Numbered from the stretch's first letter, positions 1 through 64,000 are shown. The stretch: DNA of 64,000 nucleotides from Candidatus Phycocordibacter aenigmaticus (GCA_045401115.1 CP174359.1:355247-419246); one strand, 5' to 3'. Notes: a model not told the origin generated them from the sequence alone. A program made the numbers and translations.

Positions 1-422
1 AAACAGGTGATGAATTGCATGTCGTAAAACTGAAAGGTAAGACCATACTCCCTGAAGATGATTCTTGCCCTATTGTCTGCATTGCCGGCGGTATTGGTAT
101 AGTGCCGTTTCGTTCAATACTCATGTCACTCCACGAAAAAGGTCAAGCACATCGGGCGAGTTTAGTGCATGTGAGTAGTCACGAATATCTATACGAAGAT
201 GAATTATCGCCTTTGCTTACACAGCAATACCGCATTACTCGTCCCGAGATTGAAACAACCGTGACAGAGGTACTTAAAGATAAACCGAGCGCATTATATT
301 ATGTTGCTGGACCACCAACTTTCATCGATTCTCTTGTTGCTTTACTTACTCAGCACGGTATTAATGAAGAAAATATTTTGTTCAGTCGCTTTACGGGTTA
401 TGAAGATCGGTTTGATTCGTAG
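1..422 (+). CDS. FAD/NAD(P)-binding oxidoreductase, C-terminal fragment (FNR-like NAD-binding domain); 5' end lies outside the window
   Basis: GGIGIVPF NAD-binding motif; ORF open at window start. Confidence 0.5.
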   Translation, partial: TGDELHVVKLKGKTILPEDDSCPIVCIAGGIGIVPFRSILMSLHEKGQAHRASLVHVSSHEYLYEDELSPLLTQQYRITRPEIETTVTEVLKDKPSALYYVAGPPTFIDSLVALLTQHGINEENILFSRFTGYEDRFDS

Positions 423-449
423 GTGTCTTAAATAAAAATCTAGTAGACG

Positions 450-1112
450 CTATGTGATGAGGTGCCAATCATTTTTGATATCAGGATGAACGATTACTTC
501 AGTGTTTGCAGGGAGTAGTGAGGCAATTTCTTCACCAAAATGACCGTCAGCACTATAGAGTGCGGTACTCGTTATACACTGCGTGTTGCCAAGATGTTTT
601 ATATTCTTTGGGTGGAACCTGTTATAAAGAGCTCCTCGTATTGAACGGTCTTGATGAGTAATGTTCGTGCCGAGTCGTATAAAAGGGATATTGTATTTTT
701 CAGCAAGATTACACGCTCGTTTAAATAGGGGAGGGTAGAAATGTATATGTTCATGCGAATTTATACCGTCTGGCGCAGATCCAAAAAGTGCGATGAATTC
801 TTTTATTTGGTTTTCCCATTCACGTTCTACCCAGTCAATACCTGATGTACTCGTTTTTAAGATAAAATACGCCCGTCGACTTATGCTATTAGGTGGATAT
901 TGCTTCTGTCGAATTTTTTGTTCTGTCGCTGTTAAATGTATGTCGCGTGCGGGGATACTCTGTAGCCAGGGGAGTGCGTAACGTATGTCGTAGAGGTGTG
1001 GCAATATCGATACGCGATTTATTTTTTCTTTGTTTGCTGTGGAAATGATCTTTTCATCATAATGTGGCGATAATCCAAAGTCATCAAGTGTCGTAATAAA
1101 ATCATGTTGCAT
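450..1112 (-). CDS. YdjC/ChbG/HpnK-family carbohydrate deacetylase
   Basis: 220 aa; His-rich HEHIH motif typical of YdjC-like deacetylases; sits next to GT2. Confidence 0.5.
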   Translation of the reverse strand: MQHDFITTLDDFGLSPHYDEKIISTANKEKINRVSILPHLYDIRYALPWLQSIPARDIHLTATEQKIRQKQYPPNSISRRAYFILKTSTSGIDWVEREWENQIKEFIALFGSAPDGINSHEHIHFYPPLFKRACNLAEKYNIPFIRLGTNITHQDRSIRGALYNRFHPKNIKHLGNTQCITSTALYSADGHFGEEIASLLPANTEVIVHPDIKNDWHLIT

Positions 1113-1116
1113 ACTA

Positions 1117-1827
1117 TTATTTTTTTTCTAAACCAAAGAGGCGGAGCCTGAGGAGTCCTAGAGGGAGTGTTATCAGTGCACTTAGCTTTGGAAGACTTGG
1201 ACGTGGATCAACATTCTCAGCCGGAACCTCATATATGGTATGTCCATACTTTTCGGCAAGGAGGAGTAAGTGGGTATCAAAGAACCATCCAGTCTCTTCA
1301 ATTAGGTGGGGTGCGAGCGTTTGATACATTGACATCTGGACACCTTTGCAACCAGCTTGCGCGTCGGTAAATTGATGCGGAAATAATATAGAGAGTACTT
1401 TGTTATACGTTCTTGATATGATTTTTCTCAGAAACGGTTGATGTTCTGAAGAGCCGTCGACGAAACGAGACGCTGAAACGATTGGCGCTCCTTCTGCGAG
1501 CGCATTAATCACATGTCCCACAGTATTAAGTCCATATGCAAGATCAGCGTCAGTGAAAAAACATGCGTCAGCTTCGTGTAATTTCCACGCATTTTGTATG
1601 GCGCGCCCTTTACCGCGATAAGGGGTGTATTGGTATTCGACACCTGGAACTGTACGCTTAAGTTTTTCACCTATATGTTTCGTCGCGTCATTCGATCCAT
1701 TATCAGCAATAATTAATGTAAAATGGTGGTGAGGGTACTGTCCGTCAAAAAACTCTCTTAAGTTCCGCACTGTGTTTTCAAGGCAGCTTTCTTCATTGAG
1801 CGCCGGTACGGCACAAATAAATCTCAT
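1117..1827 (-). CDS. Family 2 glycosyltransferase (polyprenol-phosphate sugar transferase-like)
   Basis: N-terminal ICAVPALNEE, NGSNDAT and DADL(AY) GT2 motifs; start taken at the internal Met (MRFICAVPALNEE). Confidence 0.75.
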   Translation of the reverse strand: MRFICAVPALNEESCLENTVRNLREFFDGQYPHHHFTLIIADNGSNDATKHIGEKLKRTVPGVEYQYTPYRGKGRAIQNAWKLHEADACFFTDADLAYGLNTVGHVINALAEGAPIVSASRFVDGSSEHQPFLRKIISRTYNKVLSILFPHQFTDAQAGCKGVQMSMYQTLAPHLIEETGWFFDTHLLLLAEKYGHTIYEVPAENVDPRPSLPKLSALITLPLGLLRLRLFGLEKK

Positions 1828-1855
1828 TAGGTTATTATACAAGACACACACTTCT

Positions 1856-2470
1856 ATGACAGGCGCGAGACAACAACCCTCTTATTCATTATATAAAAAT
1901 GTTTCTCGTCCGGGTTTTGACACATTCCTACTCACCGAGTATTTAGGTACCCTTTCTCCGGGTACGTTATTGGATATGGGGACTGGTACCGGCTATATTG
2001 CCATTATGGCAACCCAGAACAGGTGGCAGTGTACAGCGGTCGACAATAGTCTACAGGCATGTAACGCGGCAAAAGATAATGCTCAAGAGAATGGCGTCTC
2101 TTTTCCGGTTGTATATTCAGATTTGTTTTCAAAAGTGTCTGGTGTGTTTGATTGTATAGCGTTTAACCCCCCATATGGATATTCAAAACAAGGAGGTGCC
2201 TTACAAGGTATTCTGGAAACTATAAAGTCATGGATACCGCGCGATAACCGACTTTTTGCCGAAGCGGCATTTCTTTTAGTGCGTAAACAAAGAAAAGAGT
2301 TGATTACTCGTTTTTTAGACTCCGCATCGGCATATTTAAAAAAAGATGGCGTGGTGTTACTTCTTTTACACCATAGTGAAATTCCGTTTGTATGCGCTCG
2401 GTATCCAGGGAAAGTGGTCGGATCGGCCCGGTGGATGCGACTTATTTCTATCCCTGCTGAATCACTATAG
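1856..2470 (+). CDS. SAM-dependent methyltransferase, HemK/PrmC-like (NPPY motif)
   Basis: DMGTGTGYIA SAM-binding motif and NPPY motif; start moved to the Met at 1856 to avoid overlap with GT2. Confidence 0.65.
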   Translation: MTGARQQPSYSLYKNVSRPGFDTFLLTEYLGTLSPGTLLDMGTGTGYIAIMATQNRWQCTAVDNSLQACNAAKDNAQENGVSFPVVYSDLFSKVSGVFDCIAFNPPYGYSKQGGALQGILETIKSWIPRDNRLFAEAAFLLVRKQRKELITRFLDSASAYLKKDGVVLLLLHHSEIPFVCARYPGKVVGSARWMRLISIPAESL

Positions 2471-2474
2471 TGTT

Positions 2475-4031
2475 ATGTCTGTGAATCGCTATCTCATCGG
2501 TATTATTCTTATTGGGGTTATTATTGCCGCTTTTGTACTGCGTTTTGCAGCTTTTGACCACCCACTTTCTATGCACGCGGCAGAAGGATTTCGTGATTTA
2601 TTCGTTGCAAAACACGCGCTTATATATAATGAGTGGCCACTCAGTGGCCACCACAACGGCCTTTCTACTGTCGATAATAGTCCTCTGTATTATTATTTAA
2701 TTATTGGTTTCGCGCTGTTCACGCAATCTTTTTTTGGCGTGAGTGTGCTTTTTATCATATTTCAAACGGTTTTCGTAGCGCTCGTGTTCTTAATTACTCG
2801 GGCGTTATTCAATTCTATTGCTGGTCTTGTTGCTGCTTTTTTTCTTGCATTTTCACCACATTATATAATAACGGTTACGAGCGATTCCATTTGGCCTCCT
2901 TACTTTGCGGCAACATTTGTTGTTGTTTCGCTGTGGTTGTTATGGCGAGGAGATAAACAGACACATAGAGCACTTATTATAGCGAGTCCAATAGCTATGC
3001 TTATGGCAGTTGCGATACATCAAGCAACGCTGGCGCTTGCTATGCCGTATGCCGCCCTTGGATTATATGTGGCGTATAGAAATAGGTTTTTACTTAAACA
3101 CTACCTTATTGCCGGGGGTATGTTCCTGTTGTGTGCTGGTGTCTTGTTTTTACCTTCACTCCTTACACATCAAGGTGCATTGCAATGGGGGACTCGTATT
3201 TCAGATCACACCGTAATTCCAGTTTTTGATGCATTCCACTTAGCGTTCTCTCAAATACTGTATACGTTCGGATTATCCGGTATTACTTCTACTGCAGCGG
3301 CCGCAGTTATTATTTCTTTTATTACACTCAGTACGTGGTTTATCTATTCTTCTAAAGTACTGAGAAAAGAAAAGGTTTTTTATGGATTAGGAATACTGTT
3401 TCTTGTCACTCAAATATGCATTATTGTATTTTTTGACCCAGAAGGTTTTTTACGGCATATGGAACCGGCGCTTTGGATATTGACTGTGTTGCTCGGCGTT
3501 ATTATTACTGCACCTTTTATCAAACAAAACCATCTGATGATGGGTGTGTCTCTTATTGTTTGTTTGGTGACGCTACATGCCATGGTAACTGATGAGCGAA
3601 TGTTTAGGGTATATCCGAACATTGGAACCTTTGAATATCCTCACTATCAACTTATGGATCGCGCGGTTGATGCGTTAGTTGAAGATATACGTTACATAAA
3701 AGAAGAGCATCAGTATACTGATTATACGTTTTTCAATATCCACGCGCTCAGTAAGACGGGGAGTGTTGTTTCGCCACTCGTATTTTGGTTCCCATTAGAA
3801 GAGCGATTAGACGCTCGGCTTGAAAAATCACCGAATACAGTCACTGGTAATTTTTGGGCGAAACATGTTGATGATTATTTATTCTACGCTTGTTTTAAGC
3901 AAAAAAATAATTATAGTGACGAGCAATGTTTGAGTGATTTTTCAAAGCAACACACTCATCATAATATAGAAAAACAGGTGTTTTACGATGATGTATTGAG
4001 TATCTATCGGTCATCACGGCTGTCTCCGTAG
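2475..4031 (+). CDS. Polytopic GT-C-type membrane glycosyltransferase (ArnT/PMT-like topology) with C-terminal soluble domain
   Basis: About 10 or more TM helices then a ~120 aa hydrophilic tail; context beside GT2 and deacetylase; start at the Met at 2475. Confidence 0.5.
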   Translation: MSVNRYLIGIILIGVIIAAFVLRFAAFDHPLSMHAAEGFRDLFVAKHALIYNEWPLSGHHNGLSTVDNSPLYYYLIIGFALFTQSFFGVSVLFIIFQTVFVALVFLITRALFNSIAGLVAAFFLAFSPHYIITVTSDSIWPPYFAATFVVVSLWLLWRGDKQTHRALIIASPIAMLMAVAIHQATLALAMPYAALGLYVAYRNRFLLKHYLIAGGMFLLCAGVLFLPSLLTHQGALQWGTRISDHTVIPVFDAFHLAFSQILYTFGLSGITSTAAAAVIISFITLSTWFIYSSKVLRKEKVFYGLGILFLVTQICIIVFFDPEGFLRHMEPALWILTVLLGVIITAPFIKQNHLMMGVSLIVCLVTLHAMVTDERMFRVYPNIGTFEYPHYQLMDRAVDALVEDIRYIKEEHQYTDYTFFNIHALSKTGSVVSPLVFWFPLEERLDARLEKSPNTVTGNFWAKHVDDYLFYACFKQKNNYSDEQCLSDFSKQHTHHNIEKQVFYDDVLSIYRSSRLSP

Positions 4032-4094
4032 CGGAGTTGCGGATATGTATTGTACGATTTCCTATAAAGAATATAGTGTATTACCATAGGGGAT

Positions 4095-4415
4095 ATGCAG
4101 AACGTAGCTATACGACTGATTTTTATTGTACTTTTGGTAATCCCGATTGCTTCTAGTGAATTATTGCACGCAGTTATTCCGCATAGTCACTCGAGTAATA
4201 CAGTGATTGCTGAAGAAATGCATACGTTTTTTAGACATGAAGAAGGTGATGCGCTCGCTCTTTTTGATTTCATTCCTTTTTTCTTTTTTGTTCCACTGGT
4301 CGTATTTTTTGTGTCATGGCGATGGCGTGATCTCAGTGCGCGATTGATTAGAAGTGTTCATGCTGAACGTATTGCGCTACGGCGAGGTATCCTCCCTTAT
4401 AGATGTTTTGGTTGA
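4095..4415 (+). CDS. Hypothetical small membrane protein
   Basis: ORF with N-terminal hydrophobic segment; no recognisable domain. Confidence 0.25.
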   Translation: MQNVAIRLIFIVLLVIPIASSELLHAVIPHSHSSNTVIAEEMHTFFRHEEGDALALFDFIPFFFFVPLVVFFVSWRWRDLSARLIRSVHAERIALRRGILPYRCFG

Positions 4416-4462
4416 CCCCCCTTCTTTTATTTATTCGTGACTTATTAATTAACATTATTGTT

Positions 4463-5266
4463 ATGCAGAATATAATTGTAGGAATTGTTCTTTTACTAGT
4501 CGGTTTTTTTGGTGGGTATTTCGTCTCAGGTAATACCCTTTCAGAGGAACATAATATCCATTCTGAAACAGAGGAGCATGGTGATAGTGGGCATGCGATG
4601 GAGCATAGCACTCCAGTTGATGTACCCGCTGGTGCTTCAGCTCCGGCAGTTGCTCTTGAGGTGTTCGAAGACCCAATGAGTGGATGGAATGTAAAAATTA
4701 CCACTGAAAATTTCCGTTTTTCTCCAGAAAACGCGTCTCAAGACCACATACTCGGTGAAGGGCACGCACACGTTTACGTTGATGGAGAAAAAATTAACCG
4801 TGTCTATGGGTCGTGGTATCATCTCGGCGATCTATCAGTTGGTGAGCATGAGATAAAAGTGAACTTAAACGCAAACAATCACAACCCATACTCAGTAAAT
4901 GGTGTGTTGGTTGAAGATTCCGTAACCGTTGTTGTTGAGCCAGAGCCGGAGTTTGATGCGGCGAACGCTAAAATGATGAGTCTCTCACTAACAAATCGTA
5001 CACTTTCTCCGGAAATGGTAACGGTTTCTGAAGGTGATAGTGTGCATCTCATGGTGAACACTGATGAAGCTGGTGAGTTCCATATTGCCGGCTATGAGGT
5101 TGTGCAAGAGATGAGCACTGACGGAGCAACAAGTATTATGTTTGTTGCTGATCAGGCTGGGCGTTACGCGCTTGAATTCCACCCTAATTCAGGTGGGCAT
5201 ATGGATGAGGAAGATCATGGAACCATGGAAGACATTGAGATTGGTTCTCTTCTGGTAAATCCGTAA
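4463..5266 (+). CDS. Secreted or anchored His-rich metal-binding protein with cupredoxin-like C-terminal domain
   Basis: N-terminal TM anchor; His-rich linker (HSETEEHGDSGHAMEH); C-terminal beta-rich domain with H...FVADQAGRYALEFH resembling cupredoxin/EfeO-like Cu sites. Confidence 0.5.
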   Translation: MQNIIVGIVLLLVGFFGGYFVSGNTLSEEHNIHSETEEHGDSGHAMEHSTPVDVPAGASAPAVALEVFEDPMSGWNVKITTENFRFSPENASQDHILGEGHAHVYVDGEKINRVYGSWYHLGDLSVGEHEIKVNLNANNHNPYSVNGVLVEDSVTVVVEPEPEFDAANAKMMSLSLTNRTLSPEMVTVSEGDSVHLMVNTDEAGEFHIAGYEVVQEMSTDGATSIMFVADQAGRYALEFHPNSGGHMDEEDHGTMEDIEIGSLLVNP

Positions 5267-5289
5267 TTAAACAAAAAAACCATACATAA

Positions 5290-5315
5290 AAAACACCCTT
5301 TTTGGGTGTTTTTTA
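5290..5315. terminator. Bidirectional rho-independent terminator between convergent genes
   Basis: AAAACACCC-TTTTT-GGGTGTTTTTT hairpin flanked by A/T runs. Confidence 0.6.
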
Positions 5316-5900
5316 TGTATGTGTGGTTGTGTTTTTCCCAAATGTTAAAAAACGCACAATGTATGCAACTATGATTCCAAACACTAGTGCGCTGATATAC
5401 GTTGCCATAATAGTTCCATATGAGTAAGGAACAGCTCGGAATACACCAAGAATAAACGCGCTTAACCATGAAGTCATGGATACTGCGCCTCCGATATAAA
5501 AAAAGTAACTACGCAGACGGAATTTTGGCACAGTAAGTAAATTTTTCTCTATATGTTTTTTAAGAAGAGGCATATGAAGTGTATGGATCAGGATGCCGTT
5601 CAGTATCAAAACACCGACAATAGTCATCTTTGAGAGAAATTTTGTTGAAGCAAGATATACAGCTTGGTTCATAAAGAAAAGTCCAATACCGCTGAGAACA
5701 ATAATAGTAAGTCCGATAGTTACCAAAAGACCCGCTGTATCTAAAAAGCGTATTTCATCTTTAGTAATGCGTGCGTCATACATTACTTTTGTGAACATAA
5801 CTGCTGAAAAAAGCGCTGTTCCAGCACCAAGCGCAAACCCGAATAGGTGGGCAATTATCAAAAGAGTTTTCGGTTCAATAAAACCAAGTAATGGAAACAT
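5313..5900 (-). CDS. Hypothetical integral membrane protein (5-6 TM)
   Basis: Hydrophobic throughout; no motif recognised. Confidence 0.45.
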   Translation of the reverse strand: MFPLLGFIEPKTLLIIAHLFGFALGAGTALFSAVMFTKVMYDARITKDEIRFLDTAGLLVTIGLTIIVLSGIGLFFMNQAVYLASTKFLSKMTIVGVLILNGILIHTLHMPLLKKHIEKNLLTVPKFRLRSYFFYIGGAVSMTSWLSAFILGVFRAVPYSYGTIMATYISALVFGIIVAYIVRFLTFGKNTTTHT

Positions 5901-5992
5901 GGTACGAAAATAGTAACATTATTTCTATAAAACAGTCTTCTTTTTTATCTTTTTTCTTTAATGATATTATTTGTGTAACAAATAAACAGTTT

Positions 5993-7396
5993 ATGAAATA
6001 TTTACTTATAGCAGTTTTTACCTGGTTTATACCACAGTCACTTTTTGCGCATGGTCTTGGACAGCGTATTGATTTACCGATTCCACTCGATATTTATTTA
6101 GGCGCAGCAGCAGCAGCGCTGATTGCATCTTTCTTCTTAATTGGTTTTTTGGGAAAACGAGAAAAATCGTATGACACATATCCTAAAAAGAATCTTTGTT
6201 CCATAAAACTATTACAGACGGTTTTGCTGAGTCCTATAACAGTGAACATTATTAAACTTATCGCCGTTGGTTTTTTAGGTGTATTGCTATATGCCGGTTT
6301 TTGGGGCGACCAAACACCAACAAACAACATATTACCCATCTTTGTTTGGGTTGGCTTTACAGTAGGGCTCACCTATTTCATTGCCTTCGTTGGTAACGTG
6401 TGGCCACTTATTAATCCATGGAAAGCACTTGGTGAATTTATTGATAAAAAAGAACGTTGGTCGTTTAAACGAGAATGGCCGGTATGGCTTGGTGTATGGC
6501 CGGCGTTTGTTCTATTTTTTATATTCCGCTACTTAGAAAACATTGCACCGAATGCCACTGACCCAAGTAGGCTCGCGTGGTATGTCGTTGGGTTTTCCGT
6601 TATCACATTTACCGGGTTTATAGTCTTTGGTCGCGCACAGTGGCTGCGCTATGGTGACCCGTTCTCTTTGTTTTATCGTTTTCTTTCACACTTCGCGATA
6701 TTTTCTTATGAAGAGAAAGAGGGACAAAAACATGTATATCTGAGACTTCCTGCTGTTGGTCTCTTAAACGCATCACGGGTTTCATTTTCAGAAATGGCAT
6801 TCGTTTTGCTTATGTTGGTATCGGTGTCTTTTGATGGTATTTCAAGCACGCCGTTTGCGGTCGGTATTTTAAATGGACTGAGAGATATTGGTCTTGGAGT
6901 GCTTTCCGTAAAAGTAGCGCTTTTTGTGGGAGTATTTGCTTTCTTTGCACTTGTGTATGCTACGTTTGTGCTGTTGATACGAAATTACGGTTCACTGGAT
7001 AAAGATTTACTGACTATTGCAAAGGAATTCATACTCTCACTACTACCTATTGCTATCGTGTATGAAGTCGTACATTTTATGGTCCTTCTTTTAACAGAAG
7101 GACAACGTCTCTTTATTCTTGCTTCCGATCCATTTGGTTTTGGATGGGATCTTTTTGGTTCCGCCTCGTGGAAACCTAATTATGGTTTTATTGATTTTAA
7201 CTTACTATGGAATATTCAGATTGCGCTCATTTTGTTTGGACATATTGCATCAATATATATCGCGCATATGGTTGCGTTACGAGTATGTCCTGATGCAAAA
7301 AAAGCTGTGCGTAGTCAGATCCCTATGCTTATCCTGATGGTGGGGTATACCGTGATGGGGTTGTGGATACTCGCACAACCACCGGCACTATTTTAA
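5993..7396 (+). CDS. Large polytopic membrane protein with signal peptide, function unknown
   Basis: N-terminal MKYLLIAVFTWFIPQSLFAHG signal-like segment; more than 10 TM helices; start at internal Met 5993. Confidence 0.5.
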   Translation: MKYLLIAVFTWFIPQSLFAHGLGQRIDLPIPLDIYLGAAAAALIASFFLIGFLGKREKSYDTYPKKNLCSIKLLQTVLLSPITVNIIKLIAVGFLGVLLYAGFWGDQTPTNNILPIFVWVGFTVGLTYFIAFVGNVWPLINPWKALGEFIDKKERWSFKREWPVWLGVWPAFVLFFIFRYLENIAPNATDPSRLAWYVVGFSVITFTGFIVFGRAQWLRYGDPFSLFYRFLSHFAIFSYEEKEGQKHVYLRLPAVGLLNASRVSFSEMAFVLLMLVSVSFDGISSTPFAVGILNGLRDIGLGVLSVKVALFVGVFAFFALVYATFVLLIRNYGSLDKDLLTIAKEFILSLLPIAIVYEVVHFMVLLLTEGQRLFILASDPFGFGWDLFGSASWKPNYGFIDFNLLWNIQIALILFGHIASIYIAHMVALRVCPDAKKAVRSQIPMLILMVGYTVMGLWILAQPPALF

Positions 7397-7453
7397 CCAT
7401 CTTATAGAGAAAGTACTTGTGGTACAGTTATGGATATATAATGCAATAACACT

Positions 7454-8197
7454 ATGGAAAACGAAAACAAAAATACATCAAATGAGGCAATGAACCCATT
7501 CTTTATCCCGATTGCTATTGTCATTGCCGGGGCACTTATTGCTGGGGCTATGATTTATAACGGTAGCAATACTACCGCACCACAAGCGCAAAATAACGAC
7601 TCACCTCAAGCTCAAGAAGAGGATACCACCGACCAAGTGCGTCCAGTTGACGCGAGTGATCATGTTCGTGGCAATCCTGACGCACCAGTAGTTATTGTTG
7701 AGTATTCTGATTTTGAATGTCCATTTTGTCAGCGATTTCATAGCACGTTAAATCAGGTTATGGATACGTACGGTGAGTCGGGTGATGTTGCATGGGTGTT
7801 TCGTCAATTTCCCATCGAACAATTACATTCAAAAGCTTTACCAGTAGCACGTGCTTCAGAGTGCGCTGCTGAACTAGGAGGTAATGATGCATTTTGGCAA
7901 TTTGCCGACCGCTATTTTGAAGTGTCACCGTCAAATAACCAGACCGACATTGAAACAGTGCTTCCACAAATTGCTACCGAACTCGGTATTGATGTTGATA
8001 CGTTCAATGAATGTTGGACAGGTGATCGTCATGATGCAGCTATCGCGGCGGACTATAATAATGCAATTGAGACTGGTGGCAGGGGGACGCCATGGAGTAT
8101 TGTTATTGCACCGAATGGAGAAACCTTCCCACTTTCAGGTGCCCAGCCTCATGCAGCGGTAGTGCAACTTATTGAGATTGCGCTCGACGCTCAATAA
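7454..8197 (+). CDS. DsbA-like thiol:disulfide oxidoreductase (thioredoxin fold, CPFC active site), membrane anchored
   Basis: FECPFCQRFH active-site motif; N-terminal TM anchor. Confidence 0.75.
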   Translation: MENENKNTSNEAMNPFFIPIAIVIAGALIAGAMIYNGSNTTAPQAQNNDSPQAQEEDTTDQVRPVDASDHVRGNPDAPVVIVEYSDFECPFCQRFHSTLNQVMDTYGESGDVAWVFRQFPIEQLHSKALPVARASECAAELGGNDAFWQFADRYFEVSPSNNQTDIETVLPQIATELGIDVDTFNECWTGDRHDAAIAADYNNAIETGGRGTPWSIVIAPNGETFPLSGAQPHAAVVQLIEIALDAQ

Positions 8198-8199
8198 TA

Positions 8200-8742
8200 A
8201 TGGGAACTATCACAAAAATACTCACTCGCCCCGCTTATGGTGCTTTGGCACTCGGCATTACCGCGGTGAGTTTTGTATTATCAGTATGGCTTCCTAATAT
8301 AGGAGTTATTACTCAAATTATTGGGAATAGTAGTATCTCATTGACGCAAAAAGTTAATTTTTTAATTAGTTTATTAGCATCAATTTATACCAACTTTACC
8401 TTTATATCGGCGAGTTACACGATTGCGATAGCGATTCTTCTTGGCCTCAATATTGCATTATTAACCTATTATATTCGAAGTCGTCAAAGTAAAGGGACGG
8501 GTGGCAGTGCAGCGCTCAGTATTGGTGGTTTTGTGAGTGGTATTTTCGGTATTGGTTGTGCGGCGTGCGGTACGTTCATACTTACATCGTTGTTAAGTCT
8601 CTTTGGCGTCGCTGGATTACTTGCATTTTTACCACTTGGAGGTGAAGAGTTTGGATTCCTTGCGGTTGGCCTCCTCGCATACTCTGTATATATGCTTACC
8701 AAGAAAATTAATGAACCACTTGTTTGTAAGATAGAACAGTAA
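8200..8742 (+). CDS. 4-TM membrane protein with intramembrane CAAC (CxxC) motif
   Basis: GIGCAACGTF in a predicted TM helix; 3 nt downstream of DsbA. Confidence 0.45.
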   Translation: MGTITKILTRPAYGALALGITAVSFVLSVWLPNIGVITQIIGNSSISLTQKVNFLISLLASIYTNFTFISASYTIAIAILLGLNIALLTYYIRSRQSKGTGGSAALSIGGFVSGIFGIGCAACGTFILTSLLSLFGVAGLLAFLPLGGEEFGFLAVGLLAYSVYMLTKKINEPLVCKIEQ

Positions 8743-8744
8743 CA

Positions 8745-9242
8745 TTACCCAAAAATAAATAGTAAAAGCGTGTGTTGGTAGTGAAATATAATCAGGGGAA
8801 CTGAAACACCAATAATAAGTCCAACCAGTATTTGAGGAATAGTATGTGCTCGTAGAAAAACTCTACTTACCGCGATTGATACTCCAATACCTACCACGAG
8901 CGCGCTTACTAACAGCACAATAATACCGGAGAATTGTTGTGCCATAAGATAACTAATTGAAGTAGCGAAAAAACCTCCTGCAGCGGCATGACCGCTAGGA
9001 AATGAATATCCAACAGTTGCCACCGCAGCATTACGTGGGCGCGGAGTACGGACTGTATTTTTAATAACCGTTACGATGGCAAAAGTGGTGAGAAAAGCAA
9101 TAATAAAAAGTATTGCTGACTCTATCAATCCTTTAAAAAGCAAAATAGATACTATAAGAGCAGCAAATATAACGAAGTGTCGCGGGTGAGCAAGCCCCCA
9201 TATGCTTGAAAAAAAAGGACTATGAAAAAAAGATTTCAACAC
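8745..9242 (-). CDS. PAP2-family phosphatase (undecaprenyl-diphosphatase-like)
   Basis: KxxxxxxRP, PSGH and SRxxxxxH acid-phosphatase motifs. Confidence 0.75.
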   Translation of the reverse strand: MLKSFFHSPFFSSIWGLAHPRHFVIFAALIVSILLFKGLIESAILFIIAFLTTFAIVTVIKNTVRTPRPRNAAVATVGYSFPSGHAAAGGFFATSISYLMAQQFSGIIVLLVSALVVGIGVSIAVSRVFLRAHTIPQILVGLIIGVSVPLIIFHYQHTLLLFIFG

Positions 9243-9328
9243 AGTAATCTATACAGTATCATACTGTATTTGTATACTTAAAAGACATATTGCACTGATA
9301 AAATAGTGAATGAAGTATATAAACTGAT

Positions 9329-9535
9329 ATGAATAAAGATATTGTAATTGTGGTGATAGGTATTGTGCTTTTTGTGATGCTTTGGATTGGTTGGGGGATG
9401 TTCGAAGGGATGCGTGTAAATAATACAGAAGGGTCTGATGTATTTTGTACCGCTGATGTAAAACGTTGTTCAGATGGTTCATATGTAGGCAGAACTCCTC
9501 CACATTGTAATTTTGCACAGTGTCCAGGTAATTAA
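9329..9535 (+). CDS. Hypothetical small Cys-rich anchored protein
   Basis: TM anchor plus 4 Cys; weak call. Confidence 0.3.
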   Translation: MNKDIVIVVIGIVLFVMLWIGWGMFEGMRVNNTEGSDVFCTADVKRCSDGSYVGRTPPHCNFAQCPGN

Positions 9536-9605
9536 GTTTTCACTGTTCCAGTTAACTTAATTATAAGTCTCTGGTAGGTAGTAGTGTTTTTTATATAAAC
9601 GCGCT

Positions 9606-11435
9606 ATGATAGCCAGTAAGCGGCATACGCCGCTTTTTAATGTACTACGTATGCCTATTCGAAATATTGCAATTATTGCCCATGTTGACCATGGAAAAAC
9701 AACGCTCACCGATGCACTGATGCGGCAAACCGGTATGGTTGCCGATGATGTGTCCATGGACTCAGATTCAATTGAAAAAGAGCGGGGTATTACTATTTAT
9801 GCAAAAAATGGTTCTTTGGACTATAAGGGTACAAAAATCAATATTGTTGATACGCCGGGACACGCGGATTTTGGTAGTGAGGTAGAACGAGTATTGCGTT
9901 CAATTGACTCAGTGTTACTTGTGGTTGATGCTCAAGAAGGTCCTATGCCACAGACACGGTTTGTATTGAAAAAATCACTTGAACTTGGTCTGAAACCAAT
10001 TCTTGTTTTAAATAAAATTGATAAACCAGCGGCAGATGTGGACCGCGCTGAAGAGGAAGTGCTTGAGCTATTTCTTGAGCTTGGTGCGTCTGATGAGCAA
10101 TCAAATTTCCCCGTAGTGTACGCTATTGGTCTTGAGGGTGTCGCAAAGAAAAAAATGGAGGATGAGTTAAAAGATATGACGCCATTACTTGACACTATCC
10201 TTGAGGAGGTGTCTCCAGTAGACGCTTCAACTGAAGGTCCGTTTTTGTTCCAGCCATTTAATCTGGCGTATGATAACTTTCTTGGCCGACTTGCTATTGG
10301 GCGTGTATATGGTGGTGTTGCTAAAACAGGAGACGTTGTTTCGGTTATTACTCCCGAGGGTGAGGTGCGTAGTGGAAAGATTACCAAAATATTTAACTTT
10401 AAAGGGCTTGAGCGTGTGGCGGTTGATGAAACCGAAGCGGGTGATATTGCGGTACTTGCGGGCCTCCCGGATATTTTCATTGGCGAAACCATAACAAGTG
10501 ATGCGAGTCATGAACCGCTACCAGCTATCGCAGTTGATGAGCCGACTGTACGAGTAAACTTTTTAGTTAACAATTCGCCGTTCGCAGGACGCGAAGGAAA
10601 ATATGTTACGAGTAGGCAGCTGCGCGACCGTCTTGAGAAAGAACTTGAGGTAAACGTCGGGTTAACTGTTGACTTTACGGCGCCCGATAAGTTTGTATTG
10701 GCAGGACGCGGCGAGTTACACATCGCGGTCCTTTTAGAGAATATGCGGCGTGAGGGGTATGAAATGCAAATTTCACAACCGCAGGTGATTACCACTGAAA
10801 TAGATGGTAGAAAGCATGAGCCGTTTGAAGAAGTGATTATTGATGTGCCAAGTGAATTTCAAGGAACCGTGATTGAACGCTTAGGACGTCGTGGCTTTCA
10901 AATGACGGACATGAAAACTAATGGTGATGCTTTAGTGCGTATCATATTAGAAGGTCCAACACGTGGATTGTTGGGGTATAAAAATATTTTTGTCGTTGAC
11001 ACAAAAGGTGAGGGAATCCTCTCAAGCCGGGTGATAGGGTTTAAGCCGCATGCTGGGGAAATTAGTAAACGAGAAGTGGGTTCTATGACTTCTATGGCAA
11101 CTGGTAAAGCGCTTGGATACGCACTCTTTAATCTCCAAGACCGCGGCACGTTGTATATAGACGCCGGTACTGAGGTTTATGAAGGACAGGTTCTTGGTAA
11201 TACATCTAAAGGTGACGAAATGGTTGCGAATCCTACCAAAGGTAAAAATCTCACCAATGTGCGCGCATCAGGATCAGATGACGCTATTGCACTGGTACCA
11301 CCTTGGAAGCTGACTATTGAGCGTGGTATGGAAGTAATGAGTGATGACGAATATCTTGAGGTTACGCCGCACTCAGTTCGACTTCGTAAAGAACATCTTC
11401 GAGAAACCGACCGCTCCAAGGCAAAAAAGAATTAA
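9606..11435 (+). CDS. typA: Translational GTPase TypA/BipA
   Basis: [18 protein letters not shown]1 motif, DTPGHADF; EF-G-like domain order; alternative start at 9651. Confidence 0.9.
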
Positions 11436-11468
11436 AAAACGTATTTAAGAAGTACAATCCATGTCCTT

Positions 11469-11498
11469 TTAAACGGCTCACTCCAGTGAGCCGTTTAA
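11469..11498. terminator. Bidirectional terminator hairpin (member of the AAACGGCTCAC palindromic family) between convergent typA and corA
   Basis: TTAAACGGCTCAC-TCCA-GTGAGCCGTTTAAA. Confidence 0.65.
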
Positions 11499-11514
11499 AA
11501 TAGAGCAAGTATTT

Positions 11515-12429
11515 TTAAAGCCACTTATTTTTTGAAAGTGTAAATATCAGGGTGGCCATAATTCCAGTGGTGCCAAAGAGGATGAAGTACGCGGCAAGTG
11601 GGTGTTCGCTACCGGGAAGGGCTACATTCATACCGTAAAAGCCGGTAATAACCATGGGGATGGTCAGAAGTACCGTGAGAGCAGTGAGGCGCCGGATAAT
11701 AGTATTAAGATGTTCTGTTGAGATTGCATTATACGCACTCCGAATATTAATCATAGTCCGGAGTGTGGCACGACCTGCTTCAATAAGTTGATTTGTTGAC
11801 AATATAATATCTTCAGCAACATCCTCATCTGCTTCATGGATATTTAATGCTTTCCCAACAAGTATTTTGTTAAGCACTACCTGCTGCGGTATAAGTGCGT
11901 CTAAATAGTCGCTTACTGTGCTTTCATACGAGACGAATTGGACAATATCTTTTGAAGACATCTTATCTGGCCTGGTTTTTAAACGGTTCACGTCACGTCG
12001 AATGGAACTAATTGCGACTGTATAGTTACGATTTATTTCAGAGAGTATAAGGAGTAAAAAACGTGCCTTTTGTGTTGTATAAAAATCAATATGACCTTCA
12101 CGAAATTTTTTCATGATCACGCTGTCTTCTTGTTCGATAGTCAGTACACCTTCTTTGGCAACCACCACTAGAAGGGGGACAGTACTCTCTCCTTGTGGGT
12201 AGCGCATAAAGATGTACACTGCGCCATCTTCCGCTTCAAAGCGCGGCACTTCATATGGGTCAAGAGCATCTCTGAGTGTGTCGAGATCTAAGCTGAGTGT
12301 GTCAGCAGCAGCTTGGAGTTCTTCCTCAGTTGGACGAGTGAGTTGTATCCAAGCACCTTTTTGGAACGCTTCCACAGCTCGTGGTTTTCGATAGGTAATA
12401 CTCCGTTGGTATATAGTTCGCATGAACAC
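11515..12429 (-). CDS. corA: Magnesium/cobalt transporter CorA
   Basis: YGMN signature in the penultimate TM helix, 2 C-terminal TM helices. Confidence 0.85.
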   Translation of the reverse strand: MFMRTIYQRSITYRKPRAVEAFQKGAWIQLTRPTEEELQAAADTLSLDLDTLRDALDPYEVPRFEAEDGAVYIFMRYPQGESTVPLLVVVAKEGVLTIEQEDSVIMKKFREGHIDFYTTQKARFLLLILSEINRNYTVAISSIRRDVNRLKTRPDKMSSKDIVQFVSYESTVSDYLDALIPQQVVLNKILVGKALNIHEADEDVAEDIILSTNQLIEAGRATLRTMINIRSAYNAISTEHLNTIIRRLTALTVLLTIPMVITGFYGMNVALPGSEHPLAAYFILFGTTGIMATLIFTLSKNKWL

Positions 12430-12489
12430 AGTGTATCAGGAACTTATGCAATTACAGGCATTTCTTTGACAAACTGTTGGGGGTATAGG

Positions 12490-13419
12490 ATGCTAAAGGT
12501 ATTATATATGCGGCACACACTCATAAGAATACTTCTAGTAATTATCTTCGGCGCTATTGTTACAGGTGGCGTGCTTCTTTTTAATAATTTTAACGCTATA
12601 GAGGCACACGAACTTCGCTTTGAAAATAGAGTAATTGTGAGTGAGGGGCGAGATCGTGTGTATATGCTGGGAGTTCCTAGCCAGCAGACATATGAACCAG
12701 TGCCACTTTTGGTGGTTCTTCATGGCGGTGGCTCTAGTGCTGAAGATGTACAAGAACGCACTGATTTTGAGACTGCGTATCGAGTCCTTAAAAAACCGGT
12801 CGCCATTGCGTATCCAGAGGGAACACCTGATAGACCGGAGGATGATCACAATGTATGGAATGCAGAGCGTTGCTGCGATATTGCTTTAGAAGAGGATATT
12901 TCTGATGCAGAATTTCTTTCTGCTGTAGTTACGGATATTGCCAATATAATTCCGATTCGTTCAGTGTCGGTCGTTGGATTTTCAAATGGTGCCATGATGG
13001 CAACACATTGGGCGTGTCACCCGGAAAGTCCAGTTGATTTTATGATCTCAGTAGATGGAGGCGTTAAGGTGCTGGAAAATTGTGAACGTCGTGATTGGTC
13101 GGGGATATTTTTTGGCTTTAATAATGAATTGAAACCAATTCCTGAAGGAGGTACGACTATCCATAAAAACCTTTTCACCTCACCAGAGGGGGGAGGATGG
13201 GATACAACACGTTTTCAGTGTCAACAGTCGCAGGGTGGTGAACATAGAACACGTACACAACTTATAGAGGTGTCTGGATATTATGATTGCGCTGGTGGGT
13301 CGTTTAAAGAAATATGGAATCTAAGTGATGAACACGCATGGCCCACATTCTCACTTTGGTCAGAGGTGCGCAATACGTATGAATCTTTTGAGGAATGGGT
13401 ATGGCATAGCGTGCCATAA
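12490..13419 (+). CDS. Secreted alpha/beta-hydrolase, esterase/PHB-depolymerase-like (LpqC-like)
   Basis: VLHGGGSSAED and GFSNGA (GxSxG) motifs; N-terminal TM anchor; start at Met 12490. Confidence 0.6.
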   Translation: MLKVLYMRHTLIRILLVIIFGAIVTGGVLLFNNFNAIEAHELRFENRVIVSEGRDRVYMLGVPSQQTYEPVPLLVVLHGGGSSAEDVQERTDFETAYRVLKKPVAIAYPEGTPDRPEDDHNVWNAERCCDIALEEDISDAEFLSAVVTDIANIIPIRSVSVVGFSNGAMMATHWACHPESPVDFMISVDGGVKVLENCERRDWSGIFFGFNNELKPIPEGGTTIHKNLFTSPEGGGWDTTRFQCQQSQGGEHRTRTQLIEVSGYYDCAGGSFKEIWNLSDEHAWPTFSLWSEVRNTYESFEEWVWHSVP

Positions 13420-13439
13420 TATACGATACAATACAGATT

Positions 13440-13910
13440 ATGCAGAATACCTTACGTAACCTTCGCCGTTTTGCGTTTCCCACACTTCTTATCTTTTCCG
13501 TACTGGGGATTATTAATGCTGGGTATCTAACACTCACTGCGTTTGCGGGGGTCTCACCAACGTGTAATTTTCTCCATGGTTGTGCTGAGGTTGCTTCGAG
13601 TCCGTATTCAAAAGTGTTTGGTATCCCGCTCGCGCTTTTTGGGGTGTTCTTCTACAGTATTGTTGCTGGTTTTTCGTTGTGGGGGATGATTGATAACAAA
13701 GCTCCAGTGTATAATTTTATCCTTGTGCTTACAGTGCTTGGTTTCATCCTCTCGCTGTATTTTCTTTATTTACAGGCATTTATTATTCAAGCATTTTGTG
13801 AGTATTGTCTCTTTTCGCTTTTTGATGCCACAGTGCTTTTACTTACCACTCTGTTTTTTCTCCCTAAAAAATCTTCACCTATTAAACAGAAACTTTCAAA
13901 TAATATATAA
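13440..13910 (+). CDS. Vitamin K epoxide reductase (VKOR) family membrane protein
   Basis: Loop cysteine pair (PTCNFLHGC) and CEYC CxxC active site in a TM helix. Confidence 0.7.
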   Translation: MQNTLRNLRRFAFPTLLIFSVLGIINAGYLTLTAFAGVSPTCNFLHGCAEVASSPYSKVFGIPLALFGVFFYSIVAGFSLWGMIDNKAPVYNFILVLTVLGFILSLYFLYLQAFIIQAFCEYCLFSLFDATVLLLTTLFFLPKKSSPIKQKLSNNI

Positions 13911-13949
13911 AAATACGGTATAATAACCACGTAATCGATTTTTTCTCCC

Positions 13950-14678
13950 ATGAGTATTATTGGACATATTCGCACTATTCCTGACCGTGGAAAATCAGAT
14001 GCGGTGAAAAAGCTAATCAAAGAATCTACTCCAGATTTTGACTTCTTTTTCTTGACCGTGTTGGCGGTGCTCATGGCAACGTTTGGGCTTTTGGAGAATA
14101 ATACTGCGGTGGTCATCGGAAGTATGTTGGTAGCACCAATCCTTTTTCCCATCCTCTCTCTTTCGCTTTCAATTGTAATGAGTGATTACAAGTTAATTGT
14201 TCGGGCATCGGGGACACTCATGAAGACGGTCATATTAGGTGTTTCTATGTCATTTTTTGCAACCCTTTTCCTTGGAGGTGGTGATGTACTAACACCTGAA
14301 ATCATTGCCCGTATTGAACCATCCCTTCTGTCTATTGCGATCGCTATAGTTTCTGGTTTTGCGGTTGCTTACGCGCTTGTACTCCCTGAAATGAACGAGG
14401 CGTTTCCTGGAGTTGCGGTGGCAGTAGCATTAATTCCACCATTAGCTGTTATTGGAATTGGGCTCGCGGCGTTTAATTGGACGGTTATTGCTGGAGCGGC
14501 AATTTATCTTTTGGTTAATGTGATAGGAATTATATTTGCTAGTATGCTCATGTTCTCACTGATGGATTTATATCAAAAACGTACAATCGCATCGAAAACA
14601 GCTGTTTCTGCCGACCGGGAAGCCGAACTTGAAACAAAAAAGATTCAAGAAAAAGAAGACGAAGAACTTAATGCGTAA
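13950..14678 (+). CDS. DUF389-family membrane protein
   Basis: MLVAPILFPILSLSL-type repeated hydrophobic core, C-terminal charged tail. Confidence 0.55.
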   Translation: MSIIGHIRTIPDRGKSDAVKKLIKESTPDFDFFFLTVLAVLMATFGLLENNTAVVIGSMLVAPILFPILSLSLSIVMSDYKLIVRASGTLMKTVILGVSMSFFATLFLGGGDVLTPEIIARIEPSLLSIAIAIVSGFAVAYALVLPEMNEAFPGVAVAVALIPPLAVIGIGLAAFNWTVIAGAAIYLLVNVIGIIFASMLMFSLMDLYQKRTIASKTAVSADREAELETKKIQEKEDEELNA

Positions 14679-14693
14679 TATATTCAATTCAAT

Positions 14694-15167
14694 ATGTCTC
14701 ATACTGCCATAAACACACCTGCCCCTGAATTCACTCTTTCTGATCAAAACGGTAATGTGCACACTCTTTCTCAATATAAAGGACAGTGGGTGTTGCTTTA
14801 TTTCTATCCAAAAGATGACACTCCTGGTTGTACTAAAGAGGCGTGTGCAATTCGTGATACCTTTCCAGAATTTTCTGCTATCAACGCTCAAGTGTTTGGG
14901 GTTTCAAAAGATTCAGTCGCCAGTCATAAAAAATTTGCTGAAAAATATTCACTTCCATTTCCATTACTTTCGGATGAAGACGGCACGGTGGTAGGGCAGT
15001 ATGGTGTATGGCAGGAAAAGCAGTTTATGGGAAAGAAGTATATGGGTATTATGCGCTCCTCGTTTCTTATTGATCCTGACGGTATAATCAAGAAAGTATA
15101 TGAAAAAGTCAGGCCCGAACAACACGCCGAAGAAGTCATCGAAGACCTCAAAAGTCTCAGCGCGTAA
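14694..15167 (+). CDS. bcp: Peroxiredoxin Bcp (thiol peroxidase)
   Basis: FYPKDDTPGCTKEAC peroxidatic Cys motif. Confidence 0.85.
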   Translation: MSHTAINTPAPEFTLSDQNGNVHTLSQYKGQWVLLYFYPKDDTPGCTKEACAIRDTFPEFSAINAQVFGVSKDSVASHKKFAEKYSLPFPLLSDEDGTVVGQYGVWQEKQFMGKKYMGIMRSSFLIDPDGIIKKVYEKVRPEQHAEEVIEDLKSLSA

Positions 15168-15807
15168 AGAACGTGTACAACGTATTGTCGCGTACCTTAA
15201 GAAGGCATATCCAAAACCAAAAACTGAATTACAGTATGACACTCAGTTCCAGCTTGTTGCTGCTGTAATGTTGTCTGCTCAATGCACTGATAAAGCGGTC
15301 AATAAAGTGACGCGACTGCTTTTTAAAAAATATCGTACCGTAAAAGATTTTGCTAAGGCAGACCCGGTAACATTCCAAAAAGAGATTTCCTCTATCCCGT
15401 TCTTTCGCAATAAAGCGAAAGCTATCGTGGGCGCAGCACAAAAGATTGTTGCTGAACATGGCGCGCGTGTGCCACGAACCGAAGAAGCGCTTGTAGAATT
15501 GCCCGGGATAGGATACAAGACCGCGCATGTTATTTTAGGTGAGTTGTTTGGTATTTGGGAAGGAATCGCCACCGATACTCACGTGCGCCGCTTCGCGATT
15601 CGCTTCGATCTAACCGACAACACTGATCTAACAAAGATTTCAAAGGACCTCGAAACACTTGTACCTAAGAAAGATTGGAAATATATTAATAACGGTCTTG
15701 TGCTGTATGGAAGATATATATGCCCCGCCAAAAAACATGACTGTAAAAATCACCCGCTCACCGCAATCTACCCGCCAAGTGAAACTATCTGGCCAAAATC
15801 TAAATAA
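15100..15807 (+). CDS. nth: Endonuclease III (HhH-GPD DNA glycosylase with 4Fe-4S cluster)
   Basis: LPGIGYKTAHVILG HhH motif; C-x6-C-x2-C-x5-C at C-terminus; the ATG start overlaps bcp by 68 nt. Confidence 0.85.
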   Translation: MKKSGPNNTPKKSSKTSKVSARKERVQRIVAYLKKAYPKPKTELQYDTQFQLVAAVMLSAQCTDKAVNKVTRLLFKKYRTVKDFAKADPVTFQKEISSIPFFRNKAKAIVGAAQKIVAEHGARVPRTEEALVELPGIGYKTAHVILGELFGIWEGIATDTHVRRFAIRFDLTDNTDLTKISKDLETLVPKKDWKYINNGLVLYGRYICPAKKHDCKNHPLTAIYPPSETIWPKSK

Positions 15808-16597
15808 ATTTACCCGCACTGTTCTCGACTTTTATCATAAAGAAGGTCGACGACATTTACCGTGGCGCACCACAAAAAATCCATTCCGTATCTTCGTATC
15901 TGAAGTGATGCTTCAGCAAACACAGGTTGATAGAGTTATTCCTTACTATAAAGATTTTTTAAAACGATTTTCTACGCCTAATACATTAGCAGAAGCTTCG
16001 CTGGGCGACGTACTTCGAGTATGGAGTGGACTTGGCTACAATCGGCGTGCAAAAATGATGCACCAAGCGGCCCAAGTGGTGCGTAGGGAATATGCCGGTC
16101 GTATGCCACGTTCGTATGAAGAGTTATTAGCGCTGCCGGGCGTGGGTGATTACACTGCAAAGGCAGTACGTGTGTTTGCATATAATGAGCCGGAGTTCAT
16201 GATCGAGACCAATATTCGCGCTGTGTTTCTACACCACTTTTTCCCAAATGTCGAAGCGGTGGAGGATACTGACATTATGGAATACATGGCACGGGTAGGT
16301 ATACCTGATGAGCCGCGGATATGGTATGCGGCACTTATGGACTACGGTTCGTATCTTAAAAAAAGTCATATAAATCCGTCACGAAAAAGCAAGCGCCACA
16401 TAACACAAAAACCGTTCAAAGGTTCAAGCCGCGAGGTGCGCGGCGCGTTGATACGCGCAGTGAGCGAGCATCCACAAACGCAAAAAGAGCTCCACACACT
16501 TCCTTTTAATAAAGAGAAAATCGACGTTCAGATTGCCGCTCTTTGCGATGAAGGTATGCTCGTCTACTACCGCCGCCGATACGGACTTCCTGAGTAA
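15737..16597 (+). CDS. MutY-like A/G-specific adenine glycosylase (HhH-GPD), lacks the Fe-S cysteine cluster
   Basis: LPWR...PF(Y)RIxVSEVMLQQTQV MutY N-terminal signature, LPGVGDYTAKAV HhH; no Cys-rich loop; overlaps nth 3' end by ~70 nt. Confidence 0.7.
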   Translation: MTVKITRSPQSTRQVKLSGQNLNKFTRTVLDFYHKEGRRHLPWRTTKNPFRIFVSEVMLQQTQVDRVIPYYKDFLKRFSTPNTLAEASLGDVLRVWSGLGYNRRAKMMHQAAQVVRREYAGRMPRSYEELLALPGVGDYTAKAVRVFAYNEPEFMIETNIRAVFLHHFFPNVEAVEDTDIMEYMARVGIPDEPRIWYAALMDYGSYLKKSHINPSRKSKRHITQKPFKGSSREVRGALIRAVSEHPQTQKELHTLPFNKEKIDVQIAALCDEGMLVYYRRRYGLPE

Positions 16598-16620
16598 GAT
16601 TCAAAGGGTTTGTCAGTGCT

Positions 16621-17817
16621 CTAGCGGCTGTCTTGGATGCGTTGTGCAAGTGGTACACCGATCAGTATCGTTGCTCCTATGAAACCAAAGAGCCATTGAA
16701 GGTCGGTGATTGGAAGAAAAACAAGCGCCACCACCGGAGCAGTAATAACGGCAAGCGGAGATATCATGCGGAAAATGCCGATGAGTGCCGAATCTTTCTC
16801 GGTGACCTGTTTGAAAAAGTAGCTCTCCGTAGATATCTCTATAAATGCTGCTCCAACGCGGGTAAAAATAAACGGAAGTATCCAGAGCGTGAGGTACGTT
16901 ACTGGTACAAGAGAAAGTGCGGCGGTACTAAATGAGAGTATAAAGAGGCCGGTGATCATCAGTTCTTTTTCCCCAAGAAATTTATCGGCTATGGTCCCTA
17001 AAGGGTATTCAAGTACGAGGTAGGGAATAAGGGCAATGGCGATAATGATTCCGATAACTTGCCATGAGTAGCCGGCTTGTACAAGGAAAAGAGGGACATA
17101 GATGGTATAAATAATGGTTGTTGCGCGAAATATAAGGTGGATGAACATGGTGTAGCGGACACTAGTTTGGCACGTCCATAGTGCTTTGAAACTCCTAATG
17201 AAGTGCCCGGGTTCTGGAAGGGTGGGGGTAAGTTTTTTAAGGCGTACGACGACAAGCCACAGCAAAGGTGTGAGTGCTATCGCTGAAAATATGTAGGCAG
17301 GGGTATAGTTCGTGCCAAATACAAGTAGTGACGCTATAATAGGACCCAATACTGCTCCTAAACTAAAGCCGGTAATGTAACTGCCGCGGGCGTTTCCGGT
17401 ATGTGATTCGTCTTTCACCTGTGCTTCGACATAGAGGTCGAGCAGAAAAGGGACCATTCGTGCAAAGAGGGTACGGAGCATAAAGAACAGCCCAGCGGCC
17501 ACAGTGGTGGCAGCGAACCCAAAAAATAAGATAAGTATCTGGAGAAGGAGAATTGAGATAATGAGCGTTTTCCAAACCCCGAGTCTCCCTACAATAAAAG
17601 GAGCGGCTATCATAGTTGCTATAGCCAATACTGAAGAAGCAATATAGAGGAGGCTTATTGCCTCAGGTGAGAAGAATTGACCGAGAAACGATGAGTTAAT
17701 AAAAGTGGTGGTAATGAGGCTTATCGAAAAAATAAAATTAACCCCGGCGAGAAGCATGAGGGTGTTGAAGAAGCGACGAGCGCGCGTGAAAACGGCATGA
17801 AGCCGCGACAAATGCAT
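16621..17817 (-). CDS. MFS transporter
   Basis: 12 predicted TM helices, MFS-like loop motifs. Confidence 0.7.
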   Translation of the reverse strand: MHLSRLHAVFTRARRFFNTLMLLAGVNFIFSISLITTTFINSSFLGQFFSPEAISLLYIASSVLAIATMIAAPFIVGRLGVWKTLIISILLLQILILFFGFAATTVAAGLFFMLRTLFARMVPFLLDLYVEAQVKDESHTGNARGSYITGFSLGAVLGPIIASLLVFGTNYTPAYIFSAIALTPLLWLVVVRLKKLTPTLPEPGHFIRSFKALWTCQTSVRYTMFIHLIFRATTIIYTIYVPLFLVQAGYSWQVIGIIIAIALIPYLVLEYPLGTIADKFLGEKELMITGLFILSFSTAALSLVPVTYLTLWILPFIFTRVGAAFIEISTESYFFKQVTEKDSALIGIFRMISPLAVITAPVVALVFLPITDLQWLFGFIGATILIGVPLAQRIQDSR

Positions 17818-17873
17818 ACTGCGGTAAAGTATAGCGTATCCGTGGTATATCTTTTACACACATAGTGGCATTG

Positions 17874-17899
17874 TAAAAAACCGCCTTGAGGGCGGTTTT
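17874..17899 (-). terminator. Rho-independent terminator downstream of rnj
   Basis: AAAAACCGCC-TTGA-GGGCGGTTTTT. Confidence 0.55.
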
Positions 17900-17921
17900 T
17901 AGTTTGGGCGACAGAAATATA

Positions 17922-19895
17922 TTAGACCCCTATCAGCACTGGAATTACCATCGGACGTTTTGACGTTTTCTGTAAGAGGTATCGCTCAACAGTATCAGTC
18001 AAGTTACTCTTTACATATTCAAGGTCAACAGGATTCATGTTATGTGTCATATCCTCAATACTCTTTTTAATAAGGAGTCGTGTCTCGCTTAATAGTCCTT
18101 GTGATTCGCGAAGGTACACGAAACCACGGGAAATGATATCAGGTGATTTTTTCAACTGTCCGGTACGCACATTCACCGTTGCGATAATGACAAACATTCC
18201 ATCTTTAGCAAGTGCTTGGCGGTCACGGATGACTACTTCTTGCATGTCACCGATAGAGAAGCCATCAACCATCATTGGTCCTGAAGGTACTGTCTCTTTG
18301 CGAATAGTCAGATCGGTGCCATTTTTAATCTCAATTACCATGCCATTGTCGGCAATAATGACACCTTCTTTTGGAAAACCACTTTCAACATGAGCTGCCG
18401 CATGGTTACGAAGCATTGAATGGAAGCCATACGCTGGCATCACGAATCGTGGTTTGATTTGTTCACGCATCCATATCAATTCTCCGGTGTATCCGTGTCC
18501 CGTTGAGTGCACATCACTTGAACGGTAGTGCACAATATTAAGTCCATGTCGGTACAGGTTATCTTTCAGACGTTGTACTGATATCTCATTACCTGGAATG
18601 ACAGAAGACGAAAGAACAATAGTATCCCGTGGTGTGAATTTAATCGTTTTATGGCGTCCTGTTGCGATACGCATAAGTGCTGCTTGTTCTTCACCTTGAG
18701 CTCCGGTAGCAATGATGACAATTTTGTCAGGTGCATAGTCATCAATTTGATCAGAAGGAATAATAGTTCCTGGTTTTGGCTTAAAGAATTCGGCACGTTG
18801 CGCGATTTCAATATTAGTTTTCACTGAGCGACCTTCGAGGACTATCTTTTTACCAAGTTTCTCTGCAGTCTCCACAATGTGAATCATGCGGTGAAAATTT
18901 GATGCAAAGAGTCCAATAATAAGTCGTCCATCTGCAGCGGTGATAATTTCTTCAAGCGTCCCATAAATTTTTGTTTCAGGGATAGAGAAGCCACCACGCT
19001 CAGCGTTTGTTGAGTCGGCAATAAATACAATATTGTCGTCTTTACCAAGTTCGCCCCACACTTTCTTCTCCTCTTCAGTTGGTTCACCGTCAACGTGTTC
19101 AAGTTTTAAGTCTCCAGAAAGTACAACATTGCCGTGTTTCGTGTGCACTGAAAGACCCATTGAATCGGGAATGGAGTGCGTAACAGGGAATGTCTTTACC
19201 ACCAGATTGCCGCCGCTTGGTGACTCAATTTGTACACGTCCACCAATCTCGACAACATTCATGTTGAGTTTTGGTAGATGAGGGAACTCTTCATGACGTT
19301 TTTTAATCATGAGGCTGGTCAAATACTGCGTATAAATTGGCGGGTTACCAATACGATCTATGATGTAGGGGATACCACCGATATGGTCAAGGTGGCCGTG
19401 AGTAATAAAGAGTGCCAGAATGCGATCCTTATTCTTTTCAAGCCAACGCGTGTTAGGAAGTACGTAGTCAATTCCCGGTGCCTCAGTGTCACTCATAAAC
19501 TGGAAGCCGGCATCAGATACAATAATACCTTCAGGTGTCTCAATTGCTGTCATATTACGACCTACTTCTTCAACGCCACCAAGTGGAATAATGCGCACCG
19601 CATCCGGGTCAATTGGCGGGAGCTCTACGACTTCACTTTTTTTGAGATTTGCCATACCAGCGTCACGAAGTGGTTTCGGTGCTGGTCGTCTAAAGTTGTC
19701 ACGTCGAGGTCGCTTATTGTTACGGGTACGGTTTTGGGCACCGCTTCGTTTAGGGCGACCCCCACCTTGTTGGGGACGTCCACGTCCTCCTTTAGCGCCG
19801 CCGGCGTTGCGGGGTCGTTGTGTCCCTGTTGTTTTTCTATCGTTTTGAGCGGTCTGTGTTCCGCGGTTTTCTGGTGAATTAGTATCTGATTGCAT
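17922..19895 (-). CDS. rnj: Ribonuclease J (metallo-beta-lactamase/beta-CASP) with ~80 aa Arg/Gly-rich N-terminal extension
   Basis: FITHGHLDHIGGIPY motif, beta-CASP region; canonical start would be MANLKK at 19655. Confidence 0.85.
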   Translation of the reverse strand: MQSDTNSPENRGTQTAQNDRKTTGTQRPRNAGGAKGGRGRPQQGGGRPKRSGAQNRTRNNKRPRRDNFRRPAPKPLRDAGMANLKKSEVVELPPIDPDAVRIIPLGGVEEVGRNMTAIETPEGIIVSDAGFQFMSDTEAPGIDYVLPNTRWLEKNKDRILALFITHGHLDHIGGIPYIIDRIGNPPIYTQYLTSLMIKKRHEEFPHLPKLNMNVVEIGGRVQIESPSGGNLVVKTFPVTHSIPDSMGLSVHTKHGNVVLSGDLKLEHVDGEPTEEEKKVWGELGKDDNIVFIADSTNAERGGFSIPETKIYGTLEEIITAADGRLIIGLFASNFHRMIHIVETAEKLGKKIVLEGRSVKTNIEIAQRAEFFKPKPGTIIPSDQIDDYAPDKIVIIATGAQGEEQAALMRIATGRHKTIKFTPRDTIVLSSSVIPGNEISVQRLKDNLYRHGLNIVHYRSSDVHSTGHGYTGELIWMREQIKPRFVMPAYGFHSMLRNHAAAHVESGFPKEGVIIADNGMVIEIKNGTDLTIRKETVPSGPMMVDGFSIGDMQEVVIRDRQALAKDGMFVIIATVNVRTGQLKKSPDIISRGFVYLRESQGLLSETRLLIKKSIEDMTHNMNPVDLEYVKSNLTDTVERYLLQKTSKRPMVIPVLIGV

Positions 19896-19917
19896 AATAA
19901 TATCTAATGATTAATGG

Positions 19918-21660
19918 TTAATTTCTAAAGAATGGCCACACTGACTCAGTGTGTACGTACCAGTCCTCAATCCCGGCAAAACGGTCGCTTGGTGTCGAAA
20001 TTGCACCGATAGTAACTCCGTTTAAAGTGGGCTCATGGACGTATGTAAAATGTGGCGCGTAGAGGAATATTGCCGCTGTCTCTCGAGCAATTTCTTCAGC
20101 TGCATCTAATGCAATAGTGCGCCTATCTTCAGGGTCAAGTGTACTTCGTGCGCTTTCAAGTAATTTGTCGGCAGTAATATTTGCATATAGTGCAATATTT
20201 AAACCTGGATCATTACGTTGACTTGAATGCCAGAATGCAAATAAATCAGGTTCACGGCCAACAACAAGTCCAAAAAGAAGTGCATCGTATGAACGTGGGC
20301 GTATCACCTCTAAGTTAAGATCGTTATGGTCAAAGAATTCAAGTCGTACCTCAGCGCCCAGCTCCCGCCAGGTTTGGGCAACTGCTTCAGCAGCAGTTTT
20401 TAGTTCAGGTGCGTTGCCGGTGGTGACGGTAAAGGAGAGACGTTTTTTTTCATCGCTACCTTTTTCTAATACACCATCTTCACCTGGCTGCCAACCATAT
20501 TCTGCAAGAAGCTCACGCGCCTGAGCGATACGATCGTTTTCAGATTGTACCATCTCGTTGTCGAGTACTTCTTGAGGAGGGAGGGGGCCAGAAAGAGGTG
20601 TCCCGTAGCCATTGAGTACTGTATCGATAATCAATTGTTTGTCAAGCGCACTGTCAAGCGCAATTCGGACTATCTCATCAGTGAAAAGGTCTTGTTGATT
20701 TTGATTAAAGAATATACCGAAAACGCGCGAGAAAATTGCTTCTTTAACAACATGTTCATTCTTCACTTTCTCGTTCACATTGAAAGAAATCGAATGCGCG
20801 GCGTCTATAGTGCCATTCAATAGAGCGTCGGTGAGTGTTTGTTGGTTTGGATAAAAACGAAAGTTGAGTGTTGTGATATATGGCATGTCTGCGGTGGTAC
20901 CTGCTGCGGTAAGTCGGTACATAGAAGCGACGCCAGATGTGTTCTTTTTTATGGTATCCACACGGTACGGACCTGAGCCAACTGGGTCGGTATTAAGGTC
21001 GCTGAAAGGGAACTCTTCAGGGGTAATGTCTTCCCATAGATGTTTAGGGAGAATTCCTAGTGTGGTATTTTCCAGGAAAAGTCCATATGGTTCGCGAAGC
21101 ATAAATTGAACCGTTTTTTCATCAAGCGCTTGTACGGTGACCCCTTCCCAGTTTGCACGTCGTGGACTTTTAATATCTGGATTTTGAGCATACTGTACGG
21201 TAAATACGACATCTTCAGCATCAATAGGATGTCCATCATGAAATTTAATATCGTCTTTCATGGTGAACGTATATACCAATCCATCAGGAGATATTTCGTA
21301 ATTTGCCGCTAGATAAGGATTAAGGCTTCCATCGGAATGTGCACGCATCAGTCCTCCAAAGACTAATAACGTAATATCTTTATCGGTTTCAGATAATGAA
21401 AGAAGTGGATTAATAAATCGAGGGCTTCCAATAACTCCTTCAGTATGTGTACCGCCACGTACTGGTACTTTTTCAGAAATACCACTACTGGCACCAGCAA
21501 ATAATATACCAGCGCCAAGTATGGTTATAAAAAAGAATATACCAACAATAAACCAATCAGATGGTTTTAAAATGGCAACTATACGTTGTTCGGCACGATG
21601 TATTCCGCCAAGTGTATAGTTTTTATTACAAAAACGTAGTAATTCAGAGAAGAGTTTCAT
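19918..21660 (-). CDS. ABC transporter substrate-binding protein, family 5 (oligopeptide/dipeptide-binding), membrane anchored
   Basis: SBP_bac_5-like core (DGHPIDAEDVVFT), N-terminal TM anchor. Confidence 0.8.
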   Translation of the reverse strand: MKLFSELLRFCNKNYTLGGIHRAEQRIVAILKPSDWFIVGIFFFITILGAGILFAGASSGISEKVPVRGGTHTEGVIGSPRFINPLLSLSETDKDITLLVFGGLMRAHSDGSLNPYLAANYEISPDGLVYTFTMKDDIKFHDGHPIDAEDVVFTVQYAQNPDIKSPRRANWEGVTVQALDEKTVQFMLREPYGLFLENTTLGILPKHLWEDITPEEFPFSDLNTDPVGSGPYRVDTIKKNTSGVASMYRLTAAGTTADMPYITTLNFRFYPNQQTLTDALLNGTIDAAHSISFNVNEKVKNEHVVKEAIFSRVFGIFFNQNQQDLFTDEIVRIALDSALDKQLIIDTVLNGYGTPLSGPLPPQEVLDNEMVQSENDRIAQARELLAEYGWQPGEDGVLEKGSDEKKRLSFTVTTGNAPELKTAAEAVAQTWRELGAEVRLEFFDHNDLNLEVIRPRSYDALLFGLVVGREPDLFAFWHSSQRNDPGLNIALYANITADKLLESARSTLDPEDRRTIALDAAEEIARETAAIFLYAPHFTYVHEPTLNGVTIGAISTPSDRFAGIEDWYVHTESVWPFFRN

Positions 21661-21724
21661 CTGCTTTCTCTCAGTGAGATGGGGCGTAATGTATATAACG
21701 TGTGTGGCCCTTAATAACTAATTA

Positions 21725-21955
21725 TTAAATAACCAATGCAATGATTGCAGTGAGAGCAAATAATACTGCTACGGCAATAGTGCCTTGAAAGAGTAGTTTT
21801 TCTGCGCCACGACGAGTTGCGTATGTTTGGTTTACTTCACCACCACCAAAAGCACCACCAAGACCCGCTCCACGTTGTTGCAGTAAAATACCGCCGATGA
21901 GGAGGAGTGAGAGCACAATTTGTGCGATTGAGAGTAGGGTTTCAAATGAATCCAT
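21725..21955 (-). CDS. secG: Preprotein translocase subunit SecG
   Basis: LLIGGILLQQRGAGLGGAFGG signature, 2 TM; start at internal Met. Confidence 0.7.
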   Translation of the reverse strand: MDSFETLLSIAQIVLSLLLIGGILLQQRGAGLGGAFGGGEVNQTYATRRGAEKLLFQGTIAVAVLFALTAIIALVI

Positions 21956-22196
21956 AGCTGCTTCTCGTCTTACGAGGAAGCATAGCACACTCATATATAC
22001 AACGCTAGTGGGTATACGAAGTACTGTATGACTGATAGTATTCGTGCACAAGCATGAATTCTTGCGCTCTATCATCTTGGTTCGTTATAATGAGCGGCAC
22101 AGGGCACATACTTACGCGGAGATAGGTGGTAAAAAAAACGTGAGCATGTGTTCCACTACGTAACTTAATAAAGAATAATTAACAACACTATTCACT

Positions 22197-22538
22197 ATGG
22201 CAACAAAGAAAAAAGCAACAAAGAAAGATACAGGAAAAGCAGCAGTTCCGCTCAAGCCACTCAGTGATCGAGTGGTAATACGACCACTTTTACCGGAAGA
22301 AATGGGAACACAGACTGCATCGGGGATTATTATTCCTGAGACTGCGCAAGAGAAGGCGACAGAAGGGAAGGTGGTTGCGGTCGGTCCTGGTGCGTATGAT
22401 GACGGAGCATCAGTTCCTATGACCGTTGCTGTCGGTGATCGTGTTCTATTTAGTAAGTATGGAAACGAAGAAGTAAAAGTACAAGGACAAGAATATTTCA
22501 TTGTCTCTGAGTCAAATATTCTTGCAATTATTACGTAG
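22197..22538 (+). CDS. groES: Co-chaperonin GroES (Lys-rich N-terminal extension)
   Basis: PLSDRVVIRPL...GKVVAVGPG...GDRVLFSKYG. Confidence 0.9.
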   Translation: MATKKKATKKDTGKAAVPLKPLSDRVVIRPLLPEEMGTQTASGIIIPETAQEKATEGKVVAVGPGAYDDGASVPMTVAVGDRVLFSKYGNEEVKVQGQEYFIVSESNILAIIT

Positions 22539-22579
22539 TTTATAAAATAATTTACTCACCAAAATAATAAATAATCACT

Positions 22580-24235
22580 ATGGCAAAAGATATTCTTTTT
22601 GACTCTGACGCACGTGCAACAGTAAAAGCGGGCATTGATAAAGCAGCGAATGCAGTAAAAGTAACTCTCGGTCCGCGTGGACGAAACGTAATCATTGATC
22701 GTGGCTATGGCGGCCCACATATGACGAATGATGGCGTAACAATCGCGAAAGAGATTTCGTTCAAGAATAAATTTGAAAACATGGGCGCCGAAATCGTGAA
22801 AGAGGTTGCCAATAAAACAAACGATCTTGCCGGAGATGGCACCACTACGTCGGTTGTGCTTCTCCAAGCACTCGTTGACGAGGGAATGCGTCACACCGCC
22901 ATGGGGCTTTCCGCTATGGGTATTCGCGCGGGGATGGAACAGGCGTCAAAAGATGTAGTGAGTGCACTTAAAGTATCTGCGAAGAAAATTCCTGAGAATT
23001 CAAGTGAAGAGATAAAACAAGTGGCTACTATTTCAGCAGAATCTGAAGCGATTGGTGAAAAGATTGCTGAAGTGATTCAGAAGGTTGGCAAAGATGGCGT
23101 GGTGAGTGTTGACGAATCACAAGGTACTGAAATTGAAACCGAGGTCGTAGAAGGTATGGAATTTGACCGTGGTTACGTATCTGCGTACATGGTAACGAAC
23201 CCTGAGCGACTTGAAGCTGAATATAAAGATGCGGCGATTTTAATTACTGATAAAAAGATTGCGTCTGTGCAAGAGATAGTACCTCTTCTTGAAAAGGTGG
23301 CACAGTCAGGTAAGAAAGAATTAGTTATTATTGCCGACGATATTGAAGGCGAAGCGTTAACTACGTTTGTGGTAAATAAACTTCGTGGTTCATTTTCAGT
23401 GCTTGGGATAAAAGCTCCTGGATATGGTGAACGTAAAAAAGATATGTTGGCGGATATCGCAGCAACCACAGGAGGTACGGTGGTAAGTGATGATGTCGGC
23501 ATGACTCTTGATAAAGTTGAAACAAATATGCTCGGTCGTGCGCAGAAAGTAGTTGCAACAAAAGACACCACTACTATCGTAGGAGGAAAAGGAAAGAAAG
23601 CGGATCTTGAAGAGCGGGTAGCATCATTGCGTGCACAGCACAAAGCGAGCGATTCTAAGTTTGATAAAGAAAAACTGGAAGAACGTATTGCAAAACTTGC
23701 CGGTGGTGTTGCGGTGATTCGTGTGGGTGCGGCAACCGAGACTGAAATGAAATACCTTAAAGACAAAATTGATGACGCGGTTGCGGCAACTAAAGCAGCA
23801 ATTATGGAAGGTATTGTTCCTGGTGGTGGCGCAGCGCTTGTGAAAGCTGCATCAAAGGTAGCTGAAAAAATGAAGTGGGACAGTATGGATCAAGCTGAAG
23901 CGACTGGGTATCGTATTGTCCTTGAAGCGCTGAAGCAACCACTTAAGCAGATTGCGTTAAATGCAGGTAAAGAGGGTGCAGTAATTGTTGGCGACGTAAT
24001 GCGCGGTAAGGCGAACAGTGGCTATGACGCTCTTAAAGATGAGCTCGTACCTGATATGATTGCAGCAGGAATTATTGATCCGGTCCGAGTGGCTCGAGGT
24101 AGTGTTGAGCACGCTGTTTCAGCGGCAGCAATTCTTCTCACCACTGAGGCGGCAATTGCCGAAGATCCGGACGATGAGAAAGAAAGCAGCGCCGGTGCTG
24201 GCGGCGGCATGCCGGGAATGGGTATGGGAATGTAA
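22580..24235 (+). CDS. groEL: Chaperonin GroEL
   Basis: Full-length Cpn60, C-terminal GGGMPGMGMGM tail. Confidence 0.95.
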   Translation: MAKDILFDSDARATVKAGIDKAANAVKVTLGPRGRNVIIDRGYGGPHMTNDGVTIAKEISFKNKFENMGAEIVKEVANKTNDLAGDGTTTSVVLLQALVDEGMRHTAMGLSAMGIRAGMEQASKDVVSALKVSAKKIPENSSEEIKQVATISAESEAIGEKIAEVIQKVGKDGVVSVDESQGTEIETEVVEGMEFDRGYVSAYMVTNPERLEAEYKDAAILITDKKIASVQEIVPLLEKVAQSGKKELVIIADDIEGEALTTFVVNKLRGSFSVLGIKAPGYGERKKDMLADIAATTGGTVVSDDVGMTLDKVETNMLGRAQKVVATKDTTTIVGGKGKKADLEERVASLRAQHKASDSKFDKEKLEERIAKLAGGVAVIRVGAATETEMKYLKDKIDDAVAATKAAIMEGIVPGGGAALVKAASKVAEKMKWDSMDQAEATGYRIVLEALKQPLKQIALNAGKEGAVIVGDVMRGKANSGYDALKDELVPDMIAAGIIDPVRVARGSVEHAVSAAAILLTTEAAIAEDPDDEKESSAGAGGGMPGMGMGM

Positions 24236-24264
24236 TCCGTGATTATATTGCCCGTTATCTTTTT

Positions 24265-24296
24265 AATAAACGGCTCACCATAGTGAGCCGTTTATT
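24265..24296. terminator. Terminator hairpin after groEL (AAACGGCTCAC palindromic family)
   Basis: AATAAACGGCTCAC-CATA-GTGAGCCGTTTATT followed by T-run. Confidence 0.65.
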
Positions 24297-24336
24297 TTTA
24301 TTCATTTTTTTAATAGATGTTTGATATACTACAGAC

Positions 24337-24900
24337 ATGACACCTATATATATTATTCTTGCTGTTGTAGCAGTGGCACTCGGTTGGTTCATTGCTACGT
24401 ATAACGGTTTTATTCGTCTTATCAATCGAACTAAAGAGGCATGGGCTGACATTGATGTTCAGTTGAAGCGCCGGTATGACCTGATTCCAAATCTTGTGGA
24501 TACAGTAAAAGGCTATGCAACTCATGAAAAAGAAACTTTGCAAAAAGTAACTGAAGCGCGCACCAGCGCGATGAATGCAACTGGTACTGCTGAAAAGGCA
24601 CAGGCTGAAAACATGCTTTCAGACACATTAAAGAGCTTATTTGCTGTTGCAGAAAGTTATCCTGATTTAAAAGCAAATGAAAACTTTTTAGAGCTACAGC
24701 GAGAACTCTCAGATACTGAGAATAAAATTCAAGCAGCACGTCGGTTTTATAACACCAATGTGCGTGACCTTAACATTATGGTAGAGCAGTTTCCTGCAAA
24801 CATAGTTGCAGGTATCTTCAAGTTTACGCAAAATGACTTCTTTGAATTAGCTGAGGGTGAACAAGAAGCTCGAGACCCTGTTAAGGTTTCCTTTGACTAG
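24337..24900 (+). CDS. lemA: LemA family protein
   Basis: N-terminal TM, RRYDLIPNLV and NVRDLN LemA motifs. Confidence 0.85.
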   Translation: MTPIYIILAVVAVALGWFIATYNGFIRLINRTKEAWADIDVQLKRRYDLIPNLVDTVKGYATHEKETLQKVTEARTSAMNATGTAEKAQAENMLSDTLKSLFAVAESYPDLKANENFLELQRELSDTENKIQAARRFYNTNVRDLNIMVEQFPANIVAGIFKFTQNDFFELAEGEQEARDPVKVSFD

Positions 24901-24911
24901 TTACAAGTCCT

Positions 24912-25286
24912 ATGGGCCGCGTATACTACAATAAGTTAGTACGTGACAAAATAGAAGAGAAAATTCACAGCAAAGGTGAATCGTGTGAGGTGCGCAGCAT
25001 TGAAAATATTGCGGAATTTGAGCAAGAACTTCTCAAAAAAATAACTGAAGAGGCAACAGCACTATCCCGCGTGCGTTCTCGGAGCGAATTCCTCAATGAG
25101 TATGCTGACCTGATGGTAGTACTTGATACCCTTACCAGAGAGCTTGAGTTTTCTGAGGCAGATATAAAAACAGCGATTTCTGAAAACATTAAAGAAAAAG
25201 GAGGATTTTCAAAAAAACATTTTCTTATATGGTCTGAAGATGCTAATTATATGAGTAATGAGACTCCGCAAGGTATAAAAAAATAA
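24912..25286 (+). CDS. MazG-like nucleotide pyrophosphohydrolase (small all-alpha NTP-PPase)
   Basis: YNKLVRDKIEE N-terminus, EYADLMVVLDTL, C-terminal EKGGFSKKHFL. Confidence 0.5.
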   Translation: MGRVYYNKLVRDKIEEKIHSKGESCEVRSIENIAEFEQELLKKITEEATALSRVRSRSEFLNEYADLMVVLDTLTRELEFSEADIKTAISENIKEKGGFSKKHFLIWSEDANYMSNETPQGIKK

Positions 25287-25288
25287 CT

Positions 25289-26188
25289 ATGGCTTCACTC
25301 TATACAGATGCAGACAAAAATATACGTAAGACGTGGTTCTTAATGCTCACGTTCTTCTTTGTTGTGGTCGGCTTAGGTTGGGCTTTTTCATATATCTTCG
25401 AGAGTCCGCTTATTTTAATTGTTGCCGTAGTATTTTCTGTGGTGATGAACATTGGTAGTTTTTGGTATTCAGATAAACTAGCACTCGCTACCAGTGGTGC
25501 AAAGTCAGCAGATGAAAAAGAATTTCTTGAGGTGCATCGCATCCTTGAAAATTTATCTATCGCCACCGGTATTCCAAAGCCGCGTTTGTATATCATCAAT
25601 GATCCGGCACCGAACGCGTTTGCCACTGGTCGCGATTATAAACACGCAGCAATTGCTGTGACCACCGGATTGCTTTCTATGATGGAGCGCAGTGAACTCG
25701 AAGGGGTGATTGCGCATGAGCTTTCGCATATTAAAAACCGTGACACGTTGGTGATGACCGTGGTGGTAGTGCTTCTCGGTTTTGTGACACTCCTCTCTGA
25801 TTTCTTCCTCCGTAGTATGTTGTGGGGCGGTATGAGTGGAAATGGCGGGGGAGAGCGTGACGGCAGAATGCAAATGATTATGATTGTCGCTGGTTTTGTG
25901 CTCGCCATTTTCGCACCGATTGTGGCGCAGCTCATTCAATTTGCTATTTCACGTAAGCGCGAATTCTTGGCAGATGCATCTGGTGCATTGATGACGCGTT
26001 ACCCTGAGGGGCTTGCTAGTGCACTTGAAAAAATCGGTGCGTATAAAGCGCCTATGAAGCGTGCCAATCATGCCACCGCCCACCTCTTTATTGGGAATCC
26101 ATTCGGCGCAAAAGCAATGAAGGGAATGAATCGCCTGTTTTCAACGCACCCACCAGTAGAAGAACGTATCGCCGCGCTACTTAAATAA
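25289..26188 (+). CDS. htpX: Zinc metalloprotease HtpX
   Basis: HELSHIKNRD HExxH in a 4-TM M48 peptidase. Confidence 0.9.
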   Translation: MASLYTDADKNIRKTWFLMLTFFFVVVGLGWAFSYIFESPLILIVAVVFSVVMNIGSFWYSDKLALATSGAKSADEKEFLEVHRILENLSIATGIPKPRLYIINDPAPNAFATGRDYKHAAIAVTTGLLSMMERSELEGVIAHELSHIKNRDTLVMTVVVVLLGFVTLLSDFFLRSMLWGGMSGNGGGERDGRMQMIMIVAGFVLAIFAPIVAQLIQFAISRKREFLADASGALMTRYPEGLASALEKIGAYKAPMKRANHATAHLFIGNPFGAKAMKGMNRLFSTHPPVEERIAALLK

Positions 26189-26463
26189 ACACACCATCAT
26201 ACAATACAGCGGTGTTTTTTGGTTTATATATCGTTCTTAATGGTTCCTTTAAATGCCTCAGCAGCCGCCACAAAAGCGCCTTGTTGCATAAGGGCTAATT
26301 GTTTATGTGTTTTGGCTTGTTCATAATGAGCAACCGCCTGAGGATCTCGTTCTCGTGATGCCATATCTTTTGTATAAGAGAGGGTTACCTCCTCTTATAG
26401 GAAGAACCTGGTTGTGAGCAGTGAGGTTACTAATACATTTTAATTTTGTTATAAAGAGTGTCA

Positions 26464-26550
26464 CGGAGGAGTGGCTGAGTGGTCGAAGGCGCTCGCTTGG
26501 AAAGCGAGTGTGGGTTTACACCCACCGCAGGTTCGAATCCTGTCTCCTCC
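26464..26550 (+). tRNA. tRNA-Ser (anticodon GGA), class II with long variable arm
   Basis: GGAGGAG acceptor stem, anticodon loop TTGGAAA, T-arm GCAGG-TTCGAAT-CCTGT; CCA not encoded. Confidence 0.85.
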
Positions 26551-26736
26551 GCAGATGTCTAAGAAAATGCGAAAGCGTTTGATTAGAAAAAGCTGCGCAA
26601 GGAGAGAGAATTCGAACGGGAAGGGGGTCGGGGAAACGGGAGTTTCCCCGTGGCGGAATGAGGCGAAGCCGGACATAAAACCGAGGGGTTTTATGAGCGC
26701 AGCGAAGCGAGCAGTGAGATTCCTGTCTCCTCCGCA
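26551..26736 (+). mobile_element. tRNA-flanking structured element A, ending in a direct repeat of the tRNA-Ser 3' end (att-like)
   Basis: 18/19-nt copy of the tRNA 3' end at 26716-26736; GNRA hairpin 26563-26578; hairpins 26629-26650 and 26674-26695. Confidence 0.5.
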
Positions 26737-26963
26737 CTAAACAAAAGGATTGGCTTTGTGCTAGTGCTTTTGTTTTATATAAGGAGCGGCAGGATGAGAA
26801 GCAAGATGCTGGGAGCGTAAATTTTCTTGAGTGAGACGAGGTGGACAACTCTTGCTTGTGAACTCCTTTCTGACGGTGTATTTTAAAGACGGCTTGAACG
26901 GATTTCTAACCTTGTGCTACTCCTCGTGGATCGGTGTTGGTGGAGCAATAAAGCCGCTTTATT

Positions 26964-27584
26964 ATGAAAAAACGTTCAAAAAATCTCCGACACTATTTCT
27001 TAAAGGACATTAATCCTGTTATTCGTTTCTTGATAATCTCTGATACAGCGCTTGTTGGAGCAGCTGGATTACTTGCACCAATTTTTGCGCTTTTCGTCGA
27101 AGATTTCATTGTCGGCGGAAATGCTGCGGTAGCTGGTATAGCCGCGGGTGTGTATCTTTTTTCGAGAAGTATACTCCAAATCCCTATTGCACATCTTATG
27201 GATAAAATTTGCGGAGAAAGGGATGATTTTTGGTTCCTATTCTCTTTTTCAATCCTCTTTAGTGTTGTGCCACTTTTTTATCTTGTGATTCAAACTCCGC
27301 TTCAGCTGTATGGTGTCCAGTTTATTCTTGGTTTATTCACTGCGTTTACCTACCCTGCATTTATGGCAATTTTTACGCGCCATATTGACAAAGGAAGAGA
27401 AGGTACGGAGTGGGGTGTTTATTTCACTCTTACAGATGTTACAAGTGCTGCGCTCGCGGTTATCGGTGGTTATGTAGCGATATCGGCAGGATTTCCTGTT
27501 CTCATAACTATAGTCGTATCAATGTCTCTCCTTGGCGCTCTACTCTTACTCCCAATCCGACCATATATCAAACTAAAAGACTGA
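26964..27584 (+). CDS. 6-TM MFS-like membrane protein (half-size; possible truncated transporter)
   Basis: Resembles the C-terminal 6-TM half of MFS permeases; only 206 aa. Confidence 0.4.
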   Translation: MKKRSKNLRHYFLKDINPVIRFLIISDTALVGAAGLLAPIFALFVEDFIVGGNAAVAGIAAGVYLFSRSILQIPIAHLMDKICGERDDFWFLFSFSILFSVVPLFYLVIQTPLQLYGVQFILGLFTAFTYPAFMAIFTRHIDKGREGTEWGVYFTLTDVTSAALAVIGGYVAISAGFPVLITIVVSMSLLGALLLLPIRPYIKLKD

Positions 27585-27724
27585 TTACATTTTTGAATAA
27601 AAGTGCGAATATCATTCATATTGCACTGGATATTAGTTGCGTTTATTTTAAAACACGGTATTGTGTGGGCAGCTCGCTAGTTCCTCCATTATTTAGTTGG
27701 GAAAGAGATAGAGCAAGAAAGTTC

Positions 27725-28012
27725 ATGGGTAAGAAATTATTTGTCGGCAATGTGCCGTACCAGATTACTGAAGACGAACTTCGTCAGGCTTTTTCAGAAG
27801 CCGGAAACGTTGAATCAGTAGCAATTATCACCGATAAAATGACCGGTCGTCCTCGTGGCTTCGTGTTTGTTGAAATGTCAACAGACGAAGAAGCACAGAA
27901 AGCGATCGAGCTTTTGGACGGTAAAGATATGGGTGGGCGCACATTGAACGTCAACATTGCTAAGCCTCGTGAGGATAAACCTCAAGGTGATGGCTACAAC
28001 AGAGGATACTAA
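27725..28012 (+). CDS. RRM-type RNA-binding protein
   Basis: KLFVGNVPY (RNP2) and RGFVFVEM (RNP1) motifs. Confidence 0.85.
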   Translation: MGKKLFVGNVPYQITEDELRQAFSEAGNVESVAIITDKMTGRPRGFVFVEMSTDEEAQKAIELLDGKDMGGRTLNVNIAKPREDKPQGDGYNRGY

Positions 28013-28029
28013 CTTGTAATTCTCTTCAA

Positions 28030-28056
28030 AAAACCCCCGCCAAGCGGGGGTTTTTT
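28030..28056 (+). terminator. Rho-independent terminator
   Basis: AAAACCCCCGC-CAAG-CGGGGGTTTTTTG. Confidence 0.7.
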
Positions 28057-28082
28057 GTTTCCTCATGATATCGTGGTATAAT
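28055..28082 (+). promoter_or_regulatory. Sigma70-like promoter for RNase P RNA
   Basis: TTGTTT-16 nt-TATAAT. Confidence 0.4.
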
Positions 28083-28089
28083 AATTTTT

Positions 28090-28540
28090 AGCTATCTAAG
28101 AAATTAGGTAGCTTTTAAGCACCAGGTAATGGCGCCTGCGCTTGTAAAAAAGCCGGGTGAGGAAAGTCCGAACATGTATTTCAGTGTACGCTGATCTAAA
28201 AAGGTAGCGGGTAACTCCCGCACACTCCTCAAGTGAATAGGCTTCATATTATGTGAGGTATAGGAGTGAGCGTTGCGAGCAGAGACGCCGGCGGAGAAAT
28301 CCAAAGGCTCCAGCCCTCGTTTTATATTTATATAAAACGAGGGCTGGATGACACTCCTAGCAATAGGAGATTGAAACGGCTAAATACGTACTTACATGCA
28401 AGGCCGTGTCTAGTATGGGAAACCATATTTGGAAGTGCCGCATGAGGTGTTTGGCAACAAACATCCTAGATAAATCATTATCACACTATGCCAAGCATAG
28501 TGATACAGAATTCGGCTTATCGGTGCGAACTATTCACAGT
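28090..28540 (+). ncRNA. rnpB: RNase P RNA (bacterial type) with variant P4 helix
   Basis: GAGGAAAGTCCGAAC (5' P4 strand) and ACAGAATTCGGCTTATCGG (3' P4 strand) with compensatory CCGAA/TTCGG; GGTAAC motif; ORF-free 550-nt gap. Confidence 0.7.
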
Positions 28541-28622
28541 CACATGAAAACACCTCGTTTTGTAACGGGGTGTTTTCTTTTATAATGGTACAATAAAACA
28601 GTATTATCATATTTTATTTTTT

Positions 28623-30971
28623 ATGAATCATCATATTATGTCCACTGAGCAATCTGATACAGCCCAAGCGGCACCAAAACGAGATATTGCGTTTTATGCA
28701 ACACTTGGCATGATATTTGTTACTCCACTTTTCCTTATTCCATCAACTCTTGCACCGGTACAGTTTTCAAAAACTATGCTCGTGCTGCTCCTCCTTGCTG
28801 TCGCACTTACCGCACTTACATATCAGATATTTCGTAAAGGGGTATTTCACCATGTATGGTCTTGGCTCCACCTAACAGTATGGATACTTCCTGTAGCGTA
28901 TTTCATTTCAGCCCTATTCTCAGCACAACCTTCACGTTCTTTCTTGGGGTACAGCCTTGAAGTAGATACATTTGGGTTCATATTACTTGCCGCAGCATTA
29001 GTGCATCTTGCGTCTTTAACTCTTATCACTAAAGGAAGAATGATTGCAGCTTTTTTTGCTCTATTAGCAGCATCTTGGGTTGTCTTTGTTTTCCAATTAA
29101 TCCAAATTGCCTTTGGCGCTCCGTTTCCATTTTTCCCTAATCCAACCGCCAATATGGTGGGAAGCTGGAATGATCTAGGAATCTTTGCAGGACTTGTTGC
29201 TTCGCTGACACTTCTTGCAGTCGAATCGTTACCTTTCTCAAGATTGCACCACCTATTGCTGGTGGCAACTTTTGTTGTTGCGCTTTTCTTTATCATGCTT
29301 GTTGGGTTTACTCCGGCATGGATCGCGTTTGGTCTCGTAGCGTTTGTGGCGCTTGTACTCCGTGTTTCTCGCGGTATATTCACAGAGAATAAAGAGTCAA
29401 ATATTCGTTGGCCCGGAGTATTGCCTGTCGTTGGTTTTGTAGCAGCAGTATTTTTTGCCACTATTGGGGGTGGTGTAACTAGCACCATTCAAAATGCATT
29501 TGGCGTGGATAACTTCGATGTGCGTCCAACGACTCAATCAACCATCAATATATTAAATTCTGTATATGCGGAAGATCCTGTTTTTGGTTCTGGACCGAAT
29601 ACATTCAGTTCACAATGGCTTCTGTATCGCTCTGCTGAAGTAGCGCAATCACCATTTTGGAATTTATCATTCAATGCTGGTGCAAGCCGAGTACTTTCTA
29701 GTGCCGCTACAGGCGGGCTTGTGGTGGCACTTGCATGGCTTGCGTTCTTAGTGTTGCTTCTCTATACACTTGGTCGCGCATTTTTCTCTGGTATTACTGA
29801 TAAACGCTCGTATACCATTGTCTCGTTCTCGGCGCTCACTGTTCTATATTTACTGGTTATGCATGTGTTCTATGCACCAAGTCAATCATTATCGATTCTC
29901 TTGTTCTTGTTTATAGGTGTCTTTCTTGCTTCACTGCGTGGCACGTCGCTTACACAAAATACAACACTACAGTTGAAAAAATCACCAAGAATAGGGATTG
30001 CTTTTGTGTTTGGCGGCATCGTAATGACTCTCTTTGTATTTGGGTCAGTGTATGGAGTAGGGCAAAAGTATGTAAGTGCGTATTATCATAATCATGCCAT
30101 TGTTATTGCCAACCAAGGTGAACTAGCAGCTGGATTAGAAAAATTAGAGTCTGCAATCGGCCTCTCTGCACAAGACCGGTACTACCGTACCGCGGCATTA
30201 ATTCATTTAGCTCAACTGGAAAGAATTGTACAATCAGATGATTCAGGAGCGGAAGCGCAGAGTGCATTTCAAACAGCGCTTGCTGGTGCAGTACAAAATG
30301 CCGGACTTGCGCTACAACAAAATCCACGAAGTTTTGAAAACATCATGCTCCGTGGTCGGGTCTTTGAAAGCGCGGTGCCGCTTGAAATTGACGGCGCTTT
30401 AGAAAATGCGCTTAGTGTGTACGAAAATGCTCGCGTGCTTAACCCACTAAGTCCTGAAATTGATTGGCGCCTTGCAACACTACATGCTTCAGAAGGTGAT
30501 ATTGAAAAGGCTCGTGAACTTATTTCGACTGCACTTTCAAAGAAGGCTGATTATACACAAGCTATACTGCTTCTCGCTCAAATTGAACTCAATGCTGGTA
30601 ACCTAACCGAAGCAATTAACTCGGTACGTGCAGCGGTATATTTTGAGCCGCAAAACACTCTACTGCTTTACCAACTAGGTATCCTATTCTTACAAGACAA
30701 TGATTATGAAAATGCTGCAGCAGCGCTCGAAGAGTCATTGCGGCTTAATCCGGAATTTGCCAATGCTGCGTTTTTCCTCGCGCAGGCATATGCGTATCTT
30801 GATGAATTTGAAGCAGCTTCAGATATCATTGAACGTCTCATAACAGTGAATCCTGACAATGAATCACTTGAACCAATTCATGAGGCACTTACGAATAATG
30901 TGAATCCGTTTGCGCAAGCGCCAGTAGCTCCGAATGATGGAGAAGATGAAGAAGGGGTAGAAATTGAATAG
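28623..30971 (+). CDS. Polytopic membrane protein (Wzy/O-antigen-ligase-like topology) with C-terminal TPR repeat domain
   Basis: About 12 TM helices then ~300 aa TPR-like helical repeats. Confidence 0.45.
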   Translation: MNHHIMSTEQSDTAQAAPKRDIAFYATLGMIFVTPLFLIPSTLAPVQFSKTMLVLLLLAVALTALTYQIFRKGVFHHVWSWLHLTVWILPVAYFISALFSAQPSRSFLGYSLEVDTFGFILLAAALVHLASLTLITKGRMIAAFFALLAASWVVFVFQLIQIAFGAPFPFFPNPTANMVGSWNDLGIFAGLVASLTLLAVESLPFSRLHHLLLVATFVVALFFIMLVGFTPAWIAFGLVAFVALVLRVSRGIFTENKESNIRWPGVLPVVGFVAAVFFATIGGGVTSTIQNAFGVDNFDVRPTTQSTINILNSVYAEDPVFGSGPNTFSSQWLLYRSAEVAQSPFWNLSFNAGASRVLSSAATGGLVVALAWLAFLVLLLYTLGRAFFSGITDKRSYTIVSFSALTVLYLLVMHVFYAPSQSLSILLFLFIGVFLASLRGTSLTQNTTLQLKKSPRIGIAFVFGGIVMTLFVFGSVYGVGQKYVSAYYHNHAIVIANQGELAAGLEKLESAIGLSAQDRYYRTAALIHLAQLERIVQSDDSGAEAQSAFQTALAGAVQNAGLALQQNPRSFENIMLRGRVFESAVPLEIDGALENALSVYENARVLNPLSPEIDWRLATLHASEGDIEKARELISTALSKKADYTQAILLLAQIELNAGNLTEAINSVRAAVYFEPQNTLLLYQLGILFLQDNDYENAAAALEESLRLNPEFANAAFFLAQAYAYLDEFEAASDIIERLITVNPDNESLEPIHEALTNNVNPFAQAPVAPNDGEDEEGVEIE

Positions 30972-30980
30972 TAAGCGATT

Positions 30981-32654
30981 ATGGTGGGGAAATTACTCGC
31001 TGCTATGAATACGCAAATACGCGGTCTCCATGAGACCGCGTATTTGCTTGCTATATTTACTTTTCTTTCGCAGATTTTAGCATTAGTTCGTGATCGCACT
31101 TTTGCTCATTTTTTCGGTGCCGATGCAGTGCTAGATGCGTATTTTGCAGCGTTCCGTATTCCTGATGTAGTATTTGCATTCCTTACATTATTTGTTTCTT
31201 CGTTTGCGCTCATCCCTTTGTTTGCGCGCCGCGGAGGTTCATACAGTGAGTCTTCTCGACGTCTTACTGGTGCGGTGCTCACTGTATTTGCTGGTATTAG
31301 CATTGTTGTGTCGGTTCTTCTTTTTATTGCAGCTCCATATATTGTTCCTATTCTTTTTCCTGGGTTTGATGCATCACTGACTGAAGTGGTGATACAACTT
31401 ACACGTATCATGTTGCTCCAGCCAATCTTGCTTGGATTTTCTTCGGTGGCGGCGAGTGTAATGCAGTCTGCTCGAAAATTCTTTCTTTATGCGTTGGCAC
31501 CAATTTTCTATAATGTTGGTATTATTTTCGGTGCAATGTTTTTGTACCCAGCACTCGGTATAACAGGTCTTGCGTGGGGTGTAGTGTTCGGTGCAGTATT
31601 GCATTTACTCGTACAAGCAATGCCGGTGCTTATGTACGATAAAGCATTAACTCCTCGTTTTCCTCACACCTTATGGAGGGATGTCTCTCAAGTGGTCCTT
31701 CTTTCACTCCCACGCGCGTTGGCGCTTTCTTCACAACAAGCGTTATTGCTTGTCTTTACTGGAATTGCTTCGATTGCTGCTGTGGGTAGTGTGTCCACAT
31801 TGTCATTCGGTTTTAATCTTCAGTCAGTACCTTTGGCAGTCATTGGCGTAAGTTATGCGGCGGCACTGTTTCCGTCACTCTCTACGCTTTTTACTAATAA
31901 AGATTACCAAACCTTTACTAAAGAAGTATGGGCGGCAGTACGACATACTATTTTTTGGATTACACCGGCGGTGTTGTTAATGGTTGTGTTGCGTGCACAA
32001 ATTGTACGGGTTGTGCTTGGTTCTGGTGAATTTACCTGGGCAGACACTCGTCTTACAGCAGCAATTCTTGCAGGTTTTGTTATTTCTCTTATTGCGCAAT
32101 CATCCATTCTTATTTTTTCTCGCGCATACTATGCTGCCGGTCGTTCACTTGAACCTATTGTCATTAATGTTTCTGCAGCGCTCGCTGCGAGTGTTGCAGC
32201 TTGGTATGGTGTTATATGGTTCCAAAATGCGACTGTCTGGCGGTATTTTTTAGAAGACCTTTTTCGTATTACTGATACACCGGGTTCAGAGGTATTAATG
32301 ATTGCGTTGGCGTATTCAGGGGTGATGTTTATTGCTGCGCTACTCTTTGCAATAATTTTTGCACGGCGTTTTGGATTTGAAAATCGAACAGCAGGTTCAC
32401 TTTTGTTCTCTTTTGCTGCTTCAGTTATCGGTGCCAGTGCCGCATATATTATTCTGCAGGTATTAGGACCACTTTTGCCAACTGACACATTCTTAGGTAT
32501 CTTTACGCAAGGAGCGGTAGCTGGTGTTGTAGGACTTGGGGTTTGGGTAGGGACACTAATATTCCTCGGTAGCCGTGATTTCTTGGAAGTAAGCACTGTT
32601 TTTTATCGTCTTATAAGACAGCGTATTCACCAAGACTCCTCAAATAAATCATAA
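30981..32654 (+). CDS. murJ: Lipid II flippase MurJ/MviN
   Basis: 14-TM MOP-family topology, YFAAFRIPDVVF N-terminal motif. Confidence 0.8.
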   Translation: MVGKLLAAMNTQIRGLHETAYLLAIFTFLSQILALVRDRTFAHFFGADAVLDAYFAAFRIPDVVFAFLTLFVSSFALIPLFARRGGSYSESSRRLTGAVLTVFAGISIVVSVLLFIAAPYIVPILFPGFDASLTEVVIQLTRIMLLQPILLGFSSVAASVMQSARKFFLYALAPIFYNVGIIFGAMFLYPALGITGLAWGVVFGAVLHLLVQAMPVLMYDKALTPRFPHTLWRDVSQVVLLSLPRALALSSQQALLLVFTGIASIAAVGSVSTLSFGFNLQSVPLAVIGVSYAAALFPSLSTLFTNKDYQTFTKEVWAAVRHTIFWITPAVLLMVVLRAQIVRVVLGSGEFTWADTRLTAAILAGFVISLIAQSSILIFSRAYYAAGRSLEPIVINVSAALAASVAAWYGVIWFQNATVWRYFLEDLFRITDTPGSEVLMIALAYSGVMFIAALLFAIIFARRFGFENRTAGSLLFSFAASVIGASAAYIILQVLGPLLPTDTFLGIFTQGAVAGVVGLGVWVGTLIFLGSRDFLEVSTVFYRLIRQRIHQDSSNKS

Positions 32655-32656
32655 TT

Positions 32657-34456
32657 ATGAAGACTGATCATATAAGAAATTTTTCTATTATCGCGCATAT
32701 TGATCATGGTAAAAGTACGTTAGCCGATCGTATGCTCGAGATTACTAAATCTGTTGAAATGCGTAAAATGCGTGAGCAGATGCTTGATGCGATGGATCTT
32801 GAACGTGAGCGTGGTATTACGATTAAAATGCAGCCAGCGCGCATGCACTTTAGTGTTGGGGGAGAAGAGTATGTACTTAACCTTATTGATACCCCGGGTC
32901 ACATAGATTTTGCATACGAGGTGTCACGCGCACTTACTGCCGTTGAGGGTGTGTTACTGCTTGTTGATGCAACTCAGGGCGTACAAGCTCAAACACTGGC
33001 CACGCTTGCTATGGCGAAGGAGGCAGGATGTGTGATTATTCCAGTGATTTCCAAAACCGATATGCCGAACGCGCGAATTGCCGAAACGCAACTTGAGATT
33101 ATTGAGTTATTAAATTGTGATGAATCAGATATTTATCTTGTTTCAGGTAAAACCGGCAGTGGTGTTGAGGAGTTGCTGGACGGTATTGTAAAGACCGTGC
33201 CACCACCTACTCCTTCAGTTCAGGAACATGGCGGCCGGGCGCTTATTTTTGATTTTTCTTATTCCGAACACCGGGGAGTTGTTATGTTTATTCGGGTGAC
33301 TGATGGCACGATCACTACTAAAGATACTTTGTCGCTTGCAATCAATAACCATCAGTTCCAAGCGGGAGAGGTGGGGTGGTTCCTTCCCGAGCCGGCGGTA
33401 AGTGGACAGCTTACAACCGGTGAGATTGGCTACGTGGTCAGTGGTTTGAAAGAGCCGGGTATTGCGGTCGTGGGAGACACACTCACTAGCGCAGGTACTA
33501 AACTGCCAGCACTGCCGGGATACAAACAGCCAAAGCCAGTGGTATGGGCCTCACTGTTCCCTGAAAGCCAAGATGAGTTTGTCTATTTAAAACAGGCTCT
33601 GGCACGCCTCCAGCTTTCTGACAGTGCACTCTCTTTTGAAGAAGACGGGTCAAGTGTATTAGGGAAAGGATTTCGTTGCGGTTTCTTGGGTATGCTCCAT
33701 CTGGAGATTGTGACTGAACGTTTGCGCCGTGAGTTTAAACTAACTCCCATTCTTACGACACCGTCCATTATGTATGATGTGGTGTATAAAGACGGCACTG
33801 AAGAAGTTATTTTCAGTCCGTCACAGTTTCCTGATCATGGCTCTTTAGAAAAAGTGTTTGAACAATGGACTCGACTCACCATTATCGCTCCCCCTGAGTA
33901 CCTTTCAGGTATTACACAACTTATCTATGAGCATGAAGGTCAGGTCGCTACATCTGAGCTTTTTTCAGATGGGCGAATGTCAGTTACTGCTGATATGCCA
34001 CTTCGGGAGCTTATGCGAGGCTTTTTTGACCGGTTAAAAAGTGTTTCAAGTGGTTTTGCATCCCTCTCTTATGAATTTACTGATAAACGGCCCGCAGATG
34101 TCACGCGCCTAGATGTGTTGGTTGCTGAGGAGGCAGTTCCTGCGTTTTCACGGGTAGTTTCGCGCTCTCGCGCTGAGGAAGATGCACGAAGCGCTGTTGA
34201 AAAACTCAACAAGACACTCCCGAAGCAATTATTTGTGGTGAAGATTCAAGCAAAAGCTGACGGACGCATTATCGCCTCAAAATCACTTTCAGCGATGCGA
34301 AAAGATGTAACCGGTCACTTGTATGGCGGTGATGTGAGTCGCAAGAAAAAGCTTTTGGAAAAACAAAAGAAAGGAAAAGAGCGCCGCGGGAGTCACGGTA
34401 AAGTATCTATTCCGCCGGATGTGTTTCTTAAAATGGTGAACCTCTCTGACGAGTAG
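32657..34456 (+). CDS. lepA: Elongation factor 4 (LepA)
   Basis: IRNFSIIAHIDHGKSTLADR G1 motif, DTPGHIDF, LepA C-terminal domain. Confidence 0.95.
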   Translation: MKTDHIRNFSIIAHIDHGKSTLADRMLEITKSVEMRKMREQMLDAMDLERERGITIKMQPARMHFSVGGEEYVLNLIDTPGHIDFAYEVSRALTAVEGVLLLVDATQGVQAQTLATLAMAKEAGCVIIPVISKTDMPNARIAETQLEIIELLNCDESDIYLVSGKTGSGVEELLDGIVKTVPPPTPSVQEHGGRALIFDFSYSEHRGVVMFIRVTDGTITTKDTLSLAINNHQFQAGEVGWFLPEPAVSGQLTTGEIGYVVSGLKEPGIAVVGDTLTSAGTKLPALPGYKQPKPVVWASLFPESQDEFVYLKQALARLQLSDSALSFEEDGSSVLGKGFRCGFLGMLHLEIVTERLRREFKLTPILTTPSIMYDVVYKDGTEEVIFSPSQFPDHGSLEKVFEQWTRLTIIAPPEYLSGITQLIYEHEGQVATSELFSDGRMSVTADMPLRELMRGFFDRLKSVSSGFASLSYEFTDKRPADVTRLDVLVAEEAVPAFSRVVSRSRAEEDARSAVEKLNKTLPKQLFVVKIQAKADGRIIASKSLSAMRKDVTGHLYGGDVSRKKKLLEKQKKGKERRGSHGKVSIPPDVFLKMVNLSDE

Positions 34457-34700
34457 GGAACCGAGTATTTTAGAAGAAGTAAATGATTGGGGTGTAGAGG
34501 ATTATCATGCTTACAATGATAAGAAACACAAGCACGCCCCATACCCACTTCATAGCCCCTTTCGTTTTCTTGGAAAATAGCATATTGAGGACAGTATACC
34601 CATATCCGAAGCACCTGACTAGTGGAGGGTTATAGTACATATTAAATGAGATACATTACCTTCATAGGAGCTGTGTGTATCCGTAAGGTAGAATACAGGT

Positions 34701-35078
34701 ATGTTGAAAGGGCGAATTGAGCGACTTATTGTAAAAATATTACTGTGGGTGTTTATTGCCTTTCTTGTTGTCGTGACTGTTTTTTTGCTTGGCGCAACGT
34801 GGGAAGCGTATCAAAAAGAGCGGCTTGCGTGGCGTGAACACGCGAACGCTAAAGAGCGGTATGACGAAGTGTATAAACGTCATGAGACTCTTGTTAAAGA
34901 AATTGAGACGCTTTCTAATGAGCGAGGGCGTGAAGCAGAGTTCCGCACCCGTTTCCCCGTAGCTCGAGAAGGGGAGGAGGTCATTGTGCTTGTAGACGCG
35001 CCTGAGGTGCCTCAGGAGGGACAGGAAGATGAACGTCGGAGTATATGGAGTTCCGTTCGTGACTGGTTCGGATTTTAG
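34701..35078 (+). CDS. Septum-formation-initiator-like protein (FtsB/DivIC-like): TM plus coiled coil
   Basis: N-terminal TM, heptad coiled coil, C-terminal REGEEVIVLVD. Confidence 0.4.
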   Translation: MLKGRIERLIVKILLWVFIAFLVVVTVFLLGATWEAYQKERLAWREHANAKERYDEVYKRHETLVKEIETLSNERGREAEFRTRFPVAREGEEVIVLVDAPEVPQEGQEDERRSIWSSVRDWFGF

Positions 35079-35169
35079 TGGGCGAATATTATACCTACAG
35101 CGTTGTATTTAAGATGCTCTAAGGTTACACTGATGGGGTAACAACAGCATAAATAAAAAAAGATAGTAT

Positions 35170-35418
35170 ATGGATGCACAGAAAACAGTAACGATTTACT
35201 CAACACCAACATGTCATTTTTGTCAGATGGCAAAAGAGTTTTTCAAGGCAAATGACGTGGAATTTACTGACCACAACGTGGCAGAAGAACTTGAAAAGCG
35301 TCAAGAAATGATTGATATGACCGGTCAAATGGGTGTACCGGTAATTAAGATAGGAGACGATGTAGTTATTGGATTTGATGAAGGTAAGATTAAATCTTTA
35401 CTTGAAATCGAAGGATAA
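35170..35418 (+). CDS. Glutaredoxin-like protein (NrdH/Grx family, CHFC active site)
   Basis: VTIYSTPTCHFCQMAK motif, 82 aa. Confidence 0.8.
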   Translation: MDAQKTVTIYSTPTCHFCQMAKEFFKANDVEFTDHNVAEELEKRQEMIDMTGQMGVPVIKIGDDVVIGFDEGKIKSLLEIEG

Positions 35419-35437
35419 GTATCATTTCGCTCCTTTT

Positions 35438-35466
35438 AAAGCCTGCTACTGCAGGCTTTTTTATAT
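35438..35466 (+). terminator. Rho-independent terminator
   Basis: AAAGCCTGC-TACT-GCAGGCTTTTTTAT. Confidence 0.7.
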
Positions 35467-35514
35467 AGTCTAAAACTTGACAACTATATATAATATGTTA
35501 CGATATATCGCATT

Positions 35515-35832
35515 ATGCAACATATAGAACAACTACAAGCAATCGAACACGCACCGGCACGTTTGTGTAACTTAGGTATTTATGGGGAACTTAAGGTGCA
35601 TGATGTAGAAAAAGCGGTAGAAGCTGGTGAAATAAGCTTCCATGAAGGGGTTGAGTTAATTGAAAAATTTGGTGATCTTTCTAGAGTAGAGGCTTCACGC
35701 GTTCTTGAAGATGCTCTTGAGTCTCCGAATGATGCTATAGCTGAACTTCTTTCTGAAAGCGCACCACCTCTAAATGACGGCACTAATGTGTTTTACAGTG
35801 CCTGTGAAGCAATCTTCCAGTCTGGAATGTAG
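35515..35832 (+). CDS. Hypothetical acidic protein
   Basis: ORF with downstream terminator; no recognised domain. Confidence 0.4.
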   Translation: MQHIEQLQAIEHAPARLCNLGIYGELKVHDVEKAVEAGEISFHEGVELIEKFGDLSRVEASRVLEDALESPNDAIAELLSESAPPLNDGTNVFYSACEAIFQSGM

Positions 35833-35850
35833 TTGTCTATACTCTCTTCC

Positions 35851-35883
35851 AAACAACCCGCTTACATGGCGGGTTGTTTTTAT
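35851..35883 (+). terminator. Rho-independent terminator
   Basis: AAACAACCCGC-TTACATG-GCGGGTTGTTTTT. Confidence 0.7.
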
Positions 35884-35884
35884 T

Positions 35885-36151
35885 GATGTCCGCGCTAGAA
35901 CGCTTCGCTATCTCACTGCTCCCCAGCACCAGTTTGAGACAAAATGAAAATGGTTCGAAAATCTTTGTATGGAAATGAAACGTATCATACCTACTCACGT
36001 CCGTTCTCAAACTGGAGCTGGGTGTGCTCATAGAACCCTCGGTTCTATGTCGGCCAAAGGCCTAACTCCTCCACGGGAAAACAACGTGTTTTCCCGACCC
36101 TTTTCCAGTTCGATTCCTAGCAAGGGCACGGAATATGCTTCGCATTTTTAT
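35885..36151 (-). mobile_element. tRNA-Arg-flanking structured element E (related to element A), with an inverted copy of the tRNA 3' end
   Basis: 21-bp inverted repeat 36108-36129 / 36154-36175 involving the tRNA 3' end; hairpins 36029-36049 and 36074-36096 homologous to those of element A. Confidence 0.45.
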
Positions 36152-36227
36152 TGGTGCCCTTGCTAGGAATCGAACCTAGATCTAGAACTTAGGAGGTTCT
36201 TGTTCTATCCATTGAACTACAAGGGCA
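36152..36227 (-). tRNA. tRNA-Arg (anticodon CCT), CCA encoded
   Basis: Reverse complement gives TGCCCTT acceptor, anticodon loop CTCCTAA, GGTTCGATTCC T-arm, ...GGGCACCA. Confidence 0.85.
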
Positions 36228-36325
36228 TAGTGCTTCACGATAATGCGCGTCTTTTGCAAGCAAGAAGTGAATAGAAGTCTTGCTTATATTCACGCCGACG
36301 CGCCGCAAAAGTGGAAGCGCATTAT

Positions 36326-36598
36326 CTTACCACGCGCCCGCGTATGAAAAGACACGCAGTGCTTTCATACAAGAGCCAAAGGTTTGTGGTATTCCCACTG
36401 GCTCATGAAATACACGCAGTGATTTCATACAAGGGTGAGTAAAGGAGCTCGCTTACATTTTTGTTGAGGCGATGGAAAAAGTAAAGCGTGTTGCCTTACC
36501 ACGCGCCCGCGTATGAAAAGACACGCAGTGCTTTCATACAAGAGCCAAAGGTTTGTGGTATTCCCACTGGCTCATGAAATACACGCAGTGATTTCATA
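36326..36598. repeat. Two ~104-bp perfect direct repeats (36326-36429 and 36495-36598, period 169 bp), each holding two palindromes with a conserved ACACGCAGTG centre
   Basis: Direct comparison; TATGAAA...TTTCATA and CATGAAAT...ATTTCATA sub-palindromes. Confidence 0.8.
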
Positions 36599-36673
36599 TA
36601 AGGCATCGGACGTATCAAGCCGCACGGGGGTAAATACCCCCTAAACGGCTCTCTATGTTGTACACTGTTTTAT

Positions 36674-37012
36674 ATGAATCAGCAAAAGCAAAAAAAAGAA
36701 CCAGGACCTTCTTTAGATGAAGTATATAAGCTTGCTAAGGAAAATAATCGCATGCTCAAAGCCATGCGTCGGGATGCTTTCATTGGTGCTATCTTAAAAT
36801 TTGTGTTCTGGATTGCGATACTTTTTGTTATTCCTTATATTTTATATACGGTGTATCTGCAACCTCATTTAGTCAATCTTCAAAATACATATAATCAGTT
36901 TAATCAAAAAGTAGAAGCAATTGACGGCGCCTCACAAGAACTTCAGCAAGTGCGTGAAAGCCTCCCTGAAGGCTTTAACTCCTTTCTTGAGCAGTTTGGT
37001 ATTGGTGGCTAG
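36674..37012 (+). CDS. Hypothetical membrane protein
   Basis: Single TM, coiled-coil C-terminus. Confidence 0.4.
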   Translation: MNQQKQKKEPGPSLDEVYKLAKENNRMLKAMRRDAFIGAILKFVFWIAILFVIPYILYTVYLQPHLVNLQNTYNQFNQKVEAIDGASQELQQVRESLPEGFNSFLEQFGIGG

Positions 37013-37188
37013 AAAGATGGATTTTTGAGTGGGTTTTGATAGAATGGGGGACATTGCTAAGATTGAATGGTCTTGGTGATTGCCCTGCCGAGGGAAGATG
37101 TACTTCGTGTTATCTTGCCTCGGATGCAGTAAAGTTCCTCTCGAGGTAAAGCTTCTTACGGTCGCTTTGCCTCGGCGTCGAGCTGAGA

Positions 37189-37284
37189 GAATACGCTTCC
37201 TTTTTTCCGGCACGTCAACAAAAATGTAAGCGAGCTTCCATTTTTGTCTTGCTTGGAAAAATCGCGTATTCTCGTTAACCTCTT
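37189..37284 (+). promoter_or_regulatory. Conserved upstream stem-loop/promoter region of tRNA-Phe (homologous region lies upstream of tRNA-Arg)
   Basis: 10-bp inverted repeat GAGAATACGC...GCGTATTCTC; shared CTTGCTTG-AAAA-CGCG-ATT-TCGT block with 36229-36330 (tRNA-Arg). Confidence 0.45.
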
Positions 37285-37358
37285 GCCGAGGTAGCTCAGG
37301 TGGTTAGAGCACTGGTCTGAAGAACCAGGTGTCGGCGGTTCGAGTCCGCCCCTCGGCA
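37285..37358 (+). tRNA. tRNA-Phe (anticodon GAA)
   Basis: GCCGAGGTAGCTCAGGTGGTTAGAGC..., anticodon loop CTGAAGA, GGTTCGAGTCCGCC T-arm. Confidence 0.9.
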
Positions 37359-37561
37359 CAAAAACAATGAAGCCCGATACGAGAGTATCGGGCGATTTGT
37401 TTTGTAGCTACGAGGGCGGACTCGAAAGACGGAGCCGTGGGTCCCCATTGTGCTGAGTTTCAGGCACAATGGGGCGGCGAGTCCGGGCAGGAGGTTGTTA
37501 TGAGTTTTTCTATCGAGAGATAGGTAAAAACGAATTACGAACCTGACGCCGAGTCCGCCCC
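37359..37561 (+). mobile_element. tRNA-Phe-flanking structured element B, ending in a 12-nt repeat of the tRNA T-loop/T-stem (CGAGTCCGCCCC)
   Basis: GNRA hairpin 37373-37392; hairpin 37443-37476; shared 16-mer CGAGTCCGGGCAGGAG 37478-37493; junction GACGCCGAGTCC 37545-37556. Confidence 0.45.
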
Positions 37562-37589
37562 ATAACTTAGACTGGTTTATACTATACAT

Positions 37590-38096
37590 ATGGAGAAAAA
37601 AGTTTCCGTGAGTTTGGTAGACCAGCCAAACTATTCCTATACGCTTACTGAGCCGGTAGGGAAGAATTTTGACCCTGAATTTACGCCACACCTTACCCCC
37701 AAAGAGATGCTTGAGTTGGGCGTATTTTGTGGTCAATATATGCGCGACGGTGCCAAGGAATTTCCTGACTCATGGTTTACAAAAGCAAAGTTTACTAAAG
37801 GAGACAAAGCGGATTGCTCACTCAACTATTTTAAGGTGAATGCAAGCCAACCGCTTAGCGCATGGCAGGAAAAAGGATGGATACATCCAGACGATCCACG
37901 TGGGTGGTTTCAGTGGTACTGTCGGTATTACATGGGAAGGCGTCATGAGGATGATGAACGACAAATAAAGCGATGGAAGGCGTTTAGACGCCATGCAGCA
38001 CAAGTGCGAAACAACTGCGAGAGAGGAGATATGGGTTGTCGGTCCAAACAGCGCCAGGCCCTTCTGCACTGGGCATATGATAGTCGAAAATTATAA
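37590..38096 (+). CDS. Conserved hypothetical protein (Trp/Cys-rich; GWFQWYCRYYMGRR motif)
   Basis: 168-aa ORF with terminator; family not identified with confidence. Confidence 0.45.
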   Translation: MEKKVSVSLVDQPNYSYTLTEPVGKNFDPEFTPHLTPKEMLELGVFCGQYMRDGAKEFPDSWFTKAKFTKGDKADCSLNYFKVNASQPLSAWQEKGWIHPDDPRGWFQWYCRYYMGRRHEDDERQIKRWKAFRRHAAQVRNNCERGDMGCRSKQRQALLHWAYDSRKL

Positions 38097-38121
38097 AAAC
38101 CCGGTTTCGCCGGGTTTTTAT
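38096..38121. terminator. Bidirectional terminator between convergent genes
   Basis: AAAAACCCGG-TTTCG-CCGGGTTTTTA. Confidence 0.7.
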
Positions 38122-38122
38122 A

Positions 38123-38593
38123 TTAACTACCTTTCACTTTCACTTTCGTTTGCCTGTCTTTATTTAACTTCGGTAGTTTTATAGTGAGTAGGCCATGTTT
38201 TTCATTTGCTTCGGCACCATCAACATCAATTTCCGCCGGTAGGACGATGGTTCGTGAGAATCCACCCCAGAAAAGCTCACGGTACACATAGTCATCCTCA
38301 TCAATCTCTTTTTGTTCAACACGTTTTCCGCTAATAGTAACCATGTCGCGCGTAATCGATATATCAAGGTCGTCAGGACGTACGCCAGCTACCAATGCGC
38401 GAATAATGATATCACTGTCGTTTTGGTATACGTCGACAGTCAATTGTGCTTCTCCTGGTTCCTCTACTGGTTCAGGGTGAGTTTCGTCTTGTTGTTGATG
38501 TTGTATCGAAGGCTCAGCGGTTTCCTCAAAATCAAAGCTGTCGTCGTATTGCGTCCCAGTGAGTCTATCGAAGAATGAAGGTTTTTTAGGCAT
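38123..38593 (-). CDS. Small heat-shock protein (Hsp20/alpha-crystallin family)
   Basis: Alpha-crystallin domain ...GGFSRTIVLP...HGLLTIKLPK. Confidence 0.85.
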   Translation of the reverse strand: MPKKPSFFDRLTGTQYDDSFDFEETAEPSIQHQQQDETHPEPVEEPGEAQLTVDVYQNDSDIIIRALVAGVRPDDLDISITRDMVTISGKRVEQKEIDEDDYVYRELFWGGFSRTIVLPAEIDVDGAEANEKHGLLTIKLPKLNKDRQTKVKVKGS

Positions 38594-38615
38594 ACTAATT
38601 TTATTATGTAATAAT

Positions 38616-39341
38616 TTATTTTCTTAAGAATATTTTTTTCCACCAAGCAGGTCGGCTAATTGACTTTACTCTCTCAAGTATGAGTAACAGAAATACAATA
38701 CCTACCCATACCGCTGCAAAAATGGTCAAGAGCAAGTCTGCGCGTGTATTAATTATAGAGAAATTAAAAACAGCGTGCAACAGAATGGCGAGGATAACTC
38801 CCACAGTACCATACAGTATTTGTATACTTTTTCGTTTATAGAACGCAAAGGCAAGTGCGCCGGCAATTACTGCACTTGAAAGTACATGAATGAGTGTTGC
38901 GCCTAAGAATCGAAGATTGCCCGTTATTAATCCGTGCTCAAATTGACCTTGTGCAAGCGGAGTAAGAAGAAAGAGCATATTTTCAAGTGCCGCAAAACCA
39001 AGCGCAACGGTAATAAAATAAATAGGAACATCAATTGGTTCATCAACTGCACGATTACGCAGCGCCACGAGCCACGCTGCACCGAATTTAAGTAGTTCTT
39101 CCGCTGCGGCCCAGATAAGAAGGAGCGGAAACCCAAGTGCAAAATACGTCGCAGCAAATTTTTGTATGGGGAGTACCAAAAGAACACACAACATACCGGC
39201 TCCAAACGTTTTTAATAGAAGTAGTCGTGGTTCAGGTCGCTTAAGATCCTGTAAAAGCCAGAACCCAAGCCAGATAAGCGCAGGGATAAAGCCAATTAAA
39301 AAGGCGTACCCAAATGATTGGACCCAAGAAAAATCAAACAT
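38616..39341 (-). CDS. PrsW-family intramembrane protease (putative)
   Basis: Multi-TM with AAEELLKF (EExxK) and HAVFN motifs. Confidence 0.5.
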   Translation of the reverse strand: MFDFSWVQSFGYAFLIGFIPALIWLGFWLLQDLKRPEPRLLLLKTFGAGMLCVLLVLPIQKFAATYFALGFPLLLIWAAAEELLKFGAAWLVALRNRAVDEPIDVPIYFITVALGFAALENMLFLLTPLAQGQFEHGLITGNLRFLGATLIHVLSSAVIAGALAFAFYKRKSIQILYGTVGVILAILLHAVFNFSIINTRADLLLTIFAAVWVGIVFLLLILERVKSISRPAWWKKIFLRK

Positions 39342-39368
39342 GAGTATATTGTAGCAGTCTTGTTGAGA

Positions 39369-41513
39369 CTATTCTGTGTCTTTTACAGGCCAAGTTGAGA
39401 CCATAAGTATATCGGAATTTTTTTTCGGCAAGCTTTGCCAAATCTCCTCCGTGATAAACGGCATAAACGGGTGAAGCACTTTCAACGAAGTGGTGAGTAT
39501 TTCGTAGAGCGCGTGCTGACGTGATAGTTTCGCCGTTTGATCCTCTCCTTGGAGAATTGGTTTTGATTCTTCAAGTATCGTGTCGGCAATTTCATGCCAG
39601 ATATGGTGATATATTTTTTCAGATGCAAGGTGGAAACGGAATGCCTCTAAATCATGAGTAATATCGGTAAGAGTGTCATAGTGTTCACCAAGACGTTCTT
39701 TATCTTTTTCAGTGTGAACAATTTCTTTTTCAAAATTAATTTCTTCGGTTTCAGTTAAGATAAAACGGGTAATATTCCACAGTTTGTTTGCAAACTTTTT
39801 ATATGCATTCACTTTATTTGGATCAAGGTTAAAATCGGTTCCAGGAGTATTACCAACCACAAGACCCATGCGTAATGCATCAGTTCCGTATGTATCGGTG
39901 ATTTCAAGCGGGCTCACAACATTTCCTTTAGACTTAGACATTTTCTGACCTTTTGAGTCGCGTACAAGTCCATGAAGATACACATACTGAAATGGTGATT
40001 TTCCAGTCATGTATATACCGAGCATCATCATACGGGCTACCCAGAACTGTAAAATATCAGCACCGGTTTCCATGACTGTAGTAGGATAATATGTCTCGAA
40101 ATCTTCACTTGTAGGGAAGTTGAGTGTTGCAAGCGGCCATTGACCTGAAGAGAACCATGTGTCAAACGTATCGGTATCTGCAACCATTTCTCCGTTACAT
40201 TTCTCGCATACGGTAACCGTGTCTTCAATATCTACTACTGCATGATCGCAACTGGTGCAGATTTTTGCAGGGATAGGGATTCCCCAAACAATTTGTCTAG
40301 AAATATTCCAGTCACGAATATTTGAAAGCCAATGGCGTAGTGTTTTTTCGTGCTGTTCAGTGAGCACTACTGTTTCTTTTGTATCAAGGGCTTCAAGCGC
40401 TTTTTTTGCAAGTGGCTCCATCTTAATGAACCATTGGTCTCGCACCTGCGGTTCAATTTCACGGTTGCATTTATAGCACACAGGTACGGTATGTGTGTAT
40501 GCCTCATCAATTTTTACTAAAAGACCTTTTTCTTTTAGTTTCTCTACAATTTTTTCTCTTGCAGTGGTAATAGGCATTCCAGAAAATTCTTCGGCAATAG
40601 GGAGAAGTTTTCCTTGCCAGTCAATAATTTGCTCCATATCGAGGTCATGGCGCTGTGCAATTTCAAAGTCAATTTCTGAATGCCAAGGAGTGATAGTCAT
40701 CGCGCCAGTCCCCATTTCAGGGTCGCCAGCTTCGTCTTTAATAACGGTCGCAGTAATTGGGCCGTTAATCCACTCAAGATCTATAGTTTGTCCGTGTTCA
40801 TATTCTGCGTAACGTTCATCATCAGGATGTACTACTACATATTTATCACCAAACTTTGTCTCTGGTCGAGCGGTACCAATAACAAATGGTCCGTATTGGA
40901 AGTAGTAAAAAGTATCAACACGTTCTTCATGACTAGTTTCAAGGTTTGAAAGTGATGTTTGATGTTTTGGGCACCAGTTTACCGTTCGTTTTCCACGGTA
41001 GAGTAATTCATCATCGCTGAGTTTTTTAAATGTGTTGTACACCAGACGTACCACCCGTTCATCAAGAGTAAATAGATTGCGTGACCAGTCACATGAGGCG
41101 CCAAGTTGTCGTACCTGGTTCTCCATAAACGATTTATTAAAAAGTGTAAAATCTAGGATTTCTTTATAGAGATCTTCACGATCCATACCAAAGCGTGTAC
41201 GCCCTTCTTTTTGGAGTTTTTTCTCGTATACGACTTGTGTTTCAAAACCTGCATGGTCGGCTCCAGGTAACCATAATGCTTGTTTACCTTGCATGCGCGC
41301 AAGGCGAATCATGATGTCTTGGAGTGTAACGAAAAGCGCATGACCTGCGTGTAGACTCCCATTTGCGTTTGGTGGAGGCATGACAATGGTATACGGCTCA
41401 GACCGCTCTCCGGGGAGATTATCGGGGTTAAAGTAACCGCTCTCTTCCCAAAGTTTGTAGATTGCCTCCTCGGTATTTTGTGGGTCGTATGGTTTTAAAA
41501 ACTTATCGTGCAT
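39369..41513 (-). CDS. valS: Valyl-tRNA synthetase (compact, lacks C-terminal coiled coil)
   Basis: PPPNANGSLHAGHA (HIGH region), KMSKSKGNV (KMSKS); 714 aa. Confidence 0.85.
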   Translation of the reverse strand: MHDKFLKPYDPQNTEEAIYKLWEESGYFNPDNLPGERSEPYTIVMPPPNANGSLHAGHALFVTLQDIMIRLARMQGKQALWLPGADHAGFETQVVYEKKLQKEGRTRFGMDREDLYKEILDFTLFNKSFMENQVRQLGASCDWSRNLFTLDERVVRLVYNTFKKLSDDELLYRGKRTVNWCPKHQTSLSNLETSHEERVDTFYYFQYGPFVIGTARPETKFGDKYVVVHPDDERYAEYEHGQTIDLEWINGPITATVIKDEAGDPEMGTGAMTITPWHSEIDFEIAQRHDLDMEQIIDWQGKLLPIAEEFSGMPITTAREKIVEKLKEKGLLVKIDEAYTHTVPVCYKCNREIEPQVRDQWFIKMEPLAKKALEALDTKETVVLTEQHEKTLRHWLSNIRDWNISRQIVWGIPIPAKICTSCDHAVVDIEDTVTVCEKCNGEMVADTDTFDTWFSSGQWPLATLNFPTSEDFETYYPTTVMETGADILQFWVARMMMLGIYMTGKSPFQYVYLHGLVRDSKGQKMSKSKGNVVSPLEITDTYGTDALRMGLVVGNTPGTDFNLDPNKVNAYKKFANKLWNITRFILTETEEINFEKEIVHTEKDKERLGEHYDTLTDITHDLEAFRFHLASEKIYHHIWHEIADTILEESKPILQGEDQTAKLSRQHALYEILTTSLKVLHPFMPFITEEIWQSLPKKNSDILMVSTWPVKDTE

Positions 41514-41595
41514 ATCGCGTAATTATAAAATTCATAATACCACTTTTGCCTTTATTTGCACCGTTATACAGAGGTGGAATGCTTTACAATCAATA

Positions 41596-41629
41596 ATATA
41601 AACGGCTCACCCAGGTGAGCCGTTTATAT
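41596..41629. repeat. AAACGGCTCAC palindromic hairpin (family copy 3) in a divergent intergenic region
   Basis: ATATAAACGGCTCAC-CCAG-GTGAGCCGTTTATAT. Confidence 0.7.
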
Positions 41630-41738
41630 CTATGGCATGTCCGTCCTTTAATGAGGGAAGCGACGAATAAAGTTCTATCACTGCCTAAGCTATTGCAATT
41701 ATAGCTATTATGTTGCATAATAAATATAGATAAAATAT

Positions 41739-42812
41739 ATGCTTTTTTCGCTTAAAGATTGGTTTGTTCCATGTCAACGGAACAACTATCAACCTCATTT
41801 ATTTCACACAATTACCGTTGTGGCGCTTTTTGCAACCATTATATTTTTCTTCGTAGCGGCTCAATTTCTTTCTTACGCATTGACTGATAATCAAGGGTTT
41901 TTAGCAGCGATAGTCTCTTCGGTACTTGTTGACCTGACAAACGCTGATCGTATTGACGAGGGACTTCACGGTCTTTCGGTAAATGAAAAATTGACCCATG
42001 CCGCAGCATTGAAGGCACAGCATATGGCGCAGAATGGATATTTTGCCCATGAGTCTCCCGAAGGATTTTCAGCATGGCATTGGTTAAATGAAGCGGCATA
42101 TGATTTTTCATATGCCGGTGAAAATCTCGCGGTATTTTATGGCAATTCCGAAGATGTGGCACGTGCGTGGATGAACTCTCCACAACATCGCGCAAATATT
42201 TTAAATACACAATTTACTGAAATTGGTATTGCTACTGCAGAAGGAGTATATCAAGGTCGTCCAACGACATTCGTAGTGCAGATGTTCGGTACTCCGCAGG
42301 CTGAACCTGTTGTGCCGGCAACAGTGGCGCAAGAACCTGTGCCAACAGTTTCAGAGCCTGTCGCTGTTGTTGCTGAGGTTGAAAAGGACTCAGTGGTTGA
42401 TAATGAGGCGTTTGCAATGGTGCGCGCAGAAAATAGTGTGCCGACGCCTGAAGAGGTACTTGAAAACGTAGCAGTGCTTCACCAAGAAGATAATTTTATT
42501 GCGCTTAAAAATGTAACTCCTGTAGCACCCACACAAACTAACGTAGAGCCTCAGACAAACTTCATAGAGCGGGTGGTTGCGTCACCAAAAACAACACTCG
42601 CGTACATCTATACAGTGCTCGCAGCACTCCTTAGTAGCGCGTTGGTACTTTCTGTTTTTATTGGTGCCAGTGTCCAAAGCCCGAAGAACGTGGTATCAGC
42701 ACTTGTCCTTTTGGCGATGCTTGGCGCGTTGCTCCATGTATCGCAGGTGAACACTGTGGTTGCCGACGCAGAGGAAACCAGGCGACAACATCTCCAAGAG
42801 GCGAGCTCGTAG
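41739..42812 (+). CDS. CAP/SCP/PR1-like domain protein with N- and C-terminal TM anchors
   Basis: GENLA...ARAWMNSPQHRANIL CAP signature. Confidence 0.7.
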   Translation: MLFSLKDWFVPCQRNNYQPHLFHTITVVALFATIIFFFVAAQFLSYALTDNQGFLAAIVSSVLVDLTNADRIDEGLHGLSVNEKLTHAAALKAQHMAQNGYFAHESPEGFSAWHWLNEAAYDFSYAGENLAVFYGNSEDVARAWMNSPQHRANILNTQFTEIGIATAEGVYQGRPTTFVVQMFGTPQAEPVVPATVAQEPVPTVSEPVAVVAEVEKDSVVDNEAFAMVRAENSVPTPEEVLENVAVLHQEDNFIALKNVTPVAPTQTNVEPQTNFIERVVASPKTTLAYIYTVLAALLSSALVLSVFIGASVQSPKNVVSALVLLAMLGALLHVSQVNTVVADAEETRRQHLQEASS

Positions 42813-42830
42813 GTGCGCGTAGCGCACTGT

Positions 42831-44003
42831 TTATTCAGCGAGTGATTGCGAACCTCGCGCGTTCAGTTCTTTTTCAGTATCTGCTTTGCCGGCGCTGTGG
42901 CGCAAGTATGCGGCGATACCTATCATAATTGCATTATCTCCGGTTAGTCCGCTTTCAGGATAATGAAGCGTTATGTTTGGATGGTGAGAAACCAGTTCCT
43001 CTAATCCTTCACGGATATGTGTATTTGCCGCTACGCCGCCTCCGACCACGAGTGTTTTGGGATGTTGTATTTCAATGGCGCGTTTTGTTTTGTGCACCAA
43101 CACATCACGCGCCGCGTCTTCAAATTCGCGAGCAATATTTTCTTTATCTTCTTGTGAAAGTTCTCCCATGTCACGCACTAAGTAGAGTACAGCCGTTTTC
43201 AGACCTGAAAACGATACATCGCAACTTTCTTCGTGTAACATCGGGCGGGGAAGTGTAATAGGGTTTTCACCACCGCGCTCGCGTGCTTTTGTAGCATATG
43301 CAGATATTTCCGGCCCACCAGGATACTCAAGACCTAAGAGGCGCGCCACTTTATCAAACGCTTCACCTACGGCGTCATCGCGCGTTTGACCCACTAAATT
43401 ATATGCAAACCACTCTTTCATGGTAATAAGTTCAGTGTGTCCACCGGAAATAAGTAGTGCCAGTAATGGCAGTGCAGTGTCAGTAATATGATAGGTGTTT
43501 GGGGTGCGGAGGTCTTTTTTGAGTAGAGCAGAGGTAATGTGTCCTTCCATATGGTCAATGCCGGTCAGGGGAATATCCCAGGCAGCGCTGAGTGCTTGCG
43601 CAAAGGTAACACCGGTCCACAGTGCGGGTTCCAACCCAGGTCCGTTGGTTACAGCAATAAGGTCAATATCAGGTTTCTCGGTCGTTTCAAGGAAATCATT
43701 CACCGCTTTTTTAAATGATTCGTCACGGAGTGGTTCAAGCACATCGTCCGTTATTGTGTTGCAAGAGTCTTGTTTAAGTAGGCCTGCCTGGCGCAATGTT
43801 TCTGTGGTTAGGGGCACCAAATTTTGTTGGTGTTCACGTTTCGCAAGGGAAGGGTACACGCCGCCATACTCAGAGTGCTTAGATGCCTGAGAGTACAAGG
43901 AATCACCCAGAAGGGTATATTGGGATGATTCAATATTACCTGTCGCCTCAAGTACGGTTATTGCGGTCTCGTCACAACTGGTTTCAATGGCTAAAATTTT
44001 CAT
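42831..44003 (-). CDS. tsaD: tRNA N6-adenosine threonylcarbamoyltransferase TsaD (Kae1/Qri7 family)
   Basis: MKILAIETSCDETAI N-terminus, HMEGH metal-binding motif. Confidence 0.9.
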   Translation of the reverse strand: MKILAIETSCDETAITVLEATGNIESSQYTLLGDSLYSQASKHSEYGGVYPSLAKREHQQNLVPLTTETLRQAGLLKQDSCNTITDDVLEPLRDESFKKAVNDFLETTEKPDIDLIAVTNGPGLEPALWTGVTFAQALSAAWDIPLTGIDHMEGHITSALLKKDLRTPNTYHITDTALPLLALLISGGHTELITMKEWFAYNLVGQTRDDAVGEAFDKVARLLGLEYPGGPEISAYATKARERGGENPITLPRPMLHEESCDVSFSGLKTAVLYLVRDMGELSQEDKENIAREFEDAARDVLVHKTKRAIEIQHPKTLVVGGGVAANTHIREGLEELVSHHPNITLHYPESGLTGDNAIMIGIAAYLRHSAGKADTEKELNARGSQSLAE

Positions 44004-44010
44004 ATACAGA

Positions 44011-44213
44011 TGTTGTGGGCGATACAGGACTCGGCGTCAGGTTCCTAAGCTCATTCATCGCTCCGCTCTTCATTCACTAAGGACCTCCTGCCCGGCCTCG
44101 CCGACAAGCACTCGCTCTCGCTCGTCTTGTATACCGGCTCCGGCTTTCTCGTCCTGTGTCGCTGCTACAAACCTAAGTTGCATCATGCATGCGCATACTG
44201 CTCTAAGGTTTTG
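44011..44213 (-). mobile_element. tRNA-Val-flanking structured element D, ending (44011-44030) in a 20/21-nt direct repeat of the tRNA 3' end
   Basis: TGTGGGCGATACAGGACTCG present at 44011-44030 and 44212-44231; GACGCCGAGTCC junction and CCGGGCAGGAG motif on the minus strand. Confidence 0.5.
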
Positions 44214-44287
44214 TGGGCGATACAGGACTCGAACCTGTGACCTCGTCAACGTCAATGACGCGCTCTAGCCAACTGAGCTAATCGCCC
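44214..44287 (-). tRNA. tRNA-Val (anticodon GAC)
   Basis: Reverse complement gives GGGCGATTAGCTCAGTTGGCTAGAGC, anticodon loop TTGACGT, GGTTCGAGTCCTGT T-arm. Confidence 0.9.
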
Positions 44288-44327
44288 TTATTATGGGTGG
44301 GTCCAGTGTAGCTATTTTTAAATCTAT

Positions 44328-44927
44328 ATGCAATTTGGCCCCACCACTATTGTGCTCTATCCCACCGATACGCTTTATGGGCTGGGTGTGGACGCTACGA
44401 GTCCTGAAGCAATAACACGCCTGCAGCATTTAAAAGGGAGAGATGATAAAAAACCCATCTCAATTGTCGTATCCGATATAGCAATGATGAATCAGTATGT
44501 TGAGGTAACTCCGCTTGCACGAAAACTTGCTGAAAAATTTTTACCCGGAAAAATTACGTTGGTGTTAAAAGCAAAGACGCGTCCAGAGAATAGAGATGAT
44601 ACACCACTTGCCTCTGGAGTGGTAAGTCAGGAGGGGACTGTGGGGATACGTATCCCGGATCGTCCAGAAGCGCTTGAACTAGTACGAGATTTGGGGCGGC
44701 CGCTCACCGCAACGAGCGCGAATGTATCAGGTAAAGCAACCGCGCGGACGCCGGAAAAGATTCTCCTCCAGTTTAACGAAAAAGCGTCCATGATCACTGA
44801 TGTAGTGAGTATCGGAAAACTTCCAATAAGTGAACCTTCCACTGTTATTGATGCGCGTGGAGAGAAACCAATAATTCTTCGTGAGGGCGCTATTCTTACC
44901 GCGACTATTAACGCAGCGGTTTTATAG
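44328..44927 (+). CDS. tsaC: L-threonylcarbamoyladenylate synthase TsaC/YrdC
   Basis: YPTDTLYGLG signature, SANVSG. Confidence 0.85.
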   Translation: MQFGPTTIVLYPTDTLYGLGVDATSPEAITRLQHLKGRDDKKPISIVVSDIAMMNQYVEVTPLARKLAEKFLPGKITLVLKAKTRPENRDDTPLASGVVSQEGTVGIRIPDRPEALELVRDLGRPLTATSANVSGKATARTPEKILLQFNEKASMITDVVSIGKLPISEPSTVIDARGEKPIILREGAILTATINAAVL

Positions 44928-45067
44928 AGAAAAATCAAGAATTGTGGATAAGGGTTGCAATTTTTAAATATATGGTGTAATTTAAGACCTGTTGCAGCCT
45001 TTAATCCAAGGCGCAGCCGATGTATAAAAATACGCGTGGGGGGATACCCCCATAAAAAGAAATCGCA

Positions 45068-45090
45068 AGCCCGTGAGGGCTTTTTTATGT
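45068..45090 (+). terminator. Hairpin plus T-run upstream of the ABC exporter (possible tsaC terminator)
   Basis: AAGCCC-GTGA-GGGCTTTTTT. Confidence 0.45.
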
Positions 45091-45114
45091 GTCGGAAAAA
45101 AGAACAATAGATAT

Positions 45115-46893
45115 ATGGATAAAAAAACAGAACATATCCCACAGCACCCACTATTATTTGTGTGGTTTGCGACAAAACCACATAAGTGGTGGTTTTTCGG
45201 TGCCTTGCTTGCCGTCACTATTGCTAATGGTATTGGTTCAAGTATCCCGTATGTATTTGGGCGTATTGTTGATGTGGCGACACAAACCTCAAGTATGGAA
45301 ACACTTAACCTCACTGGTGTGTGGTACTGGGGCGTCATGTATATAGGCGCATTGGCTGTTATGTATGTTGCATACCGCACAAGTGGTTTTTTAGGTATGC
45401 AGTTTATAACGAGAATGCAGGCTACGGGGTATCACTCACTTTTTGCATACCTCACTAAACATAGCCATACATTCTTTTCAAATCGTTTTGCAGGAGCGTT
45501 AACCAATAAAGTGGCTAACGCTGCTTTTGGTGCAGGTAACTTTGCAGAATCATTTCTTTGGAACTACTACACTACCGTCATTACGTTCCTGGTAACCGGG
45601 GCACTTATTTTCTCAGCAAGTGTTACCGTCGGATTCGTGTTCCTCGCGCTTCTTGTAGTGCTTTTTAGTATGAACTACGTGTTAGTACAGCGTCGTCGTC
45701 CGTTAGTGGTCGCGCACGCAAAAGAAAATTCAGTGCTTCGTGGTATCGCGGTTGATATTGCAAGTAATATTAACGCAGTGCAACAATTTGCACGGCGGAA
45801 ACACGAGTTGGATTTCCTCGGAGTACAAGTTACCAAAGAGCGACTAGCTGATGTAAAGCAGTGGCGGATGAGTGAGTGGGTGTTGACGCTCAACAACGTC
45901 TTAATTGTTATTGCCGCTGCCGTCATGTTGTTTGTATTGGTACGACTTCTTGCTGCGCAAAGTATTACACTCGGGCAGTTTGTGATGGTTCTTACCTTAA
46001 TGTTTGAAGTAGTTGGTGTCCTTACTTTTATAGGGAGTCTTATGAACGGCTTTATTCGGCGTTATGGTGAAATTGAGGAAGGACTCGATGAGGTGCTCAA
46101 ACCACATGGCATCACCAATTATCCCAAAGCCGGGGATCTTGCAGTAGGCGATGGTGTGCTTTCGTTTAACGATGTCGGTTTTTCCTACGGCACACACGAT
46201 GTCTTTAAAAACTTGAATCTTACGATTAAAAGTGGAGAACGCGTTGGTGTGGTAGGTGCCTCTGGTGCTGGTAAAACAACATTGGTTTCGCTTGTACTAC
46301 GCCAGCATGACGTACATGAAGGAATGGTGGAAATTGATGGTCAGAATATTCGCAAAGTGACTCTCGACTCGCTCCGCTCTGCTATTGCCGTGGTGCCACA
46401 AGAACCAGCTCTCTTCCATAGGACTCTTAAAGAGAATATTGCCTACGGCAATCCAAACGCGACCGACGAGGAGATCGTTGAAGCCGCAAAACAGGCACAG
46501 GCGCATGCGTTTATTCAAGAACTTCCTGAAGGATATGACACTTTAGTGGGTGAGCGTGGTATTAAACTTTCTGGTGGACAACGGCAACGTATCGCTATTG
46601 CGCGTGCACTGCTTAAGAATGCGCCATTTTTGGTACTTGATGAGGCAACAAGCGCGCTTGATAGCGAAAGCGAAGTTGAGATTCAAAAAGCATTCCACAC
46701 ACTCATGGAGGGGAAGACAGTGATTGCTATTGCGCATCGCCTCTCAACACTGCGCGAGATGGACCGCATTATTGTGTTTGAAGAAGGGAAGATTGTCCAA
46801 GACGGCACCCATGAGGAACTTCTCAAAGAAGAGGGAGGAGTCTATGCACGTTTATGGAATCATCAAGCAGGTGGTTTCCTCCAGGACGATTGA
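45115..46893 (+). CDS. ABC exporter, fused permease/ATPase (MsbA/lipid-exporter-like)
   Basis: 6-TM domain then Walker A GASGAGKTT, LSGGQRQRIAIARAL, Walker B LVLDEATSALD. Confidence 0.85.
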   Translation: MDKKTEHIPQHPLLFVWFATKPHKWWFFGALLAVTIANGIGSSIPYVFGRIVDVATQTSSMETLNLTGVWYWGVMYIGALAVMYVAYRTSGFLGMQFITRMQATGYHSLFAYLTKHSHTFFSNRFAGALTNKVANAAFGAGNFAESFLWNYYTTVITFLVTGALIFSASVTVGFVFLALLVVLFSMNYVLVQRRRPLVVAHAKENSVLRGIAVDIASNINAVQQFARRKHELDFLGVQVTKERLADVKQWRMSEWVLTLNNVLIVIAAAVMLFVLVRLLAAQSITLGQFVMVLTLMFEVVGVLTFIGSLMNGFIRRYGEIEEGLDEVLKPHGITNYPKAGDLAVGDGVLSFNDVGFSYGTHDVFKNLNLTIKSGERVGVVGASGAGKTTLVSLVLRQHDVHEGMVEIDGQNIRKVTLDSLRSAIAVVPQEPALFHRTLKENIAYGNPNATDEEIVEAAKQAQAHAFIQELPEGYDTLVGERGIKLSGGQRQRIAIARALLKNAPFLVLDEATSALDSESEVEIQKAFHTLMEGKTVIAIAHRLSTLREMDRIIVFEEGKIVQDGTHEELLKEEGGVYARLWNHQAGGFLQDD

Positions 46894-46969
46894 ACCCTTC
46901 TCGTTTAATTCATTTAAAAACACTACGATTATCCGTAGTGTTTTTAAATGAGTGGCGCTCCGCTCTTAA

Positions 46970-47779
46970 TTACTCTAATATATTTTCTTTTTTAATATAT
47001 AAACGTTCTATATATTCTTTATCTAAATATGTACGTAATGCCATTTTCCACCAGTCGTATACTTCATTGCCGGTATTTTTGTACAAAGTTTCAGCAGTGT
47101 GCAGCTTGCCGCCTCTCACTAATTCAGTGGCAGGAGGTAACATATACTTTTCAAGGAAAGGTGCTGTCTCGGAAACGAGTACCTGTAAGAGAGGATAGTG
47201 AGTATGTCTTTTATTGAAGTGCTTTATATAGTAATCATGCGGTATATCAATTTTCCCTAATACAGCATCAGATACATTAATAGTGAAAGCAGAGTTGCCA
47301 GCATAGAGTTCGTGTAAAGATTCGCATAATGCATCAAAACGGTCGAAAAATTTCACAACCTGACTTTCCAGTGTGTTTTTATGCATCACTTCCATAAGGA
47401 GAGAGCGATAGTTGTAGTTATGTATTTCTTGTGGAAATTGTGAGGCTAGTTCATTAATTGCATCTACCTCGTCTAAATCTACCTGTTGCAGCACCGCACG
47501 TCCCATTTTTGCTTTGTGTCCAGCTTGCACATCTCCTGTAATAATCTCAGCATCATCATGCACTAAAGCCATGGTAATAGCCTTTGTGGTATCGAAACTT
47601 TTATCAAAAAACTGTTCAATCAATGGCGCGGCTTTAGTTATCAAACATGCAACTTTAAGAGAGTGAAAATAAACCGTCGGACGGTAAAACATTGGGGAAT
47701 AAATATGAAATCGGCCAATCTGCTCTAGTGCTGCCTTCCTTCCTTGGAATGCGTCTAATTCTGTAATAGTAGAATTCAT
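46970..47779 (-). CDS. HD-domain phosphohydrolase (YfbR-like 5'-nucleotidase family)
   Basis: H...HDDAE...D metal-binding motifs. Confidence 0.65.
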   Translation of the reverse strand: MNSTITELDAFQGRKAALEQIGRFHIYSPMFYRPTVYFHSLKVACLITKAAPLIEQFFDKSFDTTKAITMALVHDDAEIITGDVQAGHKAKMGRAVLQQVDLDEVDAINELASQFPQEIHNYNYRSLLMEVMHKNTLESQVVKFFDRFDALCESLHELYAGNSAFTINVSDAVLGKIDIPHDYYIKHFNKRHTHYPLLQVLVSETAPFLEKYMLPPATELVRGGKLHTAETLYKNTGNEVYDWWKMALRTYLDKEYIERLYIKKENILE

Positions 47780-47930
47780 GTGACGGTTTCAGTATAGCAG
47801 CTTACCAATTATGAATGATTTGTATCTGATATTAAAAAATCCTATTGTCAGTGCAGTAGATCTTTATGTGTTTTCAAGGTGGGCATAACTAATTGCTTTT
47901 CATTTCTCAGCATCTAGAATAGGAATAGAT

Positions 47931-48917
47931 ATGTTTGGCCTAGAAATGACTATTATCTGGATGATTCTAGGTTTTCTCTTCGCTGCCTATTCTGTTATTG
48001 GCAATGACAGCATTCAGACGTTGGGGACATTCATTGCCTCCAACCAAAAAACCAAATGGTATTACCTCTGGGCCTTCTCGGCCCTTATTTTAATTGTGAC
48101 GCTTTCCATAAGTTTCTTCGCCAATAATGGTGACATTGCGTCGGGTAGGCTTGCAAAAATTCCATTCGTTGAGATTCAGTGGTATCACGCTCTGGCACCG
48201 CTCGGGTTAGTTCTTTTGACACGTTTCGGTATTCCGGCTTCAACCTCGCTCTTGGTATTGAGCGCCTTCGCTTCTTCGATGGTCTTCAGTAGCATCTTGC
48301 TGAAGTCGGCGTTAGGGTATGCTATTGCCGCAGTAGTCGCGTATGTGCTCTGGATTATTATCTACCGTTGGGATAATAAAAAGAATCCCATCGCAAAGAA
48401 TAAAGAAAAATTGTGGCGAGTCTTTCAGTGGATGGCGACAGGATTCCTTTGGTATACCTGGCTTTCGCACGACATTGCCAACATCGCTGTATTCTTGCCG
48501 CGCGAATTGAATCTCTGGCAGTTCGGCGCTGTGTTGGCGGTGTTTGTGGTTGGTCTTGCCTACATTATGTATAACCGTGGTGGCAAGATACAGAACATTG
48601 TTCTTGAGAAGAGTAATACCAACTACCTGCGCAGTGCCACACTCATTGATCTTACGTTCGGTATTATCCTGCTTGTGTTCAAAGAGATGAACAATATACC
48701 CATGTCTACGACCTGGGTATTTATTGGTCTCCTCAGTGGTCGGGAGCTGGCGATGTATTCGCGCATCGTGGAATATAAACTCAAGCATGTATTCCCGATC
48801 GTGGGGAAAGACTTACTCCGACTCTTATTCGGTTTAGCCATTTCCATTCTTATTGCTTTTGCTATACAGCATGCAACCGCTATTGGTGCGTTTGTAAATC
48901 TTGTTTTTGCCGGGTAG
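47931..48917 (+). CDS. PiT-family inorganic phosphate/anion permease (putative)
   Basis: GNDSIQTLGT and GIPASTS / PMSTTWVF repeats matching PiT GANDVAN and GxPxSTTH motifs. Confidence 0.55.
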   Translation: MFGLEMTIIWMILGFLFAAYSVIGNDSIQTLGTFIASNQKTKWYYLWAFSALILIVTLSISFFANNGDIASGRLAKIPFVEIQWYHALAPLGLVLLTRFGIPASTSLLVLSAFASSMVFSSILLKSALGYAIAAVVAYVLWIIIYRWDNKKNPIAKNKEKLWRVFQWMATGFLWYTWLSHDIANIAVFLPRELNLWQFGAVLAVFVVGLAYIMYNRGGKIQNIVLEKSNTNYLRSATLIDLTFGIILLVFKEMNNIPMSTTWVFIGLLSGRELAMYSRIVEYKLKHVFPIVGKDLLRLLFGLAISILIAFAIQHATAIGAFVNLVFAG

Positions 48918-49014
48918 TAACACTCCCGTCGAGGAAATTTCTGGATATGGTCCACTGAACCAACTTTCTGAACTTTATACAGACCGTAGCGGTGTTGCTA
49001 TGAGTATCCAAAGG

Positions 49015-49578
49015 TTAGAGATTTTTCAATCGATTAAAGATGTTAAGAAATAGTTCGTCTCCGAAACTAGTATCAGTGTGATTTTCAGGATGGAATTGAA
49101 GTGCATAGATTGGTCGCGTTTTGTGTCGTATTACTTCTGGTCCATGATCGGACTCGGCAAGCACCTCAAACTCAGCTGGTAGCTCGCCTGTACCCCAACG
49201 ATGGTTTTCAAATGCTTGGAATGTTGGTGTTCTGTAAAATAACTCGAGATCTTTTAAAACATGTATTTGAACAGTTCCAATTTCGTGTTCATCAAGTTTT
49301 TTTAGAACCCCTCCTAAAGCATGAATAATAAGTTCATAACCAAAACAGATACCAATGATAGGTTTTGTAGTGTTTTGTATAAATTCAATTTCGGCTTTGT
49401 ATTTCTCCTCGTTACCGTAGAGTGGTCCCAAACTACTTCCTGAAAGCACAACTACATCAGCATCTTCCGTATTTTTTTCAGAAAATGCATCAAAGCAAAG
49501 TACCGATTCTTCACCAGGGATAAGTTGCTTTAACTTTTCTTGAAGTGTCGTGCCGTTATCTACTAGAAGGACATTCAT
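49015..49578 (-). CDS. Class I glutamine amidotransferase (stand-alone GATase1)
   Basis: GICFGYEL nucleophile elbow, LQFHPE motif. Confidence 0.75.
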   Translation of the reverse strand: MNVLLVDNGTTLQEKLKQLIPGEESVLCFDAFSEKNTEDADVVVLSGSSLGPLYGNEEKYKAEIEFIQNTTKPIIGICFGYELIIHALGGVLKKLDEHEIGTVQIHVLKDLELFYRTPTFQAFENHRWGTGELPAEFEVLAESDHGPEVIRHKTRPIYALQFHPENHTDTSFGDELFLNIFNRLKNL

Positions 49579-49654
49579 TTTTCTATTTTCTCATGGTTCG
49601 GAAACCTTTCTTTCTCTAAAATTGAAAAAGGCCGGCTAAACCATGAAAAATTTG

Positions 49655-49726
49655 TGACCCCACGGGGAATCGAACCCCGATTTTAAGCTTGAAAAGCTCA
49701 CGTCCTAACCGTTAGACGATGGGGCC
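49655..49726 (-). tRNA. tRNA-Glu (anticodon TTC)
   Basis: Reverse complement gives GGCCCCATCGTCTAACGGTTAGGACG, anticodon loop TTTTCAA, GGTTCGATTCCCCG T-arm. Confidence 0.85.
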
Positions 49727-49803
49727 AAAAGTGACCAAAAGGACCTTTAAAATATAGCATTTTGAGCAGAAAATGCTAGGATTTCCTGAGTGAGTTTCTC
49801 ATT

Positions 49804-49887
49804 GGAGGAGTGCCCGGAATTGGTAACGGACCGCTCTCGAAAAGCGGCGCGGGAAACCGCTTGTGGGTTCGAGTCCCATCTCCTCCG
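49804..49887 (+). tRNA. tRNA-Ser (anticodon CGA), class II
   Basis: GGAGGAG acceptor, 3-bp D stem, anticodon loop CTCGAAA, variable arm, GTGGG-TTCGAGT-CCCAT T-arm. Confidence 0.8.
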
Positions 49888-50083
49888 CAAATGTCTAAGA
49901 AGACGCGAGAGCGTCTGATTAGCAACAATTGCGAGAAGGAGATGAGGCGAGAAAGACGGAGGCCGCGAAGCCGTGACGATAGTACACGTGGCCGAGTCCG
50001 GGCAGGAGCCACTTAGTATTTTGTGAGCAAAGCGAGACAAAATAGTTAGTGAGTTGACGCCGAGTCCCATCTCCTCCGCAAAT
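49888..50083 (+). mobile_element. tRNA-Ser(CGA)-flanking structured element C, ending in a 23-nt direct repeat of the tRNA 3' end
   Basis: CGAGTCCCATCTCCTCCGCAAAT at 49871-49893 and 50061-50083; GNRA hairpin 49901-49916; 16-mer CGAGTCCGGGCAGGAG 49993-50008. Confidence 0.5.
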
Positions 50084-50395
50084 TGTTATACTGAAAAAAT
50101 GAAATCGTTAGTGAAATATAGTCCTGGAATAATTTTGAGTATTTGGCCCTTTTTTGTCATAAACGAACTAGGGATTGGAGTCGTTGCTCTGGTTCTTATA
50201 AATTTTTGGATAGGAATTGGTGTTGGGGAATATATTGCTTCACATGAGTGAAGTAGAAAAAATGAAACCTAGATTTAATTACAACTCCACCAACTACAGT
50301 TTGCTGTAAAAGTGAGTGAAAGGGGACATCTCCATAAAACCAAAATTTACTAACACACCTCCACATAGAAAGTGTAAATGTCGAAAGCGGTAGTA

Positions 50396-50632
50396 TTATC
50401 GCTTTAATAACGCACCAGCAGATGCTGTTGCACCAAGTATAAATAGAAACGAGAATAGGTCGTCAATGTCATTATAAATTCCTGCCTCATGAAGTGCCTC
50501 AAAGATACCTAACTTACCGCCGGTTGAACTATCAATTGCGCCAAGAGAAAAAGCGCCAAAAGTTCCTGTAAGTAAAACATTACCAATAGATCTTCTTACA
50601 TGAGAGCCTTCGTTGTTGTTTACGTGTTCCAT
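50396..50632 (-). CDS. Hypothetical small protein
   Basis: 78-aa ORF, Gly/Ala-rich hydrophobic stretches. Confidence 0.35.
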   Translation of the reverse strand: MEHVNNNEGSHVRRSIGNVLLTGTFGAFSLGAIDSSTGGKLGIFEALHEAGIYNDIDDLFSFLFILGATASAGALLKR

Positions 50633-50710
50633 GTTTTTCTTGGTTATCTACTATAATTTCATAGTACCATTCTCGTTGATATTGTGTAGCGTCACACCTA
50701 TAAACGGCTC

Positions 50711-50740
50711 AATGCATTGAGCCGTTTATTACACACCCTT
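50711..50740. repeat. AAACGGCTCA palindromic hairpin (family copy 4) in a divergent intergenic region
   Basis: ATAAACGGCTCA-ATGCAT-TGAGCCGTTTAT. Confidence 0.7.
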
Positions 50741-50759
50741 TTCACGTATACTGGAGTGT

Positions 50760-51389
50760 ATGAAAGAAGGGGACATTAAAAAGGCGCTTAAACACCTTAA
50801 AAAAGATACGCATTTAGCACCGCTTGTTACTAAGTATGGCGCACCGGATTTGCATTGGGGGCAGAAACGTCGATCAGCATTCCAGGCGTTGATAAAAGCG
50901 ATTATTTTTCAACAACTTTCAGGAAAGGCGGCACATACCATATTGAAACGGTTCCTCGCGCTCTATAATGGGCGTTTTCCAAGCCCTAAACGTCTCTCTG
51001 AGACGAGTATAGAGGATTTACGGTCTGTGGGTGTCTCAGGGCAAAAAGCTAGTTATCTGCACGATTTAGCGGCGAAGTTTATAAATGGCACAGTGAACCC
51101 ACGCAGATTCCGTGTCATGTCAGATGAAGAGGTGTTTGAGCATGTGGTGGCAGTAAAAGGGGTGGGGCCGTGGACGACCGATATGTTTCTTATGTTCACG
51201 CTTGGCAGGCCCGATATATTGCCAACAGGGGATTTAGGTATTCAAAACGGTTTTAAAAAACTTTTCAAACTGAAAGAGCGTCCAACACCAGAGAAGATGC
51301 AAGAACGTGCTAAACAGTGGCGCCCGTATCGCACCATTGCGTGCTGGTACCTATGGCGATTGGCGGATGAGAATAACTCAAGTCGTTAA
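50760..51389 (+). CDS. DNA-3-methyladenine glycosylase II-like (AlkA family, HhH-GPD)
   Basis: HhH-GPD motif VKGVGPWTTDMFLMF...D. Confidence 0.75.
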   Translation: MKEGDIKKALKHLKKDTHLAPLVTKYGAPDLHWGQKRRSAFQALIKAIIFQQLSGKAAHTILKRFLALYNGRFPSPKRLSETSIEDLRSVGVSGQKASYLHDLAAKFINGTVNPRRFRVMSDEEVFEHVVAVKGVGPWTTDMFLMFTLGRPDILPTGDLGIQNGFKKLFKLKERPTPEKMQERAKQWRPYRTIACWYLWRLADENNSSR

Positions 51390-51390
51390 G

Positions 51391-52314
51391 CTAATGAGCT
51401 TTTAAAAACAGATAGATATCTTCGAGTGCTTTTACCGCATCGCCGGCGGCAATATTGTTTTGGTGGTAAAGACCGTTAGTACAATCACCGGCTGCCCAGA
51501 CACCTGCGACAGAGGCACGCTGCGTTTTACAATCAACAACAATACGTTTAACTTCATCACGCTCCACGACTCCTTCAAACATATCGGTATTTGGTACAAA
51601 ACCAATTTCAACAAAGATACCGCTCACGTTCAACGTGTGCTCTTCACCAGTGTTTGTGTCTTTGTATTTCAGACCAGTTACGAATTTTTCTCCCATAACT
51701 TCGGTCGTCTCAGCATTCGTGATTCCGGTCATATTCTCGTGAGCGAGAACATTCTTAACAGTTATCGGGTCAGCAACATATTCATCCCGTCGTTGAAGGA
51801 GTGTGACTGATTTAGCGTAGGCGAGCAGTTGTGCTGCTGTTTCAAAACCGGCGTTCCCGCCACCGATAACCGCAACGTCTTGCCCAGAGAAAAGCGGACC
51901 GTCACATGATGCACAGTAGGTGAGGCCTTTATTATCAAATTCTTTAGCACCTGGCACATCGAGTTTACGACGTGAACCACCAGCGGTCATGAGCACTGTT
52001 TTCCCAACGACTGTTTTTTCATCACGAGTGCATACCGCAAAATGCCCATCTTGTTTTGTTACTTTTGTTACGCGGTCACCAACAGTGATATCAACCATAT
52101 CCTTCGCATATTCGCGCACATGTTCTTCAAGCTTCTTTGCAAGGTCAACGCCTGAAATGTGTTTTTCACCAATCCAGTTTTCAATGTCTTCAGACACGAT
52201 ACTTTGTCCGCCAAATTCTTCGGTAATGAGTGCGGTTTTAAGTTGCTTGCGGGCGGCATATACCGCAGCAGCGCTGCCTGCCGGACCGCCACCAATAATA
52301 ATTAAATCGTACAT
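51391..52314 (-). CDS. trxB: Thioredoxin reductase
   Basis: IIGGGPAGSAAA FAD motif, CASCDG redox CxxC, VIGGGNAG NADPH motif; upstream in-frame extension to 52431 probably not translated. Confidence 0.9.
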   Translation of the reverse strand: MYDLIIIGGGPAGSAAAVYAARKQLKTALITEEFGGQSIVSEDIENWIGEKHISGVDLAKKLEEHVREYAKDMVDITVGDRVTKVTKQDGHFAVCTRDEKTVVGKTVLMTAGGSRRKLDVPGAKEFDNKGLTYCASCDGPLFSGQDVAVIGGGNAGFETAAQLLAYAKSVTLLQRRDEYVADPITVKNVLAHENMTGITNAETTEVMGEKFVTGLKYKDTNTGEEHTLNVSGIFVEIGFVPNTDMFEGVVERDEVKRIVVDCKTQRASVAGVWAAGDCTNGLYHQNNIAAGDAVKALEDIYLFLKAH

Positions 52315-52486
52315 AGTGTTATCGGCATCTGTGTTGTTTGTAGGCATAGGTTGAGTGGTAAGAGTGTCTTTAATATCATGCATTACTGGTGTGTGTGGTT
52401 TTTTCTTCTCTAACACATGAGCGCTATGCATAAATAAACGAAAGTGGTGAATAATTCTTAAATTTTAACAGAGAAACAGTAAAACA

Positions 52487-52514
52487 AAAAACACCGCGCG
52501 GGCGGTGCTTTTTT
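52487..52514 (-). terminator. Rho-independent terminator downstream of ftsZ
   Basis: AAAAACACCGC-GCGG-GCGGTGCTTTTTTG. Confidence 0.65.
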
Positions 52515-52533
52515 GAATAAAAACTAAGAGATG

Positions 52534-53748
52534 TTAACTTTTGCGATTACGTCGCAAAAATGCAGGCACAGCACCCCAATCATCGTCATCTTCGTCTGTT
52601 ACTGGCTTTGGTCGGGTACCTTTCTTTTCATCAGCGCTTGATGTTTTCTCAGCGTTCTCTTCAGCATCTACTTCAGGAAGAGCGGTGTTATAAATACGCC
52701 CTGTCTCTTCTTTCACTTCTTCACTTTTTTCCTCTTTCTTGGGTGTCCCTCCCATTTGGAAGAGTGGAGTACCGCTCTGTCGGTTCATTGATTCTTCAGG
52801 AAAACCGGTTGCGATTACCGTTACCCGAATTTCACCGCGTTTCAGTTGCTCATCTTTAGAAGTACCAAAGATAACTTTTGCATTTTTATCAATACTATCG
52901 GTAACAATTTGTGCGGCTGCTTGTACCTCAAGAAGTCCCAAATCTTCACCGCCGGCAATAGAAAGCAAGACTCCTTTAGCTCCGGTAATTGAAATATCAA
53001 GTAGTGGTGAGTTAATGGCTGCTCGTGCTGCCTCTTCTGCACGCTTTTCACCACTGGCGATACCAACACCCATAAGAGCGCTACCGGCATCTTCCATAAT
53101 TGCTTTAATGTCAGCAAAGTCGAGGTTGATATTACCTGGTGTGGTGATGAGGTCAGACACACCTTCTACGGCTTGGCGGAGTACTTCGTCACACATAGCG
53201 AAAGCACTCTTTACTGTAGTGTTTTGATCAACCACTGCAAGAAGGCGATCATTAGGGATAATAATCAGCGCATCAACTTCTTTACGAAGTTCTTCGAGAC
53301 CACTTTCAGCAAGACGTTGACGTTGCTGTCCTTCAAAAGAGAATGGGCGAGTGACCACTGCTACGGTCAATGCTCCGGTTTCTTTTGCCATTCGTGCGAC
53401 AACAGGAGCTGCGCCGGTACCAGTGCCACCACCCATACCTCCGGCGATGAATACCATATCAGAGCCGCGGAGAGAGTCTTGGATTTCTGCTTGTGTTTCT
53501 TCGGCAGCACGTTTACCGATTTCCGGATTCATTCCGGCACCGAGTCCACGTGTTAAATTTTTACCAATATGAATTTTTGTTTTCGCAAGTGATTTTTGTA
53601 AGTCTTGCGCATCCGTATTGATAACTAAAAAGTCCACCCCTTTTACTTTTGAGGTGACCATATGGTTTACCGCATTCGCTCCTGAACCACCAACACCGAC
53701 AACGCGGATACGTGCTGCTGATTCCAATTCTTGATGTACCTGAGGCAT
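52534..53748 (-). CDS. ftsZ: Cell division GTPase FtsZ
   Basis: GGGTGTGAAPVVA tubulin signature, acidic C-terminal tail. Confidence 0.95.
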   Translation of the reverse strand: MPQVHQELESAARIRVVGVGGSGANAVNHMVTSKVKGVDFLVINTDAQDLQKSLAKTKIHIGKNLTRGLGAGMNPEIGKRAAEETQAEIQDSLRGSDMVFIAGGMGGGTGTGAAPVVARMAKETGALTVAVVTRPFSFEGQQRQRLAESGLEELRKEVDALIIIPNDRLLAVVDQNTTVKSAFAMCDEVLRQAVEGVSDLITTPGNINLDFADIKAIMEDAGSALMGVGIASGEKRAEEAARAAINSPLLDISITGAKGVLLSIAGGEDLGLLEVQAAAQIVTDSIDKNAKVIFGTSKDEQLKRGEIRVTVIATGFPEESMNRQSGTPLFQMGGTPKKEEKSEEVKEETGRIYNTALPEVDAEENAEKTSSADEKKGTRPKPVTDEDDDDWGAVPAFLRRNRKS

Positions 53749-53916
53749 GGCTAAATATATCTAAATTATCGATTAATATCGTCTGGCATTCATCATACTT
53801 GCTATGACCGGTAAAGTAAAATGCTTGACTTTTATTTTATATATTGTGTGTTTTATCTCACATTATTATGCGGGAATGTATAGAAACGTACTACATCGTA
53901 AACTTGCAGGAGTGAT

Positions 53917-54114
53917 ATGATAAAACGTATGGATTATTACACAGCTGCTGAATCGGCTCATGAATCAGGAGACACAATTCGAATGCTAGAGGAATTTTTT
54001 CAAGAATTTCGTGACGGCTTAGATGAATTAAATCTCGAACATGTTCCACTGATTATTTCGCTTGTTGCCGCTTTCTCTGTTCTTTTATGGATCACAGAAA
54101 AATCAGATAAATAA
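53917..54114 (+). CDS. Hypothetical small membrane protein
   Basis: 65-aa ORF with C-terminal TM; weak. Confidence 0.25.
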   Translation: MIKRMDYYTAAESAHESGDTIRMLEEFFQEFRDGLDELNLEHVPLIISLVAAFSVLLWITEKSDK

Positions 54115-54128
54115 CAACGAGTTGTATT

Positions 54129-55298
54129 TTAAGGAAGAAATTGTTTAAAGAATGAACTAATAGTGTCACCAAGTTTTTCAAACGTATTACGTAATGCTGA
54201 GCGCTCAGCTGATTCTCCTGTAAGACCCCAAATAGTAAGACCGTAGGCAACGGCCCAAGTAGAGTCTTTTATTTTTCCACCCTGCGCATTATTGAGTAGT
54301 GCAGTTTTTGAAGGAAGTTTCAGTGCCGCTTCAGCAATATCTTTTACTGGTCCAATGCCGCTGCCGCCGCCAGAGAGAATAATACCGGCAGGTAAGAGGC
54401 GATCTTTCTCTAACTTTTTCAGGTGTGCATCGATGAGCTCAAAAATATCTGTAAGACGTGCCGAAAGGATGTCATCAAATCTTTTCTTAGGAAATGAACT
54501 ACTGATTACGGCACCCAATTTTAATTGTTCTGCTTCTTCAAGAGAAATACGTAAACCAAGTGCAATATCTTTCGTAATATCCATTGAACCAATTTTAAAC
54601 ACTTTTACGGATATCGGTGCACTGTTTTCAAAAATAACAATTGAAACCGTTTCAGCGCCAATGTTAGCCAGTACACACCCCGCACGTTTTTCGGCATTAG
54701 TGACTGTAACAATTGACCCGGCAAGTGGAGACGCCATAGTGTCACCAACTGAAATATCAGCATTCTCGACCGCCTCTATCAGGTCATTCATATGTTGTTC
54801 AAGGCAGGTAACAAAAAGTGTTTCAACTGAGAGTTTAGACCCTTTCATCCCTTGTGGTCGTCCCAACACCTCACCGCCATCAATGGTGTACCCCATAGGG
54901 ATAGTGTGGAGTATGTGGCGATTCATTAGACGGCCATTAATTGATTCTTGTGCGTTATTGACCGCACGTTCTACGTCAAGATCAGTCACTTCACCATCAG
55001 CACGCGCAATGACGGTTTCTCCACGTGAACGTACCTCGTCAAGTCCAATGCCGCCAATAGATAAAAATGCGCTGCGAATTTTTACGCCAGCCGCTTCTTC
55101 TGCTTGTTGCGCAGCGCTGCGTATAGCACGAGTCACATCGCCAATATTCATAATATAGCCATGCCGTAAACCTTTACTTTCCGTAAAGCCGGTGCCGATT
55201 ACCTTTGGGGCACCACCACGCCCATCACCTTCGCGAGATACGACTACACGAACTTGAGAGGTGCCAACGTCAATTCCTACTGCGATTCTGTTTTTCAT
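54129..55298 (-). CDS. ftsA: Cell division protein FtsA (actin-like ATPase)
   Basis: GIDVGTSQVRVVV phosphate-1 motif, actin fold. Confidence 0.85.
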   Translation of the reverse strand: MKNRIAVGIDVGTSQVRVVVSREGDGRGGAPKVIGTGFTESKGLRHGYIMNIGDVTRAIRSAAQQAEEAAGVKIRSAFLSIGGIGLDEVRSRGETVIARADGEVTDLDVERAVNNAQESINGRLMNRHILHTIPMGYTIDGGEVLGRPQGMKGSKLSVETLFVTCLEQHMNDLIEAVENADISVGDTMASPLAGSIVTVTNAEKRAGCVLANIGAETVSIVIFENSAPISVKVFKIGSMDITKDIALGLRISLEEAEQLKLGAVISSSFPKKRFDDILSARLTDIFELIDAHLKKLEKDRLLPAGIILSGGGSGIGPVKDIAEAALKLPSKTALLNNAQGGKIKDSTWAVAYGLTIWGLTGESAERSALRNTFEKLGDTISSFFKQFLP

Positions 55299-55321
55299 AG
55301 TATAGATAAGTTGGGTGATGT

Positions 55322-55849
55322 TTAGAGAACGGTGGTAGAAGTTACCCCCTCAGTATACGTTGGGTGTGGTATAGAAAATACTTGACACCACCGCTCTTCT
55401 AATTTCTCCATTGTACGCCCATGATCGTAGCCCTTCAAATGTAATAAACCGTGGATAAACACGTACTGTGTATAGTCACGCAGTGTCATGTTAAATTTTT
55501 TTGCTTTACTACGCAGTGTGTGTGGGTTGAGAAAAATTTCTCCTTCTTTTTTATTGAGTGGAAATGCCAGAATGTCGGTTGGCATATCTTTCCCGCGATA
55601 TTTTTTATTAAAAGAGCGCATACGCGTAGTACCAATAAGTACTACTGAGAGTGTGTAACGAGGGCCAAGTATGCGTATCGCAAAATCTTGCAGGGGTAGT
55701 TTGTTTATGAAGCTGCTGGTGCGTCGCGCAACAGTACTCTGCAATGAGTACTGTTCGTTCTTAAAGGTTGGTGTGCGTGTTGGTGACATATCCTGCTTCT
55801 CTCTATAGTAGCAAGCAAAAACAGTATCGTATTGTTTTTTGGCGCTCAA
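55322..55849 (-). CDS. ybeY: rRNA maturation endoribonuclease YbeY
   Basis: HGLLHLKGYDH zinc-binding motif, YRGKDMPTDILAFP. Confidence 0.8.
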   Translation of the reverse strand: MSAKKQYDTVFACYYREKQDMSPTRTPTFKNEQYSLQSTVARRTSSFINKLPLQDFAIRILGPRYTLSVVLIGTTRMRSFNKKYRGKDMPTDILAFPLNKKEGEIFLNPHTLRSKAKKFNMTLRDYTQYVFIHGLLHLKGYDHGRTMEKLEERWCQVFSIPHPTYTEGVTSTTVL

Positions 55850-55871
55850 ACTGTGGGCGCTTTTAATATTA

Positions 55872-55900
55872 AAAAAACACCCACGTCATGTGGGTGTTTC
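55872..55900 (-). terminator. Rho-independent terminator downstream of rpsU
   Basis: AAAAAACACCCA-CGTCATG-TGGGTGTTT. Confidence 0.6.
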
Positions 55901-55913
55901 AAGAGGAGACACT

Positions 55914-56162
55914 TTATCGTCGACGTCCTCCGCGAGTACGCGGTTGGATAAGTCCCATAAGTTCCATTTCTTGACGTTTCTCTTGCTTTGCTAAACGGCG
56001 TAGAGCTGAATCACGACGTTTATTCTTTGAAACAGCTCGCTGGTGGAAGCGGATACCTTTTGCGCGACGCACCACACCAGACCCCTGTACACGCTTACTG
56101 AAGCGGCGGATAAGAGACATGGTGTTCTCCGAACTGTTTTTCTTTACTGATGCACTAATCAT
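55914..56162 (-). CDS. rpsU: 30S ribosomal protein S21 (putative)
   Basis: VKKNSSENTMSLIRRFSKR...GVVRRAK...NKRR resembles the S21 VKVR...ALRRFKR...GVL pattern; adjacent to ybeY. Confidence 0.55.
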   Translation of the reverse strand: MISASVKKNSSENTMSLIRRFSKRVQGSGVVRRAKGIRFHQRAVSKNKRRDSALRRLAKQEKRQEMELMGLIQPRTRGGRRR

Positions 56163-56261
56163 GTAGGCAATTAAAACATGAAGGGTAATAGTTTGCAAGA
56201 CAGCGCTGTAGTTTACGCCTATATTGAGTTCTTAAATATTTTATGGCATAGTCTCCATACT

Positions 56262-56555
56262 ATGAAAAAAGAGAATACGTCTGATGAAATTATTAAGGAC
56301 GCAAATCATGCCTTAAACTGGTGGCATAAAAAAGGTGGATCTGGAGGTGCGCTTGTGGGCGGAATTCTCGGTTTAGGAGCTGGACACGTTAATTTTGAAC
56401 AAATGGTTGGTCTTGATGATGTTTCTCCTCTTGCAGTTATAGCCTTTGGAGTATTTGCTGGTTTCTTTATTGGAAGAACAGTGGGGCCAGAAATTGGTGA
56501 TATTCGCTACGATTTTATTATAGAACCTGTCGAAGACCGACGGTTTAACGATTAA
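56262..56555 (+). CDS. Hypothetical small protein with glycine-zipper TM
   Basis: ORF from an internal Met, GGxxGxxGxG segment. Confidence 0.35.
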   Translation: MKKENTSDEIIKDANHALNWWHKKGGSGGALVGGILGLGAGHVNFEQMVGLDDVSPLAVIAFGVFAGFFIGRTVGPEIGDIRYDFIIEPVEDRRFND

Positions 56556-56560
56556 CGTAC

Positions 56561-56585
56561 ACACCCATGTTTTATGGGTGTGTTA
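56561..56585. terminator. Bidirectional terminator between convergent genes
   Basis: ACACCCAT-GTTTTAT-GGGTGTGTT. Confidence 0.55.
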
Positions 56586-57194
56586 TGTCACACTCTTTAT
56601 ATCCGCAATAACCTCTGGAAAGTTTTCGCCAATGAAATGATGTCGGTCGTCAAAGGTGCGTACCGTTGCTTTGGGGAGTCTTTCTACATATCGCGTGAGA
56701 TGTTCATAAGGGACGACCGGATCATCAGTGCTGTGGTAGAGGAATAGACTATCTACCTGTGTGGCTATGTTATCGAGGTTATCAGGGAGAACAAATTCGC
56801 TGTCTTTATAGCGTGGGTGTTCCTTATCAATATGCGGGGCAGCCACTGAAAAGAAACCGCGTATTTTTTTAGGAATAGTTTCTTCAGCCAGATATTTCAT
56901 TAAAAACAACCCACCAAGAGAATGACCAAGGAGTATTACCCCATCATCAATAAGAGGAATAATATTTTCGAATACCGCTTTCCATTCAATATACCGCGGA
57001 GCATCTTTAAACGGCATGCGCGGTGAGAGCACGTCGTACTCATGTCCGAGTGTTTTTTGTAGGTTACCGCGCCAACTTTGTTTTGACCGTAAGCGGTCAA
57101 GAGTTATTTCTTTATTTTTAATTTCTTTAAGAAACGCATCGCGAGAATAGCCAATAAATTCACCTCCACCATGTATGGACAGAACTTGTTGCAT
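56583..57194 (-). CDS. Alpha/beta-hydrolase (YdeN/RBBP9-like serine hydrolase)
   Basis: VILLGHSLGG nucleophile elbow. Confidence 0.65.
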   Translation of the reverse strand: MQQVLSIHGGGEFIGYSRDAFLKEIKNKEITLDRLRSKQSWRGNLQKTLGHEYDVLSPRMPFKDAPRYIEWKAVFENIIPLIDDGVILLGHSLGGLFLMKYLAEETIPKKIRGFFSVAAPHIDKEHPRYKDSEFVLPDNLDNIATQVDSLFLYHSTDDPVVPYEHLTRYVERLPKATVRTFDDRHHFIGENFPEVIADIKSVT

Positions 57195-57197
57195 AGA

Positions 57198-58307
57198 TTA
57201 TGCACGTACTCGGTTCATGCGAGAAAGAAAAGCATCGGCCGGAATGGTTTCTTGTACTTGGGTCTCTGTATTTTTTAGAATTACCGTGCCATCGAGTGCT
57301 TCGCGTTGTCCGATAATTACGATGTATTTTGTTTGCGCTGCTTTTGCACGTTCCATCTGGTCTTGAATGGTATCAGCAAGCAGTGCCTGTTCAAGCGCAA
57401 TTTGTGTGCGCCAAAGTGCATCAAGGAGTGTAAAGGCACGCATTTTTGCAATTTCTCCAACATGAACCACAAAACATGATGGTGTGTAATCGTGGTGCGA
57501 TGCACGCATATTTAATTGGTCACTCAACGCGACACTAATACCGATAATATCTGTGCGCTCTTTCTTTTTACCGCGTTTATTTTCATGGAATCTACCACCG
57601 CTTGCAACACGAACAACGGTCCCTTTTTTATCTTCAGCTTCAATAGCAAACACAAGTTCACGTTGTGTATTAGGGGAATAGGGAAGTCGTGCGTCAAGTT
57701 CATATTCAATCTCGAGTGTTTCAAATAGTGAGATTGTCTCTAGCATTATTTTTCGTGATGATTCTGAAAGATAGTCTATGGTGCGTGGCAGATGTTCAGC
57801 AAGAGGGTTTTCTTCTTCAATAAGTGTGCGTGCCGCACCATCAGGGTCCTTTGCTGACATTTCCACTACATCTTCAGGGAGATCTTTTAAGTATTTTTTA
57901 AAGAAATTACCAAGCTCTCGTACATAACGTTTTCGTGAATCTTCGTCACCGACTGAAGAAATAAGAACGATTGGGTTATTAAAACCTGCTGCTTCAACAG
58001 TCGACAAAGCCGCTTTCACCACAAATGCTTGTGCGATTGAAAGTTTAGGGCTTGCGGCGGCAAATACTACATTAGTGCCACCACCTTTTTTTGCAGTGGC
58101 CCATGTTTGTGTTGTTTGTTCAACATGACCCAAGCGGCTCGCAAGTGTTGCAACCAATGCGGTATCTCGATCTGTATCTTCAGGTATATCTTGCAAATCG
58201 TTTCTCGTGATTGTGGAGGGTGTTGCACCAAAGCCGTAGGTTTGCGCAATTGATGATACAGCGGCGTCAAGTGATTCGTAACGTGGTCCTCGTTCAAAAG
58301 TTTTCAT
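57198..58307 (-). CDS. Histidyl-tRNA synthetase-like protein (HisRS/HisZ-like class II core plus HGPT anticodon-binding domain), divergent
   Basis: GGRF...GISVAL (motif-3-like), C-terminal KYIVIIGQREALDGTVILKNTET anticodon-binding-domain pattern; N-terminus atypical. Confidence 0.5.
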   Translation of the reverse strand: MKTFERGPRYESLDAAVSSIAQTYGFGATPSTITRNDLQDIPEDTDRDTALVATLASRLGHVEQTTQTWATAKKGGGTNVVFAAASPKLSIAQAFVVKAALSTVEAAGFNNPIVLISSVGDEDSRKRYVRELGNFFKKYLKDLPEDVVEMSAKDPDGAARTLIEEENPLAEHLPRTIDYLSESSRKIMLETISLFETLEIEYELDARLPYSPNTQRELVFAIEAEDKKGTVVRVASGGRFHENKRGKKKERTDIIGISVALSDQLNMRASHHDYTPSCFVVHVGEIAKMRAFTLLDALWRTQIALEQALLADTIQDQMERAKAAQTKYIVIIGQREALDGTVILKNTETQVQETIPADAFLSRMNRVRA

Positions 58308-58318
58308 AAGTAAAATGG

Positions 58319-58891
58319 TTATGGTGATAGTTGGTAATCATGTGCCCCGGGGAGTATTTCAAGGCGGCTTGGTGGTAAAAGTCGCATATACGCACGACCG
58401 ACGATTTCGTCGCGCTTTAATACTCCCCATGTACGAGAATCTGAACTTTTTTGACGATTATCTCCTAATACAAAGTATTCATCTTCACTAAGAGTGTATG
58501 CGCCATATTCATCTTGAAGCTGGTCTAATTCCAGGTAATGTTCATCAAGTACACGTGGAGGGGTTTCAATCCCTTCACGATGAATACGGATACGGTTTCC
58601 TACTATTTCAACAGTTTCTCCAGGGAGTCCAATAACTCGTTTTATAAAAAATACCGAATTATCTTTCGGATAACGCAAAATAATGACGTCACCACGCGCT
58701 GGCTCATTAAAACGATATGAAACTTGATCAACAATGAGGTATTCACCGCTCGAGAATGTCGGTTCCATTGACGCACCACGGACAATAAACGGTTGGGCGA
58801 TAAAAAAACGAATCGGAATAACAACGAGAAGCGCAATCAGTGCAAACTTTACTAAGTCATCAACAACACCATCACGTTTAGTTGTCTTCAT
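58319..58891 (-). CDS. lepB: Signal peptidase I
   Basis: RGASMEPTF (Ser nucleophile), GDNRQKSSDSR box. Confidence 0.85.
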   Translation of the reverse strand: MKTTKRDGVVDDLVKFALIALLVVIPIRFFIAQPFIVRGASMEPTFSSGEYLIVDQVSYRFNEPARGDVIILRYPKDNSVFFIKRVIGLPGETVEIVGNRIRIHREGIETPPRVLDEHYLELDQLQDEYGAYTLSEDEYFVLGDNRQKSSDSRTWGVLKRDEIVGRAYMRLLPPSRLEILPGAHDYQLSP

Positions 58892-59040
58892 TACCGAACA
58901 TTGTACCTACGTGAACACTGAAGTCAATGTATTTGGACTATACGCACTGGCGCCTCACGTTTTAAAAGGTAGAATAGAGTGTACGGTCGGTAATTTTTTA
59001 GTATTACTGACTACATACTGCAAAATATTTTCTATTTTTT

Positions 59041-59655
59041 ATGTTTACTATTGTTGGATTAGGAAATCCGGGAAGCGAATATACTTACACGCGGCATAAT
59101 GCGGGACGCAGTGCAGTGCAAGAGCTTGCTGAGGCGCATGATATTGCGCTTAAAGAGCATAAAAAACCAAACTTGTTGGTTGGTACCGGTGATATATATG
59201 GTGAGCGTACTCGTTTAATTGTGCCGGACACTTTTATGAATAAGTCTGGTGCAGCAGTATCTAAATATGTAAAAAGCGTAAACGCGGCAAAGAAACTGAT
59301 TGTTGTACATGATGAGATAGACCTACCATTAGGTATTGTGCGTGTTTCATTCGGTTCTCGATCGGCAGGACATAATGGTGTAAAAAGTATTGAGCGTGCT
59401 ATTAAAACAAAAGAATTCATTAAAATTCGTATCGGTGTTGCAAAGCCGGGAAAAAAGAAGGGGAGCATAATTGCCAAAAAACCCACAGGGGACCAAGACA
59501 CGGTCGATTACCTTCTTGGAAAATTTACAAAAACAGAACGAGAAAAACTTGGAGGACCTATTCAAGACCGAGTATTGCTTTCTATACAAACTATTCTTGA
59601 AACTCGTGACCCCATACAAGGTATGAATGCTGTAAATGGTTTACCCCCACTGTAG
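59041..59655 (+). CDS. pth: Peptidyl-tRNA hydrolase
   Basis: VGLGNPGSEYTYTRHNAG N-terminal signature. Confidence 0.9.
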   Translation: MFTIVGLGNPGSEYTYTRHNAGRSAVQELAEAHDIALKEHKKPNLLVGTGDIYGERTRLIVPDTFMNKSGAAVSKYVKSVNAAKKLIVVHDEIDLPLGIVRVSFGSRSAGHNGVKSIERAIKTKEFIKIRIGVAKPGKKKGSIIAKKPTGDQDTVDYLLGKFTKTEREKLGGPIQDRVLLSIQTILETRDPIQGMNAVNGLPPL

Positions 59656-59684
59656 AGGTATTGTTTATATATACGCATTTAATT

Positions 59685-59718
59685 AAAAAATAATCCTGCA
59701 AAACAGGATTATTTTTAT
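59685..59718. terminator. Bidirectional terminator between pth and rpsA
   Basis: AAAAAATAATCCTG-CAAAA-CAGGATTATTTTTAT. Confidence 0.7.
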
Positions 59719-59741
59719 GTGTGTGTGAAGAGAAAACAATC

Positions 59742-60833
59742 TTATTCTCCAATTTGAGTATAAGAGAGCGTCATTTTATGCTCTTCTGGCTCAAAGAGGG
59801 TAATCTTGAATTGGTATACCTTACCAAGTCCAAGAGTTTCTTTAAGTTGTTCTTCACTTTCAAACTCTGAAACATGCACCAAGCCGGCTACACCTTCTTC
59901 GATTGAAGCGAGGGCACCATACTTGTTGTACTTGATAACTGCCGCCTCCACGAGGTCGCCCTTTGTGTACTGTTTCGCAGCAGATTGCCATGGATCTTCA
60001 CGTAGTTGCTTGATTGAGAGTGAGATTTTTCCATCTTTCACTTCAATTACCTTCACTTTTGTTTTATCACCAACTTTAGCAAAGGTGCGAGGGTCTTCCA
60101 CAAGGCCCCAGTCAATTTCAGAGATGTGTACTAATCCTTCAAGGCCGCCTTCAACTTTAACAAAGATGCCAAAGTCAACGATGCCAGTCACTTCTCCTTC
60201 GAGTACATCACCAACTTCGTATTTTTCTACTGCAGCTGCTTGTGATGTTTCTTCGGTCGTGTCACGTTCTGAGAAAATAAGTTTTCCTTCGCGTGGGTCA
60301 GCGGTAATGATACGTACGGTGAACTGCTCACCAATAAGCTTTTTCAATTCATCAAGAATCAGCATTTTTTCACCACCTTCAACACGTGGATAGTGTTCAG
60401 GTTTGAGCTGACTTGCTGGTAGAAATCCATTGATACCTTGCCAACCAATAATCAAACCACCTTTGTTAGCGTCTTTTACAGGGAGCTCAAATACGGTGCC
60501 TTCAGCAATTGCTTCTGCGGCATCAGACCAAATCATGGCCTGACGAGCTTCTTTAAGTGAAAGCTCAATATAACCGTCTTTATTTTCAGTATTTACAATT
60601 TTTGCAGAGACAGTGTCTCCGTGCGCAATCTTTTTAAGAATGTCACGAGCTGCAAGGTATTCGCGTCCATAGATAATACCGGTTCCAAATGGAGGAAGGT
60701 CGATATATACACGGCCACTTTGAATAGCCACTACAGGACCTTCAATAGTCTCACCTTCACTCGGCGGTGCCGGCGTCTCTTCAATAAAGGTGTTCATAGC
60801 ACCTGTGTCTTTTTCTTGTTCTTGTGTAGTCAT
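59742..60833 (-). CDS. rpsA: 30S ribosomal protein S1 (reduced, ~4 S1 domains)
   Basis: Tandem S1 (OB) domains, GxV...G..G..H.S motifs. Confidence 0.85.
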   Translation of the reverse strand: MTTQEQEKDTGAMNTFIEETPAPPSEGETIEGPVVAIQSGRVYIDLPPFGTGIIYGREYLAARDILKKIAHGDTVSAKIVNTENKDGYIELSLKEARQAMIWSDAAEAIAEGTVFELPVKDANKGGLIIGWQGINGFLPASQLKPEHYPRVEGGEKMLILDELKKLIGEQFTVRIITADPREGKLIFSERDTTEETSQAAAVEKYEVGDVLEGEVTGIVDFGIFVKVEGGLEGLVHISEIDWGLVEDPRTFAKVGDKTKVKVIEVKDGKISLSIKQLREDPWQSAAKQYTKGDLVEAAVIKYNKYGALASIEEGVAGLVHVSEFESEEQLKETLGLGKVYQFKITLFEPEEHKMTLSYTQIGE

Positions 60834-60980
60834 AGTCAGTGATCAATCTGGCTTTCATTACCTTACGATAATGAGGGTTACTCCAGATCGAAGTGGAACT
60901 AAAAAATCGCTTTAGCGCGATTGCCGTACTATAGCGCTTGTACCTGGAAATGGCAACCGTTTACGTAATGCAATACATCG

Positions 60981-61022
60981 CACACCCCCTGGTCAACACC
61001 CGGGTGTTGACCAGGGGGTGTG
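60981..61022. repeat. 42-bp perfect palindrome in the divergent intergenic region
   Basis: CACACCCCCTGGTCAACACCC|GGGTGTTGACCAGGGGGTGTG. Confidence 0.85.
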
Positions 61023-61080
61023 AACATCAATACACACTATTTTATAGTGTTGCGATACGGAGTAAGGTATACTTTCGCAT

Positions 61081-61707
61081 ATGGTTATTACATATCTTGG
61101 AGGAAATTGTTTCAAACTCACTTCTGGTGATACTACTATTGCCGTAAACCCACCAGCAGCTGGAAGTAAACATAAAGTATCAAAATTTGGTTCTGATATC
61201 GTTATTATCCCTGTCGAACACGAAGACTGGAATGGTGTGGAGACTGCAACCCATGCTTCAAAAGAACCTTTTGTCGTTCGCGGTCCTGGTGCGTATGAAA
61301 TTGGTGATGTTGTGATTACCGGTTATGCGGCCCCAGGCGCGGTTGTCGGGGAGAACAGTGATTATGGTAATACCGTCTACGCCGTGCAATTTGACGGTAT
61401 GAAGCTGCTTTTGCTCGGCGCATTAGCGTCAGAGAGTTTACCGCAAGAGGCACGCGCTGAGGTAAGTGGTGTTGATATTGTTTTTGTGCCACTTGGAGCG
61501 AATGTGCTTGATGGGAAGAGTGCACATAATCTTACGGTGGCATTGGAGGCAAATGTACTGATTCCGCACGCGACAAATGGTGACGAAGACTTGAAAGCGT
61601 TTATTAAACTTGCTGGTGCGGAAGGAGTAAAAGCGCAAGATAAACTAACACTTAAACCAAAAGATCTTACTGACCTAAGTGGTGAAGTGGTACTGCTTAA
61701 AAAATAG
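61081..61707 (+). CDS. MBL-fold metal-dependent hydrolase (UPF0173-like)
   Basis: Beta-lactamase-fold His/Asp motifs (VEHED, HATNGD). Confidence 0.65.
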   Translation: MVITYLGGNCFKLTSGDTTIAVNPPAAGSKHKVSKFGSDIVIIPVEHEDWNGVETATHASKEPFVVRGPGAYEIGDVVITGYAAPGAVVGENSDYGNTVYAVQFDGMKLLLLGALASESLPQEARAEVSGVDIVFVPLGANVLDGKSAHNLTVALEANVLIPHATNGDEDLKAFIKLAGAEGVKAQDKLTLKPKDLTDLSGEVVLLKK

Positions 61708-61770
61708 TGAGTGCCATATGGTGGATTGTGTAGCTTGAATACTATTATTTAGCGGTACAATTCAAAAGCA

Positions 61771-61986
61771 ATGCTTTTAGACTATATTGAACGCTTAAGG
61801 AAGCAACCGCTTGTCCAACGGAGACGTATTGCTACCAGTGTGACAATTGTCATTGTTATTTTTTTAGCACTTATCTGGTTTGGGAGTAAACTCATACCGT
61901 ATTTCACTAGTTCATCAAAAATTAAAGAAACCACCCCGTCAACGTATCAAAAAGATTCAGGAATTCGTGCTCCATATGAAGAGTAA
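61771..61986 (+). CDS. Hypothetical small membrane protein
   Basis: 71-aa ORF, single TM. Confidence 0.3.
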   Translation: MLLDYIERLRKQPLVQRRRIATSVTIVIVIFLALIWFGSKLIPYFTSSSKIKETTPSTYQKDSGIRAPYEE

Positions 61987-62022
61987 TGGTCTGTATTCTC
62001 TCCTGAATAATTGTTATACTAA

Positions 62023-64000
62023 TATAAAATATGGCCCGTAAAAAAAATAACGAGACTCCTGAAGAAATTCCACAGCATACTGGAGTGATTGAGCACTCTA
62101 TTGTTGAGGAAATGCGTTCAAGCTATTTGGATTATGCCATGAGCGTTATTACGTCTCGTGCGATTCCTGATGTGCGTGATGGTTTAAAGCCGGTACATCG
62201 TCGCATTCTCTTTACAATGCATGAGTTGAATCTTAATCCCGGGGGGAAGACGCGTAAGAGTGCAAAAATTACTGGTGATGTGACCGGTAACTATCACCCG
62301 CATGGAGATGCGGCAGTATATGATTCACTTGCGAAAATGGCGCAAGATTTTACATTCCGCTACCCATTGGTTATTGGACAAGGTAACTTTGGTTCAATAG
62401 ATGGCGATGCTCCGGCTGCGCCACGTTATACCGAGGCAAAAATGAGCCGTGTTGCAGTGGAGATGCTTCAAGACATTGAAAAGGAAACAGTTGCGTGGCG
62501 ACCTAACTATGAAGGAACTCGAAAGGAGCCTATTGTATTACCTTCAGTGCTACCGAATCTTCTTTTGAATGGAACTCTCGGAATTGCAGTTGGTATGGCA
62601 ACTAATATTCCGCCACATAACTTAGGTGAACTTATTGATGCAACTGTACATCTTGCTGATAATCCAAAGGCGTCTATCGATGACTTGATGGAATTCATTA
62701 AAGGACCTGATTTTCCAATGGGAGGAATTGCCTACAATATAAAAGACATTGCTCAGGCGTACGCAACAGGACGAGGATCAGTAGTAGTACGCGGAGAAAC
62801 TGATATTACGGAAGACAATAAAGGAAATCCGCAAATTGTTATTTCATCTATTCCGTATCGTGTTAACAAGGCTGATTTGATTGTAAAAATTGCTGACCTG
62901 GTCCGTGACAAGAAACTTGATGGTATTAAAGACTTACGCGATGAATCAACCAAAGACATTCGTGTAGTTATCGATTTGAAATCATCAGCACAGCCACAGG
63001 CGGTATTGAATTATTTGTATAAACATACACAACTTGAAGACTCATTCCACTTCAATATGGTGACGCTTGTCGATGGTGTACCGCAAACGCTTTCACTCGA
63101 TGGCATTCTTTCTAATTTCATTGAGCACCGCAAAGAAGTAGTGAAGCGTCGCACTGAGTTTGATCTACGTAAAGCACAAGACCGTGAACATATTTTACTT
63201 GGTCTTAAGAAGGCACTCGATCATATTGATGAGATCATTGCGCTTATTAAGAAAGCAAAAGACGTACCAACAGCGCACGCTGAGTTGATGAAGAAATTTA
63301 AATTCTCTGATCGTCAAACCACCGCTATCCTTGAAATGCGTCTTTCAAAACTTGCCGGTCTTGAGCGTAAGAAAATTGAAGAAGAATTAAAGGAAGTGCA
63401 AAGTTTAATTAAAGAACTCGAGAGCATTTTAAAGTCACCAGCAAAAATGCTGACAGTAATTAAAAATGAATTAAAAGCAGTTGGTGAAAAACATGGCGAT
63501 GAGCGTCGTACAAAAATTGTAAAAGGTGGGGTGAAGAGTATGTCTATGGAAGACCTTATTCCAGATGAGCCGGCAATGATGACATTGACGAATAATGGAT
63601 ATATTAAACGCACGAACCCATCTGAGTATAAGAAACAAAAACGCGGAGGCGTAGGAGTGGTTGATCTGTCAACTAAAGATGAAGATTTTGTCACTCGGTT
63701 TGTTGAAGGTTCAACACATGATGCAGTATTGCTCTTCACTGATAAAGGCAAGGTATACCGTACTCGTATGTACGATATACCTGAAGGACGTCGGGCAACG
63801 AAAGGTAAGTCGGTGATGAATGTGCTACCTCTCTCGCAAGAAGAACACGTGACGAGTGTGGTTATTGTGCCAAACGGTAAGAAAAAAGATGATAGTCATG
63901 CTGATTCGTTTATGTTGGTCACACAACATGGGGTCGTTAAGAAGGTGGGAGCTGACCACTTCGAGGATGTTCGCAAAAGTGGCATTATTGCTATAAAACT
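62023..64000 (+). CDS. gyrA: DNA gyrase subunit A, N-terminal ~660 aa (continues beyond window)
   Basis: Translation gives AIPDVRDGLKPVHRRIL, active-site YHPHGD...; no stop before window end, so absent from the ORF track. Confidence 0.95.

Follow-up and report, generated by a model that had tools for sequence, protein, structure and literature searches.

A small folded element bounded by copies of a tRNA 3' end between tRNA-Val and tsaD, and its relatives behind other tRNA genes of CPR/Patescibacteria

In the stretch of 64,000 nucleotides analysed here (the window) a non-coding insert of 180 bases, element D, lies between the gene for tRNA-Val(gac) and the essential gene tsaD, and the locus raises the question of what this insert is and whether tsaD is controlled by it. 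An earlier note on this DNA had described D as one member of a repeated family, as bounded by a 20-nt direct repeat of the tRNA 3' end and as the promoter and 5' UTR region of tsaD. The repeat is real: the window contains two copies of the 20-mer TGTGGGCGATACAGGACTCG and no more (44014–44033 and 44212–44231), and 0 of 100 dinucleotide shuffles gave a match to it even when 3 mismatches were allowed. Only the first coordinate had been placed 3 nt too low (at 44011), and the distance from the distal copy to the ATG of tsaD, given as 7 nt, is actually 10 nt (9 nt for the full-length repeat). Full identity extends over 21 nt (plus strand 44013–44033 and 44211–44231; the minus strand reads CGAGTCCTGTATCGCCCACAA), and the proximal copy is the 3' end of the tRNA, from C56 of the T loop to the discriminator plus 2–3 nt. 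The boundaries of D and its place between tRNA-Val and tsaD are thus confirmed, and any upstream transcript that reaches tsaD must therefore cross D. The three family motifs reported for the minus strand were found at 44027–44038, 44084–44095 and 44136–44148. Beyond what had been noted before are an internal antisense copy of the tRNA end, a conserved fold and a second core type at two other tRNAs of the window. The product of tsaD aligns at its N-terminus with homologues from Met1 on, and is 100% identical to a protein on a 721-kb Patescibacteria MAG contig.

On the minus strand the parts follow one another as tRNA-Val with its 3' segment X1, the hairpin P0, GUA, anti-X, GAAA, P2, CG, P4, P3, GACGC-C and X2, the second copy of the segment (Table 1). 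GACGC-C abuts X2 directly, and P4 consists of 3 bp that enclose a 3x3 loop and the P3 hairpin. Anti-X pairs with the 3' strands of tRNA-Val at 12 of 15 positions, plus a tandem G-A. Pairing of anti-X with X2 (helix P1) closes a three-way junction and gives the minimum-energy fold (−72.4 kcal/mol, z = −3.6); the alternative pairing of anti-X with X1 yields an extended arm that has P0 as its cap (−36.4 kcal/mol, z = −5.8). The 180 nt of D have no coding capacity. The scan of P0 of D called nothing that looks like a terminator; in several other copies of the family P0 resembles an intrinsic, even bidirectional, terminator. A palindromic CUUAG/CUUAG with a conserved U-U mismatch is present in P3 of all type-1 copies and in D also in P0 (window sites e.g. 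44039–44086 and 44169–44210, minus strand).

Table 1. Positions in the window of the parts of element D, of the adjoining genes and of the other elements with the same layout
Feature	Position	Strand	Remarks
tRNA-Val(gac), intact	44213/4-44287	-	ARAGORN; Rfam tRNA model 68.5 bits
X1, proximal 21-nt repeat	44211..44231	-	C56 to discriminator plus 2-3 nt
P0 hairpin	44169..44210	-	AAACCUUAG...CUUAGGUUU; part of inserted DNA; absent at the L027 empty site
anti-X, 18 nt	44148..44165	-	GCAGCGACACAGGACGAG; antisense to tRNA-Val T-stem 3' and acceptor 3' strands
Type-1 core, three-way junction	44034..44147	-	covariance model R1 142.9 bits; covariation
Core, J and P2	hairpin 44095-44144	-	J = GAAA; P2 = GCC/GGC, GGA/GA loop
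Core after P2	P3 hairpin 44039-44086	-	CG; P4 GGC/GCC; AGG/GAC loop; P3; GACGC(C)
X2, distal 21-nt repeat	44013..44033	-	first C also closes P4
tsaD	42831..44003	-	PF00814; ATG 44003-44001, 9-10 nt past X2
Type-1 sister behind tRNA-Phe(gaa) (37285-37359)	37360..37561	+	X2 only 12 nt (37550-37561)
Type-1 sister behind tRNA-Ser(cga) (49804-49888)	49889..50083	+	X2 23 nt (50061-50083)
Type-2 element behind tRNA-Ser(gga)	26553..26736	+	different core; X2 26718-26736
Type-2 element behind tRNA-Arg(cct)	35885..36151	-	diverged X2 at 35885-35900

That D belongs to a repeated family, as had been claimed, is borne out within the window, where three type-1 copies are found (behind tRNA-Phe, tRNA-Val and tRNA-Ser(cga)), and far beyond it. 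A search of GTDB genomes and metagenomes with a pattern built from two conserved motifs yielded 11 true copies in the GTDB genomes and 16 more in metagenomes, all in CPR or CPR-like contexts; the GTDB hosts belong to Paceibacterota, Parcubacteria, Vogelbacteria, Spechtbacterales, Kaiserbacteria and Saccharibacteria. The remaining matches to the pattern were discarded as chance hits within genes of GC-rich bacteria. With the covariance model R1, 40 copies were found in 28 sequences, only in CPR/Patescibacteria assemblies, D having the top score (142.9 bits). Recurrence in independent assemblies had been set as a test of the repeat, and homologous elements of the same layout are indeed present in about 28 of them; D is therefore no assembly artefact. 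Most of the R1 copies (27 of 40) start 20–47 nt past a tRNA on the same strand, and 16 anticodons are represented; 6 are later units of tandem arrays, and for 7 no tRNA was detected nearby. The layout is constant: tRNA 3' segment X1, hairpin P0, anti-X, conserved three-way junction, X2. The unit size of about 180–200 nt is uniform in some 30 copies behind 16 different tRNAs, and the same core variants are found with many different tRNA targets. In type-1 copies X1 and X2 are identical over 19–23 nt, always from C56; the X2 copies that run from C56 to the discriminator continue 1–3 nt beyond it, and anti-X suits the upstream tRNA of its own copy in each case. This holds even where X2 is foreign or truncated (the tRNA-Phe copy of the window, L006, L026, L030 and L036). 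In L026, L030 and the tRNA-Arg copy of L036, X2 stems from another tRNA than anti-X, so that P1 cannot form. The tRNA-Ser(cga) and tRNA-Phe genes carry the element in several related genomes.

In Rfam 15, the whole window at the gathering threshold matched only the tRNA family, six times, and when the five element regions were all scanned at a permissive E-value, the best score was 18 bits for YrlA, against a threshold of 69. Neither the search of viral contigs nor blastn against phages and plasmids found a match to the element. When the ORFs within 3.5 kb of all copies were clustered, no recurrent neighbour protein emerged, only housekeeping synteny and ORFs overlapping the elements; a motif scan of the window ORFs found no reverse transcriptase (RT) or serine-recombinase motif, by eye the window ORFs look like housekeeping genes, and those next to the elements are housekeeping genes or overlap elements. 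The genes downstream of the copies are heterogeneous (co-oriented genes, convergent genes, tRNAs, terminators). It should be noted that mechanically called ORFs of 93–110 aa cross elements and tRNAs in the window (43987–44268, plus strand; 49747–50070 and 26516–26848, both minus strand), and that similar spurious ORFs overlapping elements cluster across loci and may be mis-annotated as CPR proteins.

The core was examined for covariation in a set of 36 distinct sequences, with pairing partners slid by 1–3 columns and with 500 shuffles as controls. In the proposed fold 93.7% of the cells are standard pairs (31–40% in the slid controls), both sides have changed in 22 of the 25 pairs, and 0 of the 500 shuffles attained any of the observed covariation measures. 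An independent run of RNAalifold also gave the consensus fold. Even the nearly invariant P4 (GGC/GCC) becomes GUC/GAC in a variant subgroup. In P1 the T-stem part is paired in 88% of the cells and covaries, the acceptor part is variable, and pairing often runs through the discriminator and past it. Preference for the tRNA-sense strand is seen in the G-U pairs (28, versus 10 A-C), in the stability of the fold (the sense strand is the more stable in 30 of the 36 copies, p = 8e-6) and in the C-GNA-G triloops, of which the sense strand has 22 as hairpin caps and the antisense strand 2. Judged by these comparisons, the core is demonstrably an evolutionarily conserved fold on the tRNA-sense strand. 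The hairpin caps are mostly C-GNA-G triloops (CGAAG, CGUAG, CGGAG) and GNRA loops.

Several identities of this fold were considered and rejected. The strands of the junction do not fit the consensuses of the hammerhead, hairpin, twister and hatchet ribozymes or of an RNase P-like core, and the Rfam models are silent. Without P2 the junction reads GAGAAAG...CCGGGC (44094–44100 and 44144–44150, minus strand), resembling the GAGGAAAGUCCGGGC of CR-I of RNase P RNA. The 9-mer AGUCCGGGC, common to both, is regarded as a coincidence, since its U covaries with its P2a partner; the Rfam RNase P models did not match the junction, and the likeness as a whole is probably fortuitous. Nor can anti-X convincingly be taken for a copy of the tRNA's own 5' strands, as in a degenerate tRNA paralogue, its identity to them beyond what complementarity demands being unconvincing.

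The layout is not tied to one core. Five of the six tRNAs of the window carry an element of this layout (tRNA-Glu does not), and four further core types with the same layout were recognized (1b, 2, 3 and 4), of which types 1b, 3 and 4 are present at loci outside the window. The type-2 core, GGGUCGGG-hairpin-CCCGUGG.GGA...GCCGACAUA.AACCGAGGGGUU.UAUGAGC, is unrelated to that of type 1. Behind tRNA-Arg(cct) anti-X (36108–36129) complements the tRNA 3' end over 22 nt without a mismatch, and X1, P0 and anti-X together make an arm with a perfect stem of 23 bp (−44.3 kcal/mol, z = −9.5); this type-2 copy also has a large extra hairpin. X2 always starts within the T loop, in type 1 at C56, in types 2 and 3 at G57 and in type 4 at G59. 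By eye, the P0 hairpin of the type-1 element behind tRNA-Ser(cga) shares about 88% identity with that of the type-2 element behind tRNA-Ser(gga), which suggests that arms are exchanged as modules or were duplicated together with the tRNA; with such like hairpins on unrelated cores, arms and cores look like exchangeable modules. The two share the pattern AUGUCUAAGAA.A.GCGA.AGCGU.UGAUUAG (49889–49925 and 26553–26592, both plus strand) despite their unrelated cores.

Several loci show signs of turnover. Behind tRNA-Ser in L004 there is a tandem or nested array whose distal units are decaying, and which looks like the result of nested or successive insertions. In this region (L004 1140–2021, minus strand) tRNA-Glu carries a type-1b element and tRNA-Ser(cga), next in order, a three-unit array; P1 of the middle unit is not tRNA-derived past CGAGUCC, and the last unit is a truncated remnant that ends in another copy of a tRNA-Ser 3' end. 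Two different core types stand in tandem behind tRNA-Gln in L017, and a duplicated unit behind tRNA-Phe in L036. Occupancy is patchy: tRNA-Glu is filled in L004 and empty in the window and in L027, and tRNA-Val is filled only in the window. The foreign X2 segments of L026, L030 and the tRNA-Arg copy of L036 are expected from recombination between copies. At tRNA-Phe of L027, X2 keeps an older acceptor sequence, anti-X pairs with the evolved X1 via G-U, and the core is intact; such a fossil-like X2 speaks for a long vertical residence, and perhaps for a function in the host, more than for current mobility. In L017 (3640–4022, plus strand) and L029 (1105–1454, minus strand) an extra hairpin splits anti-X near the boundary between its acceptor-like and T-stem-like parts, which is where the other arms leave a real tRNA. 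In L013 (5173–6570, minus strand) about 1.17 kb separate tRNA-Met from a type-1 core with X2; the insert holds a decayed serine-recombinase gene (MKYILYARKSTEEDDRQVLSIEAQ...) on the opposite strand, abutting the tRNA, and a 104-aa ORF; it represents a nested island or else hints that the element has a larger relative.

With respect to tsaD, the earlier note's reading was that D had become its promoter and 5' UTR control region, and it is true that D lies on the same strand 9–10 nt before the ATG, with no room for another promoter in between. However, a promoter scan found no sigma-70-like site on the minus strand of D, and in the upstream regions of tsaD compared among relatives the element is lacking. 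The arrangement of tRNA-Val(gac) before tsaD is itself kept in relatives. In L027 (TsaD 51% identical) the tRNA 3' end meets the ATG with no spacer (...UAUCGCCCACA, then CCCAC-ATG-AAA), and the junction is without P0, anti-X, core or second X; processing of the tRNA 3' end there would create an almost leaderless tsaD mRNA. The tRNA-Val(gac) of this locus (L027 8596–8712, minus strand) has A53:U61 in its T stem, where G53:C61 is a near-universal pair, and the loop UUCGAAU. In L043 and L044 (TsaD 64%) a spacer of 80 nt with a terminator-like hairpin lies between tRNA-Val and tsaD, and an R1 search of this region gave no match. In L043 (2920–3000, plus strand) the sequence next to the terminator-like hairpin, GUGUGCGGGGCG, agrees in part with the antisense strand of the tRNA 3' end and may be a relic of a lost element. 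In L045 (TsaD 64%) a gene for a HAD hydrolase stands between the two, and L042, whose TsaD is the closest relative (90% identity), has a HAD hydrolase gene in divergent orientation 30 nt from tsaD. Since this upstream region is quite different, D is no conserved control region of tsaD. Other copies of the family moreover precede heterogeneous genes, convergent genes or tRNAs. Taken with the fused or nearly fused tRNA in relatives, this makes control of tsaD by D very improbable.

The empty junction of L027 argues that D is a lineage-specific insertion into a tRNA-Val-tsaD unit and no ancestral tsaD promoter. As far as the compared junctions allow us to judge, some 198 bp (P0, anti-X, core and one X) are shown to be specific to the lineage of the window and absent from the junction of its relatives; the tRNA was kept intact because the insert is bounded by a 21-nt duplication that covers the tRNA from its T loop to shortly beyond its 3' end. 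Gain of D is the simpler reading. The comparison of filled and empty sites reaches beyond strain level, to a distant genome (L027, TsaD 51%), and at such a distance precise loss in other lineages, through recombination of one repeat with the other, is no less possible than gain. Since the tRNA adjoins tsaD directly in L027, a tRNA-Val-tsaD co-transcript that is now interrupted by D is likeliest; tsaD is thus probably read from the tRNA-Val promoter, with D as an inserted intercistronic spacer. A promoter-like candidate match, TTGCAT-17-TACACT, was found by eye upstream of tRNA-Val. One may speculate that, if P1 mimics a tRNA arm, 3' processing at X2 could release a tsaD mRNA whose leader would measure about 10 nt.

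The explanation that we favour, and consider moderately probable, is that D is a trans-mobilised, non-coding insertion element of CPR/Patescibacteria that is specific for tRNA 3' ends and whose functional part is the folded sense strand. The unit would have entered a matching tRNA gene within its segment X, through recombination or through insertion at a staggered cut. The layout could be the product of a single crossover within X between the tRNA gene and a closed element with one X, and a staggered-cut insertion that duplicates X would fit it equally well. In the closed form every arm would be capped, X:anti-X by P0, and P2 and P4/P3 by their loops. Since nothing is encoded in cis, we infer an enzyme that acts in trans. 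The inserted element would be read through from the tRNA promoter, and in the read-through transcript pairing of anti-X with X2 would close the junction by a helix that resembles the acceptor/T-arm stack; at the tsaD locus the element would be a passenger inside the tRNA-Val-tsaD transcription unit. Candidates for the role of the conserved junction are recognition by the mobilising factor, RNA processing and a host function, and anti-X could be the structural partner of X2, could make X double-stranded in a single-stranded form or could guide the element to its target. Against this explanation, the searches yielded no mobilising enzyme, a P0 that works as terminator would block read-through transcription of the core, P1 cannot form in the three copies with a foreign X2 (L026, L030 and the tRNA-Arg copy of L036), and the explanation gives no account of how anti-X is made to fit each new tRNA. 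A bolder version, which we regard as rather unlikely, is that of a protein-less, target-matched mobile nucleic acid: a closed molecule of about 200 nt, RNA or single-stranded DNA, whose junction would be catalytic or the handle for a host enzyme, and whose exchangeable arm of X, P0 and anti-X would program homing to one tRNA gene. The shared arm design would then be a convergence of several unrelated cores.

The same structures could also belong to a resident, non-mobile ncRNA that is useful to the host and co-transcribed with its tRNA, which we hold to be possible, if on balance doubtful. P1 would then mimic the acceptor/T-arm, RNase P and RNase Z or exonucleases would excise the RNA and free the downstream mRNA, and the junction would bind a protein or ligand. 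This would agree with the invariable tRNA-sense orientation and the folding bias of that strand, with the strong conservation of the core across CPR classes, with its recurrence behind tRNA-Ser(cga) and tRNA-Phe in several related genomes, and with the start of tsaD at the tRNA 3' end in L027, where tRNA 3' processing would set the 5' end of the mRNA. The anti-X that still pairs via G-U with the evolved tRNA-Phe end of L027 suggests long residence. Further in favour of a resident RNA are the extra hairpins of L017 and L029, inserted into anti-X close to where its acceptor and T-stem parts meet. A resident RNA is difficult to reconcile, however, with the patchy occupancy (tRNA-Val filled only in the window, tRNA-Glu only in L004), with tandem or nested arrays and decayed copies, with several unrelated cores in one layout, with a P1 that, unlike a tRNA, often pairs beyond the discriminator, with X2 segments from another tRNA and with the terminator-like P0.

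Two further proposals share mobility with the explanation that we favour and differ in the agent; both seem to us improbable. In one, the free form would be a satellite, a circle of single-stranded DNA of about 200 nt, in which the X:anti-X arm folds as a mimic of the duplex 3' end of a tRNA gene; a recombinase of the host or of a helper would exchange one strand with the chromosome and replication would fix the insert, in the manner of CTX-phi/IMEX elements or integron attC sites. The closed topology, which leaves every arm capped, would suit this, as would the strand-specific fold and the need for an antisense copy of the target though nothing is encoded. C-GNA-G triloops and GCGAAAGC-type loops are classic, very stable DNA mini-hairpins, and such loops dominate here (22 sense, 2 antisense); yet the GNRA loops, tandem G-A and G-U pairs suit RNA equally. 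The searches of viral contigs, phages and plasmids gave no match, no single-stranded form, helper phage or recombinase was seen, and no precedent is known for a replicon or satellite of 200 nt. In the other proposal, of like improbability, the transcript of the element would be directed to the tRNA gene, either with anti-X as a programmable guide for a trans-encoded recombinase or nuclease (comparable to a bridge RNA, seekRNA or omega RNA) or as an RNA that is itself catalytic, and X2 would be the target-site duplication. Anti-X does complement the intact tRNA end in every copy, even with a foreign or truncated X2, perfectly over 20–23 nt in some copies; it lies directly 5' of a conserved scaffold of about 115–130 nt, and the same core variants serve many tRNA targets. 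But known guide RNAs lie within elements that encode their enzyme, and here no candidate protein is found in cis or recurring nearby; anti-X is in a helix with the element's own end and not in an internal loop as in bridge RNAs, the duplication measures 19–23 nt as against the 2-nt core of IS110, none of the ribozyme or guide families of Rfam gives a match, and the proposal offers no account of how a guide would be re-programmed. Finally, D might be the scar of a classical integrase island or prophage, with attL and attR at the tRNA gene and nearly everything in between deleted. Its duplication from the T loop to the tRNA 3' end is as at the T-loop sublocation of tRNA genes, reportedly used by tyrosine integrases, and the 1.17 kb with the decayed serine-recombinase gene in L013 could be read in the same sense. 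Scars would not be expected to keep a uniform size of about 180–200 nt in some 30 copies, a conserved and covarying core or an anti-X that matches its own tRNA in every copy; besides L013 no integrase remnants are seen, and the use of 16 different tRNA genes would be unexpected for one family of integrases. The likelihood of this origin is close to negligible.

A search of the literature for such a family found no description, consistent with its absence from Rfam 15, and the folded tRNA-3'-end elements of these ultra-small bacteria are apparently undescribed. If the family is as it appears, most tRNA genes in many CPR bacteria carry a small structured passenger, and a lineage whose non-coding repertoire is almost unknown gains a well-supported family of structured nucleic acids with at least four sister architectures. 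Insertion beside or into essential genes would be tolerated because the tRNA end is rebuilt. At tsaD the reading of expression changes, the gene probably being read from the tRNA-Val promoter across the element. For the annotation of CPR genomes it should be considered that spurious ORFs overlap the elements and that duplicated tRNA ends can be mistaken for island boundaries. The target-complementary arm raises the possibility that base pairing picks the insertion site without a protein encoded by the element, and the protein-less reading, if true, would mean a new class of guide-bearing mobile elements and a natural programmable insertion system of minimal size.

How D and its relatives stand to known systems can be seen from those nearest in plan. 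The structures that resemble tRNA (the tmRNA domain, viral TLS, mascRNA, YrlA) may share with it a helix of acceptor-type and T-stem-type 3' strand that ends at the discriminator, and a large insertion that replaces other parts of the tRNA. In contrast to these, the D family has no T loop or D arm, its pairing often goes past the discriminator, and it is multi-copy, each copy mimicking a different tRNA; an ARAGORN scan detected no tmRNA in the window. MITE/REP-type repeats are also short, non-coding, multi-copy, structured and non-autonomous. However, the D family lacks conserved terminal inverted repeats, keeps strictly to site and orientation behind tRNA genes and has copy-specific ends that follow the local tRNA, the duplication being 19–23 nt of tRNA sequence. 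A cis-regulatory leader or riboswitch would be marked by a functionally related class of downstream genes, and the neighbours found are heterogeneous.

Closer in size is the bridge RNA or seekRNA of IS110/IS1111, likewise a structured ncRNA of about 150–200 nt at the end of an element with a stretch complementary to the target. The D family differs in having no DEDD (RuvC-like) or serine recombinase and no Tnp-domain ORF in the element or nearby, a continuous anti-X of 12–23 nt that pairs with its own end instead of split guides in two internal loops, and a duplication of 19–23 nt instead of a 2-nt core; there is no sequence or model match. With IMEX (CTX-phi type) and attC sites it shares that no recombinase of its own is needed (IMEX), that an inverted repeat can fold within a single strand to a duplex recombination site and that the arms keep structure and not sequence. 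Its target, however, is a tRNA gene and not dif or attI, no R/L box or dif-like 28-mer is apparent, its units are far smaller than any phage or cassette, and a single-stranded stage is here conjectural. By eye, types 1b, 2 and 3 have GAAC at the end of anti-X, facing the GTTC of the T loop, and the full RYYYAAC...GTTRRRY is not apparent.

The nearest relatives in pattern are the islands and prophages of T-loop tyrosine integrases and the CIMEs. They too insert into tRNA genes with regeneration of an intact tRNA, have a direct repeat from the T loop to the tRNA 3' end and accumulate in tandem at one tRNA, and D indeed shows the flanking tRNA-3' repeat with the tRNA intact. Neither an integrase gene or remnant nor a full-length relative accompanies it, the only larger insert being that of L013 with its decayed serine recombinase. 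The D family also differs from them by its units of about 180–200 nt without integrase or evident arm-type sites, by its covarying three-way junction and antisense target copy, and by its use of at least 16 different tRNAs. What is known is thus the duplication pattern of tRNA-targeting integrative elements; what is new is the minute size, the junction, the target-antisense arm and the many tRNAs.

Follow-up and report, generated by a model that had tools for sequence, protein, structure and literature searches.

Integrating DNA classically lands at tRNA and tmRNA genes. Integrative elements and CIMEs lie as DNA at the 3′ end of such a gene, with a direct repeat that runs from the T-loop onward and with the tRNA left intact. 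In a 64,000-nucleotide stretch of DNA from Candidatus Phycocordibacter aenigmaticus (hereafter, the window), we found units that resemble CIMEs in these respects but differ from them in being only 150 to 200 nt long and integrase-less, in having an interior that forms a covarying junction, in carrying an extra, inverted copy of the target and, as a family, in occurring at more than 30 tRNA species. Within the window, only tRNAs passed the Rfam 15 gathering score, and searches relaxed to E ≤ 10 (49780–50120) or E ≤ 5 (35800–37650) returned tRNA matches and noise alone; in related loci, the matches besides tRNA were to tmRNA and to one group I intron. Judged by Rfam 15 and by the searchable full text, which contains no account of it, the family is apparently undescribed; the closest paper has a different subject, group I introns at position 35/36 of CPR tRNAs (PMC13011429).

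The element considered here, which we call C, occupies positions 49889–50083 of the plus strand, directly behind a tRNA-Ser(CGA) gene on the same strand (49804–49888, with its end at 49887/8; found by ARAGORN and scored at 48 bits by Rfam) that is its partner or target. The 23-nt sequence CGAGTCCCATCTCCTCCGCAAAT has two exact occurrences in the window, at 49870–49892 and 50061–50083, and occurs nowhere else in it; 100 dinucleotide shuffles yielded no match to it even with up to three mismatches allowed. The first copy, DR1, is made up of tRNA positions C56 to G73 (49870–49887, numbered by Rfam alignment) plus CAAAT, while the terminal copy, DR2, is an exact repetition of positions 56–73 plus CAAAT at the far end of the element. 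The first-pass annotation had described the terminal repeat as a copy of the tRNA 3′ end, and this is borne out.

Between the two copies, all on the plus strand, the element is built from a small number of modules. A hairpin that we call T1, the "5′ module" (49889–49924), comes right after the tRNA and contains the inner stem-loop AGACGC-GAGA-GCGTCT (49901–49916); the same module is found in element A, described below. It is followed by the guide (49925–49948), which is imperfectly complementary to the 3′ end of tRNA-Ser (T-stem and acceptor 3′ strands and trailer) and forms the 5′ strand of a closing helix, P1, according to the MFE fold (z = −6.5) and to family-wide covariation of P1. In that fold, 49925–49948 pairs with 50064–50086. 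The terminal tRNA copy is not a passive remnant but pairs with the guide as the 3′ strand of P1. Inside P1 lie the conserved junction GAAAGACGGA (49951–49960; conservation of 90% or more among 92 distinct copies), with the 5′ half of P2a (GAC) inside it; the variable hairpin P2 (49961–49993), tipped by a GCGAAGC mini-hairpin and drawn from the MFE fold and alignment statistics; the conserved GAGTCCGGGCAGGAG (49994–50008), comprising the 3′ half of P2a (GTC) and then junction J2/3; the P3 hairpin (AGCCACTTAG...TTAGTGAGTT; 50007–50055), with a distal GAGCAAAGCGAG loop motif; and the conserved junction TTGACGC (50054–50060; family consensus CUGACGC), which leads directly into DR2.

The window holds six tRNA genes, five of which carry an element; the exception is tRNA-Glu. 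Copies A, B, C and D were found by a covariance model, R1, built from 14 copies of the family, and the copy at tRNA-Arg was read by eye. Element B (37360–37563, plus strand; R1 105 bits, fold z = −9.2) lies behind tRNA-Phe (37285–37359) and has a terminal copy decayed to 12 nt, and element D (44008–44212, minus strand; R1 128 bits) lies behind tRNA-Val(GAC) (44213–44287, also minus strand) and has a 21-nt exact repeat. Element A (26553–26740, plus strand; R1 49 bits), whose partner is tRNA-Ser(GGA) (26465–26552, plus strand), combines a T1 module like that of C with a divergent, "A-type" core. Another A-type element (35895–36151, minus strand) lies behind tRNA-Arg(CCT) (36152–36226, also minus strand); it opens with a 22-nt perfect complement of the tRNA 3′ end, has an A-like core with a hairpin insertion of ~115 nt and a degenerate terminal copy, and gives no match to R1. 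The four R1-matched copies align over their full lengths; C is homologous throughout to B and D and, at a greater distance, to A. Three motifs, GAAAGnCGGAG, GGCGAGTCCGGGCAGGAG and CTGACGCCGAGTCC, are common to B, C and D, and the window cores are only ~64% identical to one another.

The first-pass annotation had rested its case for selection on RNA structure on the 5′ hairpins of A and C, and what it said of the sequence of C (the exact 23-nt repeat, the shared 5′ module and the compensatory hairpin change) holds throughout. A and C are homologous over 68 nt at 82% identity, a stretch that takes in the tRNA T-loop and 3′ end; past the end of the tRNA, the likeness covers the first 43 nt (tRNA-Ser(CGA) against tRNA-Ser(GGA)). 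The hairpin of A, AAATGC-GAAA-GCGTTT (26566–26581), differs from its counterpart in C by one double change (A-T to G-C) and one change from T.G to C-G, so that pairing and a GNRA loop are both retained despite the base changes. The compensatory change is real, but T1 is the most variable and least conserved module of the family, and two sequences would be weak evidence for structure, whereas the family-wide analysis gives statistics. The T1 likeness between A and C is specific to tRNA-Ser copies, and the conserved structure is the downstream three-way junction (GAAAGnCGGA / GAGnCCGGGCAGGAG / CUGACGCC).

MFE folding of B, C and D gave one common architecture (z = −9.2, −6.5 and −3.1, respectively), in which the 5′ hairpin T1 is followed by the long-range helix P1, with P2 and P3 inside P1 forming a three-way junction. 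In the R1 alignment of the family, 85.7% of cells were paired, compared to 68.8% in shuffled controls and ~37% with slid partners, and double changes numbered 466 cells, compared to 160 after shuffling. As this alignment is fitted to the model, we re-extracted key pairs separately from it by plain regular expressions. The centre pair of P2a was then GC in 28 copies, AU in 22, CG in 21 and UA in 1, with 1 mismatch, and the first pairs of P1 alternated between C-G/U-A and a tandem G.A variant. In the R1 alignment, P3 was paired in 98% of cells, with changes on both sides in six of its seven pairs, and P1 covaried with T-loop position 59 (CG 35, AU 27, UA 15, GC 5). Approximately 35 junction bases are at least 90% conserved among the 92 distinct copies, across CPR classes, which indicates strong constraint; the conserved purine-rich junction strands are AAA, CGGGCAGG and CUGACGC. 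Covariation across the recovered copies, which the first-pass annotation had named as a check on its reading, is thus strong family-wide.

We also compared the two strands. Summed over whole elements, the MFE was −5636 kcal/mol for the sense strand and −5256 kcal/mol for the antisense strand; the variable hairpins contain 81 G.U pairs in the sense orientation versus 42 in the antisense, and 76 C-GNA-G triloops versus 13, with GCGAAGC forming a triloop on either strand. By these predictions, the sense strand is the better folder. An antisense RNA with a 5′ guide, resembling an sgRNA or omega-RNA, was rejected because no fixed −10 box was found upstream of the terminal copy on the antisense strand, and the better folding of the sense strand opposes it as well. 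The covarying core helices contain 8 G.U and 9 A.C cells among ~1165 Watson-Crick cells, and such scarcity of G.U is unusual for RNA and would suit single-stranded DNA. The earlier claim of selection on RNA structure stands as regards a single-strand fold, for which family covariation is strong; with G.U almost missing from the covarying core pairs, that strand may be either RNA or single-stranded DNA.

The terminal copy and the guide differ markedly in how closely they follow the tRNA. Of 50 unique pairs, 34 have a terminal copy that agrees with tRNA positions 56–73 at 18 of 18 nt. Its left border always falls at position 55/56, and identity past the discriminator mostly extends for 1 to 3 nt, which is the level expected by chance, since nearly every CPR tRNA gene, element-bearing or not, is followed by N73-CA(A). 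A CCA after the terminal copy, considered as a mark of mature-tRNA origin, was not significant (7/34 versus 4/34). The guide is complementary to its own tRNA from the 3′ half of the T-loop, through the 3′ strand of the T-stem, into part of the acceptor 3′ strand, but it is far less perfect than the copy, usually running for 8 to 15 nt from C56. Among repeats of at least 15 nt, 61 were direct and 8 inverted, consistent with a copy that stays exact while the guide decays, and the copy itself could be under selection. P1 often has just 8 to 12 bp and does not reproduce acceptor identity pairs; a tRNA-Ala copy, for example, has A-U in P1 where the tRNA has G3.U70.

T1 starts 1 to 3 nt past the discriminator, and its sequence is locus-specific. 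Most T1s in the family consist of an A-tract, a GC stem and a U-tract, the pattern of an intrinsic terminator, and a second terminator comes after many terminal copies; the T1 of C has no U-tract, and a terminator scan found none there. The T1 start AATGAT/AATGTC... is common to A, C and tRNA-Ser copies of other genomes, which accounts for their shared MSKK/MIRK "peptide." Because A and C both open with ATG TCT AAG AA, at the head of ORFs of 61 and 41 codons, one could suppose that the module is a short basic peptide gene (MSKK...), but we regard this as extremely improbable. An ATG within 17 nt of the tRNA end is present in just 14 of 54 unique copies, the ORFs range from 1 to 70 codons, and those that reach GAAAG read it in frames 0, 1 and 2 (4, 2 and 3 cases). 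In addition, the ATG, 3 nt past the tRNA, has no ribosome-binding site, and length differences among the variable hairpins are not multiples of three. A small protein gene is thus effectively refuted: no reading frame is conserved across the 54 unique copies, in agreement with the first-pass annotation's view that selection does not act on the MSKK peptide.

R1 matched 4 copies in the window and 104 more in 80 CPR genome or metagenome loci, groundwater among them. A two-motif scan of a genome collection returned mostly chance matches in high-GC genomes; the genuine ones were all in CPR (Patescibacteria), namely Saccharibacteria, Paceibacteria, Parcubacteria and Spechtbacterales. Two Saccharibacteria MAGs, L003 and L088, carry the element. 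A three-motif metagenome scan identified 68 groundwater and sediment contigs, and pattern scans of viral contigs gave no matches. The copies are ~150 to 200 nt long, folded, and directly behind tRNA or tmRNA genes. Matches began 15 to 90 nt past a same-strand tRNA in 77 of the 108 copies, representing 30 anticodons, and the usual distance of ~40 nt from the tRNA equals the length of T1. "Solo" copies include five behind tmRNA and one behind a tRNA split by a group I intron. Of the 156 tRNAs with sufficient flank, 70 have 12 nt or more of their 3′ end directly repeated downstream, and only 1 has such a repeat upstream.

Proteins of the window are 50 to 82% identical to proteins of the 80 loci, and the segment from tRNA-Glu/tRNA-Ser(CGA) to ftsZ is syntenic with loci L032 and L143, in which ftsZ is ~70% identical. 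This places the window in a CPR bacterium and element C at an old, shared locus. As an occupied C locus is syntenic at this level of divergence, at least some copies must be ancient and stably passed on, as would be equally expected of a host function and of a tolerated parasite.

Other observations point to turnover. Behind tRNA-Glu, L029 and L114 have an element, and the window, L032, L138 and L170 have none; behind tRNA-Ser(CGA), L114 has none, and the window, L029, L032, L138 and L143 have one. The same tRNA is thus occupied in some lineages and vacant in others, and many tRNAs in element-bearing genomes have no element. Tandem arrays are present in L124, L158, L029, L127 and L114. In L167, a whole unit of 330 nt recurs 2.4 kb away at 99% identity; its left border is the tRNA-Tyr discriminator, and it ends with a hairpin 65 nt beyond the terminal copy. 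The second site is not a tRNA, and GTTCGAACC lies ~23 nt upstream of it. L168 contains two more dispersed copies. The dispersed copies in both loci retain the old terminal copy, and the new site is not duplicated, which contradicts a plain target-site duplication. In an ARS1360-like lineage, the copies at tRNA-Leu, -Ser, -Gly, -Phe and -Thr share a core of ~111 nt with up to 98% identity, while their T1s, guides, terminal copies and downstream flanks do not align (~50% identity). As the parts around the near-identical core differ, simple whole-unit transposition cannot explain this burst. Other, unrelated cores (a 36-nt mini-core, "type 3" and the A-type) occupy the same guide/copy scaffold behind other tRNAs. 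Together, the polymorphism in copy number and site, the arrays, the dispersed copies near T-loop-like motifs, the burst in one lineage and the several core types argue for turnover.

No candidate enzyme was found near the elements. Pfam detected no integrase, reverse transcriptase or transposase in ~50 window ORFs, which include most of the long ones, and all-against-all clustering of the ORFs of the 80 loci returned housekeeping families only, with no protein family enriched.

We tentatively favor a reading in which these units are gene-less, non-autonomous selfish elements aimed at tRNA-type 3′ ends by base pairing. In such a scheme, the folded sense single strand, as RNA or single-stranded DNA, would be the substrate of a putative enzyme encoded elsewhere. 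The guide would read the region from T-loop to 3′ end of a target by base pairing and so set the element just past the tRNA, and the 18-nt copy would give the element a target site of its own, att-like and presented as a folded stem. Multiplication could proceed by duplication of whole units, by tandem duplication and by spread of cores between resident sites. The anatomy, the fold, the tRNA-specific P1, the distribution and the variation in copy number and site are observed, and mobility by guide pairing, a trans-acting enzyme and the nature of the intermediate are inferred; the deep conservation of the core, the exact terminal copy beside a decaying guide and the old, syntenic C locus weigh against a selfish element.

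Those same observations would be expected of a host-beneficial companion RNA, the main rival, which we consider possible but less probable. Here, a read-through transcript of the tRNA or tmRNA gene would fold into the three-way junction, and P1 would imitate the cognate coaxial acceptor/T-stem minihelix, with a 3′ strand that likewise stops at the discriminator. Enzymes that act on tRNA (RNase P, RNase Z or the CCA-adding enzyme, for example) would then recognise the RNA, which could act in tRNA 3′-end processing, in quality control or as a decoy or regulator, with cores homogenised by concerted evolution. Consistent with this, copies always lie on the strand of the tRNA and directly downstream of it, the sense strand is the one that folds better, ~35 bases hardly vary from one CPR class to another, and the occupied Ser(CGA) locus is syntenic across genomes whose ftsZ is ~70% identical. 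This reading would also explain why the terminal copy stops at the discriminator and keeps its exact sequence as the guide drifts, why tmRNA is served and why five of six window tRNAs in a small genome have an element. However, in most copies a canonical terminator, T1, stands between tRNA and core, and there is no space for a promoter of the core's own. Many tRNAs have no element, occupancy varies by lineage, tandem and dispersed copies exist, some of them at non-tRNA sites, and unrelated cores occupy one scaffold, all of which counts against a companion RNA. G.U is nearly absent from the covarying core helices, and P1, often 8 to 12 bp long, does not keep acceptor identity pairs. A resemblance to the conserved region of RNase P RNA (GAAAG...UCCGGGC) was set aside, as Rfam gives no match for it.

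Overlapping with both the selfish and the companion readings is the idea of a new ribozyme class, which we consider unlikely. Such a ribozyme would cut or join at the T-loop boundary beside P1, releasing or attaching an 18-nt tRNA 3′ fragment, and would be either mobile or a source of spare 3′ ends for tRNAs that T-loop nucleases had damaged. In keeping with this are the three-way junction, whose strands are conserved and rich in purines, the substrate-like and programmable helix beside it, and the left repeat border fixed at 55/56, and by our own comparison the order CUGACGC, helix, GAAA recalls hammerhead core elements. Against it, Rfam 15 gave no ribozyme match at E ≤ 10, and the core helices are poor in G.U. 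A hammerhead was rejected, since its essentials are missing: the consensus CUGACGC, AAA and G-C first pair of P2 place C at A9, A at G12 and G-C at 15.1-16.1. A broader version, which we judge similarly improbable, is a programmable, protein-gene-less RNA or single-stranded DNA that would pair with the universal T-loop and the tRNA-specific 3′ strand and act chemically at 55/56. It might be a new class of mobile ribozyme homing to tRNA and tmRNA genes, or else a store of exact 56–73 spare ends from which toxin-cut tRNAs would be rebuilt; if so, every tRNA gene would have its own matched cartridge. Less probable still, and in our view very unlikely, are leftovers of integrase-driven elements: phages or islands with a tRNA 3′ end in attP would have integrated at the T-loop, and CIME-like internal deletion would have left attL/attR pairs, that is, two repeats and arm sequences. 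The direct repeat from the T-loop to just past the tRNA 3′ end and the inclusion of tmRNA among the targets are as expected, and an identity block from T-loop to 3′ end is, as Williams reportedly set out in 2002 (Nucleic Acids Res), what T-loop-class tyrosine integrases should leave. However, the size is constant at 150 to 200 nt, no integrase was found among the window ORFs scanned or enriched near the 80 loci, and pattern scans of viral contigs gave no match. The internal inverted copy, or guide, is foreign to a standard att site, and covarying interior helices are unexpected in protein-binding arm DNA. One core is found at more than 30 tRNAs, with near-identical cores at 5 tRNAs in one genome, and a single integrase with a fixed attP could not serve them all. 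Covariation and the multi-tRNA distribution thus largely refute this explanation. No model, the selfish element included, accounts for the terminator before the core, for identity confined to the core in one lineage or for an exact copy beside an imperfect guide.

If the elements are mobile, they would be minimal gene-less parasites whose guide is directed against the most conserved feature of tRNA-type genes, offering a new route to programmable insertion, and some of the non-coding sequence of the strongly reduced CPR genomes would be explained. If they are host RNAs, many tRNAs and tmRNA across a major bacterial radiation would have a dedicated companion that mimics their own 3′ half, a sign that tRNA maturation, surveillance or repair includes a hitherto unknown step. 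Either way, current RNA databases lack this well-supported structured family, which has more than 100 copies and covaries strongly, and annotators gain a reason for the repeated tRNA 3′ ends in CPR assemblies.

Several known systems besides CIMEs share parts of this design. Group I introns are selfish structured RNAs, as the present elements may be; in both, the peripheral hairpins vary around a conserved core and a guide is complementary to host sequence in the flank, and both are tolerated in streamlined CPR genomes. In contrast, the element lies outside the mature tRNA, is much too small and has neither omega-G nor U.G splice-site features. A group I intron was rejected on further grounds: the Intron_gpI model scored the genuine intron in L128 at 80.8 bits and found nothing in the elements, and the tRNA upstream of them is intact. 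The primer-binding site of LTR retroelements is also a complement, ~18 nt long, of the 3′ end of a specific tRNA and reaches into the T-loop, but the element has no CCA complement, reverse transcriptase or LTRs, its pairing usually ends before the last acceptor bases, and it has a sense copy of the tRNA segment as well. In minihelix mimics such as the tRNA-like domain of tmRNA, plant mitochondrial t-elements, mascRNA and viral tRNA-like structures, a helix has the 3′ strand of the tRNA acceptor/T stack. P1, which has this strand too, ends at the discriminator (N73) and might be read by RNase P, RNase Z or the CCA-adding enzyme. It differs in running as a plain duplex into the T-loop bases, with no T-loop of its own, and each element mimics another tRNA, with acceptor identity pairs lost.

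The two remaining comparisons are with DNA that folds. In integron attC and CTX-phage attP(+), a target copy, inverted copy, spacer and direct copy fold into a target-like stem, structure is conserved above sequence, and G.U(T) pairs are scarce, all as in the element. The element differs in having no link to IntI or Xer and no GTTRRRY core, its stem is tRNA-specific, its "spacer" is a highly conserved junction, and single-stranded DNA as its folded strand is putative. An integron attC site was rejected, as the stem ends are GGAyUCG / CGArUCC rather than R boxes and there is no IntI in the window ORFs scanned. The ends of IS200/IS605 elements and PATEs resemble the family in being available as gene-less hairpin derivatives, in using a short internal guide that pairs with the target and in depending on a trans-acting enzyme, putative in the present case; neither TnpA nor TnpB was found in the ORFs scanned in the 64-kb window or in the related loci. 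Guide pairing in the element extends over 8 to 20 nt rather than ~4 nt, the target copy is at the far end, and the ends are not conserved subterminal hairpins. Compared with a PATE, the element has internal hairpins, P2 and P3, and a constant left flank, ...TCGAA, together with an 18-nt copy of its target.

Across all loci of these CPR genomes, a C lies directly 3' of the discriminator in >90% of tRNA genes, and the commonest post-discriminator sequence is CAA, not an encoded CCA. The partners of the folded elements extend beyond ordinary tRNAs. At five of the related CPR loci (L157, L181, L117, L166 and L152), elements of the same family as those beside tRNAs sit directly 3' of tmRNA genes, and the terminal copy, the repeat of the partner's 3' end at the far end of the element, there reproduces the tmRNA 3' end (CGATTCCCGCCATCTCCAC). 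In L128, an element is present downstream of a tRNA with a Phe-like 3' end that is split by a group I intron (4401-4639; Rfam, 80.8 bits for the intron) and is not called by ARAGORN. The elements of L088/L184 and of L126 (Saccharibacteria-type) sit 3' of a conserved, apparently structured sequence ending GGTTCGAGC/GGTTCTAGC, in which neither Rfam nor ARAGORN found a tRNA or tmRNA; this sequence may be an unrecognised RNA gene.

Within the window, tRNA-Val and its element D are flanked by two tRNA t6A enzyme genes (42831-44927): tsaD (42831-44003), which adjoins the element and whose start codon lies 5 nt beyond the terminal copy, and, on the other side, a divergent Sua5/TsaC gene (44328-44927). 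Approximately 700 nt downstream of element A, the copy beside tRNA-Ser(GGA), an ORF at 27410-28012 contains an RNA-recognition motif (RRM_1, bacterial; E = 2.8e-22). A further element with the divergent A-type core lies 3' of tRNA-Arg(CCT) (35895-36151, minus strand) and is not detected by model R1, the covariance model of the family. It opens with a 22-nt perfect complement of the tRNA 3' end, and contains a hairpin insertion of ~115 nt; its terminal copy is degenerate. A short way upstream of the same tRNA gene, a 156-nt unit occurs twice in tandem (36279-36603; 87% identity, spacing 169 nt), and paired ATGAAA...TTTCATA hairpins are present in both copies; an Rfam search of this repeat gave no match. 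Four terminator-like hairpins, designated family D2 (11469-11504, 24266-24301, 41598-41633 and 50700-50735), have the stem ATAAACGGCTCA...TGAGCCGTTTAT in common and differ in their loops, and could be either a dispersed repeat or a favoured terminator design.

Near-identical duplicates of the whole unit occur in L167 (5536-5696 and 7986-8146) and L168 (301-465 and 2473-2637), at sites other than tRNA genes. A T-loop-like GTTCRAAYC motif precedes the left border by 20-24 nt in L167 and L168b; in L168a the motif is weaker. The element 3' of tRNA-Glu in L114 (1864-2281, minus strand) is enlarged by an insertion of ~250 nt in P2, the variable internal hairpin of the three-way junction. Its repeat takes in the complete terminator of the tRNA, indicating that the duplicated segment can reach far beyond the tRNA itself.
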